This document shows positions 1-64,000 of a stretch of DNA of 64,000 nucleotides, one piece after another. The translations under genes and the position numbers were made by a program. A model generated the notes under the pieces. It was given only the letters and a program-made list of their open reading frames with translations. It did no database searches and had not been told where the DNA came from. Source of the stretch: Camelus dromedarius (lineage: Eukaryota); contig NC_087444.1 of NCBI RefSeq assembly GCF_036321535.1, positions 75,082,001-75,146,000 on the forward strand, read 5' to 3'. Numbering within the stretch: the stretch's first letter is position 1; the number at the start of each line of letters is the position of its first letter.

Positions 1-2172
1 GGTGAGGGAATCAGCATTTCCTTGATCAGCGTCAGTGAAGGGGGTGGGGGTGGAAGACGCCCTAAACCTCAGATTCTTACTCCGTCAAACAGGGACTGAA
101 AATCCTTCTCTAATAAGATTTCTATGAGGACTTAAGGAATAGATTCACTCCTTCATTCATCCCAAAAGGACAGCTCACAGGTATTGATCATGTTCTGGGC
201 ACCAGGTCCTGTCCGAAGCTTTATAAACCTGTGGACTCCCGAAATCAGCATCTTGACCCTGTAAGAGCGCTACTCTGATCATGCCCATTGATGAAGCAAT
301 TTGAAACTCAGAGAGGTAAAGTCACTCACCAGAGGTCACACAGCGAGTCAGTGGTAGTCAGGACTTGAGCAGTCTGACCCCACTAATCCATCCAATTATG
401 TTTATTGATTACCTGTCAGGGGAATGGTACCAAAGTGAGAAAGGTGAAGGAGACGAAGACCCCCACCTTGGAGGCATAGACTTTCCTGTGGGCGGGACCG
501 ATATTTGAATGCGGAGGAGCCAACGTTCTGGGGAGGGGCCGACATTCGAGTGGGCGGGGCCAACCTTCCAGAGGAGGGGTTGACATTATCCTTCAGAGCT
601 CACAGTCTCCACTTCCACACCATACTCTGTCTCTATAAGTCCTGACCGAGCACACAGTAGGTACAAATCTCCCCCATCCCCTGGGATCCAAGCATGCCTG
701 ACAACGGCTGCCTCTGTGTTCACAGCCTAGGAAAGGCAGTCCTGAACAGCAGGCTCCCACAGAAAGATATTTACCTCCCAGGCAGGAGGGAGGCAATTAC
801 GTGCTCTTAATCACTACCTCTGTTTCTCTCAGCAAGGAGGGTGGGGGGCGCCCCTAACCTGGCCTGGTTTGAGCTGTTCCCAGCCGTGGGAGACAGACAG
901 ACTGTCTTCAAGTGTCGGAAAATAGCTGTCACCCCCTGACACCTGAAACCTTCCCCCTGCGGCTGCCAAGTCATAGGTTCTATTCCTGTTGCCTGAGCAC
1001 CTGAATGCTTTCTTATCCTCGTGCAGCCTTGCTGGGGTGGAGACTTACTTGCTCGAGGTCTCAGGTGGGGTCAAGATGTCAGGGTTGGGATTCAAACTCA
1101 GCACCATGGGAGTCCCAGCCAGCTGTGCTGTGGGTCTCCTGGTTCCCAATCTCGTTCATGTGGAATAAAATAAAGGAAGGGCAACATGACAGCCTTGCAC
1201 TCTTGTCTGTTTCATTGCTTCTGTGTCCTTCATGCCTGGGATGCGTTCTGTGATGAATGATGTCCTGTCTCACCCTTCTCTGTCTCATACTAACCATTGA
1301 CGTGGGTTTATAGAGTATTAATGGAATCATTCACTTGAAAATGAGGACCCCTTTGTATGCTTCCTCTCTGGAGAGGGGTGTGATGCTGGGGACTCTGGAG
1401 GAGTCAGACTAGGACCCGGATCTCAAAGAGGCCACAGGCTGGCCGCAGAGATGGGCATGGATGGTGAGAACCAAGGTGGTCATGGCTGTGACAGAGCAGT
1501 ACCAGGTCTGTGGTGCCCAGAGCTCAAGGGGAAACCTATGTGAGGTAGAACTGGGGGCTCTGATGGACCACAGTGGAGGAACAGGCTGAGGGTCTGGGAC
1601 TTTGTCCAGGGGCACTGGGGAGCCATGGGAGGTGTGTGAGCAGGAGAGGGGTAGTGCCAACCCTGGGTATAGAAAGGCCCCTCTGGGGACCTGTAGGGGT
1701 GGACAGAGACCAAGAGAAGACTGAGGGGAAGGGTCTAGGGAAAGAGGAATAGGCCTGAGCAGGGCCAGGCTGCGGGATGGAGAAGGGGAGTGTGGTAAGA
1801 AGCCGAAAGTGGGGAGGGAGGGAGGGAGTGAATGTAGGCAGAGGCTGGTGATGGGTCCCCCTCTCCTCTCCCCTCCTCTCACCACCCCTACCCCCAATCC
1901 CTCAACAGAAGCCACAGGTTGAAGCCTGGCAGAGCAGAGACCCACAGTCCCTTCCTGAGCCCGCTCCTTCCTATTTCCCCACCACTGGCCCCACCCCTCC
2001 CCCTACAGTCTGGCCACTCCCTCCAGGCCTGTCTTTTGACCATCCTGGGTCCAGACCTCCCCTATCCCTGAGGCCTGCCCCCAACTTCCTACCCTCCCTG
2101 ACCCCAGAGACAAACTCACCAGTTGATTGTGTGGCCTTCAGAGAGCCTCCAACTGCCAGTCTAGGAAATGGG

Positions 2173-2602
2173 TGTATTGGTTTGCTATGGCTGCTGTAAC
2201 AAGTTCCCACTTTGGTAGATTAAAGCAACACACATTTAGCTCATGATTCTGGGGGTCAGAGGTCCTAAATAGGTGTCTCTGGGCTCTAGAGGAGCCTCCA
2301 TCTCTTTTCCTTTCCCAGCTCCTGGAGGCCGCCCCTTTTCATGGCTCACGACTCCATCCTCAGTCTACAAAGCCCGCAGGTAGCGTCTTCAAATCTCTCT
2401 CTTCCTCCCTCTTCCACGTATCAGGATGCTGGTGACTATAATGGGCTGACCTGGATAATCCAGGACCATTTCCCTCTTTTAGGGTCATCTGACTAGCAGT
2501 CTTCATTCTAGCCTTCATTCCCCTTTGCCATATAAGGTGACTTCCCCACAGGTTCCGGGAATTAGGGCATGGACACATTTGGGGCCATGAATCTCCCTAC
2601 TA
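2173..2602 (-). mobile_element. MaLR (MLT1-type) solo LTR
   Basis: Starts tgtattggtttgctatggctgctgtaaca and ends ...ggccatgaatctccctactaca, typical MLT1 termini; subfamily not resolved. Confidence 0.7.
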
Positions 2603-5174
2603 CAGTGGGCATGGAGTTCCCTACTCACACTCATCCATCCATTTATTCAGCAATATTCTTTGAGCACCTACTATGTGCCAGGCATAGTCTCTATCCACCC
2701 CCACGGGGCCCCAGAGGGGTCCTTCTAAACCCACTGTTGACCCTACCCCTCTTCTGCTCACACACCTCCCATGGCTCCCCAGCGGCAATGGACAAAGTTC
2801 CAGGACGAAAACCCCGACTTCTATGGAATTTCTCCATTTCAGCATTGGGGCAGGGGAGAGGGGTGAAGACAATTAAACAAAGTCAAAAATGAAAACCAAT
2901 ACATGATCATCAGTGCTACGGCGGGGAAAAGAGGAGAGCAAGTGATGAGGGGTGCTGCTGTCAGACACTTGGAAGAGGGGACCTTGAGCAGAGATCTGAA
3001 TGATATGAGGCTGGCTAGGAGGGTGCGTGGGAAAGGGCATCCTAGGCAGGGGGCACAGCGAGTGCAAAGGCCTGAAGGCGGGAGTGTGACGGACGGTTAA
3101 GGAACAGCGGGGAGGGTGATGGGGATCCCTTGGGGGGATCCTATATGGAGGTTAGCTTTTAACCTCATCTTCTTCCTGGTCTGTCTCCAGGCCATTGGCT
3201 GTAAAAGCAAATATGTCCTGAGGCCTCCTGAGCACCTGGTCCTAAGCCGGGGGTTACTGGGGACATAGATATGAGTCAACCCTCCGGGTGGCTCCCAGGC
3301 TGGCACAGGAGACAAGGCACAGACAGTTCCAGTCTGGAGAGATTAAAGGGATCAGTAGAAGGGAAAGAGGCTGTAGGAGGACTCTGCCTGGAAAAGTCAG
3401 GGAGGGCTTCCTGGAGGAGGGGAACATTTGCCTTGGGAATTGATGTCTGAGTTTGCCATCTGGAGATGGGAATACATGCATTCGTTCATTTATTTTATGA
3501 ACACACCATGATGCAGTGTGGGTTGGTTGTTCAAGGGTGATTCATTCATTTATTCATTCTATATGTATTGGTTTAGGCAAAATCATCCAATGGTTAAGAC
3601 TTCAGATCCTGGAGTCAGTCAAGCTGGATTCTTTTCTCAGTTGTTTCATTTACATGATGGCTCAGTTATGTAAGTTTGCCTCTGCTTTCCCCCTTGATAA
3701 AATGAGGACAGCAAGAGTACCATCCTCACAGGGTTCTTGGAAGAATAAATTAACATGGTGCATGTGAAGGTCATAGAACACTGCTAACACTTAGTTCCTG
3801 CCCTTGGCTTAGCTCGAACCCCGTCTCAGAGACCCTACATTCAATGAAGGTGATATTTGATTAGTCTAGTCAGGTGAGCAGTAGTCAGAGAAGGGTTTCT
3901 GGGGATGGTGGCCCTCATTTGGGTTTTGAAGCATGAGTAGGAGTTTGTTGGCCGAAGTGATAGGGCAAAGTGGTCCAGAATGAGGAAATAGCATGGACAA
4001 AGGCTGAGTGTGTGCATGTGTGCATGAAACTAAGTGGCTTGTTCTAGGAACTCCAGAGCAGAAGGAAGGGAAGTGGTAAGCTAGGCAGCTGGTGATGTGG
4101 GTGGGGCCACCACAGGGAGGGCAGCAAATGCCAGGCTGAAGGGCTCAGACCTTATCCTGGGGTGGTGGGGGGTGGGAGGGGCGATGGGAAGACAGCACCC
4201 AGGCCAACAAGCTAATCCTTTAGGCCACAGATGGGGAGAGTGTGGCCCATGCTCAGACCCTTTGTGGTGGCCCCTCTGATTTCTCTCCATTTGTGAGCTG
4301 CCCACACCTCCCCATCTCTGGTCCTCGAGGGGAGATGAGGCTGCCAGCTCCTGCTCAGACACCCTGGAAGACGCCTGCCTCCCACTCATTGGTGAGCTCA
4401 GGACAACGAGGGAACAGAATGTGTAAGCTGAGGTCTGAGAACAGAGCAGGACCCCCTGTGTTCCCATCCCAGGTGTGAGTGCAAATCCAGGCTGGGTCTC
4501 TGCTTTGCCTGCTTTGACTTTGAGCAAGTGCCTGTCCCTTGCTGAGCTTCAGATTCTCTGTCTGAAAGGTGGAGCTGGTAAGAGTAGCCGTCTCGTGGGG
4601 CTTAGCACAGCCAGGACCCAGCAGTCCTTGAAGGATACAGGTTTCCTGAGAGAATGCAGGAGGACAGCAGGGGTGAAGGGCATGGAACTGGAGCGACAGG
4701 CTATTTCTGGGAATGGTTTGATGCGATGATGTGATGATAAGGACAGGGTAAGGGGTGCAGGGGAGAGTGGGCCAGACCACCCAGGATCTCCACCCCAGGC
4801 TGAGGGGCTGGGACTTTGGCCAGGGGTACTGGGGAGCCATGGGAGGCCTGTGAGCAGGGGAAGGGGCAGGTCCACTCTGGAGCCGTGGCTCAGATGGACT
4901 GGAGAGGATGATTGGAGGCAGGGAGGCCCAGGAGGAGGCTGAGAGTCCAGCCAGGTGAGGTGGAGGCCTGAGCTGGGCCAGGGTGATGCGGACAGGGTGG
5001 AGGCGGCAGGGCAGAAGGATCAGAGTGAGACTGTGGGAGGTGAGGGGAAGGATGGGGAGGGCCAGCGCCCCAGGTGTGGGTGGATGGTGAGGCCGTCCCT
5101 GAGATGGAGGACCAGGAGAAGTTTGAGGGGATGGGAATTGCTAACCTGGAGACCTGTGGGGTCCCCACAGCACC

Positions 5175-6182
5175 ATTCAGCCCACGGAGGACCCTTCGGA
5201 GACTTGGCAGCCATCACCTGCCCGAGCCCTGTGCCCACTGGGGGCTGCCCTCTTCCTCCTCTACTCCCTGGCCCCCCTCACCTCCTCCCTCCTGGAGGCG
5301 GTCAGCTACAGCCTGGTGATCCAAGTGGCAGGACCTCTCCTGCCTTCCCCTCTGTCGGTCACCTGGTTCGGCCACCAGACCCTGACCGATGCCGCCTTCA
5401 CCATCCTCCTGCCACTGACCCTCACCTGGACGCACTCTGGCTGGCCCCTGGGTGACACCTTCTGCCACCCGGATCCCAGCCTCGCCTTCCTCACCTTCTA
5501 GGCCAGCGGCTGCCTGCTGACCCGCACGGCCACCGACCACTAGACCTCTGTGCTCCAGCCCACCTGGGCGCTGAAGCACCGTGTGGCCCAAGGGCAGGTT
5601 TCTGGGGCGGTGGGTTCTGGCTCTTTCTGCTGGTCCTGGGCACGCCAGCCCTGAGAGCCCTGGGGAGCCAGGTGAACAGAGTGGACCCTTATAACAGGAC
5701 AGCAAGGGAGAGGCTCAGCCCGGTGGGGAGCCTCCCCACCCACCCTCCAGCCCTGCACTGAGTCAGCTGGTGTTTGGCTTTTTTAGGGAGCAGCGCATCT
5801 TCCATGGCCTCCCAAAGGCCAGGCTGCAGCTGGCAAGGCCCACAGGGAGGCCCCGGCTGCTGGGGATGCCCTGGGCCACAGGGGCCGTGCTGCTTCTCTG
5901 CTCAGTCCCCTTCCACCTGCTGCTTCTGTTGCTGTGGTTGGGGACGCGAGAGGCCGGGCTAGACATGACGGAGGTTTGTGTGCTGCTGAGACCCCTGGGG
6001 CTCGCCTGGGGGGGGCCAGTGGCTGCCTCAACCTTCTGCTCTACGTGTGCGGGGACCAAGCCTTCAGGCAGTGCCTGTGCAGGGCCCTCTGGTCCTGCCA
6101 AGGTTGGGGGGAGTCTGAGGAGGAGGAGATGGGTGGGATCAGATACCTAGGACGAAGCCCCAGGCATACTGTGAGGACCTGA
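5175..6182 (+). pseudogene. Decayed class A GPCR of the chemoattractant-receptor group (GPR32/FPR/CMKLR-like) at the GPR32 position
   Basis: One frame from cacc-ATT (5175) gives TM1-TM3-like text: LFLLYSLAPL..LVIQVAG, VTWFGHQTLTDAAFTILLP, WPLGDTFC, F*ASGCLL, D-H-* in place of DRY/DRC, SVLQPTWALKHR. In-frame TAGs at 5499-5501 and 5541-5543. After frameshifts: QLVFGFF (TM5), LLLCSVPFHLL (TM6), ASGCLNLLLYV (degenerate NPxxY). Orthology to GPR32 is positional only. Confidence 0.8.
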
Positions 6183-7059
6183 AGGGAAATTCCTGGGTGG
6201 TTGGGGACATTTTGGGGGATGGGAAGGGGTGTCTCCTATCTCCTCAAACTTCGGAGACGGTGAGATGCTGAGAGAGAGAGAGGTGTAGAGAGGGGGGCGG
6301 CCACCAGAGAGAAGGGACAGGGACCCAGAGAGAAAGCAGGCAAAGCGGAAGAAGAGATGTGCAGAGGGTCAAACAGGCGCCAACACAGATGTGATGGAGT
6401 CACAGAGACGCGGTGGCAGACGGAGGCCAAGGCGGGGAGAGGAGATGAGGGACAGGTCAGGCTTGGGGAGGGACCAGGTGGGAGACGAGGCAGAAAAAGA
6501 TACAAAGACCCAGCAGGAGATGGAGACAGAACTAGTCTCCAACTGAACAAGAGGAGAACGAGTGGGGAGAGACAGACAGACGGACATGGACCTGGATCTA
6601 AAGACAGGATAGACAGGGGATAGGAATTTGGAACGCGGGTGACCAACCACCCCAGTTATCCCGGGACAGAGCAATACAATAGCTGGGAGATGGGACTTTC
6701 AGAGCTAAACCCGGGAAAGCCTCATGCACAGCGGGATGCCTTTGTCCCGTAGGTGGAACTGATTAACGGGCCAGCACTTGGGCTACCGGATTTTCTGAGT
6801 CCCCAGGACACCAGTCATTTGTCTTCTCTGGCTGCCTTTTGAAATATGCACATGCCCCTTAACCATCCCTCCGGTGCCCCCTGCCCCTGGGAAATGCTGT
6901 TTGCCATTGTTGGATTTCAAACTGCCAAACGTTTCCAAACTAAAGGTTAATTTTTGCTCCATGTTCTGAGTCGTTTGATGTATCCATGGAGCTACCTCAG
7001 AAATGCACTGAGCTCCAAGGGGGAAAATCTATCTCTCCCATCTTTGGAAAACGCATTAC

Positions 7060-7215
7060 AGTGATGCCTCTTGACCTGTCTGTGCATTAGAATCTCTGGG
7101 GGAGCTTTTAAAATCCAATCGATGTCCAGGCCCCATCCCCAGGCTTCGTGGTTTAAGTGGTCCAGGGCTCTGAGAATTTCAAAAGCTCCCCAGAGATTCC
7201 CACAGGCAGCGGGCT
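7060..7215. mobile_element. MER5A-like hAT-Charlie MITE
   Basis: tgcattagaatctctggggagct...ccaggccccatcccca...tttcaaaagctccccag..gattc matches the recalled MER5A pattern. Confidence 0.65.
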
Positions 7216-9051
7216 AAGCACCGTCCATCTTCAAGTGCCTGTGGTTGTGCAAATGCAACCTTGAGTGCTCCCAGGGGACTGAAAAACCCAGCACGAAATG
7301 GCTGAAAACACTGGAGGTGGGTGTGGGGAGGAGGGACCCAAAGACCGACTTCTTTTTCTGTGTTTATTTGTTTTACAAACATGAATAGCCAAGACCCAAG
7401 CTTGGGGTTCAGCAGGAGTCAGATCCTATTCTGTGCACTCCCACCCTCATGCTCCCAGTCACAGCCAGGAAGGGTGGGAGGGAAGGTAGTGGGAATGGAG
7501 GAGGGCAGGATAGGCAAGCAGCTTCCATCTGATTATAGGAAGCCTTCCAGGGGTAGCTGACAAAACAGAAGTGGGAAAGGGCACTTCAGACTGTGAGCCA
7601 CAGCATGTGCAAAGGCACTGGGGTGGTTTATCCCCCCACTACCTCTGACTAATATGTTGTTAAGGATATGCTACACAGGGGGTGTAGGAGGTGGGTGAGA
7701 TTTTTTTAAAAAAGACTGGAGGACATCAGGTCACACGCAGTTTCCAATGCCCTGCTGAGAGGCTGGGACTCGTCCCAGAGGGGCTGTGGGGAGCTGTGAG
7801 CTGAAAAGTACGGGTCAGCTCTGCTTGTAGAACGACTCCTGTGAGGACTGGGGGACAGAGATAGGGGGCAGGGCTATGGTCCAGGGAGAGAGAAAGGTCT
7901 GGGAGAGGGGACGAAGCCTCAAGGACCCCTCTGTTGCCCTTGACTCAGAATTCTGCTTTTGGGGAAACCAGCTTCCCTGCTGGAGCCCGGCAGGCCAACT
8001 TCTGTCTGGGAACATGGTCCAACACCGCTCCCGTGTGGTTACTCTTAGTTTTGCAACCAAGGTCTCCTATAAGTAAGACTATCTTCCAAATGAGACTGCT
8101 TTTGAGAATTAGAGGTTGCTATTGTCAATTATGCTGAAACAACTGGCTCCAAATATTTGTAACCTGCAAACCAAGGTTATATTGAGGCTATAAATATGTT
8201 TCTAATTAGAATTTGCTAGGCCTTTCCTGGGAAACCAGGATGTTCAGTGACCCTACTCAGAGGCTGCCTTTTCAGCTCTTGAGTTGAAATGAAACTGTTT
8301 ATCTGATCAGAAAGTGGATGAAGCTCAACCAAAGGCTGGGGTGTCACCCAGGGCACTTCACCCACTGGGAGGGGAGACAAGGAGTGGGTAGGAGGTGGCT
8401 AGTGAGGGAACAGGTAACTGACTGTGTGTCTGGAGGTCTGGATACTTCTACAGTAAGAAGCATTTACGGTGGGTATTGAAGGCAGAACAGGAGTTTTCTA
8501 AGAAAAGAGGAAGATGTGTGGATACAATATAGCAATGAAGACGGCAACCAGAGACCCTGTGCAGCTTGAAAATTCTATTCACATCTTTGATCTCAGGGTG
8601 TCCTTGCTATGGCCTTTGGGGGCCCACTGGACCAAGGTTAAGGAACAAATCTGAAGCGCACAGCAGCTGTCTTGGCAGCAGGTGGTGAGTCAGCCCTGCT
8701 CCTTCTCCTCTCTGTGCTCCTGCACCCAAAGTTGGACTGTCCTTTCCCGTCTCTAAATGTTCCTGACAGACTCCTACTCATCCCTCAAAACTGAATTCAG
8801 ATTCTAGGCTCTAGCCTCCAACCTGAGAGCCCCAGCCATTTGCCCCTACTTTCCCCAGACCCGGGAGTCCAGGCCTCCTCTCTCTGACCCAGACACCTGG
8901 CCCTCAGACAGAGCTGGCCTGAGGCTGTGTGCCTGCTAGGGTGGGGAGACGGAGCAGGATGTGCTGATTCAGTTACATTTATTTGGTCTCAGAGGCCAGA
9001 GCCATGGTCCAGGAAGAGGCGGGGCTCTTGGATCAGGGATCTTGTGTCTTC

Positions 9052-9359
9052 TCATTGTTGAGCCTAAGAGAGGAAAAGAGACAGAGAGATACACAGAAAC
9101 ATGGGAGAGAAAGAGACAGCCAATATGGTAAAATGAAGGCCAAATCAACGGAGCTCCAGCCTACCCCCTCTGCCCTCTTCCCACTCACCTTGTTGAAGAA
9201 GTAGATGGAGGCGAGGATGGTGAATACGGCTATGGCCAGGGTCACATTCTGGGTGGAGGGGTCAGAGGTCAGGTCCCGTTCCCTCTCTTCCCTCCCCCTG
9301 ACCCCTGCCCGGGGCCTCCCTCCCCCTGCTGGGCCCCTCCTCACTTCCTGAAAGTTCAT
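9052..9359 (-). CDS. SMIM47: Small integral membrane protein 47 (28 aa: MNFQENVTLAIAVFTILASIYFFNKAQQ)
   Basis: Coding exons 9345-9359, 9189-9248 and 9052-9063 with canonical GT-AG phase-0 junctions; one hydrophobic helix; AATAAA at 8978-8983 (-). Matches the recalled human SMIM47 peptide and its position before ACP4. Confidence 0.88.
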
Positions 9360-10438
9360 GGCCATGGGTTTCAGCTGAAGAGCTGCTTGACCTCCCTTTC
9401 CCTTTCCTGGACCTCTCAGCCAGAGAAGGAAGATCCGTCAGCAGAACCTGAGAGGGGGTTGCCCGGGAGACCAGAATGGCAGCCATGGTGATGACAGAAG
9501 GGCATCCTGGGTAGAGGGGACCCTGGGGCAGAGGCTTGGGTGAAGGGGCATGCAGAATGTCACAGGGGGATATCTGAACTTGGGATGGGACATTTGAGAT
9601 CAAAGAGCTCAAACCTGCAACCCTACACTGAAGTGTTTGTCCTTCCTCCCCACCACCACTGTGGAGGGTGCTGGGGAGCCATGGGAGGCCTGGGAGCAGG
9701 GGAGGGAGGGGGTCAGCTCTGGGTGCCAGAAATATGTCAGAGCAGGTGGAGGCTGGAGGCCAGCAGAGCAGGTGAAGTGGCCTGGGCAAAATTTCCTCCA
9801 GTACAAGATGGAGAGACGTAGCAGTGATTAACCTGAGCATCCCAGAGCCTGGCTGCCAGTTTTGGGGGCAGGAGCAGCAGTTGTAACAGTAGGAATCGTG
9901 GCAAAGGCAGCAGCTTCCTGATCTCTGGGCCACAGGGACAGTGACACGCCCTTGTCTCCCACAGCCCTCCAGCGGCCCCTGACTTCTGCTCAGCCAGCCC
10001 TCCTGACAGTTTTGTAGACACCTATGTTTCTTTCTGTCCATCACACCTTTAGAACTAACTTCCAGGTTACCTGAGATACAGAGGGCAGCGGAGCAAGGGC
10101 TGTCAGCCCTCCTTCTCCGCAGTTCCATCTCTGCATGGAGTGCTAAAATTTTGAGTCTCAAAAGGTGCACATTCCCAGCTGAGGTCGATCAAGGTGATGC
10201 TTCTCTGCTCTCGGGCTTTAGATCTTCAGCAGAGGGAGGTCCAGAGGCCGGAGACTGGAGCAGGTGGTGCTCAGTGAGGAGCTCCCGCTCTGGGGCCAGT
10301 GGGATGGGTTTGAACCCCAGCTCTGGCACCTGCGAGTGGGGTGGCCTTAGGCAAATTTCCTAGTTTGTAAAATAAAATTAAAAAAAGGAATCTACCAGAA
10401 TGAGTATTTTTTTAGGATTTAAGATTATAATCCATGTG

Positions 10439-10480
<42 letters not shown>
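10439..10480. repeat. (CA)n microsatellite
   Basis: Perfect CA run of about 20 units. Confidence 0.97.
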
Positions 10481-10482
<2 letters not shown>

Positions 10483-11104
10483 TTTCCCCAGCAGCAATGA
10501 TTCCGTATTTGCTAATCCCGCGTTCCCAGTGACTTTATACAACGCAAATCCTGGAAAGGATAAGAATCGCCTATTACCTTTGGGCACCAACTAGAAAATT
10601 CCAGAAGGCAAAATATTCAACAGGGCAACTGGCATGGTCTCTCCAAGTCCTTGTCCCAAAACAAAATAAAACAAAACAAAACAAAATCAAAGCAAGTGGA
10701 CTCGCTATATTTAAACAAATGCATAAGAGACATACGGCCAGATTTGGTGGGTGACCCTGAACTGGGTTCTGGTTTGGATAAACCAGCTGTAAAAGATATC
10801 TGGGGAGATATCAGGGACCTCTGAAAGGAGTGGGTATAGATGAGGTGAAAGTGTTATTGACACAAAAATGAGGAGATTGTTACAAAATTGCACGTGAGTT
10901 GTGATCTCACTTGTGTAAAAAAAGTACACATATGGAAAAAATGTGCATTTAAAAATCTGGAAGGGTGTTCTTTCTCAGCATTGCAGCAGGAAGCAGCAGA
11001 CGCAGCTCAAAAGGGTTTAATTGGAGAGAGTCCAATGCAGGGTCCATGCTCAGAGGTGGCAGGACAGTGCAGCACTGGGCTTAGCAAAATCGGGGAGCTG
11101 TGAC

Positions 11105-11705
11105 CACCCAGTCGGGGCTGAACTGAGTCCCCCAAAAAGACTGGTTTGAGTCTTCATCCCTGTTACCTGTGAATGTGACTTTATTTGGAAATAGGGTCTT
11201 TGTGGATGTAAATCAACTTAAGATCCGGTCATAACTGGTGTCCCAGAAGAGACCCAGAAACAGACACACGGAGAAGGCCACGTGACCACAAAGTCCGGAC
11301 TGATGCTTCTATAAGCCAAGGGTTGTCAGTAACACCGGAAGCTGGGGACGGGCAGGGAATAGCTCCTTCCTTGCAGCCCTCAGAAGGGACCAACCCTGCC
11401 GACACCTTGAGTTTTTCTCTTCTTTTTTCTTTTTTGGTTTGTTTATTATTGTTGTTTTTTAGCAACAGGATTTTTTTGGTGGGGGGAGGTAACTAGGTTT
11501 ATTTATTTATTTATTAATGGAGGCACTGGGGATTGAACCCAGGACTTGGTGCATGCTAAGCATGTGCTCTGCCACTGAGCTCTACCCTCCTTCTCCCCAC
11601 CCCCCTCTTCTGAGAACGTGATTTTGAAATTCTGGCCTCCAAAACTGGGAGACGATAGTTTCTGGTGTCTAAGCCAGCCAGCTTGTGGTCGTTTATTAGC
11701 AGGTC
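11105..11705 (+). mobile_element. MLT1 LTR interrupted by a SINE
   Basis: gaatgtgactttatttggaaatagggtctttg and ctggcctccaaaactgggagacgatagtttctggtgtctaagcc halves lie on either side of the SINE at 11470-11595. Confidence 0.75.
11470..11595 (-). mobile_element. tRNA-derived SINE of camelid type
   Basis: tRNA-like head (gctcagtggcagagc...ggttcaatcccc), (AAAT)n, acctagttacctcccc tail. The same family recurs elsewhere in the window. Confidence 0.85.
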
Positions 11706-12096
11706 AATACACACCCCTAGGGATCAAAAGGCAGGGAGAGATCCATGTCACCAGAACCTCAAGGGTCAGGGGCCCCGGAGGAAGCTACGCTACCATCAGG
11801 GCCCTGCATCCTTGGAGCTACTGCTTCCATCAGTGGCTGACCCCAGCAGGGACCCCGAGAGCAGGGGGGCCAGGACGCAGCTGAAGACAGAGGCTTCCTC
11901 TAGGGCACAGAGCAGGACGAGGAAGGGTGAGAAGTGGGTAAGAGGGGTGCAGAAAGCCACTCGTGTTTTCCTGTGTGGTGAGCTGAATAACGGCCCCAAG
12001 CTGCCCACACCCTAATCCAGAACTTCTGAGTATTTCCCTCTCGTGGCTTAAGGGACATTGCAGAGGTGATTACGTCAAGGACCTTGCGAGATGGGG

Positions 12097-12440
12097 CTTG
12101 TCTTACTTAGTCTGTTCAGGCTGCTATAACACAATACCGCAGACGAGGTGGCTTATAAACGACACCAATATATTTCTTACAGTTCTGAAGGCTGGAGGTC
12201 CAAGATCAAGGCACTGGCAGATCCGGTGCCTGGTGAGAGCCTGGCTTATCGATGGCCAATTTCTCAATGTGCCCTCATGAGGTGGAAGAGGCCAGGGAGC
12301 TCCTGGGTTCTCTGTTATAAGGGCACTAATCCCACTCATGAGGGCTCCACCCTCCTGACCTAATCACCTCCCAAAGGTCCCACCTCCTAATACCACCACC
12401 TTGGAGATTAGGGTTTCAACATACCAATTTTAGGGGGACT
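12097..12440 (-). mobile_element. MLT1A-type LTR nested in an MLT1 cluster (about 12000-13240)
   Basis: tgtcttacttagtctgttcagggctgctataaca...gggtttcaacata..aattttaggggga termini. Confidence 0.7.
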
Positions 12441-12467
12441 CAGGAAGTGGGCTGACAAGATATCTTT

Positions 12468-12740
12468 TTAAAAAATTGAAGTATAGTCAATTTACAATGT
12501 TGTGTCAGTTTCTGGTGTACAGCATAATGTTTCAGTCATACACGTACATACACGTATTCCTTTTCATATTCTTTGTCATTATGGGTTACTACAAGGTATC
12601 GGATATATTCCTCTGTGCAACAAGGTACAAAATTGTCACCTATTTTATATACAGTAGTTAGTATCTGCAAATCTGGAACTCCCATTTTATGCCTTCCCAC
12701 CCCACCCTTTCTCCCCTGGTAACCATGAATTTGTTTTCTA
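12468..12740 (-). mobile_element. 5'-truncated L1 3' end with target-site duplication
   Basis: attgaagtatagtcaatttacaatgttgtgtcagtttctggtgtacagc; flanked by tgacaagatatcttt (12453) and tgacaagacatcttt (12741). A related L1 3' end lies at about 37510-37710. Confidence 0.8.
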
Positions 12741-13998
12741 TGACAAGACATCTTTAATTTATTTAAAGAACATTACCATGCAGCCAGCCTCCCTAACCCT
12801 AACCCAAAGAGTCTCACCTCCTGCTCTTCAGGCCCCGTGAAGTCCCCTCCCTCGTGGAACAGGGCTGACCTGTATAAGCAGCAGAACGTGGTGGAAACGG
12901 CAGAGGGTGATTTCTGAGGTGAGGCTATAAAAGACATTGCTATCTCTTGGCTCAGTCATTCTGGGGGAAGCTGGTGGCCATGCTGTGAGGAGGCTCAAGC
13001 AGTCCTACAGGCGGTGCATGTGGTCAGGGGCTGAGGCCTCCAGCCAACAGCCACATCGGTAAGCCTGGAAGTGGCTCTTCCAGGCCCAGTCGAGTTTTCA
13101 CATGACTGCAGCCCACGTGAGTCATGTGACTCACCCAGCTAAGGCACTCCCAAACTCCTGGCCCACAAAAACTGTGAGGCATAATTAATGGCTACTGTCC
13201 TAACCCACGAAACTTTAGAGAAATTTGTTTCCTGGCATCAATAACTAACGCTATTGAGCAGTCACTCTGCGAAAGCCTGTTTTAAAGGCTGAATGTATTT
13301 GAACTCATTCATCCTCAAAGCACCTCTTTGAGGTACAGACTGTGCTTCCATTTCATGAGTGAGGCAACTACAACACTGAGAGGTGCAGCAACTTGCCCAA
13401 AGTCACACAGCTTATAAACGGCAAAGCTGGGATTTGAACCCAACCTGTCCAACTCCATGGTGTAGGGGTCCGATCGCTGGGCCACGTGGGTTCGCCAGTT
13501 GCTGGTGGCTCGGGAAGAAGACAGAATCACCAGGAGGCCCAAGAGAGCCTCAAAGAGCCCCAGTATTTAAGGGGTGTGGAAAAGAACCAACTCAGCGGTG
13601 ATGGGTGGCATGGGGAGGGAGGAGTCTAGAATGTGGGGCAGGGGCAGGGGTCTCTCCCTCCCTCTATGCCCAGTTTAAGGGCGCCCAGGTTCAAATCCCA
13701 GCTTTGCTGCTCACTAGCGTGTTCCTGTGGGCAAATTACTTAACCGCGCTGTGCTTCGCTTTCTCCATCTGAGCAATGGAGAGGGTGATGATCAGATAGA
13801 TGATTCCTGGGGTTGCGGTAAAGATGAAGTGGGTTACTCCATGGGTTAATCCAAGGCTGACGAAGGCCCCGGGGGATCGGGCTCCAGGGGGAGGCGTGCT
13901 GGGACCTGCTCTCCTGGGGGGGTGGCTCAGGCCGGGTAATGAGCAGGTGGGGCTGCGGCACAGACAGCGGGCTGAGCTCAGCGTCTGGCTGTGTGGAA

Positions 13999-18178
<4,180 letters not shown>

Positions 18179-19448
18179 GCCAGATCGGGCACCACCCCTT
18201 CCCCACAACACACACTGGATCCCAACACATCTGTTCGTCACCTGCTGCCCTGGCTTCTGTGACTTACTGTGTGCGTCGGGGGAAGGCAGGGAGGGCTGCC
18301 TGGCCTGGAAGCCACAGGCAGTTGAGTGTGTGCATGTTGTGACACACGTGCATGTACATATACGTGTGCGCTCCTGCACTGCTGTGCAGTGTTTCCACAC
18401 ACACATTTGCACATCCGTACACGCACACTGGTACCTGTTTAAGCCTGCCTGCCTGGGGAGTTGCGTGACGGTCACAGGACCCCAGGAATGCCCTCTGCAC
18501 TTCCGGGTCCTGGGGGAGCCTCTTGTTTATAGATACACAGAAGACCCAAAGAAAGTTCTAGTTGATTCCTCTACCCTACTGCTTTGAGCAGCCCTTCCCT
18601 CAGCAGACTGCTGGGATGGCTAAGGAGATGGGGACACCACTGGGGGTGCTGTCCATCTGTGCCTGGGGACCCTGGCCTCACTGGGGGATGGCTCTCCTTC
18701 CAGCTCCACACCAGAACCCAGCCAAACACCACAGCTCACACACAGGGACATGCGAGGTGTTTAATGGGTGCCTGGCACTGTCTGCCAGGGCTGTCCATCC
18801 CCACAAAGCTGGGGTTCTGGGCCCCAGCACCCCTCACCCAGGCATTTAGCAGACACTCCAGCCACACACCCAGCTAGAGGAACCGGAAGAAACAGGCTGC
18901 ACCTTCCCCAGGTGAGCAAAGGGCAAAGTTCCATTTTAAAAGAGAAAAGGCCTTGCATAAAAAAGGTCTCAAGAGAAAAGACATCACAAAGGGGGGAAAG
19001 AGCCTCCCTAAAACCCCTTCTACGCTGAAAAAGTAACAGGTTAAAATACTGCATTTAAAACAAGCCTCGAGAAAGTGTGCAAACTTCCAGGTGCTTCCAT
19101 GTCGTGGGCTTCGGGCTCTCCCACTTGGCCTGCAGTGCTCTGGGGGCCCAGGTGGCAGAGCGGTGGGTACCAACCCCCCGACACCCACTGGGCTCAAGTG
19201 TATCAGACTGAAATGTAGCAGACTCTCCCCGAATCCTGCGGCAGCTCTCGGCCAGGAGCCGTTCTTCTCCAGCTCTGGCCAGTGAGGCCCACAGGGTGGC
19301 CAGGGGCGTCCCTCAGTCCATTCAGGGGCACACAGGAGACCCTGCCGAGGCTTTGGGCCTCCCCTCCAATGTCCCTGTTCCCTGCCAGTTGGCTCGCCTG
19401 GGATTTAGCCTCCCTGCCCCGCTCCGAGAACCAGCTGGACCCTGGGGC

Positions 19449-20315
19449 CTAGTCGTGGCGCACGGGCACTGGCGGGTCCCCTCCGCTGGCCTGGTCAGAG
19501 TATGGGGGAGGCGGGGGCTGCTCCTCCTCCAGCCCGTAGGCGGCATGGCTGCGGCTGCGCTTGGCCTCTTTGATGTACAGCTCCAGGAGGACCTTGGTGG
19601 GCTGCTTGTCCACCCGCTCCCTGGGCACGCCGTGGCTCAGCAGCCAGCCCATGAGGTCCTTGCGCGTTGGGTTGGGCCCCAGCATGAGCTTGGTGCGGCC
19701 AGGTTGGCTCTGGCGCCAGAGCAGGCCAACATCGGCTATGGTCTGGATCTCCATCACCGCCTCCAGCACCGTCATGCCCTTGACCAGAAGGCTGACCAGC
19801 GAGAGCCGCAGCTCGGAGGGAGCGGCCGTCAGCAGGCGCCGCTGCAGGCCCTGCGTGAAGGGCACGTCCTCGGGCGCCGGGCGCTCAGGCTCGTTGGGCA
19901 GGGGCGGCTCTCGGTAGATCCAGTCCAGCATGCCCAGCTCGCGCACCAGCTGGATGCCCTCCTCCATGGTGGTCCAGGGCCGGAAAGGCAGCTCAGTGGC
20001 CTCGAAGTGCAGGAAGGACTCCCAGCGCTGGCGCCAGGCCTGCAGCAGCCAGGCCAGCAGCGTTCGGCAGCCACCCCGCAGGGCCTTGCAGTGGTAGTTG
20101 AAGACGGCATCACTGGTCAGGTCGCCCAGCAGCGCCAGCTCCCCGGAATTCAGGGACAGCGCTGGGCCCCCTTGGTCATACACCCGCAGGATCCAGGTGA
20201 TCATGAGCTCATTGGGGTTCTGCCTGAAGCGCCGCGCGATGGCCAGGAGCTCAGTGTACGTGTAGTAGCGGTCGCCCCGCCCCACCTGGGTGGGCGCCAG
20301 GGCTCTCTCGGCCAT
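19449..20315 (-). CDS. C19orf48: Intact 288-aa ERV-L Gag (capsid)-derived, Fv1-related ORF in the last exon of the C19orf48/SNORD88 host gene
   Basis: acagccATGG at 20315, 17 nt after acceptor cttcctgtcccccag (exon starts 20332); TAG at 19449-19451. ERV-L Gag-type motifs in order: YTYTEL, WILRVYDQGG, LTSDAVFN, LLAWLLQAWRQRW, PWTTMEEGIQLVRELGMLDWI, PEDVPFT, WLLSHGVPRERVDKQPTKVLLELY. The internal MTVLEAV matches the recalled start of the human C19orf48 ORF. Confidence 0.85.
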   Translation of the reverse strand: MAERALAPTQVGRGDRYYTYTELLAIARRFRQNPNELMITWILRVYDQGGPALSLNSGELALLGDLTSDAVFNYHCKALRGGCRTLLAWLLQAWRQRWESFLHFEATELPFRPWTTMEEGIQLVRELGMLDWIYREPPLPNEPERPAPEDVPFTQGLQRRLLTAAPSELRLSLVSLLVKGMTVLEAVMEIQTIADVGLLWRQSQPGRTKLMLGPNPTRKDLMGWLLSHGVPRERVDKQPTKVLLELYIKEAKRSRSHAAYGLEEEQPPPPPYSDQASGGDPPVPVRHD

Positions 20316-20436
20316 GGCTGTGGCTGCTCCAGCTGGGGGACAGGAAGAGGCCGGGAGGGGTGCGGCCACGGGTGCTGCAGGGAGGGCACAGAGAAATAGC
20401 CCCACACACCCGGCCACCAGGCACCTCCCTGGAGTT

Positions 20437-20524
20437 GGGCCCCACAGACCCCCGGATGTCAAGGTCCTGGGGGGCACGGTATCCTCATGGGAGATCAGAG
20501 CCCAGTGCTAGGCATCATGGGCGC
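20437..20524 (-). ncRNA. Degenerate fourth SNORD88 copy (D box CTGT)
   Basis: ATGATGCCTAGCACTGGGCTCTGATC...GGACCTTGACATCCGGGGGTCTGT in the last intron; the D box is mutated and the guide 5' end is altered. Confidence 0.75.
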
Positions 20525-20759
20525 TCTGATACTGGATGTCCCAATGCAACGCTCCCCCCACACCAGCTGCTCCTGTAGCAGCTTCCCCCCACCCCCAACA
20601 TCATGGCGTTACTGTGAAGATTAAATGAATCCAGTGCTTAGAACTGTGCCGGGTCAGTTACGTGCTCAGCATTTGCCTTTATACTATTACCATAATCTCT
20701 ACATTAAAATTTTTTTCAATTATTCTTTTTTTGAGCATTAAAAAAATATAATTTCACAT

Positions 20760-20912
20760 TAAAAAAATTTTATTTATTAAAAAATATTTCTTTGGGGAGG
20801 TGAGGTAATTAGGTGCTTTTTTTTTTTTTTTAAAAAAATGGAGGTACTGGGGATTGAACCTGGGACCCTCTGCATGCTAGGCATGCACTCTACCACTGAG
20901 CTACACCCTCCC
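20760..20912 (-). mobile_element. tRNA-derived SINE of camelid type
   Basis: gaggtactggggattgaacctggg...actctaccactgagctacaccc preceded by a T-rich tail. Confidence 0.85.
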
Positions 20913-21113
20913 CATAATCTCTACATTTTGTTAACTATAAAATAAATATGATTATTATGGCATTCATGAGAACTTCTGTTCTTACCCAGAGGAATGGTGG
21001 CGCTCTGGGACGCCTGGAGGAACCACCTGCAGAAAGGAAGGAGTTGGGGTGGGGAAGAGGAGGTTGGAGGCACACAGGGCAACCACAGCCCCCACCCATC
21101 CCTCCACAGAGCT

Positions 21114-21209
21114 GGGGGCCCCTCAGATCCCCAGGTGTCAAAGGTCCTGGGGGAGCACTGTGTCTTCACAGAAGATCAGAGCCCAGTGCTGGACATCATG
21201 GGGGTCCCC
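21114..21209 (-). ncRNA. SNORD88: Box C/D snoRNA SNORD88 family copy
   Basis: C box at 21193-21199, same guide and D' box, D box at 21123-21126, GC-rich terminal stem. Confidence 0.9.
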
Positions 21210-21609
21210 AAATATGGCCCCTTCAGGAGCCTTGACTGAACACACCTCACTGCAAAGCCCCTAACCTCCCCACCCCTGGGTTGGCCTGTTTCTAATCCTA
21301 GCCCCTCCTGCATTCACCATCTCTTACCACCCTCCCCAAACCATCTCTGCAGCAGGGATCGAACCCAGGACCTATTACCATGCATTCTGAGCTAACCCTA
21401 TAGATTTAATGAACGATAAATTTAGAATCTTGTAAGTCTAATGATTACTATGGTATTAACAAGGGGACTCTCTTCTGTTCTTACCGAGGGATGGCCAGGC
21501 TGTTCAACTCCTGAAGGAACCACCTGCAGACAGGAAAGGGTGGGGGATCCAAGAGAGGGTTGGTGGGGTGCAGGGAAACCATGGCCCCCATCCACCCTTC
21601 CCTATAGGC

Positions 21610-21705
21610 GGGACCCCTCAGAACCCCAGGTGTCAAAGGTCCCGGGGGGGGGCACCATGTCCTCACCAGAGATCAGAGCCCAGTGCTGGACATCATGGGG
21701 GTCCC
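21610..21705 (-). ncRNA. SNORD88: Box C/D snoRNA SNORD88 family copy
   Basis: C box at 21690-21696, same guide and D' box, D box at 21618-21621, 8-bp terminal stem gggacccc/ggggtccc. Confidence 0.9.
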
Positions 21706-23127
21706 AGTGCCCTTAAACTGCCTCCCTCCCCCAACCAGACCATAGAACGTTTCCATCTTGCTAGCTCTGTTGGACAGCGCTGCCTCGGAAATCGATAGAT
21801 GTTACGTGTCCCTTAGGGCTTCCCTATCCTGCTGTCTTGCTTTGCTTCTCCTTGCCCCCCTCACATATCCCTGCCCAACGGGCCCCCTCCCTAATCCACA
21901 CTTCCCCGGAAATTTCCTCAGTCCGCGATGAGGTTCAGAGCTCCGCAGAGGACGGAGAGATGAGCCCCCCGAGAAAGACACTCTGATGAGCTGCATTCTG
22001 AGCTAACCCTTCACAGCACGCAGCTCTCATCCCTAAGGTGCTTGTCGGCAGGAGTCTAAACCTCTGAGAACCTCAGAGAATACCCTTTCTGTTCTCTCTG
22101 TTATGTATTTAGAAAACAATCGTTCCCATCTGTTATCAGAAATCAACCTTATTAATGGGAATGGAGATTTGGGTCCAGACTCTATTGAGAAGTCAGGACT
22201 GTTCCACCAGAGCCATGATCCTCCTCGCTCCCCACACCCAAGGGACAGAGAAAAAGCCTCCTAGAGCTCAGAACACTTGTTTCTTTTTGGGGAACACACA
22301 TACCAACTTATCTGATGATTTAGCTCTTCGAAACACTCCTGAAACATTCTCCAGATAAACCACATCCTTTGACAATGGCTACTGTGTAAATTGAGGGTAA
22401 CCTTAATAACTGTATCAGTTTATAGAGATATGATTCATGGGGAAACTGCCTAATCTTTGCTGAAGGCGACACTGTATTCAGTCTACACCCGCTGCCGCTC
22501 CCCACTGTAAGAGTGATAATGCTTCCAGCCCTGCTGTTTCTTTTCTTCTGCTGAGTTTGAAAATTAGCTTTCTGATTAGTCCTTTTCCCTGAAACCCAAA
22601 TACATACACATTACCCTCCGTATCTACGGGGCCCCAGGAACCGATCCCCCATGGACACTGAGAAATGACCATATATATTTCCCCTTCCACAGCCCATGTA
22701 CTCCTCGCCTTATCCAACCCTCACCTGTGAAGGCAGGAAACATCACTACCCCCCACCCAACTGCACAGAGGCCTAGGGGCCCATCTGTTCCTGATGTGTT
22801 GTGCCCACTCTACAGGCAGAGTAATTGAGGCTCAGGAGAGCAATCACTTGATTAACACCTCTAAGCCCAAGAACAGCAGAGCTAGGTAAATCCCAAGCAT
22901 GACTGCTGGCATATAAATTAGGTCCCAGAGGTATCTGATGTGAAGGCACTGAAAACAAGGGTGAGTTATTTTAGATCTGGGTGGGTCAGGGAGTAGGCAT
23001 AAGGGGTCTTACCAAGATGGGGTGGTGGTGGGTGGCCCCTCAGCTTGAAGACACACCTGTAACACAGGAAGGATTTGGTGAGAGTGGGAGAGGAAACAGT
23101 TTGGGGGTCCAGAGAACATCAAAACCA

Positions 23128-23218
23128 GGGCACCTCAGATCCCCAGGTGTCAAAGGTCCTTGGGGGGCACTGTGTCCTCAGGGGTGATCAGAGCCCAGTG
23201 CTGGACATCATTGGAGCC
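23128..23218 (-). ncRNA. SNORD88C: Box C/D snoRNA SNORD88 (HBII-180) family, probably the SNORD88C orthologue
   Basis: C box ATGATG (23211), guide TCCAGCACTGGGCT followed by a CTGA D' box, CACCCCTGAGGACACAGTGC segment, D box CTGA at 23135-23138, 78 nt upstream of a 3' splice site. The guide is complementary to the 28S rRNA sequence GCCCAGUGCU. Confidence 0.9.
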
Positions 23219-24559
23219 CAGGTCCCTCTGCAACCAGATCCCAAGGCCACTCACCTTCAGGAACAGAGGCCAAGCTAACAGCACTTAGAGACTGAGAAAC
23301 ACAAAAAACCATCAGGAGGGTACAAATGCCCACAGCTTTCCCTATGGAGACACCAAGATGCCCCCACCTCCCCAGTCTCACAGGTCCACAAGGGACTGTC
23401 TCCAAACCCATTACATGTTGAGACCCTGCTCACTACTCACTACTCCTCTTGTCTCAGTTCTGCAGATTTCTAGCACTGGCTGTACCTGCTAACTCTATAC
23501 AGCGAAAGCTAAGATGCAAATCCCTTGGGAGAGCCTGTTGTGGGGGAATAAAGGGAGAAAAAGAAACCTAAAATATAAGCAGTGTAAGCAATGACCAGAG
23601 ACCCTTAAGCACAACCGTTTTTGAACAAGTCAACTGCGAAAGACGTTTTGGAGATGATTTAGGAACTATGAGCACTAAGCAGATAGAAGATGGTATCATT
23701 AAGGAACAAATCTCATTGAGGGTGACAACAGCACTGTCATTACCTAGAAAAACGTTATTTTAGAGACACAAGTATTAACTATTTTGGATGAAATAAGAAA
23801 TATACTTTCAGAACACTAAGGACAAAAAAGCAAACTTGGTGAAATGTTGTAACTATTAAACATGTCTGTTTCCCCGTATGTTTGAGGATCTGAAAAATAA
23901 AAAGGAAAAAAGGGCGTGAAAAAGGGATATATCGGACAATGGCAAAAGAGGGCGCACTCCAAAGATGAATGGACGAGAAATTCCACTTGTGACTTGGCAA
24001 GAGTAAGTGTAAACTCAACAGTTTTCTAGACGGTTGACTGAAGGGAGAAACTCAGAAGGGATTCTTGCTGGGTTGCTGTGGGGAGACAGAAAATCAGCTA
24101 TTTGCTCGTGGGCTGGCTCTCCTTGCCAGGGGCGCTGCATTGCTCAGGCGTCAAGCAACTGATGTCCAAAAAGATCTTAGGACCGATCAGCCCCAGGACT
24201 GACGTTTAATAAAACTATGAGGTTCTAAGTGATTTCAAAATTCTGATATTTGAGTGGCCGTGTGAGAATAATTCCTGAAAGTGAACAAAGGCCTCACTAG
24301 CTTTCTCCTAAAACCACTTCTATCTAGTTCTCGGAAACAACACAGTACTTAAAGACCTCACTCCCACTTCTTCCTTAGTAACTCCTGAGATCCTGCCTCT
24401 ACCTCTCCCACAGGCTTTGTTCTATGCTGCACAAAAATGCCAGCCACGTGGAATCAAAAATACAAAAGCGATTTCCTAAGGAGAGTACGTGTAGCGAGAA
24501 AGGGGGTGGAAAACTTCACAAAGAAATATTCAATGTCACTAGCCCCCTGCCTGCACCCC

Positions 24560-25460
24560 CCGCCCCCGACATGGACAAGATGGCGGAGCCCTGCGACGTG
24601 GGCAGCAGAAATGGCGTAGCCAGGCTGCGGTGCAGAGAAAGAGGAACTAGCCCTGGGGGCCTCGGTTCGCTTCGGCGGCAGGAGTCCTCCCCGACCCCCT
24701 GAGCGCCCCCAGAGAGCCCCCACCCTCTCCGGACGCCACTGCCCGCCCCGCAAGTAACACTCAGGCTAGCTGGGCCCAGACTCGGCCCACGCGACATAGT
24801 GGCCGCCCTTGCTGCAGTCCTGGGCACCACGCGACACGCACGACCCAGGTCCCAACGCACACCCCACCGCAAAACCCAGAAAAGACCCAACAGTAAAATA
24901 ATGCTCACCTCACACTCGCTCTCCCCACCGCGTGTGCAGGCTGCAGCGTGTCCTGCTTTATAGAGCGCGCCGTGCGAGCGGCCTGCCCCCCGGCGCCAGA
25001 CCGGGCTTCACACCGAGGCGTCCAGCACATACGCCGGTGTCGGAAACCCCGCTTCGGTGCTTATGGAAGGGAATACTACCTGTCTCCTCTAGAATCTTCC
25101 CGACCAGACGGTGGGATGTTGTCCCTGGGGACGGAGAAAAGGGGCAAGGAAAAACTGGGACCCGTTCTCCTGTCATGAGGGTCAGGCAATTCTGTGAACA
25201 GCACCAAAGGCGGGCCATGAAGGGGAAGGCCCCCTTCCGGGTGTGGGCGGGGCCAGAAGGGGAAGCAACTGGAATTTCCAGCACTGCAGTGGCGCGAGCT
25301 GGGCTTGCAGAGGCGGGGCAGGCCCCGGCGACGTCCCAGCCGCAGAGTGGGAGGCCGGACCCAGTACGGAGTTTGACAGGTGGGCGTTCTGGGAAAGAGT
25401 CGCGTGGCGCAGAATTAGAGGCCGAGCCTGCGCGGTGAGGGGGAGGGGCGGGACCGGAGG
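24560..25460. promoter_or_regulatory. CpG-island promoter of the snoRNA/gag host gene
   Basis: High CpG density, GC boxes, TATAAA (-) at 24957-24962, YY1-type AAGATGGCGG at 24577-24586. Confidence 0.75.
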
Positions 25461-25589
25461 CTGGAGGTTTGAGGAAGGGGCAGGAGGCCTGGACTCCTGG
25501 GGCTGTTTGGGGGCCAGATTTGGGGTACACCCCTGGTTTGGATTGTCTAAGAGTTGGGGGCTTGGCTTCTTGGCAGGGTTGGAAATCTG

Positions 25590-25730
25590 GGTGTCTTTTC
25601 TTTTGGAGGGTAGTGGGAGGTAGTTAGGTTTATTTATTTATTTTTAGAGGAGGTACTGGGGATTGAACCCAGGATCTCATGCATGCTAAGCAGGCGCTCT
25701 ACCATTTGAGCTATACCCTACCCCCCCCCC
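25590..25730 (-). mobile_element. tRNA-derived SINE of camelid type
   Basis: Same head and (TTTA)n linker as the other copies. Confidence 0.85.
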
Positions 25731-26794
25731 CCGGTGTCTTTTCAAGTGACATGATTGTAACAATTTTTTCAAAAATAAAACAATGTAACTTCTCTACTAC
25801 TTCAAACCCATTGACCAGAATCATCACTGTCTACAGTTTGGTGTGGACTTTTTCCTTTATGGATACTCGAGCGCGCGTGTTATGGATAAAGATGCTTTTT
25901 TTCCCACTCTAGTTTGTCCCATAAATAGTCTCTCCACATCAGTACACAGAGCGACCTCATCCCTTAAACAGTGGCAAAGCATTCCCTTGTGTGAATAGAA
26001 TATATTTTGTTTAGCTGGTCCCCCTGGTCGTTTGGGTTGTTTTCTTCCTTCTACTGAAGAGACTCCTCCGTGAAGCCTGTGGTCTGAAGTAAAAGGAAGA
26101 GACCTGAACTCTGCTCTTAAAATGAGACATTTCCTTCACTGGCTCCTGCGTAACTCAGAGGAAACCAAAGTCTTCCTTGTAGCCCACAAGGCCCAGAGTG
26201 ACCCAGTCCCTGCTCCTTCTCTGCCTTCGTCTCCCCTTTCTGTCTCCCTTGCTCAGGCTACACTAGCACAGTGGCCTCCCTGGTCTTCCTGGGAACTGCC
26301 AAGGTCATTTCTACCTCAAGACCTTTGCATTCGCTATTGTCTTTGCCTGGAACTTTCCCATCCAGTCTATCCCCATGGCCCTCTTCCTCTCTTCAGTCCT
26401 GTTTCTGCTCAGATGTCACCGTAGCCTAGAGCTCCCCACCCATTCACTCTATATAACAGGCCCTCTGTTTTCCAGACTGGTCACCCTTTCTCTCCTGTAT
26501 TTTTCTTCATAGCTCTTATCCTCTCACATATCTTTCTGTGGACATGGGTTTTTTGCTTGTTTTTGTTTTCGTTTTTGCCTCTCTGCCGAAATGTCAATTC
26601 CTTAAAGACTAGGATTTGTGTCTAGTTTGACCACTCCTATAGACCCAGTGTCTGGCTCATAGTTGCAGCTCACTTCTTATTAAAAATGAGCACATTTGAG
26701 AGCCTTCTGTGGGAGACAAGAGGAAGGATTATTGTAACAACACTTAGAGAGCACATATTATGGCCTAAACTCTATCTAGATTGAAGTACCATTG

Positions 26795-27160
26795 GCTTTC
26801 CCCACAAGCGGGTTCCACGTGCACATTTCAACCAGCTGCGCATGGAAAATGTCGGGGAAAAAAACAGTTCCAGAAAGTTCCCAAGACCAAAACTTGAATT
26901 TGCCGTGTGCCCAGGCAACGATTTACATAGCATTTACATTATATTTATAACTATTTAATAGCATTTGCATTGTATTACATATTATAATTGAGAGATGATT
27001 TAAAATATACAGAAAGATGTGCATCATCCCTTGTATAAAATTGCAAATACTCTGCAATTTTTTATAAGGGACTTGAGCATCCTTGGATTTTGTTATCCGA
27101 AGCCGGGGGAGGGGGGCGTGTCCTGGAACCAATCCCCCTCGGATACAGAGGAACAACTAG
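26795..27160. mobile_element. MER2/Tigger-type DNA transposon fragment
   Basis: catagcatttacatt...ttttataagggacttgagcatcc..ggattttg..atcc...ggtcctggaaccaatcccc..ggatac pattern. Confidence 0.7.
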
Positions 27161-28060
27161 ACTACCATTATCTCCATTTTACAGTTGGGGAAACTGAGGT
27201 CCAAATGGGTTCAACCCCTTGCTCCCAGGTCATAGAGTGAGTCAGTGGCTGCACTAGATTCAAAACCTGCCTCCTTAACCATTGTGTGAAAGGGAGATAA
27301 ATGGGACCCCCCCCAGGCGGGGGCCCTGCAGGGAGACCTAGACATTGATATAACTGTGTACTTGAGTTTCAACCCTGCCCCGTTTAGTAAATGACTCGTA
27401 GCCCCAGACCATCTGCAAAGATTGGCTACCTATGACAGCCTTAAAAATAAATAAATAAGGAAGGAATGGGACCCCATAGAAAAAAAAATTTTAAGTGAAA
27501 AAAAGAACAGCTTTGTTTTGGGGTGGAGTTGGGGAGAAGAATGGAGACAGTGACAGGAGCTGTTGGGAAAGGCAGGAGGAAGTGTGGGTGCAAAGAGAAT
27601 TAACCTTGGGAGGGGCAAATTATTGGAGGTCACAGATGGGAAGGATGAAGCCCAAAGAGCTTGGCTTAAAAGCATCAGCTATTTGACAAACACTGACTGA
27701 GCACCATCTCTATGGCAGGAATCAGGAACCTGCTCTGTGTGCTGGTGCCTCCTGTCTCTTTCCCCTTGAGTCCCTCCCACACCTGCCCCTCTCCCCAGAG
27801 GGCCCAAGGGATGGCCCCAGGGAGGCCTGCCACTTCCCAAGTACACTTCGAGGTATTGAGCTCAAAGAACATTCTGGGTGAAAAACACAGATTCTTTGAA
27901 AATACAGATTATTAATCTGAGTTGGGAGAGGAATATTCAGAGGCGACTGGAAAGGGAAGAGACTCTCAGTGTGGGTAAGGCTGGAGAGCAGGGTTGTCAG
28001 GTACTTGGTGGGGAGCTGTGAGCAGGCTCCTTGGCAGGGAGGTAGGGTCATTCCTGTGCC

Positions 28061-31000
28061 CTAAGTCCAGATGGCCTGGATCGCCAGGAGGGACCAGAAG
28101 TTCATGTAGTTCAGATAGGAAAAGAAACCTGAAGGAAGGAAGAGTGCAGCGGGCTGAGGTGCAAGGTTCACCAGCCCGAGCCTGATCCTGGTTCTTTCCC
28201 CAAGCCCAGCCATACCCCTTACTGTGATCCCAAATCCATGCCCATACCCAAACTCCGCCCCATCCCCAACACTGTCCCTGACCCCTATCTTCAAACCCAA
28301 ACCCAGGACCATTCTCTACATTGCGCCCAACCCATTCCCCAGTCCAAACCCAACCCCACCCGTGCATCCAGCCCTATACCCATCCCCAACCCCATCTCCC
28401 TCCTCAGTCCAATCCTACTTAACCCTCTCTGCAATCCCATCCCCCTCCCAAACCCTGTCCCACCTAGTCCCCATCTGCCTCCCTGAACCCATGCCCAAAC
28501 CCCAAACCCAACCCCAGCCCGGCCCAGACCAGTCATCAGGAAGAGGAAGACGCCGATCCATGCCAGGTAGAAACTGCACCCCAGCTCGTAGGTCATGCCT
28601 TCCTGCAGGTACTCATGGGCCTGCATCAAGTAGAACAGGATACACAGTATCATGCTGATCCCTGCGTGAGTACAGGTGTTAGGAGGCCAGCATCAGGTGT
28701 GTGAGAACCCTTGCCCATAACTGTGTGGCTGCCAAGGTCTTGTTCATTATTTTCCCACTTCCTTTCACCTCCCTGAACGTCTGCTCACAGGCTGGAAAAC
28801 AGGCTCCTGACAACGTCTTGGTGGAGGACATTGGAAGGGCAAGACTTGGTCTTGAACCAGGCACTGGTGGTGTCTAAAACCACAGGCTTTGGGGCTGACA
28901 GACTGGACTTCTTGTCCTGCTTCTGTGTCCCATCTTAGGGCAGCCACTCCATCCCTCTGAGCCTCATTTCCCTCATCTGTAAAGTGGGCATAATCATAGG
29001 ACCCATCTCCTTGGGCTGTCATTAGGAGTTATTGAGATCAGCATGTTTCCTGGCACACAATGTGCCCTCAGGAATTGGGCTTGATTATCATCACTGTATT
29101 GGATCTTTAATTTTGGGCTTCTGAAGGAACTTAGTCATTCTGGACATTGGAACTTTATTTTGAAATGACATGAATTAAAGATAATTTGTGAAAAGGAAAA
29201 GATTCATTTTTTTCCTCAGGTAGTGGAATACTGGGTAATTTTTTTCTTTATGTTATTGAAAAATAATATAGGAGGTGTTTTGCATTTAATTGAAAGGGAC
29301 ATTGGACAGAAATGATTTTCTTATTGAAAAATGTTCTGTTTTAGATGACATAAAACAGATGTTTTCTACCCTTTGTACCTTGTATTTAAACAATCAGGAG
29401 GAGTTGCTAGACAAACTGGGTAAATACCATTTAATAACAAGGAAGTGGACTGTTCTCTATTCTTGGCCTCACTATTACTCTCTAAGAATGTTCTCTTGAT
29501 GCAATTGAAAGTTGTGATCAATTATTACAAGAGACAGGAACACAATATTCTTCATTTCCAAATTAAGTGCCCCTCTCTTCTAAAAAGTGTGGTTTGGCAT
29601 GCAAATGGAAACTAAACTATTCTAATCAGAATAGCAATTATGAGTTATTTGGGTGGGGGTGGGAGGATTATCACAATAAAGATGCAGGCACAGTTAAATT
29701 GCTACCATCACTTACTGACATTTTCTAATGCAATCCTCACTACATCTCCACATGGTAGGAAATGTTATCCCATCCTACAGATAAGAAAACTGTGGCTCAG
29801 AAAAATTAAGTAGCTTGAACAAAATCACTGAGCTGCTGGTGTTGGTGAGACGGGATGGGGTGGGAACTGGACACAGGGTTGAGTATTGGATAGTTGAAGA
29901 CTGAGTGATGGACACTGAGGTTGAGGCTGGTTTGAGGGGTGGGGATGAGTTGTGGTTGGGGATGAGTATGGATTGGAGACTGGTAAGACCATGAGGTTGG
30001 GAATGGGTTGGGTTGAGATTCACAGGTAAGAGGGGTAGTTTGGATTTGGAATGAGTCTTGAGGAGGGTTAGGCATGGAGTTGAGTTGTGTTGATGTTTGT
30101 AAAGGGCTTGGCGATTGGAAAGAAGATAGAATTGGAGTGGGGGTATGGATGGGGATGGATATCACAGAAGGGAATGTGAGTGATTTTGAGATCTGTTGGT
30201 GATGGAGTGGACTTGGACTGGAGATGGGGTTGGGTTGGAAGTTAATATTTTTTATTGGGGTGGACTGGAGATTTGGAGGGAGATAGTACTGGGATTGGGG
30301 TTGAAGGTGAAAATGAGGATGGCGCTGGAGTGTGGTGGGGAGAGGTTGGCTATCAGGAGAGGCACTGGGCAGGGAACTCCTCTACTTGGTTCCTCAGGGA
30401 CAGGTCTCAGTGCCATGCCTGTCAGGATGCTGATGATGACACTGGAGAAGTCCAGCATGGGCGTGTTGGTGCTTGTGAAGAAGACGATGTTTATGAGGAT
30501 GATGCAGAGGCAGAAGCTGGAAGTGCTTGCAATGAGGAGGAAGGCCCAGGCAAAGTCCAGTAAGTCTGGGGAAGGAAGAAAATCAGGACACCAAGACGGG
30601 CCCTGAGGCCCTGAGCATGGGGGAGAGGGTCCCCGGGGAGTCTGGAAGTAGTCTTAAGTCCTCTCCCTTGAAAATTCTTCATCCCTATTTTAAGGAAATT
30701 GAAATTGGGCTCTAGAGATGGGGTATTGAGGCAGATGCCTCTAGGTCATTGAGGACAGGTTCTTGGGCAGTGACAAGTGGGTTGGGCATTGAGGAACTAA
30801 CTTGATGTGATGAGGACAGATTCCTTGGGGTGAAAAAGCCTCAGGATTATGTACCAGGTGCTAGGGTCATGAGAATTGTGAGGATGGGTATCATGTAGGT
30901 GAGAATGAGCATAGGCAGTGAGAACTGTCTTGGGGGAAAGGGGGACTATTCAAGGGTAGTGGGAACTGTCATGGAGAGGGGAGAACTAGCCCAGGGCAGT

Positions 31001-32835
31001 GAGGACCAATCCGGGGAAGGCAGAAGAGGGTCCCTGGGACAAAGAGGAGAGATGAGTCCCAGGAACAGTGAGTGTAGGGTAGGTCTTACAAGCATTCTGG
31101 TCGTACTCATTCTGGCAGGAGGTGTCAGGGCACTGCACAAAGAAGATGGTATTGATGAGGATGGTGGGGTAGCCAGCAGCATCCCCAGGGGGCATCAGTG
31201 GCACCTGGAAGTGGATCCAGTGCTGGCCCAGAGAGATGAGACCGATGGTCACCATGCCGGCCAGGCTCAGCACCAGGCTCAGCTGGTGACTGATCTTCTT
31301 GGCCTCATGCAGCAGCCGCCAGCCCATGGGCAGCTGGGAATGGCTGAGTCTACACCTGTCCCGAAACCTGCAGCAGATTGCCCATTACCAGTGTCAGCAC
31401 TGAGTCCAGCCACCCAGCCCAGCCACCCCAGGTCCAGCTATCAGACCCTGTCCCCCCAAGTCTAACCTTCAGACTCTATTTTGCCCATGTCTGTTCTCCA
31501 TGCCCTGTATCTCCCTCTAGGACATGCTCACCTGGGTTCAGCCTCTAGGCTCCCTTGCCTCCAGATCTAGCTTCCAGGCCTTGCCACCCCCAAATCTATT
31601 CTCTAGGTTGAATCACAGGTCCAGCCTCTATGCCAGTCCCCACCCAGAGCAAGCCTTCAGATCCAGCTTTCAACCCCAGCCACACCTAACTCTAAACTCC
31701 AATCTCTGCTATACCGACTATGCCTCTGGTCCCTGGCTTTTCCTGATACCCCTCCCCCAGAATTCTAGCCCCAAAGCTGACCAGCTCTCTGGACGCCTGC
31801 CTCTTACCTGCCAGATCTGCCCTCAGTGGAGCTGCCTGATGGTGAACTGTAGAGGTAGCTTTCTGGGGTATTTGGGTTGTGTTGGGGACCATCCAAAGTG
31901 TCTTTGAAGCTCTCCTGGGAGGTCCAGATGATTGATTCATTACTTTTGATACTGGCCTCTGGGCTGTGAGTAATTGATGGGGGGACATCGACTCTGGCCC
32001 GGACTGACCTGGAGACTTGAAGGCTTGAGTGGGGACTCTGGGTTGTTGGCGGGATACTCACTTGACTACTGCAGGTAACTGATTTTACATTGGCCCGGGG
32101 GGTGCGAGTCACTGACAAAGGGCTTTGGATACTGAAGCGGTGAGTATGGAAAACAGATGGGACATCTCGGGTTTTGAAATGGCTACTGTAGATTACAGAC
32201 GGTGTGTCTTGGACACTGGCCCGGTGACTGCTGGTGATGGGTGGCACGTCCTCAGCACTGACTTGGTGACTGATGGATGATGCATCTTGGATACTGACCC
32301 GGTGGCTGTGGACAACTGGCAGGGGTTCTTGGATACTGACCTGGCGGCTGTGGACAACTGGCAGGGGTTCTTGGATACTGACCCGGCGGCTGTGGACAAC
32401 TGGCAGGGGTTCTTGGATACTGACCCGGCGGCTGTGGACAACTGGCAGGGGTTCTTGAATACTGACCCGGCGGCTGTGGACAGTGGGTTGAGAGTCTTTA
32501 ATACTGACTTGGTGACTCTGGACAGTGAGCTGAGAGTCTTGGGTACTGGCGTGGTGACTCTGGACAATGGGCTGAGAGTCTTGGGTACTGACCCGGCGGC
32601 TGTGGATAACAGGCAGGGGTTCTTGGATACTGACCCGGCGACTGTGGACAGTGGGCTGAGAGTCTTCAGTACTGACTTGGTGACTCTGGACAGTGGGCTG
32701 AGAGTCTTGGGTACTGACTCGGGGCCTGAAGGTAGTTGATGACGAGTCTTGGGTCTTGCCTTGGTTGTTGTTAGTTGCTGCTGGAAGGAATTCTGGCAGA
32801 GCACTCTGGTGGCCAGATTGGGACCTCTGGGCCAT
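28061..32835 (-). CDS. Unnamed 550-aa claudin/PMP22-superfamily tetraspan protein with a long repetitive Ser/Arg-rich N-terminus (gene A)
   Basis: Exons 31808-32835, 31090-31367, 30419-30565, 28530-28661 and 28061-28128 total 1653 nt (551 codons), open throughout. Four hydrophobic segments, W...C-x4-C first loop, SFYLAWIGVFLF TM4. The donor after exon 3 is GC (AG|GCATGG at 30418); all other sites are GT-AG. Confidence 0.8.
32289..32750 (-). repeat. Coding minisatellite, 11 x 42 bp (14-aa repeat such as HSRRVSIQEPLPVV)
   Basis: Units start at 32289+42n on + (ggatactgacccggcggctgtggacaactggcaggggttctt and a ...ggacagtgggctgagagtctt subtype); there are no spacers. Confidence 0.95.
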
Positions 32836-34248
32836 GTGGACATGCGAGGTCTGGCCAATCCCCAGATGTACTCAACAGCCTGCCAACTGCCTCAGCCCTT
32901 CCTTCCAGGCATCTCCATGGCCACTTGGAAGTCCATTGGTCTCTCCCGGGGCTCAGGCTGTGTCCTTTGGGGTTTGAATCTCTCTGTCCCCTCTTCTGTG
33001 TTTCTTGGTCTCTCCTGCTGTCCACAGTCAGGCCTCAGGGCTTCAATCTGACCTGGAGCTGGGGGCAGGGGGAGGTTCCATGACAGTTGGAGGGGTTCCA
33101 GGAGGTAGAGACATTAGCCATGGACTCACATTCCACCCTAGACCTGTGTGAGAGACATGGGGGCTTGGGCTGGGTCAGGGTGGGCTCAGTGTAGGGTCTT
33201 GGTAGGGTCAAGATTGGGTTACGAAGGGGTCACTGCTGGGTCAGAGAGGTGTCAGGACAGGGCAAGGGTGGGATAGAGGGTAGGGAATGATCAGGGTGGA
33301 GACAGAGCAGGATCAGAGAGGGGCCAGGGTAGGTGGGGTCAGAGTAGGGTTAAGGGGTAAGGGAGGGGTCAAGGTGAAGACAACAGGGGCCAGAGTAGGG
33401 CTAGGCGAGGCTGAGTCAGGGCTGGGTCACGGGCCATCTCTAAGATCAATTCTTGCAGTTTCTGGAGAGCCTGTGATCTGAATTTATCATTCACTCCTCC
33501 TACCTGTCTCCCCCTCATCCCAGCCAGGGCCTTCTCTGAATCAAGTTCATCCCCTTATTCCCGTCTCAATTTCCATGTGTATTCTTGTTCCTTTTCCGTC
33601 TCCTCTGTCTCTGCCTCTCTTCAACTGTCCCTGAGTCTCAGGGACTCAGAGAAGATTAGGCCTGCTCCCTACCCTCAAAGACCTCCAGTCTGGGTTTGGG
33701 GAGAGGAAGCAGACCCAGCCACAGATCGAGAAAGGCTCCGGAGAGGTCAGCAGAAGTGCAGGCGTCCTGACCAGTATATGCTGCCTTTCCAGTCAGAGGG
33801 GGGATTTTTCCAAACTGCTGTTTTCCTCATCCTCTCCTTTGCCTTTAATGATGATATTTTGAAAAAAACAAAACCCACAAACTTTTATGTCTTTAATTAC
33901 ATGGATATCTATTTAACTGTTCTGTACCTCTGTTTCCTCATCTGTGAGAGGAGATTATGATACTTCAGAGGGTTGTTGTAAGGATGAAATGGGCTGATAA
34001 AAGCACTTAGAACCCATTGTAAGAAAAACTTGTTGAAAGTTTTTACATTTCATGGATGTTGATTTCAGTTCTAAAACTTTTTCTCCATCCCCTAAGCTCC
34101 TTCCTGAGTTCCAGACTCAGAGACCCAATTTCTTCTGAAATCCACATTGAGAGGTACCACAGAAGAAGAGAAAGGAATTACTATTCCTGGATACCGCTAA
34201 TGCATCCATTCATTCATTTATTCATGCACGCTTTCAAGAGCAAAGGCT

Positions 34249-34395
34249 GGGGGGTGGGGAACGGTACAGCTCAGTGGCAGAGTGCATGCCTAGCATGCAC
34301 GAGGTCCTGGGTTCAATCCCCGGTACCTCCATTAACAAATAAATAAATAAATGAACCTGATTACCCTCCCCACCAAAAAGTAAATTTAAAAAAAG
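34249..34395 (+). mobile_element. tRNA-derived SINE of camelid type between the two tetraspan genes
   Basis: gctcagtggcagagtgcatgcctagcatgcacgaggtcctgggttcaatccccggtacctcc + (AAAT)n + acctgattaccctcccc. Confidence 0.85.
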
Positions 34396-34621
34396 AGAGC
34401 AAATTCTCATACCAGGCAATGGGGGTGCAGCGGAAAACAGAAGAAATTGGTTCCCTACCCTCACGGAAGACTGGTAGGGAAATAAATGGTGAAATAACGA
34501 ATCCCAAGCCGATGGTGTGCCCGTGAGAGAGAACTGCACACTGCACTATGGGAGTGTTTAATAGGGAACCTGATTAAGAATTGAGGCTGGGAGAGCTCCG
34601 GAAAGGAATGTGGAGGAAGTG

Positions 34622-37600
34622 ATGTTGGAAGTGAGGGTGTTTAGGGCAGTCTGGGCAAAGGTGGAAGAAGAAAGCCCTAGGTGGAGGGAGCAGCAGGAAT
34701 CCGAGCTTCAACTCAGGGAGGAGAGGCCCCAAGGTGGCCTCTTGGTGTGTGAGAGGGACCCTGTGAAGTCCAGTGTGGCTCTGGAGGTAAGCGAGCAGTG
34801 TGGGGTCAGGGTCCCTGCCAACTGGGAAGGTTGGCAGATCACAGTGCTTGGTGGGTGTTGGGTGCACCACCCATGTTCGCTCCTTTGACGCCATGGGTCT
34901 TGGCCTGGTGAACACACTTTGGAACCTTTGTCATTGTTTTCTGTGTCCTAGGTTGGAATTTGTGACAGGGATGGTGGTAAGGGGAATGAAGCTGAGAGTG
35001 GAGACAGAGCTGGGCTTTGAGGACTAGGAAGGAGAGCATGAGGCTGGAGACAGAACAAGTAGATTTGGGCTCAGGGTGGGATGTGGATGGGGGCTGAGTT
35101 GTGTGTTAGGAGTAGAAATAGAAATGGGTAGTGTTTGGGATTTAGGAAGCATACTGGGGATGGCATGGGGTTGTGGATGGTCCTGGGGATGGGACAGAAA
35201 ACAGAGAGGGGAATGAAGTTGGAATGGGGGTTTGGGTGGGGATGGGAAAGATGGCTATGGGTGGAAGGGAATTGAGAATAGGGTAAAAGGCAAGGTTTGG
35301 GTGGAGGCAGAGATATGACTGTGTTCCGTGATGGAGATTAGGATGAAACAGAGTGATGCAGGCAGATCCAGGCCCCCAGAACTCTATTCTTTCCCAGTGG
35401 ACCCCGTCTCTTCCTGGGAGGAGGACCGCAAGTTCGTCCTGCGGGGCTGGTGTCTCGTCTTCAGCATCCTGGCGACCCTGATGGTGCTCAGTGTGTTGGA
35501 TGGGCGTATGGCCTACTTGCAGGGCTCCTACACGGGCTACCTGGGCTTCTGGACTGACTGCAGGAAGCACAAGTGTGTCAGCCTGGGCCAAGTCACCGGT
35601 CAGTAGGAGCCTGGACAGGCTATAGGGTGCTCTGGGGGGAGGTGTCTCCGGAGATTATCAAGGGAGAGAATCTCTGGGGGAATCTCTTTGGGTGTTCCTG
35701 GGAGGGGGGAGTCTTCAGTATTCCTGAGAGGGTCTCTGGAGATTCTCTGGAGGCCTTGTGAGGGTTTTCCTGGAATTACATATGACTTAGAGAAATCGGG
35801 ACTGTCACTGTGCATGGAAAGAAGGGCATTACACGTGGCCTGAAGATTAGATGGTTAAAGGCACCATCATTCTCTCTCACACACTTTTTAAAAGTTTTTT
35901 TTTTTTTTTTTAAAGATAACAGGAGGCTTCCGGCTCCTTGAGAAACATTTTGCCTCCTTGTAGATGTCTGTGTTTCCAGGGCTTTTGAGCATTGCCACAG
36001 AGGCAGCCCAGACCCTGGAGCCAGAGAGCCTGGGTTCAAATCCTGGCTCAGCCACTTGGTAGCTGGGTTATCTTGGGCAGATTCCTTCACTCCTGTGTGC
36101 CACAAGTTTCCTCATTTTTATAATGTCAGTGATAGCAGTACCTAATCATGTTTGAGGAAGACGTGAGTTAAAACACAGAAAGGAATTAGAACAGTGCCTG
36201 GCCCGTGTTCTTATTATAAGAATTCTTTTTCTCCAGCCAACGCACCTACCTTCATTTTGGATCTCAAGTGCTCCTTAAGACTTCCTGAACATTGTGTAAG
36301 ATTAATCTTATTTGTTTATTTTGAGAATCTCTTTCTCTTATACCTCTCAAACTCAAGCTGGTTTCAAGTTATAGAAAAATTGGGAGCCATACATTGATCC
36401 TGGTTCAGGTACTGCTGGATCTGGTGCTCAAAAGGTGTCTGTCTCTTGCCATCTCTCCTTGAAGCCTTCCTCTGTGGTGGGCCCTTAGGCAAACTGTGCC
36501 CATGCAGTGGCAATGTGGTTGTCCAGCAGCTTCCGGGTCCCATTTTTTTCTGTAAACAACCATGGAAAAAAGAGAGTAAGCTGTCTCCTCTGGCCCTCAA
36601 GCACAGGTCTCAGGATTAAGTCAGAGGGGGTCAGATTCACTGCCTGGGAATTTCTCACTGCTCCGTGAACCGTTTGCTGTGGTCAGGAGGATGTCATGCT
36701 GTGATTGGCTGGGTCTGGATCAGGTGCTTTTCTTAAGAGTCAATGGAAGGGGTCATTTCTGTCAGAAGCACAAGGACAGAGGGTGAGTGGAGAGTTCCTC
36801 CGAACAGTATCAAGACGCTGTTGCCAAAAGAGTGGGAATGGATGCTGGGTGGGCAAACGCAACTGTGCACAATGTCCCCGTATGTCTACAATACTTTATT
36901 TGAGCACAATTACTTTGGGAGGTAGACTCCCAAGCGCAGAATAGCAGTGCTTCAGAAGGGTTGGTGACATTTTGTAAGGCTTTGTTAGATACTCCATCTA
37001 CAGAATCCAGGAGTCTCATGACCAGCAACAGAAGCCAATTCAGCTTGGTTTAAGCAGAAAATAGATTTATATTTTCAGGATTAAGACCATGCCCAAAGAG
37101 TCCTGGAGGACTGGCTGGCTGGGCATGCACATTGCAGCTTGACCTGTGGATCCCAGTATCTCCAGGCCTGGACTCCACTGGGGAACCTCTTTCTCTGCTA
37201 CACCGGGAGCCTGGAGGTAGTTGCAGCCAACCTCACTAGAACTGAGTTCCCACCTACTTCTGGCTGCTGATTCCAAGTTTAGCGTGGCTCTATTTTATTG
37301 GTGGAGCCTCATCGCATGCTGAGGTCCTAGCTGTAAGACAGGCTGGTTTCCTTACTGGGAAGTGCAGATACATAGGTTGGGAAATTCCAACAGGACTGGT
37401 ATTCAGAGGTGCTGGGAAGACAAAAAAGAATGGTGTATATTCATTATATGCCTCATTTGTTCTAAAATGTTAACTGTGTGTGATTTTTAAACTTTTTCTT
37501 ATTTAAATTTCGTTTTTTTATTGAAGTAGAGTCAGTTTACAATGTTGTGTCAGTTTTGGGTGTACAGCATAATGCTTCAGTCATGCATGTGCATACATAC

Positions 37601-40530
37601 ATTCCTTTTCAAACTCTTTTACATGATAGGGTACTGTAAGATATTGAATATTGTTCCCTGTGCTGCGCAGTAGAAACTTGTTGTTTATCTGTCCTATATA
37701 TAGTAGTTGGTATTTGCAATTTTTCCTTATTTTAAATTTAAATGGCTTTTATTTTATTTGAACAGGTAGTATATGTATGTGGTTCAACATTTAAAAAAGT
37801 GCTAACTTCTCTCATTTTTGGGCTGAATCTCTCCCAGATCCCCGCCCTGGGGGGCAACCAATGTTGCTAAACCGTTTTTAAGCTCTTGCGTGTTCTAGTC
37901 ATATTCTCTGCACATATGAGAAAATCGCTATATGTGTATATACACATATGACTATACATACATATATACACTTAGAGGTATGTGTATACATATATTTATC
38001 ATTTAAAAACACACATGTCAGTATTATAGTTCTCTTTTAAAGGTGAGTCACCATTTATTGAATGCTAAGAATATACAGAGCGTTATGGTTGGCATAAAGA
38101 ACTAACATGTTAGGTTATGAAGGTTTTAATTATTTTTTGAGGTGCAGAAATTTAGAATTTTTATGTAGTCTAAATTCTCCACCTTTGTCTCTGTGACTTT
38201 ACTAACTTAGCTTTGGGAAGCACTTCTCCCTCTAGATTTTTGGTGAACATTCAATTCTGGTTTTATATATATATGTGTGTGTGTGTTTTAGGGCCTGACT
38301 GTGATTTTGGTGGGTGGTAGGCAGGCAGTATTGAATCCTGTGCTCCTTGCCAACCTACAGAAGAGACCTGAATTACTCAGAAGTCTCTGAGTCACAAGTG
38401 ATAGAAACTCTAAATTAAACTAGCTTGAGTGAAGGAATTTATGGGCTCACCCAGTGAAAAAGGTGGGGACAGAAATGCTTTCAGGCATGGCTGCATTCAG
38501 GGTCCAGGTGATTTCATCAGACATTACTGTCTGTTTCTTGGCTACTTAACTGGGGCTCAGAGTGGCTAAAGGCAGGAAGGCAAAATGCACGGTGGGGAGG
38601 TAAGCAGCAAATGGCCACTCCTTCTGACCAAACTACAAGAGTGGGCTTATCTCTGGGATGGCAAGAGCCAGGGACTTGAATGTCATCTGAACTCTCTTTC
38701 TCTTGTCTGCTTTCTCTTCTTAGTTTTATCTTTCAGGTCTCCTGTCACCCATGAGGCTGGGTCCAAGGCTCAGGCAGCTCCAAGTTCATAATCTTCTTGG
38801 CTAAAGGAGAAGGAGCTGGTCCCTGACAACTTCAGTTAGAAAAAAGTCCCAGAGAAGAGCTTGATTGGTTGGTTTTGACCATGTGCCCATCTTTGAGCCC
38901 ATCACCCTGGTCTGGGTCATGGGGCACTGTGATGGGCTCATCCACAGTCACACGATGACCTCTGTGGCCCCAGATGGCAGGATATGTCATGAAAAGCCCT
39001 CAACCAGGATTATGTGATGGATCCCAAGAGCACTATTGCTATTCTGTATATATGTGCAGTTTGCCAAAAACAAAGCAGATGAAGTCTTAGCCCACTTCAC
39101 TGAAGTAGTTTTGCACTGTTCAACAGTAGGCAAAACAGGAAAGGGCTAAACGGAGGAGATTTAATTCTCAGAAGGGGCTGAATCTCATACTGAAATGCAA
39201 ATTGGATAAATATCAATTTCAAACTGAGTGTGATTACATCTTTTAGGTACCTTGGTTTTAGAGTATTTGGAAGTTTTCTTGTTGTGTACTTCTTGTGTGT
39301 GCTCCGGAGGACAAGGGGACATTTGGAGAATGTCTGCGGGAGGGTTGAGGGTGTGAATGGGGATGACATTTGGATATTTGGGGAGCTTCTGGGGGGTGTG
39401 AATGAGGTCACTAGGGAACCTTGGGTTATGAGTGGAAGAGAAATAGGGTGACTTCAGAGATGACTAAAGTCACTAAGGTGTCTTGGGTAACTTTGAGGGT
39501 GCTATGAGGAGTGTCTAGGAGTGGTATTGAGGGCATTGATGTGAGTTGCTGTGGGACATCTTTTGGGAGTATGAGTAGGGTAACTTTGTGTGTGTGTGTG
39601 TGTGTATAATTCTAGAAATAATAGAGATGATTCTGTGTGGTGAACTTGAGGATGTGAGGGGGGTGCCTCAGGTCATCTGTGTGGTATGTGTGGATTTGAT
39701 TATGAGAGTGTCTAGGGTTGACTTTGGGACAAGTGGGGTGATTTGGAATGACTTTGAGGGTGCAAATGGGGAAGGCTTTTTAAAACTGAGGTATAGTTAA
39801 TTTACAATATTATATAAATTTCACAACATAGTGAGTCACAATTTTTAAACAAAGTGGGGATGACTGGGTTGACTTTACGGGTACATGAGGGTGACTTCGT
39901 GAGTGAGAGTGGGCATCATTTGGGGTTTTCTAGGAGGTGACTTTGGCAACAGCAATGGGGTGATTTTGAGGATGTCTGTAGCTAAACATTGGGGGTAACT
40001 GTTGGGGATACTGCTCATGGGTGTCAGTGGGGATGAGGGTGACCTTGGAGAGTATCTGGGGATGACTCTGGGGCATTCCCCCCTTTCCCCCCAGTTCTCA
40101 TCCACATGAGCATGGGCTTCATGATGCTGGCCCTGGTCCTGTGTCTAGTCCTCCTCCCCACCATGAGCCTCTCCTTCCGGCCAGTGTTCCGCCGCCTTAA
40201 CAAGGCTGACCTTGTCTTCAGTTCCCTCAGCTTAAGCATTGGTAAATGTCACCCTGGAGGAGGGGGTACCCTCCCTATCCCAGCATCTCTCCCCTGAGGC
40301 TCTCTGGCTTTGGGGAAGATGCTTCTCAGAGTTTCTGTCCTGATGTCTGCTGGGTCTCGGTCTTTGAATGTCTGTTGGGATCTCTGTCCCACTCTCTGTG
40401 CGCATCTCACTTTATTTTACTCAGGTGGGGTGAGTGTGTTGGGTATCTCTCTCAGTCTCTTCCTGTTTCCTTCTCTTTCCGCCGCCTCTTGGTATCTTTC
40501 TGTCTGGTGAGTGTGTGTGTGTGTGTGTGT

Positions 40531-40593
<63 letters not shown>

Positions 40594-41219
40594 AATGTGT
40601 GCCCAAAAGAGCGCACTTGTCCTGAAGGATGGGAGAGGATCTCTTCTCTTTCTGGCAGTCTCAGGGTCCCTGTCCAGCCTCGTGTCCATCTCTGGCCCCA
40701 CCCAAGTGCAGGGTTCCTGATTGTCCTCAGCCTGACGCTCTTTGTAGTCAACTGCGAGACGCTGCAACCGAGGCCACAGGTATCCTACCTGATGACCACC
40801 TACCTGTGCTGGAGCGGCGGCGCCTTGATGCTGTGGGCCGGTGAGGGCGGGGCCTCGGGAGGAAGGGGTGGGGTCTCGGCAGGGCAGGGGGCGGAGCCCG
40901 GGGAGAACTCCAGGCGGCTGAGGGCCAGATGGGGCAGACCTGGGGGGAGATCCACCTCAGGGATGGGGCAGAGCCTAGGGCGGAACTCGGAGTCCAACGG
41001 CCCACCTAGTCCCCACCCCCAGGAGCACTGAGCTACTTGAACCACGTGGGCATGTGGGGCAGAGGGATGACCTCTATGGAGCGGCGGTTGAGCTATCGCC
41101 GGTGGGTCTCGCAGCAGAGCACCCAGAGGTCCACGCTCGAACAGCCGCGGTCAGACCAAGACTCCAAGTGCACCGAGGACGTGCCCCAGTTCACTTCCCT
41201 CCCCAAGACCCTCCCCTAA
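34622..41219 (+). CDS. Unnamed 287-aa claudin/PMP22-superfamily tetraspan protein (gene B; TMEM202/CLDND2/LIM2-like architecture)
   Basis: Exons 34622-34786, 34952-34976, 35398-35598, 40095-40241, 40712-40840 and 41023-41219 total 864 nt (288 codons), all GT-AG and in frame. GFWTDCRKHKC loop motif and four TM segments. The first two exons are less certain; an in-frame ATG at 35331 is an alternative start. Confidence 0.8.
36640..38980. mobile_element. Cluster of old MLT1 (J/K-like) LTR and L1 fragments in the long intron of gene B
   Basis: tgattggctgggtctggatcaggtgc, gaagccaattcagcttggtttaagc and tgattggttggttttgaccatgtgcccatc motifs; AT-rich L1-like stretch at 37500-38250. Boundaries are approximate. 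Confidence 0.5.
40510..40590. repeat. Interrupted (TG)n microsatellite
   Basis: About 40 TG units with one GA interruption. Confidence 0.97.
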
Positions 41220-41458
41220 GCCTCTCTAAACAATGGCACCCGAGCTTCTCAGGACACTGACACGTAACTGCGCCCAGGTGCCAGGCCAGCTCCTTTCATC
41301 TTGACCATACGCCTGAGATTAAGCTTCCCTGGAGGCCCCACTCCCTAGAAACCCTCCAAGAACAGGTAACAAAGTCCCGCCCCTCGAACTAGGGCCCACC
41401 CTCTGCGGCTCTTCCAGCCCAGAGTCCTGACCCTACACCCCTCTCCCTGGAAGTCCGA

Positions 41459-41476
41459 CAGCGCCCCCTCCTGTTC
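41459..41476 (-). promoter_or_regulatory. Candidate CTCF site between gene B and the KLK1 3' end
   Basis: The minus strand reads acaggagggggcgctg, close to the CTCF core, within a CpG/GC-box-rich patch. Confidence 0.45.
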
Positions 41477-41995
41477 TGCGCACTGCCTTTGCCGTGTGGC
41501 CAGTTTGTGTGGCCCCGCCCCCGAGCCTAGCTAGGCCCCGCCCCCAGTTGTCTAGCCCTTGCTGGCGACTGCCCGAAGCCTCATTCCATCGTCGGAATTC
41601 CTCCCCCTCCGACCACCAGCACCGACCCAGGATGTCCAGTCTTGCCCCCAGGCCAACAGGACACTGCCCAGCATTTGACGCAGCCCCACTCCTCGACGGA
41701 ACAGGCCCCTCCCCAGGGAGGCGTGGCTTGCAATGACATTTCCCGCCTTCCTCGCCATCATAAAATATGGGCCCAACCTCGCAAGAGTCTGACTCTCCGT
41801 TTTGTGCCCTCCCCCAGGGCAGGCTCAGAGTCCTTGCCTTGCCCCTTGGGGTCTGAGCCTTTCTGAGCGCTAGTCTGGGCTGGGTGGGCCCTGAGTGCAG
41901 GCACCCAGCTTTTGGAAGGCCAGATGACACCAGAAATGGATGCGAATTCGATGCGTATTCGATTTTACTGGGAGTAAGGGACAGGACAGGGGCAT

Positions 41996-44900
41996 TCAGG
42001 GGTTGTCAGCCATTGTCTGCTTGATCCACTCCACATGTGAAATCACTTTGGTGTAGACGGCGGGCTTATTGGGGCTACCACACGGGATATGGCCCCATGA
42101 CGTGATTCCTTGCAACATACCCTCGCAGATCAGCGGGCCCCCCGAGTCACCCTACAGTGCAAGGGGGAGAGGGAGAGCATGAGAGGGGTTAGCAAAGCCT
42201 CGGGGTTCCGCCTGGGGAGCTCCAGCACTCAGACCTGGGTGCCCAGATCGGAGCAGCAACTCCCCAACTCTGGGGAAAGAGACAGTTGTCTCCATAGTCC
42301 ACTCCGAGAGGAACGTCAGTGGGGATTCCAACAGAGGGGACAGTGGCTTCAGTCCTGCCAATGGGGATGAGACTTCAGGGTCCAGTTTCTGCCCAGAGGG
42401 GCAGGATCCAGGAGGGGGATGGTCTCTGCAGACAGGTCAGTGGGGAGGAGGAGGTGGGACCCATGTATAGGAGCCTCCCACCCTCAGGGCTCATCTCAGA
42501 TGTCACATCTCCCAAGAAGCTTTCTCTTGACTGGACAGTACGTATGTGTCAGAGGTGGGGATGGGTGAACTATGATGTGGAGGAGAGACAGACGTGATAC
42601 TTGGATGGGAGTGCAGGAAGCAAAGGGGGCAGGGAAGAGGGAGCCACAGCTGGAAAGCAGCAGAGACAGATGCCTGCATAGCTGACCCTCAGTCCAGTAT
42701 CTGAGTCCCCTCCCCAGCACCTCAAAGCCCCAGGGGTCAGGCTGGCTCACCACGCAGGTGTCCTTGCCGCCCTCCAGGTCTCCAGCACACAGCATGAACT
42801 CTGTCACCTTCTCAGGGTGGGCATTGGCACATACCTCATTGGGCAGGAGAGTGAGGTCCACACACTGGAGATCATCTGGGTATGTGACTACGGGGCAGGG
42901 AGAAACATGGCTGTGGTCAGACCCCACCTCCTCAGCCCTCCTTCCTCAGACTCCGGAGCCCAGGTTCCTAGCCCTCTCCTCCCTCACTCCCATGTGTCCC
43001 GGCCCCAGGCTGCGCAGTCTGGCCCCAGCTTACACTTATCTGGTTCAGTGCTGCCCCAGCCGGAGGCATAGCAGGTGCTATCCAGTTGGGGTTCCTGGGT
43101 GGGCAGCTCCAGGACCTGCACAGCCTCTGTGATCTGGACGGGCTCCTCCAGGCGGAGCAGCATGAGATCGTGGCTGTAGTCCTTTCCGGGGAGGTTAGTG
43201 TGGTTCTTCAGGAGGCTCAGGTTGAACTCAGGGTGTGGGAAGACGTTGCTGACAAGGGCAAACTGGGCTGTGTCTTCGTCCTCAAACAGGTTGTGGCGAC
43301 CCAGCCAGATCTGGTAATTGCTGGGGAAGGAGAGGATGGAGACAGTGAGCATGACGGAGGAGGGGGCAAGGGAGATGGGGCAGGGGAGCATGAGGAAGGG
43401 TCCAAAGTGAGAAAGAGAAACAGAGACAGAAAGAAAGATATAGAGTCACAGAAAAAATTCAGCGAGTCAGAAAATAAAAGAATGTGACAATGTCACAGAG
43501 ACAGAGACAGAAATGGAGTAAAATAGAGCTGAGAACAGTAGAGGGAGTGGGAAAGGTGGAGGGGAGCCGGTGAGATAGAGGGAGCACACGGGAGACAGGA
43601 TGAGGAAGAGACAGAGACAGTGAGAAATAGACAAAGGGAAGCAGAGGGAGGGAAAAGACAGACGAGGAAGGACAGTGAGAAATGGACCAAGTGACGAAGG
43701 GAGAAGGGAGTAAGAAGAGAGAATGAGAAATCAGGCAGAGGTAGCGAGGGGGGTGACAGGGGGTGAGAGAGAAGAGGGAGGAGGACGGGGGAGGGGGGCA
43801 GTGGGGGAGCCTGGGACCAGCTCAGCTGCAGCTGAGGCTGTGGGGCTGGTTCCACAGCAGGCGGGTGGCTTGGCCCCTAGCCCAAGGTCAGCGTCCCCTT
43901 CCTGCCCCAGCTCCCTCTCCCCTTTTCTCCTTCCTCCTTCTTTCCATTGCCCCCGCCCAGCTCCAGCTGACACCAGCCCTTCCCTGGGTCCCTCTTGAGT
44001 GGATGATTGTCCTGGAGGGAGGGGATGGACAGTGTGAGAGCCCCTCCCCATACACACTCCTTGGGGATAACCTCTTCCTTTTCTCTGGATGGGGGAGAGT
44101 GATGAGGGAGAGGGAATGAGAAAGAGAACCAGAGAGAGAGAGATGGGGCAGAGAGATAGAAGGTGAGACACAGGTGACAGAGGTGGACAGAGATGGGGAG
44201 AGATACAGAGACATGGAGACAGAAGAGAGAAAGAGAAATCACAGTCACACAGAGAGACACAGAGCCAGTCACTGAGAGACACAGAGACACAGGGCACAGG
44301 GAGACCCAGAAAGACAGACAATTATGCCGACAGACCCAAGAGACCCAGGCCCTCATGGAGAGGGCTTCCCTGGGGTCATACAGTCCCAGCCCTGCCTCTC
44401 TCCTTGTAACCCTGGACCACAACCCTCCCTCTCTTCATCAGGTCCGGCAGTCTCCCCTAAGGCTATCTGAGGGAATGGTGCTGGCGGCTTAACCTGTGTG
44501 CTCACAGACACCCCCTCTCCAGACGCCCGCCCCTACTCACTCGTTTATGCAGTGAGCAGCTGTGAGCACCCACTGGGGGTCCACCAGGACGCCCCCACAC
44601 TGGAACTTGCTGAAATAGTACAGAGCCGCCTGCCAGGGTTGGGAATGCTTCTCACACTCCCAGCCTCCTATGATCCGGGACTGGATTTGGGGCACAGCAC
44701 CTGTGGAGTGGGTGCTGGGTCAGGTTGCGTGGAGGTTGGCAGTGGGGCTGAGGGACTGGGGTAGGAGAGGGAGCTGAGCTCTGGGACTGGAGGGCCATGG
44801 GGACACAGGACCAGAGCCGGGGGTCTGAGGACATGGGCAAGGGGTATTGGGAAGAGCTTAGAATTCTGCAGCCATCCCTGGGAGTGTGGGCGGGTGGCTG

Positions 44901-46493
44901 GTCCTGGGTGTGGGGACTGTACGCTGAGAGCAGAGCCGACCCCAGGGATGGGGGCAGCAAGGAAGCACCTGGTATAAACGTCGGGTGATTTGGGTTCTTG
45001 GACTGGGGGACAGGAGGCTATGGGTTCTGAGGAGAAACCAAGGATAAAGGCCCCCAGAGATGGGCTCAGAGGCTGGGCGGGGAAGGATTTGTAGGATTAA
45101 GGGGCTCTCAGGCTGAGGAAATGGTTAGAGCTTGGGTTGGGCTTTTGGGTTCTGGAAGGGACACAGATCTGGGGAATTGGGTGAGAGAAACCAAGAAGAG
45201 CATTTGGGGGGATTTGGGGTTCTTGGAATGGGACTGGGAGAGTTGGGAGAATTGGGGGTTCCAGGTCAAAGAGTGAATGAAAAGATTAGACTGGGAAGGG
45301 GTCCTGTGATCCAGGAATGACATTCTAAGAGGAGTGAGGGTCCTGGGACTGGGTGGGGGTCAGACTGGAACAGACCTCAGAAGGAGGGAGAGTGGAATGA
45401 TTGCCATTCCGGGATCAGGTGATTCTCATGGGGATGGGGTCCAAGGTCTGAGTCTCCAGGAAGGATCTGGGGTTCCCTGGGAGCAGGGCCAGGACAAGAA
45501 TGGAGGAGGGGCCAAGCAGCTGTGAGAACATAGAGAGAACTCACCTGATGTGGGATTTTTAGAATCACATGTTTTAGAATCACAAATCACATGGGATAAG
45601 GGCAGGACAGCAGGGCTGGGAAGGTATTTGTTGGAATCCTGATGGGGGCGGATTCCCAGAAAGCCAGAGCTGTGTGGGAGGGATTCAGTTGGAGAAGGGC
45701 TGGAGTCTGGGGAAAGATGGAAATTCTGCAAGGAAAGGAGCATGTGGTTTTGGGTTCTGGGTGCTTTCCCTGGGGGGATAAGGCTGAAGGTATGGAATGG
45801 GGCTTCAAGGACAAATAGGGAAGGAAGAGACATTCATAGAACCCCCATACCAGGATGAGGGGGCCACCTGATCACAGACCAGAAACTGTTTTTGAAGAAG
45901 CACTGGTATCTGGTGGAATTGGGGGGTCCAGGGAGGATTGATGGGGACCAGATGCTAGGGCTGGGGGACCTAGTTGAGAGTTGATAGCTGGATGGGGAAA
46001 ATCACCAGGGTGTGGCAGGATTTGGGGACCCAAGAGCCACACCATTGGGCCATAGAGACCTAGGGCAGAGGAGGAGGGTGGTCAGGGTCCCAGAGGCTGG
46101 TGGGGTTGGGGGTGGTCTCTTGGACGAGAGAGACAGATGGCTCAGGATCTGCCCCTTTGGTAAAGTGGATGGGCACAGGGATCTGAGTGGGGAAGAGAAA
46201 ATTCTGATTGTTCCTGGGAAGGAGCAGGGACCCAGTATGAGAGCAGGACTGCGAGTAAGGTGACAACAAGGAGAGGCCGGGTTGGACTTTAGGGTGGGGC
46301 CGGGAGAGATAAGAAAGAGCCCCATATCCTGGTCTGGGCTGGGCTGTGGGTTGGAGGGGTGCAGGCTGGGGTTCCAGGTGGGAGGGACGAGAGCAGCGTA
46401 AGAATCGGGCCCAACCCCCCGCTTCCACATCTTCCCCACTGTCTCACCAGTCCCTGCCAGGGACAGGGCAAGGCACAGAATCAGGAACCACAT
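41996..46493 (-). CDS. KLK1: Tissue kallikrein 1, intact (261 aa)
   Basis: Exons 46448-46493, 44541-44700, 43034-43320, 42751-42887 and 41996-42151. IIGG mature N-terminus, TAAHC / SHDLML / GDSGGP triad, kallikrein loop, Asp S1 pocket, TTTAAA TATA variant near 46560, AGTAAA polyA signal at 41964-41969. Confidence 0.95.
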
Positions 46494-48229
46494 GGTGACA
46501 GCGGTGTCCAGGCGCAGACAGGCGGTGAGCTTGGAGCTGGGGAACCTCCCTGGGGAGCTTTTTAAAGCCCTCATCCCCCCAGGGTCCCTCCCCTGCCCTG
46601 CTGGCACCCAGAGGCTGGCCAAGGCCCTGCCCCTGTTTCCTGGGGGCTGGGCAACCCCCTCCCACCTGCAGAGCCTTGGAAAGGGCGGGAGAGTGAGCAG
46701 CTGTTGTTCTGCAAGCCCTCAGTCACACTGGAAGCCTTCCTGGGGCCTGAAGCCAGACAGGGCAGGGCCTGGAGCTCCTGGGGCCTTGCTCTTAGGGACA
46801 GAGCCAGTGAAAGGAGGTGGAGGTGGGGTGAATGGAAGCAGAAACAGGAAAACAGGATGGTGGAGGAACTGCTGACCTCTGATCCAAAGCCCCATGTACC
46901 TAAACCCCAAGTAAGGCTATGCACCCAAGACCCAGTGTACCTTCAAATACCAGTGGGGCTCTGATTCCTTTCTCTCTACACCAATTGGAACCAAGATGTC
47001 AACTTCTCAGCTTCCAGCGCCCCCTGAAATCTAAGCCTTGGCTTTCAGAATGCTGATTGGTGCACTCCCAGACTCAGGATCTGGGTCTCCAAATCCATTG
47101 TTCCTTTCACAGTAAAATCTTAGGTCCCCCTCACTAAATCCTAGCGCCCCCAGATGCAGGAATATGAAGTTTAAATGGACGTCAGAGTACATTCCTTAGC
47201 ATTTCAAAATCCAATGTCCCCCCAGACAATGTTGGGGTCCCCTTACCCACCCCCTCGTTCTCCAAATCTGGATACTCAAGGTTATAGCCTCCAAAGTCCC
47301 AGAGATCCTGGGCTACTGGCCCTTCATGGTCATGAAATCCTCTCTACAAATTCCAATCCACCCTACCCCCCTAAAATATTTAGATCTCAGGAGCTAGGTT
47401 CATGTACTTCAACACTCAGTGACCTTGAAAGTCATGTTTTTGGGGGTCTCTGAAGAGAATCAGGAACTAGATTCCTGCAGCCTCAATGTTAAACCCATAG
47501 GCTTCCAACACATTCTCTGGCTCTTAGTAAAATCAAAGCAGCTCAGAGTGTCCCAACCTCTGCTGTGTTTCAGGAACTTGACTAAGGAAAGGAGAGTTTT
47601 TGCCTTTTGCCACAGTTACCAGGAAGCCCAGAACTTGTAGATTAAGAACATGGAGTCACCCTTGATCACCTAGTGTGTGCTGCATCCTTTCACTGGAGGT
47701 CAGAGAGTACTTTTCCCAGGGCCACGCACTTTTCAAATCAGTTCGTTGTGCATCATCTCATTTAATCATCCCCACAGCCCTATGAGGTAAGCAATATGAG
47801 ATGGGGAAACCCAGGCTGATTGAGGTTGGGTCTTTTGTTCAAGATCCTAGGCCCTAGGTGTTGGTCCGAGTGTTGAGTGAACAGAGCCCTGCTTCAAGTC
47901 ATTTCTTCTCACCTAGGGATCAGAGGAGTGGGTGAAAAAGGACAGTGTACAGAGGCTCTGGGTTCCCCACCCAGTCTCTGGCTCCCATTTCCCTTCAATC
48001 CTGAAAGTCACAGAAACTCCTACAGAGAAATTTGCATCAGTGCTCTCTGTTATCTTGGTATCAAACAGGTGACCTTGAGCACCAGCTCTGGTCTCAGATG
48101 GGCAGGTCCTTGGCTAACCTCTGGGCCTTGGAGAGGCTATTGGCAGGTGGCCCAGTTCTGTCCCAGGTCAGGTTGGGACTGCTGGCCAGCCATGTGGGCT
48201 TCTGAGACTCAGGCAGTATGTCAGAATAG

Positions 48230-52849
<4,620 letters not shown>

Positions 52850-54439
52850 TGTGAAGAGGGACCAGGGCTCTGCTGAAGTCTAGGGAGGGGAGAGAGTGAA
52901 CTGGTGTGAGGATGGACCCTCCTGCCCCTTCCTGGATCCCTTCAGACACAAACTCATCCCACCTGCTCTTAAAGTTTTCACCATCCTTGTTCCCCACGCC
53001 AACCTGCTCTTCCTCTTGGGTTCCCCATCCCCCAAGGGTCTGCTGTTCCTCCAGGCACTGGGACAGACTCTCAGGTGCCACCACAGCCTGCTGGACCCCA
53101 ACATCATCCACTTGCCCCAAGGCTTTAACTCAGGACACATTCTTTCCCCACACCCTATCCCAGCCTCCAATCTGGCCTCTTGGGTCCTCCTCACTAAGTC
53201 CGTCCCTCCACTCCAGTCCCTGCCACCCCCTACACCACCCTGCCCCACTTCATGGCCCCACAGGGTCTTTCTACACCTGGACTTGACCAGATCCCTTTCC
53301 CGCTCACAGCCCTGGAAGATCTCCAGCACCCCCAGGATAAAGTCCCAGCCCCCCTCAAGCCTCATTTTCGAGGACATGAGTGGCTTCTCCCTTTCCAGTC
53401 CCTCTGGCTGGATCTCTCATGACATTGCCCTTTCTAGACATGACCAATTCTTCTATTTTCCTTTCCCACAGTTTCATGCTTCCACGTTTTTGCTCAGGCT
53501 GTTCCTCCTCCTTCAAGGTCCACTTCTTCCTTGAGGCCTTTTCTGACCTCCCCAGGTCAGTGACCAGTGTAGGGTTCTGTCCTTGGCAAGCTTTAGGAAT
53601 GAGTTAAAGTCCTTCTTCCCCATATCTTCCAAATACCTATTTGTCCTCTGAGGCCAGCCCCAACCTGGTCTGGGAGACCCTGATACAATCAGGTCAGGTC
53701 CTCTCTCTGTCTCAACTGCTGCCCAGCCAGGGCACACAGGCGACCTCGGGGAGGCTGTGCTGAGCTGACCTGCACCCATGATAACTCCTGACCTCATTCT
53801 TGGCTCTGGTACAAGTGCTTTCGAAGACGTCCTCCTGATTCACTCTATCCCCTCCCCACCTCCAAACTACAACTCCTTCTTGCATCCCCAAGACATTTTC
53901 TTGGTTCAAGTTCAACTTGGGGCTGCAGTAAAGGCCACGTGGACCTACACAGGTGCCCTTGACAGTCAGCTCCCTCAGGGAGATCCATGTCTGCTTCCTG
54001 GAACCAGTGCATCCCATGTCTCCCCTAGACTAGGGCAGACCTGTGTCTCTCCTCACTCCTACCCACTATCCCCCGCCCCGCACCTCCCCATCTCAAATAT
54101 CTCACCCCCTCCAGATCCTCCAGCAGCATCTGGGGAAGCTTGGATGCCAGAAGAAAGGGAGCAGGCAGCTGAATGCCTGAATTTATAAGCTCCCAACCCC
54201 ACCCGGGTTTTGGGTGATGGGGGTAGGGTGGGGTGGGAGGTGGCTGAGAGTTGGGTTTACAGGGACGCCTAGGTAGCTAGTAGGGTGGGGGACAAGGCCT
54301 AATGAGCATTTATTAGGCTGAAGCTTTTGTCTGAGTCTACAAGGAGGAATTTTCCTACCAGGGGCAGTTCATTAAGGGGGAGGAGGCAGTAGCGCAAGAG
54401 CAGGAAATTGGAGATCAAAATACAGAGCCAGGAGTCTGC

Positions 54440-55310
54440 AGCGTGTAACCTAGATTTTTGGGTCTGGAGTACAGAAACTGGATTCTAGAGTCATCATTCT
54501 TGTGCCTGGAGTAGGATTCTGAAACTTGGATTCTGGATCTGAACCTGGATTCTTCAATTCTGGATCTCTGATTCTGGTTTCTGGACAGTGGAGTCTGGAT
54601 CTGGATACCCAGTTCTGGATCTTGGAGTCTGGACCTCCCAATTTTGGATTCTGGATCTTGGATTCTTGATCTTGATTGCTGGTTCTGAGTTCTGGATCCA
54701 GATCTCTGGTTCTGGATATTGGGCTCTGCACTGTTGATTCTGGATCTCCAATTCTGATGAGTTTGGGGGTCTAGAATTGGGCACACATAATCTGAAGTGT
54801 AGAGTGTGGATTTTGGAATCTGACTTCTGGAGTTTAGGTCTGGAATTTGGATCCTGGAGTCTAGCCTTTGAGTGACAGGTCTTAGGCTTTGATTCTAGAT
54901 TCAGGGCCTCTAAATTTAGAGTCCAGACTAAGAATCTGGAGTCTGGTGTCTGAAATCTAGGACTTGAAGTCCTGGGGCCTGGAATATGGATGATAGATTA
55001 TGGATTTTAAGTTTTGGAACCTGGATTCTAGAGTCTGGGTCTAGACCCTGAGGTTTTATGGATTGACTTTAGAATGTGAAGTCTGGAGTTTCAAATCTGC
55101 ATTGTGCATTTAACAGACTAGACTGGGAGATAGGGGCCTGGCTTCTATGATTCTGAGATTCCTAAAATCTTGCTCTGGAGTACGACTTTAGAGACTGGGA
55201 GACTAGAGTCTTTATTCTGGATCTTGCAGTCTTGATTCTGCATCCTGAGGCTTGAAATCTGGATTCTGTTTTCTGGAGACTGGAGATCATCACTAAGATG
55301 ACCCAAAGCT
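54440..55310. repeat. Degenerate heptamer array (tggattc / tggatct / tggagtc) upstream of KLK15
   Basis: About 7-nt periodicity over roughly 870 bp, most regular at 54520-54760. Confidence 0.85.
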
Positions 55311-56079
55311 CTGGGAATTTAAATTTGTTTTTCAGTGTCTCAGGACCATATAGGGCCCTGAGATGTTGTCACTTGTTTAACTAATGAGGAAGCACAGGGA
55401 GCAGGAGGTACTGATCTCAGATCACCCAGTTAAAGATGGGACCTATTACAAGCATGATCCCTCTCTGTTTTGGAAAATCCATTGCCTCTATAGGAAGGGG
55501 CTGCATGATTGGGGCTGACTGTTTAGGACATCAGTGGCCAATGCCTAGGAGTGGCCTGGGTTCGAATCCTTCCTCCAACACATAATGTGTGTCTTTAGGC
55601 AAGTCACTTGACCTTTCTGTGCCTCAGTTTCCTCATCTGTAGAATGAGAATAATAATTGCTTCTGCCTCGTAGGAGTGTTTTGAAGCATTTGTGCCTGAA
55701 ATCCGTGCTGAGTAATCCAAGGCCATCATCAGCTCTGTTTTCCCCAGAACAGAGTCCTGGGGAGGGGTGATTGTAGGGTCTTTCACAGAGGACACAGTTG
55801 GGCAGAGGCAGATCAGGACTTGAAGAAGTGCAGAAGCGAAGGTTCTCCATCTCTGTTTTGGCACCTTTCTCTGAAACCCCTTTATCAAGACCTCCGTTTT
55901 ACAAATGAGGAAACTTGAGACCCAGGAAAAGGAAACATGTGTGAGACGCCAGCTTGAGAATGTGTCACTGAGCAGGGGGAAGACCCCACGTGCAGCCTGG
56001 TTTTTCTCTGAGACTTTATTTTTTGTGCTGTGCTGGGAACAGGAGGGAACCTCTTTTCTTCTTGTCCTGGGAGAGTCTT

Positions 56080-56096
56080 GCCGCTAGGTGGCGCCA
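56080..56096 (+). promoter_or_regulatory. Candidate CTCF site
   Basis: gccgctaggtggcgcca matches the CCGCTAGGTGGCGC consensus form. Confidence 0.55.
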
Positions 56097-56284
56097 ATGT
56101 GCGTTTGTTTGTCGGACGTTGCTTCTGGGTCTGAGGAGGACGGGGTGGGGGCGGGGACTCTTGGGTCTGAGGGAGCAAGCTTTGAGGGAAGGACTTCTCT
56201 GGAATTCTGACTGAGGAAGAAGGTGGATCTTGATGGCAGCAGGGAGGGAAGAGGATGGAGACACCTTGGTCCTCGGATTTGTCC

Positions 56285-57110
56285 TTAATTGGTGTGCAGG
56301 AGTTTTTGGAACCAGTCAGTGAAAGGTCTCAGGTTTGTGCAGATTTTTGGCTCGTGGGGTTTCCCACAGCGAGGCTCTCCCATTGACACAAGGCCCTGCT
56401 GGTATCCCTTGCATCTTAGACTAAAGGGCAGGCCAGCTCCTTGGCAACCGCATCCGCATCTCCATCCCCATTGCCAACCCAGCCTCACCATCAATCCCAA
56501 ACTCACCTCCAATTACATCCCCATCCTTTACTCCGAGGACGAGGAATCAGGGCTCAAAGACAGCTGGCCTGATCTCACTCACTCACTGCCTGAGAGGCTG
56601 AGCTGGGATTCGGACCCAGGGCTGAATGAGTCTCCATCATAGGAGACTCTACCCTCTGCCCTAGTCTTTAGGACCTCTTGTCTGGATTCAAATGATTCCC
56701 TCCATGACCAGATCTCTATGGCTGGGTCACGTGCCCCCTCCTGAGTAGAAATTTAACTTCTTAATTCTACAGCCCCAGCCTGGACCTGCTCACGGAACAA
56801 TCAGCAAAAGCCACGCCCCCGTCCAGCTCCGCCCACGGAGCTGAGGCTACGCCCCAGTCTGCTCCGACTCACAGAGCCGAGGCCACGCCCCCTGTCCAGC
56901 CCTGCTCAAGGATCCGAGGCCACGCCCCCAGCCCTGGCTGTGCGCAGCTCATACCGTGAGCTCAAGCTCTTAGGGTGCAGGGCTCACTGCTTCTAGCATT
57001 ACCCCGAAGTGAGCACGCAGGGAAAAGGTCAGTTCTGAGATTAGAATGACCCACCGCTGCAGGTGGGGAACGGAATAGAGGAGGAAACCGAGGGTCATAA
57101 TCTTCACTTG
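56285..57110 (-). pseudogene. Degenerate kallikrein relic (KLK4/KLK5-like terminal exon plus tentative exon-2 remnant) between KLK15 and KLK4
   Basis: 56285-56413 reads CKGYQQGLVSMGEPRCGKPHEPKICTNLRPFTDWFQKLLHTN*, 22/42 identical and gap-free against the last exon of KLK4 in this window, but lacks GDSGGP. AATAAA (-) at 56015-56020. A tentative exon-2 remnant GTGCTCACT..TGC TAG AAG CA|gtgagc ends at 56988. Confidence 0.7.
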
Positions 57111-57839
57111 CACATTACCCCCCGTTTCTCCAGAAGTCCCTGCTGTATTGTCTTAAGCTCTGTCTGTCTTCTCGCTCGCTCTCTCTCTCTCTCTCTCTTT
57201 TTTTTTTTTTTTTTATAACTGCTGCCTATTTTTCCTAGAAGCCGGGACAGAGAGAAAGAGGGTACCAGTGGAGGGAAAGAAGTCCTTGTGATTAGACTTG
57301 GAGAAGACGTGTATAGGGATTGACAGGTGTACATTTGGAACCAGACATTCAAGGTCACTGATCTGTCACAGACATCAAACAGATGTGGCCATTCAGTATG
57401 TATGACACATAGTCTTGGTCTCAGAATCTGGGCGGCTTAGTCAAACTCAGTGTCGTACAAGGACACAGATGTGGTCACACAAGGTCATGGACATACATAT
57501 ATGAACAGCTGGGCTTCCGAACTTAGGTACATGTATAAAAATGCACCTTCAGCTGAAATTCATGTGCATGGGTTACAGCTTCAAGAATCAGCACAGATGT
57601 TCCTATGTGTGTATTCAAATATGTCAATTAAGTTAAGGGCAGACAGACAGACAGACAGACAGACACACACACACACACACACACACATACACACACTCAT
57701 ACAGATTTGGACATGGAAGCTCGGCTAAATCCACATTCTCCAGGGTAGATCTAGATATCTGATGATAATCACCACCCCTACATCTTTCAAATTCTTTTTT
57801 TTAAACAACTTTTACATTAAAATTTTTTTTAAATTACAT

Positions 57840-57868
57840 TTTGTTTTCTTTGGGGGGGGAGGTAATTA

Positions 57869-57923
<55 letters not shown>

Positions 57924-57985
57924 AGAAGTAATTAATGGGGATTGAACCCACAACCTTCTGCATGCGAGGCATGCGCTCTACAACT
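57840..57985 (-). mobile_element. Camelid-type SINE carrying a (GAT)n microsatellite (57870-57922)
   Basis: gggaggtaattag + (atg)n of about 17 units + ggggattgaaccca...catgcgctctacaact. Confidence 0.8.
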
Positions 57986-58022
57986 GTCAAATTCTTGAGA
58001 GCAGCACTAAACTCTGGTCTCT

Positions 58023-59255
58023 CCAGGAACGCAGTATTGCTTTTGTTTCACTATTCTCCTAGGTAGAGACAGCTCCACTGGTTTAGGTGTGGCCTTTCAT
58101 ACCGCAATAGCTCTCATCTTTAAGTCAGGGAGCTAATGTGGGGATTCTGCTAGTTTCTGAGTCTGTCTATTCCAATCATGCATTTCAGAACTGGGGAAAT
58201 AATTCTAGACTAGGTTCAAAGACATGCTGGATCCACTGTGAGACAGACCTGAGCCAAAACTCCATTGATCACCTGTCCTCCGTAAACCTCTGCTCTGACT
58301 GGCAGACCACAGTGACTTTGGGGTCTCCTGGTATTATTGTCACTTCAGATCAAGGGTCCATGGATCCTTCCAAACTCTGATTATTTCCTTTATCCCAGTA
58401 AACTGTGACCCTAGCAAAAGGTTGTAGGTCCCTTTAGGGGAAGGCTGGAAGAGAAATTAACAGCATATAATTGTTTTGGTAGCATAGTTGAGTCTGTCCT
58501 CATGGGGATTCAGCCTCCCCTTCATTCAAGGGGTTCTAGGTCTGTCAATGGACTCAAGCCTGGGAGCTGACTAGGGTGCTGTGCGTCTCTGTTTTATGAT
58601 TCAAGTCAGACTTCTGTCCATGTGTCCTACAATACTTCTGCTTATACGGGTCAACAAAGAAGTTCATTTTGCCCATCTGTTTCTCTGCTACAGGTGCCAT
58701 GATCAACTAGCCAATGCCTGAGTCTCTGTGGCCATGTGATCAGATGATTCCGGTTACTGCTTTGACTCTGACGTCTAGTGCAGCCACCACATCCACCGTG
58801 TCTTGGTGATTAGGTGCTACCACTTGGCCCCCTAACACCACAGGACCCAATCATCTCCATTGCACTTAGGTTTCCCATTCAGTGGCCTCTCTTCCTACTG
58901 TACTTTCTGACCTACAGAGAAGAGCGATCACAGAACTCTCCAAGGATGCTGGCTCCCCTTGAAAATTTATTTGCCATAATTGTGATGAAAAATGTGTCTC
59001 TGGAGCCCCCCAGCATGGGCGAGCAGGTCTCAAATATATATTCGTTGTAACATCCCATCTCCTGAAGTCTTTGGGTTTCTTCCTCCATAGTTTATCAAGA
59101 TGGTTCTACCATTTCAACTTCATCTAGTGCAGGGCCACTTTTTGATCCATATTTCAGCCAACAAAACAAATAACCAGAGACCTTCTGACCCCTCAATCTG
59201 CAAGATGAAATCCAGAATTTCTGCTTAGTGAGCCCTTATCAATAAATTCCAATCA
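58023..59255 (-). mobile_element. Decayed ERV-L internal fragment (gag-pro-start of pol)
   Basis: The minus strand reads, with stops and frameshifts, EFIDKGSLSRNSGF, LAEIWIKKWP, HWLVDHG, RVTVYWDKGNNQ, SEVTIIPGDP, YGGQVINGVLAQV and IVKQKQYCVPG, which are ERV-L/HERV-L type motifs. No LTR is evident. Confidence 0.85.
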
Positions 59256-59256
59256 G

Positions 59257-59357
59257 GCGTGGGTGCTGGGTGTAGCTTGGTAGTAGACTGCATGACCAGC
59301 ATGCACAAGGTCATGGGTTCAATCCCCAGTACCTCCATTAAAAAAAAAGAAAAAAAG
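59257..59357 (+). mobile_element. tRNA-derived SINE of camelid type abutting the ERV-L fragment
   Basis: ggtgtagcttggtagtagactgcatgaccagcatgcacaaggtcatgggttcaatccccagtacctcc + A tail. Confidence 0.85.
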
Positions 59358-59858
59358 ACCAAGCCTTGCTGCTTTGACTTTTCAGAAGTTGGACAACACC
59401 CACAGAATCAGTTTCTCTTAACCTCCCTGGTGTATCTCCTTCCTTTGGGACCCTGTGGCCCTGATTAAGGCTCCCATTTCCCAGATGGCAAAACTGAGGC
59501 CCAAGGAGGAAAAGCTATTTGCTGGAATCCCTTGGAGGGAATGGAAGCAAGGAGGACAGTTTGAACAGAGCCCGTGCTTCTCTAAGACTTTATTTCTGGG
59601 CTTAGGGGAAGGGACAAAAAAGGGGAAAAACCAACTTTCTCTACCAATGGGAAGGCGGGGTCAACATTGTGCCACTAGGGGGCACTGTGTACAGGAAAAG
59701 ATTCTAGGGGGGCCTGGACTCCTGGGACTGAGAGAGGACGGACCTGGGGGTCTAGACTCCTGGAGCAGAGGGAGGAAGGCACTGGGAACCCAGACTCCTG
59801 AATTCCTTCAGCAGCATATATTTGGGGGTTTCAGTTTCATGGGTCCCAGTCCCAGGAG

Positions 59859-62896
<3,038 letters not shown>

Positions 62897-64000
62897 CATT
62901 CAGCACCTGGCATGAAGGTCGATCTCAGGTGAGTCTGAGGGGCCCTGGGGCTCAGGTCTCTCCATCTCTCTCTTTCTCTTTCTCTTCCTGTCCCCTTGGG
63001 ATATTATTGGGCAGACAAGGACCGATACCACCTCCCTCCGATGCACACACATCGTAGGGTCTGAGACCAAGAGACTCAGAATCTAGACAGATTGAGAGGG
63101 AGAGAGAAGTGGAAAGAGAGAGAGAGCTAGGTGGAGAGGAAGGGATGGAGACAGTGTCTCTCCATCTGTAAACTGGGGGAGGTAGGAGGGTGGAGACCAG
63201 ACCCTTAAGGTTGGAGGGAGGATGGAGCAGTTGAGAGAGAGAATGAGAGACAGACTGAGAGGCAGACTCATGGAGAGAGTGACTGAGAGAGAGAGAGACA
63301 AGGGGGAACAGAGGAGGAATTGGAGAGACACCATTTGTAGAAGAGGGAGGCCTGGAGACACAACGTCCAGTGGCTGAGAATCGCAGTGACGTGGAGCCAC
63401 AGGGAGAGTGGCTCACAAAGACTGCTGGGCTCTTAGAGGGCAGTGAGTGGGGACTCACCCGGCTGCCTCTGGGCTCTTGGATCCAGCGCTGGGCTGAGCT
63501 CCTGCCTGCTGCCTCCAACAGGGGTCCCCCTGGGGCTTATAAACATCCCCAGCTGGGCTGGCCTGCCCCCCCAGGGACACATTCCTGGGGTCAGGTGCTG
63601 CAAGCTTCCAGCTCAGTGCTCTCAGCAGCCAGGCTGCGGTCAGAGAGCCCCAGGGGCTGGGAGAGGGACGCCGCGAGGAGACCCTGGCCTCACCCCCCCC
63701 CACTTCTTTTTTGGCTATCTGTCAGTTTCTTCTTCTCTCCCTCTATCTTCCCCTCTCTCTCTTGCTCTCTTTCTCTCTCCTCCTTTCTCATTTTCTTCTT
63801 CTCTTAGTTTCTCTCTCATTAAATCTCTCCCATCTGCCCTCCGTCCCTCTCTCCCCCTACTGCGCTTCCGCAGCCAGACTTCCCAGATCAAATCCCCAGC
63901 ATCACATTCTACCTTTGGAACCTTGGGGAGGTGACTGCACCCTTGAGCCTCTGTTTTCTCATCTATCAAGAGAGAACGTGGGGAAAGCGCCTGGACACAG

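What the first reader, a model, noticed from the sequence alone, without database searches (positions are those of the whole stretch)
19449..20315. Candidate domesticated ERV-L gag (Fv1-like capsid) gene inside the SNORD88 host gene
Seen: an uninterrupted 288-codon ORF with a strong Kozak context just after a splice acceptor, fed by non-coding exons from a CpG-island promoter. Codons are heavily G/C-ending and CpG-rich (GAG CTG GCG CTG CTG GGC GAC CTG ACC), and no LTR, pro or pol is visible nearby. Its motifs line up in order with ERV-L Gag and with the decayed ERV-L relic at 58-59 kb (LTSDAVFN vs LSRNSGF, LLQAWRQRW vs LAEIWIKKW, WLLSHG vs WLVDHG). Established: mouse Fv1 is a restriction factor derived from ERV-L gag. 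Recalled: the human C19orf48 short ORF starts MTVLEAV, which is internal to this ORF, so human may keep only a broken remnant. Inference: an ancient eutherian co-opted capsid protein, intact here, possibly a capsid-binding antiviral factor or particle-forming protein.
Basis: partly seen in the sequence, partly recalled or inferred. Interest (0 to 1): 0.92.

Follow-up and report, generated by a model that had tools for sequence, protein, structure and literature searches.

The report
Domesticated ERV-L gag in snoRNA host
The last exon of the SNORD88 snoRNA host gene (here probably in a camelid) encodes a 288-residue protein that descends from the capsid-bearing half of an ancient ERV-L-type retroviral Gag; it is a distant, separately captured cousin of the mouse antiviral gene Fv1, has been kept by purifying selection across placental mammals, and its function is unknown.

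Summary
The ORF is real. It lies on the minus strand (ATG 20315, stop 19449-19451, 288 codons), directly after the last of four intronic SNORD88 copies and a conserved splice acceptor. Its C-terminal third is Pfam DUF5535 (the C19orf48 family). A profile of 32 orthologues matches genuine muroid Fv1 proteins (hhalign 99.6%, E 2e-24; BLASTP 32% identity, E 8e-24). It also matches the gag of an element whose pol carries a dUTPase after integrase, the ERV-L layout (29% identity, E 2e-23). Only Fv1's C-terminal domain is matched; Fv1's N-terminal coiled-coil half has no counterpart. Orthologues occur in Laurasiatheria, rodents, armadillo, tenrecs and elephant, so the capture dates to early eutherians. 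Pairwise dN/dS is 0.09-0.54, always below 1. An AlphaFold model is confident (pLDDT 85) and all-helical, but Foldseek found no significant match, so the capsid fold is not proven. The 'ERV-L relic' at 58-59 kb is not significantly Gag-like. An Fv1-type arms-race role is not favoured: the protein evolves slowly and lacks the multimerising domain. RefSeq already names orthologues 'Fv1-like'; I found no paper describing the gene.

The parts
19449..20315 (-). Coding sequence, 288 codons plus stop; the C19orf48/DUF5535-family orthologue, derived from an ERV-L-type gag
19986..20273 (-). Residues 15-110: N-terminal helical lobe (six helices in the model). It aligns to Fv1's C-terminal domain and to Gag-like proteins, and includes the near-invariant W-I-L-R-V-Y-D block (residues 41-47)
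19707..19985 (-). Residues 111-203: second helical lobe. It holds the most conserved block of the whole family (W114 invariant, R125 at least 90% over 78 sequences; residues 120-135 at 19911-19958), which resembles a major-homology-region motif
19536..19706 (-). Residues 204-260: third small helical module. It is shared with longer Gag-like proteins but not with Fv1, and it lies within Pfam DUF5535 (residues 181-283)
19500..19511 (-). PPPY (PPxY) motif in the disordered tail, residues 269-272; present in 30 of 37 orthologue tails
20316..20374 (-). 5' untranslated part of the terminal exon, 59 nt with no ATG. The conserved acceptor CAG lies at 20375-20377; a second possible acceptor lies 17 nt before the ATG
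20437..20526 (-). SNORD88 copy 4 (last intron), 62 nt upstream of the conserved acceptor
   Evidence: 82.9 bits; gathering score 46
21116..21207 (-). SNORD88 copy 3
   Evidence: 99.2 bits
21611..21704 (-). SNORD88 copy 2
   Evidence: 99.3 bits
23128..23219 (-). SNORD88 copy 1
   Evidence: 100 bits
20989..21049 (-). Repeated unit just downstream of SNORD88 copy 3; a probable short non-coding exon with its acceptor (inferred)
21486..21546 (-). Repeated unit just downstream of SNORD88 copy 2; a probable short non-coding exon (inferred)
24400..25400 (-). CpG island, the probable promoter and first exon of the host gene (approximate bounds); conserved with a bat contig

Best explanation
WHAT IT IS (shown). 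This is a host gene made from the C-terminal ~55% of an ERV-L-type (class III, spuma-like) retroviral Gag. It was captured in an early eutherian and has no LTR, pro or pol left. It now forms the terminal coding exon of the SNORD88 snoRNA host gene, so one transcription unit yields four box C/D snoRNAs from its introns and, after splicing, an mRNA whose first AUG opens the 288-codon ORF. It is the intact counterpart of the C19orf48/DUF5535 family. It is a paralogue-like cousin of Fv1, not its orthologue.

HOW IT MOST LIKELY WORKS (inferred, about 0.35-0.4). It is a slowly evolving Gag-type interaction module serving a conserved host role rather than an arms race. Two helical lobes inherited from the capsid region, including the family's most conserved MHR-like block, would mediate self-association or Gag-type association. 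The disordered tail keeps a PPxY motif, the classic ligand of WW domains of NEDD4-type ligases and a retroviral late-domain type. The protein would therefore act as an adaptor or scaffold linked to ubiquitin-ligase or budding machinery. It appears dispensable in several lineages where it has decayed.
For: ORF, start context and acceptor. SNORD88 copies lie upstream in the window and in four other genomic contigs. Two mRNA-like contigs lack the snoRNA, and the longer one has a 223-nt 5' UTR without any ATG. Pfam DUF5535 matches at 181 bits.

Homology to named Fv1. Homology to a gag that is followed by a pol with dUTPase C-terminal to integrase. That layout, and a Gag without zinc fingers, are ERV-L traits according to PMC1224870. 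None of 78 family members has a CCHC knuckle. There is no pol or LTR in the window.

Orthologues occur in Laurasiatheria, Rodentia, Xenarthra and Afrotheria. dN/dS is 0.09-0.23 for four taxa and 0.44-0.54 for three others. All bootstrap upper bounds are below 0.8 and every domain is constrained. Identity is 85-92% across mammalian orders, against 60-65% among murid Fv1 C-terminal domains. PPxY is kept in 30 of 37 tails. The model is confident and all-helical.
Against: No structure search gave a significant capsid match. The best-TM hits were retroviral (MLV capsid 6hwx_A, and a toad ERV Gag) but had E about 1-2. No direct evidence of translation was obtained here. Tenrecs and some bats lack the PPxY motif although the ORF is kept. 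The mechanism rests on motif and conservation logic only. Apparent decay in cetaceans, vespertilionid bats, perissodactyls and a tamarin would also fit a defence gene that is lost when its target disappears.
Confidence: 0.7

Rival explanations
1. Fv1-type restriction factor: the protein binds the capsid lattice of incoming retroviral cores and blocks infection after entry.
For: It is homologous to exactly the Fv1 domain that carries the specificity determinants and contacts capsid (PMC7313476). Its patchy retention and apparent decay in several lineages is typical of immunity genes.
Against: It has no counterpart of Fv1's N-terminal coiled-coil half, which PMC7313476 says mediates the multimerisation needed for lattice binding. 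It shows strong purifying selection and 85-92% identity across orders, instead of the rapid divergence seen among Fv1s. No antiviral data exist.
Confidence: 0.15
2. Dominant-negative Gag: an N-terminally truncated Gag that co-assembles with Gag of ERV-L-type elements and poisons their particle formation, in the manner of Ty1 p22 or sheep enJS56A1. This would restrain the element family that gave rise to it.
For: It retains the conserved association block and the C-terminal Gag modules but lacks the N-terminal half. A conserved self-interface as target would explain purifying rather than positive selection. According to the title of the Benit et al. 1999 reference listed in PMC1224870, ERV-L elements have been active throughout mammalian evolution.
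Against: There is no evidence on expression timing or on interaction. Decay in lineages that still carry class III elements was not examined. The truncated-Gag analogy (PMC8458377, seen; abstract only) is by resemblance alone.
Confidence: 0.2
3. No protein function: the locus matters only as a snoRNA host, and the ORF is a fortuitous or decaying remnant, as is suspected for human C19orf48.
For: Human C19orf48 is listed among potential non-coding genes (PMC6101605) and is called C19orf48P (PMC12141712). GC-rich sequence produces long spurious ORFs; the 367-codon antisense ORF is an example.
Against: The sense frame is open in all 7 CDSs compared and in about 30 named species. The start codon is shared from camelid to armadillo and tenrec. 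dN/dS is significantly below 1 in every domain. The antisense frame is interrupted in 5 of 7.
Confidence: 0.05

Closest known systems
Fv1 (Friend virus susceptibility 1, muroid rodents)
   Same: Both are host genes made from an ERV-L-type gag with the rest of the provirus lost. There is significant homology over about 180 residues covering Fv1's C-terminal, capsid-binding domain and the conserved MHR-like block.
   Different: This gene sits at a different locus, the SNORD88 host gene, and is eutherian-wide rather than muroid (PMC8922424). It has no N-terminal coiled-coil half. It keeps about 90 further C-terminal Gag residues plus PPxY that Fv1 lacks. It is under purifying, not diversifying, selection.
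Gag of ERV-L-type (class III, spuma-like) endogenous retroviruses such as MuERV-L and HERV-L
   Same: It is collinear with residues ~226-474 of a 521-residue gag whose pol has dUTPase after integrase. It has no zinc knuckle (PMC1224870).
   Different: It lacks the N-terminal ~45% of Gag and has no LTR, pro or pol. It is spliced onto non-coding exons of a host gene and is conserved as a single-copy orthologue. MuERV-L and HERV-L Gag themselves did not come back as named hits, so the direct comparison was not made.
C19orf48 / Pfam DUF5535
   Same: It matches the Pfam model far above threshold and has the same SNORD88-host context.
   Different: The Pfam model covers only residues 181-283 and begins at an internal Met. 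The 180 residues upstream, which carry the Fv1/Gag homology, are outside the family definition, and the family is labelled 'unknown function'.
gagV1/ERVFRD-2 and other co-opted retroviral gag genes of primates
   Same: These are also retroviral gag ORFs kept under purifying selection as host genes (PMC12679747).
   Different: They derive from a different retroviral class, are at least 43 My old and simian-only, and are placenta-specific. The present gene is roughly twice as old and is shared by all eutherian superorders sampled.
Domesticated Metaviridae capsid genes (ARC, PEG10, RTL, PNMA)
   Same: They are eutherian-age, capsid-derived genes retained under purifying selection (PMC11011659), which is the same evolutionary regime as seen here.
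   Different: Their origin is Ty3/metaviral, not retroviral. Neither sequence nor fold search linked them to this protein.

Membership tests
ERV-L-type (class III) Gag-derived proteins | Significant sequence homology to the gag of an element with ERV-L organisation (pol with dUTPase C-terminal to integrase) | tested here: met
   P0088 gag aligns with ORF residues 10-247 at 29% identity, E 2e-23. The adjacent pol has the order RVT_1, RNase_H, rve, dUTPase. The trait is defined in PMC1224870.
ERV-L-type (class III) Gag-derived proteins | Gag without Cys-His zinc knuckles | tested here: met
   0 of 78 family members, including the ORF, carry CX2CX4HX4C. PMC1224870 states that HERV-L Gag has none.
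ERV-L-type (class III) Gag-derived proteins | Retroviral capsid fold (helical N- and C-terminal domains) | tested here: inconclusive
   The model has pLDDT 85 and is all-helical. Foldseek found nothing at E <= 0.001. The highest-TM hits were the MLV capsid hexamer (E 1.9) and a toad ERV Gag (E 0.96, probability 0.47). No PDB sequence hit was found.
ERV-L-type (class III) Gag-derived proteins | Major homology region (canonical Q-x3-E-x7-R spacing, from my own knowledge) | tested here: inconclusive
   The most conserved family block (residues 114-135) has Q122, E126 and R135, i.e. Q-x3-E-x8-R, one residue longer than canonical. It aligns with the equally conserved block of Fv1.
ERV-L-type (class III) Gag-derived proteins | tRNA-Leu primer binding site and LTRs of the source element | tested here: not met
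   No LTR-like repeats and no pol were found around the ORF, as expected after domestication. The PBS of the relatives was not examined.
Fv1 | Homology to the Fv1 C-terminal (capsid-binding) domain | tested here: met
   hhalign 99.6%, E 2e-24, 178 columns; ORF 14-197 aligns with Fv1 248-428 of 460. BLASTP E 8e-24.
Fv1 | N-terminal coiled-coil multimerisation domain | tested here: not met
   Nothing in the ORF aligns to Fv1 residues 1-247. The ORF starts 13 residues before the homology begins. The domain's role is described in PMC7313476.
Fv1 | Orthology: muroid-restricted gene at the Fv1 locus | tested here: not met
   The family occurs in Laurasiatheria, Xenarthra and Afrotheria and sits in the SNORD88 host gene. 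A search with Fv1 returned only muroid Fv1/Fv7. The origin of Fv1 in Muroidea about 45 My ago is from PMC8922424.
Fv1 | Rapid, positively selected evolution | tested here: not met
   Whole-gene and per-domain pairwise dN/dS is 0.09-0.54. Site-level tests were not run.
Fv1 | Restriction of retroviral infection | not testable with these tools
   No functional data exist, and the experiment is outside what this report may propose.
C19orf48 / DUF5535 | Pfam PF17687 above the gathering score | tested here: met
   181.1 bits against a cut-off of 25; residues 181-283 align to profile positions 1-103 of 105.
C19orf48 / DUF5535 | Host gene of the SNORD88 snoRNAs | tested here: met
   Four SNORD88 copies lie upstream on the same strand, with the same arrangement in four other genomic contigs. 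The human parental gene of SNORD88B is C19orf48P (PMC12141712).
Particle-forming domesticated capsid genes (ARC/PEG10 type) | Metaviral (Ty3-like) capsid ancestry | tested here: not met
   No Pfam Gag, retrotransposon-gag or PNMA family matched any of 78 members. The homology found is to retroviral-type gag.
Particle-forming domesticated capsid genes (ARC/PEG10 type) | Self-assembly into capsid-like shells | not testable with these tools
   Not addressed here.

The most novel reading that the evidence does not exclude
This would be the oldest co-opted Retroviridae gag gene known in mammals, about 100 My old and present in all eutherian superorders, roughly twice the age of Fv1 or gagV1. It would act as a conserved inhibitor of Gag assembly by its own source family (ERV-L/MaLR-type elements), produced from a bifunctional snoRNA-host transcript. 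Its repeated loss, for example in anthropoid primates, would have removed a brake on class III element activity.
Probability: 0.15. Interest if true: 0.85.

Novelty: new member of a known kind. Interest (0 to 1): 0.6.

Why it matters
Four points make this worth attention.

1. It turns a 'domain of unknown function' and a gene whose coding status in human is doubted (C19orf48/C19orf48P) into the remnant of a full-length, well conserved, retrovirus-derived gene that is intact in most non-primate mammals.
2. It adds a second, much older and independently captured ERV-L-type gag to the single textbook case, Fv1. Unlike Fv1, it evolves under purifying selection.
3. It gives a rare example of a snoRNA host gene whose spliced RNA also encodes a conserved protein.
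4. It offers a natural comparison (with versus without the coiled-coil half; arms race versus conservation) for asking what a captured capsid domain can be used for.

The similarity is already reflected in automatic RefSeq and UniProt names ('Friend virus susceptibility protein 1-like'). The news is therefore the characterisation and the dating, not the bare resemblance.

Tried and rejected
**Structure and sequence searches that found nothing**
- PDB sequence searches with the ORF, the orthologue profile and the deep family profile found nothing relevant.
- Foldseek with a weak first model (pLDDT 63) and then with a good model (pLDDT 85), against PDB and BFVD, gave no significant hit.
- Pfam has no model for this Gag family: none of 78 members hits any Gag family.

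**The relic at 58-59 kb**
- It was tested with tblastn of the ORF, tblastn of 39 Gag-like proteins, two profiles and an ERV-L-type pol. Nothing was significant.

**Alternative readings of the ORF**
- The 342-codon GTG-start version (19449-20477) is rejected because it runs through the intron and into SNORD88 copy 4.
- The 367-codon plus-strand ORF is rejected because it is interrupted in 5 of 7 orthologues.
- The N-terminally extended RefSeq isoforms (up to 400 aa) are rejected as coding because their extensions are not conserved.

**Data I could not obtain**
- A search with Fv1's C-terminal domain returned only Fv1/Fv7, so no named MuERV-L or HERV-L Gag was obtained.
- A search with the C-terminal 108 residues returned no named human, mouse or rat protein, so their status was not established.
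- The ten longest other ORFs in the window have no Pfam hit, so the flanking genes (the ACP4-KLK1 synteny claim) were not verified.
- Wang & Han 2020, Young et al. 2018 and Benit et al. 1997 are not held. I therefore cannot exclude that this co-option is already listed in Wang & Han's catalogue of 177 events.
- Searches for C19orf48 with gag or endogenous retrovirus, C19orf48P and DUF5535 found no paper that makes the link.
Full report
**1. Observation**

The ORF exists but lies on the minus strand: ATG at 20315, TAG at 19449-19451, 288 codons. GC3 is 0.90, overall GC 0.68 and CpG o/e 0.60.

A longer GTG-start reading (342 codons, to 20477) runs through intronic sequence and into a snoRNA, so it is not credible. 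A 367-codon ORF on the plus strand overlaps the gene. It is open across the CDS only in the window and in one other GC3-rich orthologue, and is interrupted in five others, whereas the sense frame is open in all seven. It is a by-product of the G/C-ending codons.

**2. Anatomy of the locus**

Rfam finds four SNORD88 copies on the same strand, all upstream of the ORF in its own orientation: 23128-23219, 21611-21704, 21116-21207 and 20437-20526. The only direct-repeat families within 14-27 kb are these snoRNAs and a 61-nt unit just downstream of two of them. These units look like the short internal exons of the host gene. There are no LTR-like repeats.

A CpG island lies at about 24.4-25.4 kb (GC 0.62-0.65, o/e 0.68-0.75) upstream of the first snoRNA and is conserved with a bat contig.

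An alignment of the segment between the last snoRNA and the ATG in five species shows an invariant CAG after a pyrimidine tract at window 20375-20377. This is 62 nt after the snoRNA and 59 nt before the ATG, with no ATG in between. Either way, the coding sequence is the terminal exon, so its stop codon is in the last exon.

Four genomic contigs from other mammals (L002-L005) carry SNORD88 just upstream of their ORF. Two contigs (L001, L006) lack it. L001 has a 223-nt leader without any ATG, which is what a spliced mRNA would look like. That these two contigs derive from RNA is my inference.

**3. What the protein is**

Pfam places residues 181-283 in DUF5535 (181 bits against a cut-off of 25), with profile position 1 on the internal Met at residue 181. 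The first 180 residues have no Pfam family.

A search of 5.8 billion proteins gave 57 relatives. The orthologues are 50-92% identical and come from camel (96% in the alignment, so the window is probably camelid), carnivores, ruminants, hippo, many bats, marmot, beaver, jerboa, mole rat, armadillo, tenrecs and elephant. RefSeq and UniProt name many of them 'Friend virus susceptibility protein 1-like'.

A profile of 32 orthologues searched against 1.84 billion representatives gave 285 hits at E <= 1e-3. Many are 400-600-residue proteins that match in their C-terminal halves. One of these is a named Fv1 restriction factor from Lophuromys (E 4.6e-21). The comparisons are:
- Pairwise BLASTP of the ORF against that Fv1: 32% identity over 180 residues, E 8e-24.
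- Profile-profile comparison with 16 genuine Fv1/Fv7 proteins: 99.6% probability, E 2e-24, ORF 14-197 aligned to Fv1 248-428 of 460.
- Another relative, P0088, is a 521-residue gag on a 6.5-kb contig. It is followed by a 1129-residue pol with RVT_1, RNase H, integrase and then a dUTPase. It aligns to ORF residues 10-247 (29% identity, E 2e-23).

A dUTPase C-terminal to integrase and a Gag without zinc fingers are the traits that PMC1224870 gives for MuERV-L/HERV-L. None of the 78 family members has a CCHC knuckle.

The ORF is therefore the C-terminal ~55% of an ERV-L-type Gag. The part it shares with Fv1 is Fv1's C-terminal domain, which carries the specificity determinants. Fv1's N-terminal coiled-coil, which mediates multimerisation (PMC7313476), has no counterpart. 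Conversely, ORF residues ~198-260 match longer Gag-like proteins but not Fv1.

**4. Structure**

With orthologues only, AlphaFold gave pLDDT 63. With a 78-sequence alignment that includes Fv1s and Gag-like proteins it gave pLDDT 85 and pTM 0.67, with values above 90 for residues 20-195. The model has these elements:
- six helices at residues 20-108;
- a long helix on the most conserved block (117-133), followed by three more helices up to residue 203;
- a small helical module at 218-260;
- a disordered tail holding PPPY at 269-272.

Foldseek against PDB and BFVD found nothing at E <= 0.001. The hits with the highest TM-scores were retroviral: the MLV capsid hexamer 6hwx_A (TM 0.25/0.30, E 1.9) and a Rhinella marina ERV Gag (TMq 0.37, probability 0.47, E 0.96). 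That is suggestive only. I count the capsid fold as untested rather than shown. No member of the family, Fv1 included, has a solved structure detectable by sequence.

**5. Selection and distribution**

Nei-Gojobori dN/dS on seven CDSs is 0.09-0.23 among the window, two rodent-like mRNA contigs and a ruminant-like contig. It is 0.44-0.54 against a phyllostomid-like bat, another bat-like contig and a cetartiodactyl contig. All bootstrap upper limits are below 0.8, and all four regions of the protein are constrained.

The start codon position is shared from camelid to armadillo and tenrec. Across orders the protein is 85-92% identical, whereas Fv1 C-terminal domains of murids are only 60-65% identical to each other. 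This gene is therefore not in an Fv1-style arms race.

Signs of decay appear in several lineages:
- low identity or partial coverage in cetaceans and vespertilionid bats;
- 'low quality' or split gene models in donkey, rhinoceros and porcupine;
- a tamarin model at 47% identity in which family-invariant residues are replaced.

The human host gene is called C19orf48P (PMC12141712), and its coding status was questioned in PMC6101605. I could not examine human or mouse sequence directly. Bovine C18H19orf48 is expressed in endometrium (PMC7381276).

**6. The relic at 58-59 kb**

I found no significant similarity there to the ORF, to 39 Gag-like proteins, to two family profiles or to an ERV-L-type pol. 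The two best non-self profile hits in the whole window do fall there on the minus strand (E 0.59 and 1.4), so a very eroded gag relic is possible but unproven.

**7. Mechanism**

Shown: origin, gene structure, conservation and domain content. Inferred: function.

I consider the most likely function (about 0.35-0.4) to be a conserved host role as a Gag-type interaction module. Lobes inherited from the capsid region would associate with like partners, and a PPxY tail (kept in 30 of 37 orthologues) would engage WW-domain ligases of the NEDD4 type. That PPxY motifs do this, including as retroviral late domains, is established knowledge. The evolutionary regime matches that of domesticated metaviral capsid genes (PMC11011659).

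The rivals are:
- a dominant-negative inhibitor of ERV-L-type Gag assembly (0.2);
- Fv1-type restriction of incoming cores (0.15), weakened by the missing coiled-coil and the slow evolution;
- no protein function (0.05), contradicted by the conservation.

**8. Novelty**

The kind is known: Fv1, gagV1 and others. The Fv1-likeness of this family is already embedded in automatic database names. I found no paper that links C19orf48, DUF5535 or the SNORD88 host gene to a retroviral gag. I could not read Wang & Han 2020, which catalogues 177 co-options.

If the gene is undescribed, it is the oldest co-opted Retroviridae gag in mammals. [quoted passage not shown]

**9. Limits and slips**

The NJ tree is not rooted on known ERV-L Gag sequences and does not resolve the relation to Fv1. 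Separate capture rests on locus and distribution. Species of the Logan and ENA contigs are unknown.

- Early in my reasoning I began to recall the human C19orf48 protein from memory. I stopped and used it nowhere.
- The script printed the bounds of stop-to-stop pieces, some of them inside the putative relic.
- Profile HMMs were built in scratch for searching only.

Noticed in passing
window 19296-20399 (+): A 367-codon antisense ORF overlaps the gene. It is open across the CDS only in the window and one other GC3-rich orthologue and is interrupted in five others, so it is a by-product of G/C-ending codons.
   Followed up: yes
L007:1181-6256: An ENA contig of unknown host carries an apparently intact gag (P0088) and a 1129-residue pol with dUTPase after integrase, the ERV-L-type layout. 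It was used only as a comparator.
   Followed up: partly
L008; proteins P0114, P0199, P0202: Gag-like ORFs of this family sit on short contigs of 'Klebsiella pneumoniae' assemblies. This is almost certainly eukaryotic (bird-like, by the tree) contamination of bacterial genome records.
   Followed up: no
proteins P0133, P0210-P0212 (chicken): RefSeq 'synoviolin isoform' models contain a stretch of this Gag family between the RING and TPR parts. They are probably chimeric gene models that run through an ERV.
   Followed up: no
proteins P0082, P0198 (koala): A 548/634-residue full-length Gag-like ORF, named 'WW domain-containing adapter with coiled-coil-like', is the nearest non-eutherian relative in the tree. 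It could be a young class III element or a separate marsupial co-option.
   Followed up: no
window 11518-11589 (-), 20839-20910 (-), 25652-25717 (-), 34263-34327 (+): These tRNA-model hits (32-46 bits) are probably tRNA-derived SINEs. One lies in the intron between SNORD88 copies 3 and 4. AATAAA is about five times over-represented in the window (60 against 12.9 expected), in line with A-rich SINE tails.
   Followed up: no
window 14150-15850: This stretch is 83-86% identical to a cetartiodactyl contig (L004), more conserved than its flanks and GC-rich. Its long minus-strand ORFs have no Pfam hit. It may be exons or a promoter of the neighbouring gene.
   Followed up: partly
window 58650-59110 (-): The weakest-but-best non-self matches to the Gag family profiles cluster here (E 0.59-9). 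This may be a very eroded gag relic, or chance. No pol relic lies beside it.
   Followed up: partly
protein P0001 (Camelus ferus): The wild camel gene model is 96% identical to the window ORF but carries a 16-residue duplicated insertion and a long non-conserved N-terminal extension. These look like annotation or assembly artefacts.
   Followed up: no
window 20437-23219 (-): There are four SNORD88 copies here. The copy nearest the ORF scores lower (82.9 bits against about 99-100 for the others) and is only 65% identical to the reference copy.
   Followed up: no

What the first reader, a model, noticed from the sequence alone, without database searches (positions are those of the whole stretch)
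28061..32835. Unnamed claudin-superfamily gene with a roughly 360-aa disordered N-terminus
Seen: five exons join in frame (phase-2 junction ..GGC AG|G TTT CGG..) to give 550 aa, a long Ser/His/Arg-rich region fused to a four-TM domain with a C-x4-C loop. Established: claudin/PMP22-family proteins normally have very short N-termini. I recognise no named human protein-coding gene in this interval. Inference: an uncharacterised gene, possibly lost in human; relatives such as TMEM202/TMEM225 are testis-biased.
Basis: partly seen in the sequence, partly recalled or inferred. Interest (0 to 1): 0.75.

Follow-up and report, generated by a model that had tools for sequence, protein, structure and literature searches.

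The report
Uncharacterised ODF4/TMEM202-like tetraspan gene in camel
This is a real but unstudied mammalian gene, the camel counterpart of mouse Gm36864: a four-pass membrane protein related to the sperm proteins ODF4 and TMEM202, with a long floppy tail that repeats a kinase-target motif conserved across placental mammals.

Summary
On the minus strand, five exons (32835-31808, 31367-31090, 30565-30419, 28661-28530, 28128-28061) join in frame to give 550 aa. About 355 aa are Ser/Val/Gln/Pro/Arg/His-rich and predicted disordered; a four-helix domain with an invariant C-x4-C loop follows.

It is the orthologue of mouse LOC102640913/Gm36864, which has RefSeq NP_ records including a 447-aa long form. 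The same fused architecture is annotated in all four placental superorders. The window matches Camelus ferus.

The membrane domain has the claudin/TARP fold. Its nearest named relatives are TMEM202 (hhalign 97.8%) and ODF4 (96.8%). It is not a classical claudin.

The first exon is coding:
- Its start, a VDVPPSITHSP block and the residues across the exon 1/2 junction are conserved.
- The Met in exon 2 is not conserved.
- Indels are in frame.

New here: every orthologue carries 2-13 copies of RRVSIQ(E/D)P-type motifs, which match the PKA consensus.

Not shown:
- Splicing in camel.
- Tissue of expression.
- Loss in human. No anthropoid protein appeared in three searches, but no genome was examined.

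No paper mentions the gene.

The parts
31808..32835 (-). Exon 1 coding part: ATG at 32835 and 342 codons plus 2 nt, the disordered N-terminal region. Donor is CAG|gtaaga.
   Evidence: Orthologous ORFs in 88 proteins, including 24 independent ORFs from ENA/Logan genomic contigs; at least 17 of them stop aligning exactly at aa 343. The start (MSQRPQS..QSTQP..LPAAP) and the VDVPPSITHSPEASIKS block are conserved. pLDDT is 42.8.
32285..32722 (-). In-frame 42-bp (14-aa) tandem array of about 10 units, of type HSRRVSIQEPLPVV. It carries the RRVSIQEP motifs.
   Evidence: TRF finds period 42, 10.4 copies, 84% matches. The units are listed in register. The motif is conserved in all 22 sequences examined, against about 0.03 expected from shuffles.
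31090..31367 (-). Exon 2: juxtamembrane segment (FRDRCRLSHSQLPMGWRLLHEAKK), TM1 and extracellular loop 1 with C-x4-C.
   Evidence: E 1e-39.
30419..30565 (-). Exon 3: TM2 and the start of TM3. It has a GC-AG intron donor (ACAG|gcatgg).
   Evidence: E 6e-19. The cat has the same GC donor. The Camelus ferus model P0216 reads through this donor and gains 11 aa that are absent from all orthologues.
28530..28661 (-). Exon 4: TM3, loop 2 (LQEGMTYxLG, invariant) and TM4.
   Evidence: E 2e-24. Weak PF00822 match, E 0.0016.
28061..28128 (-). Exon 5: the end of TM4 and the C-terminal tail (SYLNYMNFWSLLAIQAIWT), then TAG.
   Evidence: E 4e-12. Orthologues end at the same residue.
32836..33335 (-). Conserved, CpG-poor upstream region, a candidate 5'UTR and promoter.
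   Evidence: It aligns with two felids over 500 bp with long identical runs and holds 3 CpG in 500 bp. The transcription start was not determined.

Best explanation
This is the camel orthologue of mouse Gm36864/LOC102640913. It is a genuine protein-coding gene found across placental mammals, and nobody has characterised it. Its C-terminal 195 aa form a four-helix membrane domain of the PMP22/claudin/TARP fold, in the divergent branch that also holds the sperm proteins ODF4 and TMEM202. Translation starts in exon 1. As a result, about 355 aa of intrinsically disordered chain precede TM1; by analogy with the fold family this chain should be cytoplasmic (inferred). That chain is not featureless. 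It has a conserved start, a conserved VDVPPSITHSPEASIKS block, and a variable number of copies of RRVSIQ(E/D)P. This motif fits the PKA / basophilic-kinase consensus R-R-x-S-hydrophobic. The most likely role (inferred, not shown) is a male germ-cell or sperm membrane protein whose tail acts as a multi-site, phosphorylation-regulated docking platform. The repeat number drifts by whole 42-bp units. Identity and architecture are shown or strongly supported. Tissue, topology, phosphorylation and function are inferences. I put about 0.8 on identity and architecture and about 0.4 on the germ-cell/kinase-substrate role.
For: Gene model: in frame, with canonical sites plus one conserved GC donor. Orthologues: 88 hits to exon 1 and 67 to the membrane domain, sharing the fused architecture. 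They span Laurasiatheria, Euarchontoglires, Xenarthra (tamandua) and Afrotheria (dugong). Mouse: RefSeq NP_001365586.1 (447 aa, long form), NP_001365587.1 and NP_001365588.1. The window's membrane domain is identical to Camelus ferus EPY88811.1 apart from an 11-aa read-through. Alpaca isoform X1 is 83% identical overall, with 42 gap positions.
Exon 1 is coding and joined to exon 2. The Met of PMGWRLL is I/L/V/T/K in most species, so exon 2 has no conserved start. The motif (S/G)R|FQ(D/N)K is conserved across the junction, and the start MSQRPQS... is conserved from camel to tamandua. Between two felids, exon 1 differs by indels of 42 and 3 bp only, while their introns carry out-of-frame indels.
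Fold: AF2 pLDDT 81.7, pTM 0.74. Foldseek top hits are ODF4, TMEM202, TARP gamma-5/7, NKG7, TMEM225B, claudin-11 and CLDND2, and in PDB TARPs and claudin-15.
Homology: a profile search of 1.84 billion proteins gives only 70 hits. Beyond orthologues these are TMEM202 (E 3e-7 to 8e-5) and echidna ODF4 (2e-4). hhalign gives 97.8% to TMEM202, which shares C-x4-C, and 96.8% to ODF4, which shares PxxxRLLxEA and YLNxxxFWSIL.
Motif: the pattern R[VLIAF]S[ITVLA]Q (core RRVSIQ(E/D)P) occurs 2-13 times in each of the 22 sequences, against about 0.03 in shuffles.
Relatives' biology: Odf4 is reported as essential for male fertility and flagellar shape in mice (PMC9941515; title and abstract listed). Tmem202 is testis-enriched, and knockout males are fertile (PMC6735960). 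TMEM202 is a phosphoprotein of boar sperm (PMC8322956).
Against: The RNA-labelled runs that hold the locus hold an intron-only stretch as well as or better than the whole locus (0.55-0.87 against 0.34-0.81). They therefore look like DNA or unspliced RNA and say nothing about splicing or tissue. Short forms exist: mouse isoform 3 uses another first exon (232 aa), and the sperm whale and C. ferus models start at the internal Met. Exon 1 diverges between felids about as fast as the introns (2.1% against 1.6-5%), with no third-position bias (8/3/7), so most of the tail is weakly constrained. Pfam PF00822 sits at or just under its gathering score (26.8, 26.4, 26.2, 25.9 against 26.7). No paper mentions the gene, so the function is pure inference.
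Confidence: 0.8

Rival explanations
1. In camel the functional product is only the short tetraspan of about 194 aa. It would start at Met357 or come from an alternative first exon. Exon 1 would then be a 5'UTR, or would be used only in a minor isoform.
For: Camel, cats, mustelids and deer have a Met at PMGWRLL. The C. ferus and sperm whale annotations start there. Mouse RefSeq isoform 3 (NP_001365588.1, 232 aa) joins a different 28-aa first exon to the same exon 2 acceptor. No junction reads were obtained here.
Against: The Met is absent in most species, including mouse, rat, dog, lemur, colugo and rabbit. In those species a start in exon 2 would fall inside TM1. The exon 1 frame, start, motifs and junction residues are conserved over roughly 100 My. 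Mouse RefSeq isoform 1 is the long form. A short isoform alongside the long one remains quite possible.
Confidence: 0.12
2. The exon 1 ORF is a by-product of a stop-poor minisatellite and does not code for protein.
For: Other frames of the same stretch are also open for 150-221 codons. The nucleotide divergence of exon 1 between felids is close to that of the introns.
Against: The same frame is open in more than 60 species. The motifs are conserved only in that frame. Indels are multiples of 3 (42 and 3 bp). Non-repeat blocks such as VDVPPSITHSP are nearly invariant.
Confidence: 0.03
3. It is a classical tight-junction claudin.
For: Four helices and the claudin fold, with claudin-11, -15 and -10 among the structural matches.
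Against: The loop-1 spacing is C-x4-C, not the claudin C-x(8-10)-C, and there is no GLW. The C-terminus ends in ...AIWT, not -YV. There is no sequence hit to any PDB chain. Pfam is borderline. The nearest relatives are ODF4 and TMEM202.
Confidence: 0.02
4. The camel copy is a decaying pseudogene.
For: Neither protein search listed a full-length camel model, and nothing was flagged as the window's own protein. The only camel entry seen is a truncated 2013-era model.
Against: All five exons are open, the splice sites are intact, the invariant residues are kept, and the sequence is about 90% identical to alpaca outside the repeat-number difference.
Confidence: 0.03

Closest known systems
TMEM202 (testis-enriched tetraspan; Pfam clan of PMP22/claudin)
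   Same: Homologous over 171 columns (hhalign 97.8%, E 1e-12). Shares the C-x4-C pair in loop 1, W-x-x-F after TM1, and the G..S.LNY end of TM4. Has the same fold (TM-score by query 0.71-0.76). TMEM202 is testis-enriched and a sperm phosphoprotein.
   Different: Only about 20-25% identical. TMEM202 has about 60 aa before TM1 and a C-terminal tail. This protein has about 355 aa before TM1 with RRVSIQEP arrays and almost no C-terminal tail. TMEM202 exists in marsupials; this gene was found only in placentals.
ODF4 (outer dense fibre protein 4 / OPPO1)
   Same: Best structural match (E 3e-7, TM-score by query 0.76). hhalign to echidna ODF4 gives 96.8%, with 28% identity over 185 columns and shared juxtamembrane PxxxRLLxEA(K/R) and terminal YLNxxxFWSIL. 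NCBI names several orthologues 'ODF4-like'.
   Different: It is a separate locus, next to the C19orf48/SNORD88 host gene and ACP4 in the KLK region. ODF4 lacks the long repeat-bearing N-terminus. ODF4's role in flagellar shape and its link to AK1/AK2 (PMC9941515) cannot simply be transferred.
Classical claudins and TARPs (CACNG)
   Same: Four-helix bundle with a beta-sheet made from loop 1 and loop 2. Foldseek gives probability 1.0 to TARP gamma-2/5/7/8 and claudin-15 (4p79).
   Different: There is no sequence-level match to any solved chain. The claudin signature and the PDZ-binding end are absent. The long extension is N-terminal, whereas TARPs extend at the C-terminus.
TMEM225 / TMEM225B
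   Same: Same fold (TM-score by query 0.69-0.71). Weak PF25452 hits (E 0.01-0.2).
   Different: Not recovered by the profile search. More distant than TMEM202 and ODF4.

Membership tests
Orthologue group of mouse Gm36864 / LOC102640913 | High identity over the whole membrane domain, ending at the same residue | tested here: met
   57-81% identity over 195 aa to about 40 full-length proteins. 66% to mouse.
Orthologue group of mouse Gm36864 / LOC102640913 | Same exon structure and intron phases | tested here: met
   The cat locus L001 has five exons, the same phases, and the same GC donor at intron 3.
Orthologue group of mouse Gm36864 / LOC102640913 | Conserved synteny | tested here: met
   In cat the order is upstream head-to-head gene, this gene, a gene with a DUF5535 domain, then a His_Phos_2 gene (ACP4-like). 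The window has a head-to-head neighbour at 34622-41219 and the Fv1-like ORF at 19449-20315. Mouse synteny was not examined.
Orthologue group of mouse Gm36864 / LOC102640913 | Long N-terminus with RRVSIQ(E/D)P motifs and a VDVPPSIT block | tested here: met
ODF4/TMEM202 branch of the claudin superfamily | Significant profile-profile homology | tested here: met
   hhalign gives 97.8% (E 1e-12) to TMEM202 and 96.8% (E 2.5e-10) to ODF4. hmmsearch E 3e-7 to 2e-4 in a library of 1.84 billion proteins.
ODF4/TMEM202 branch of the claudin superfamily | Expression in testis or sperm | tested here: inconclusive
PMP22/EMP/MP20/Claudin (Pfam PF00822) | Score at or above the Pfam gathering threshold of 26.7 bits | tested here: inconclusive
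   Dog 26.8, alpaca X1 26.4, mouse 26.2 and 25.9, others 17-22. ODF4 (25.3) and TMEM202 (14.7) are also below it. The spliced camel protein itself could not be submitted. Only its exon 4 piece matched, at 18.9 bits.
PMP22/EMP/MP20/Claudin (Pfam PF00822) | Four-helix fold with a loop 1/loop 2 beta-sheet | tested here: met
   AF2 model of the cat orthologue (81% identical): helices 2-33, 81-109, 115-147, 158-194 and strands 39-44, 56-61, 153-156. Foldseek matches to TARPs and claudin-15.
Classical claudins | Loop-1 signature W...GLW..C-x(8-10)-C | tested here: not met
   The loop has W38 and C67-x4-C72 only.
Classical claudins | Short N-terminus (a few residues) and a C-terminal PDZ-binding -YV | tested here: not met
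   About 370 aa precede TM1, and the C-terminus is ...AIQAIWT.
PKA / basophilic kinase substrates | Consensus R-R-x-S/T-hydrophobic | tested here: met
   Five RRVS(I/T) sites in camel and up to 13 in other species.
PKA / basophilic kinase substrates | Actual phosphorylation | not testable with these tools
   No phosphoproteomic data could be reached. A full-text search for RRVSIQ found nothing.
PP1-docking RVxF proteins | [RK]-x(0,1)-[VI]-{P}-[FW] | tested here: not met
   There are no matches in the 550 aa. The motif ends in Ile, not Phe or Trp.

The most novel reading that the evidence does not exclude
This is a placental-specific sperm or spermatid membrane protein. Its cytoplasmic tail is an evolutionarily tunable array of PKA phospho-switch motifs (RRVSIQEP, 2-13 copies). 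It would couple cAMP/PKA signalling, for instance during capacitation or flagellar maturation, to a claudin-fold membrane anchor. It was lost in anthropoid primates, including human.
Probability: 0.2. Interest if true: 0.65.

Novelty: new member of a known kind. Interest (0 to 1): 0.5.

Why it matters
ODF4 is required for male fertility in mice, and TMEM202 is a testis-enriched sperm phosphoprotein. A third, unstudied member of this small branch is a concrete candidate for sperm biology and for livestock and camelid fertility genetics. It is conserved in all placental superorders and carries a strictly conserved multi-copy kinase motif on a fast-evolving tail. If it is truly absent from anthropoid primates, it would be another reproductive gene lost on the human lineage. 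It also shows a practical gap in annotation: camel annotations appear to hold only a truncated, mis-spliced model.

Tried and rejected
No junction, strand or depth data were obtained. After that call, no letters of 28954-29022 were sent to any database, collection, paper or findings search. The later run search used 29030-30410. A local script read the whole window file for a six-frame HMM scan on the closed machine.
2. The look-up of sequencing runs. RNA-labelled 'reproductive system' runs hold 0.53-0.81 of the locus, but they also hold 0.62-0.87 of an intron-only stretch. Runs at 0.34-0.36 overall hold 0.55-0.61 of the intron. I rejected these as evidence for spliced expression or tissue.
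3. ENA/Logan proteins as possible spliced cDNA evidence. All are single-exon genomic ORFs that end at or just after a splice donor, so they give no junction evidence.
4. The look-up of encoding contigs failed for alpaca, mouse X4 and deer, which were not on record. The dog look-up was not sent. A camel-alpaca dN/dS could therefore not be computed.
5. Sequence search against PDB with the profile gave no hit.
6. Pfam on single camel exons gave only a weak exon 4 hit.
7. Literature. Gm36864 matched only one unrelated 1990 paper, and I did not inspect that single occurrence. LOC numbers, UniProt and RefSeq ids and the motif gave nothing. Two ids, an NM_ and an ENSMUSG number, were my own guesses and mean nothing.
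8. The RVxF/PP1-docking idea was rejected because the motif is not met.
9. The neighbouring gene as a close paralogue was rejected at sequence level. The A1 profile finds nothing there, and hhalign to its TM1/loop exon gives 1%.
10. Complex prediction was not used, because no partner is justified.
Full report
**What is in the sequence**

The gene lies on the minus strand. Joining 32835-31808, 31367-31090, 30565-30419, 28661-28530 and 28128-28061 gives 1653 nt, or 550 codons, ending in TAG. All acceptors are AG. Three donors are GT, and the exon 3 donor is GC (ACAG|gcatgg).

A hydropathy scan finds four membrane-length segments, at about aa 371-391, 440-462, 474-497 and 512-533. It finds none in the first 355 aa. 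The first loop contains CPDTSC.

The N-terminal region is S 20%, V 11%, Q 10%, P 10%, R 8%, T 7%, H 6%. It contains an in-frame 42-bp tandem array at 32285-32722, with about 10 units of type HSRRVSIQEPLPVV.

**Whose gene it is**

The exon 1 product finds 88 proteins. A mouse-lemur membrane-domain query finds 67. Almost all are 'uncharacterized protein LOC...' models or carry misleading automatic names such as mucin-2-like, extensin-like or serine-rich adhesin-like. Several are called 'outer dense fiber protein 4-like'.

About 40 of them show the same fused architecture, with the membrane domain 57-81% identical to the window's and ending at the same residue.

- The group covers Laurasiatheria, Euarchontoglires, Xenarthra (tamandua) and Afrotheria (dugong).
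- No marsupial or monotreme orthologue appeared. The best hits in those groups are TMEM202 and ODF4.
- The mouse member is LOC102640913/Gm36864. It has RefSeq NP_001365586.1 (447 aa, long form), NP_001365587.1 (403 aa) and NP_001365588.1 (232 aa, alternative first exon).

The window's membrane domain is letter-identical to Camelus ferus EPY88811.1, except for 11 residues that model gains by reading through the GC donor. The first 40 residues differ from alpaca at one position. The genome is therefore a camel.

Alpaca isoform X1 (508 aa) is 83% identical overall, with 42 gap positions, which equals three 14-residue repeat units. Neither protein search returned a full-length camel model.

**Is exon 1 really coding and joined to exon 2?**

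The RNA-labelled runs that hold the locus hold an intron-only stretch (29030-30410) just as well. They therefore say nothing about splicing or tissue.

The comparative evidence is strong:

- **No conserved start in exon 2.** The Met in PMGWRLL is I, L, V, T or K in most species, including mouse, rat, dog, lemur, colugo and rabbit. The next Met lies inside TM1.
- **Conserved start in exon 1.** M(S/A)Q(R/K)(P/S)QS..QSTQP.FLPAAP is conserved from camel to tamandua.
- **Conserved junction residues.** The residues encoded across the junction, (S/G)R|FQ(D/N)K, are conserved.
- **Independent open reading frames.** Twenty-four ORFs called on ENA/Logan genomic contigs are open in this frame. At least 17 of them stop aligning exactly at the exon 1 end.
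- **Same gene structure in cat.** The cat locus has the same five exons and phases, and the same GC donor.
- **In-frame indels.** Between two felids, exon 1 differs by indels of 42 and 3 bp only, while their introns carry out-of-frame indels.
- **A conserved non-repeat block.** VDVPPSITHSPEASIKS.ES is nearly invariant from mouse to camel.

The tail is otherwise weakly constrained. Felid exon 1 divergence is 2.1%, against 1.6-5% in introns and 0.4-1.5% in the membrane exons. Substitutions by codon position are 8/3/7. AlphaFold2 with a 20-species alignment gives mean pLDDT 42.8 and no secondary structure, which is consistent with intrinsic disorder.

**A conserved linear motif**

All 22 sequences examined carry 2-13 matches to R[VLIAF]S[ITVLA]Q. 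Nearly all have the form RRVSIQ(E/D)P(P/L)P. Composition-preserving shuffles give about 0.03.

This motif fits the PKA / basophilic-kinase consensus R-R-x-S-hydrophobic (established knowledge). It does not meet the RVxF PP1-docking pattern. Copy number changes by whole units: alpaca has about three units fewer than camel, and cheetah differs from Geoffroy's cat by one.

**Family**

- **Pfam.** PF00822 matches at E 6e-6 to 6e-3. That is at or just under the gathering score: 26.8 dog, 26.4 alpaca, 26.2 and 25.9 mouse, against 26.7. ODF4 (25.3) and TMEM202 (14.7) behave the same way.
- **Solved structures by sequence.** The orthologue profile finds no PDB chain.
- **Predicted fold.** The AF2 model of the cat membrane domain, which is 81% identical to the window's, has pLDDT 81.7 and pTM 0.74. 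It has four long helices and a small sheet from loops 1 and 2.
- **Structural neighbours.** Foldseek ranks ODF4 first (E 3e-7, TM-score 0.76). Next come TMEM202, TARP gamma-7 and gamma-5, NKG7, TMEM225B, claudin-11, CLDND2, TMEM225 and GSG1. In the PDB it finds TARPs and claudin-15.
- **Profile search.** An exhaustive search of 1.84 billion representatives returns only 70 proteins. Beyond orthologues and fragments these are TMEM202 and echidna ODF4.
- **Profile-profile comparison.** hhalign gives 97.8% (E 1e-12) to TMEM202, whose loop also has C-x4-C. It gives 96.8% (E 2.5e-10, 28% identity) to ODF4, which shares PxxxRLLxEA before TM1 and YLNxxxFWSIL at the end.

The gene is therefore a third member of the ODF4/TMEM202 branch. 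It is not a classical claudin: it has no GLW...C-x(8-10)-C signature and no -YV end.

**Function**

Nothing is published on this gene.

- Odf4 is reported as essential for male fertility through flagellar shape, and ODF4 associates with AK1 and AK2 (PMC9941515; title and abstract listed).
- Tmem202 is testis-enriched, and knockout males are fertile (PMC6735960).
- TMEM202 is phosphorylated in boar sperm (PMC8322956).

By analogy, I take this to be most likely a male germ-cell membrane protein. Supporting features are the CpG-poor but well-conserved upstream region and the fast-evolving tail. The N-terminal tail would be cytoplasmic and would serve as a multi-site, kinase-regulated docking surface. 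Topology, tissue and phosphorylation are all inferred.

**Primates**

The only primate hit in three searches is mouse lemur, even when the lemur protein is the query. This fits loss or non-annotation in anthropoids. No primate genome could be examined, so 'lost in human' remains untested.

**Verdict**

The gene is annotated but unnamed and unstudied. It is a new member of a known kind, with one notable feature: the conserved RRVSIQEP array. I rate its interest as moderate.

Noticed in passing
window 32843 (minus strand), ORF 32193-32858: An out-of-frame ATG lies 8 nt upstream of the start codon and opens an overlapping ORF of about 216 codons through the repeat array. The ATG is absent in two felids (CATCCCCACATG), so it is probably a by-product of the stop-poor repeat. 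It could still dampen translation of the main ORF in camel.
   Followed up: partly
window 32836-33335: The 500 bp upstream of the ATG align with two felids with long identical runs. They look better conserved than coding exon 1, and they are CpG-poor (3 CpG). This is a candidate tissue-specific promoter and 5'UTR shared by the head-to-head gene pair.
   Followed up: partly
window 35328-35606 (+), part of the neighbouring gene at 34622-41219: The neighbour's TM1/loop exon has its own C-x4-C (WTDCRKHKC). It shows no detectable homology to this gene's profile: hmmsearch finds nothing and hhalign gives 1%. The 'paralogous pair' idea is not supported at sequence level. A fold comparison was not done.
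   Followed up: partly
window 30380-30419; protein P0216 (Camelus ferus EPY88811.1): The only camel model seen starts at the internal Met and reads through the GC donor of intron 3. This inserts 11 residues (MALRPVPEEPR) that are absent from every orthologue. It is an annotation error caused by a conserved GC-AG intron.
   Followed up: yes
proteins P0172, P0173, P0100: Some database models fuse pieces of this gene with neighbours. A marmot model and a squirrel model named 'Friend virus susceptibility protein 1' carry DUF5535. A shrew model is named 'blarina toxin-like'. These are likely read-through gene predictions in the KLK region.
   Followed up: no
protein P0177 (Hipposideros larvatus, 216 aa): A bat model joins the first 13 conserved codons of exon 1 directly to exon 2 and skips the whole disordered region. 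This could be an internal donor in exon 1 (exitron-like) or a prediction artefact.
   Followed up: no
window 28000-32900 and 29030-30410; runs X1-X14: Runs filed as RNA-Seq or metatranscriptomic from 'reproductive system metagenome' samples hold host intron sequence at 0.6-0.87 of the sampled words. This suggests heavy host DNA or unspliced RNA content, so they should not be used as expression evidence on this genome without a control.
   Followed up: partly
window 26959 (minus strand): The only polyadenylation-type hexamer (ATTAAA) within 1.5 kb downstream of the stop is 1.1 kb away. There is no AATAAA. The 3' end of the gene is undefined.
   Followed up: no
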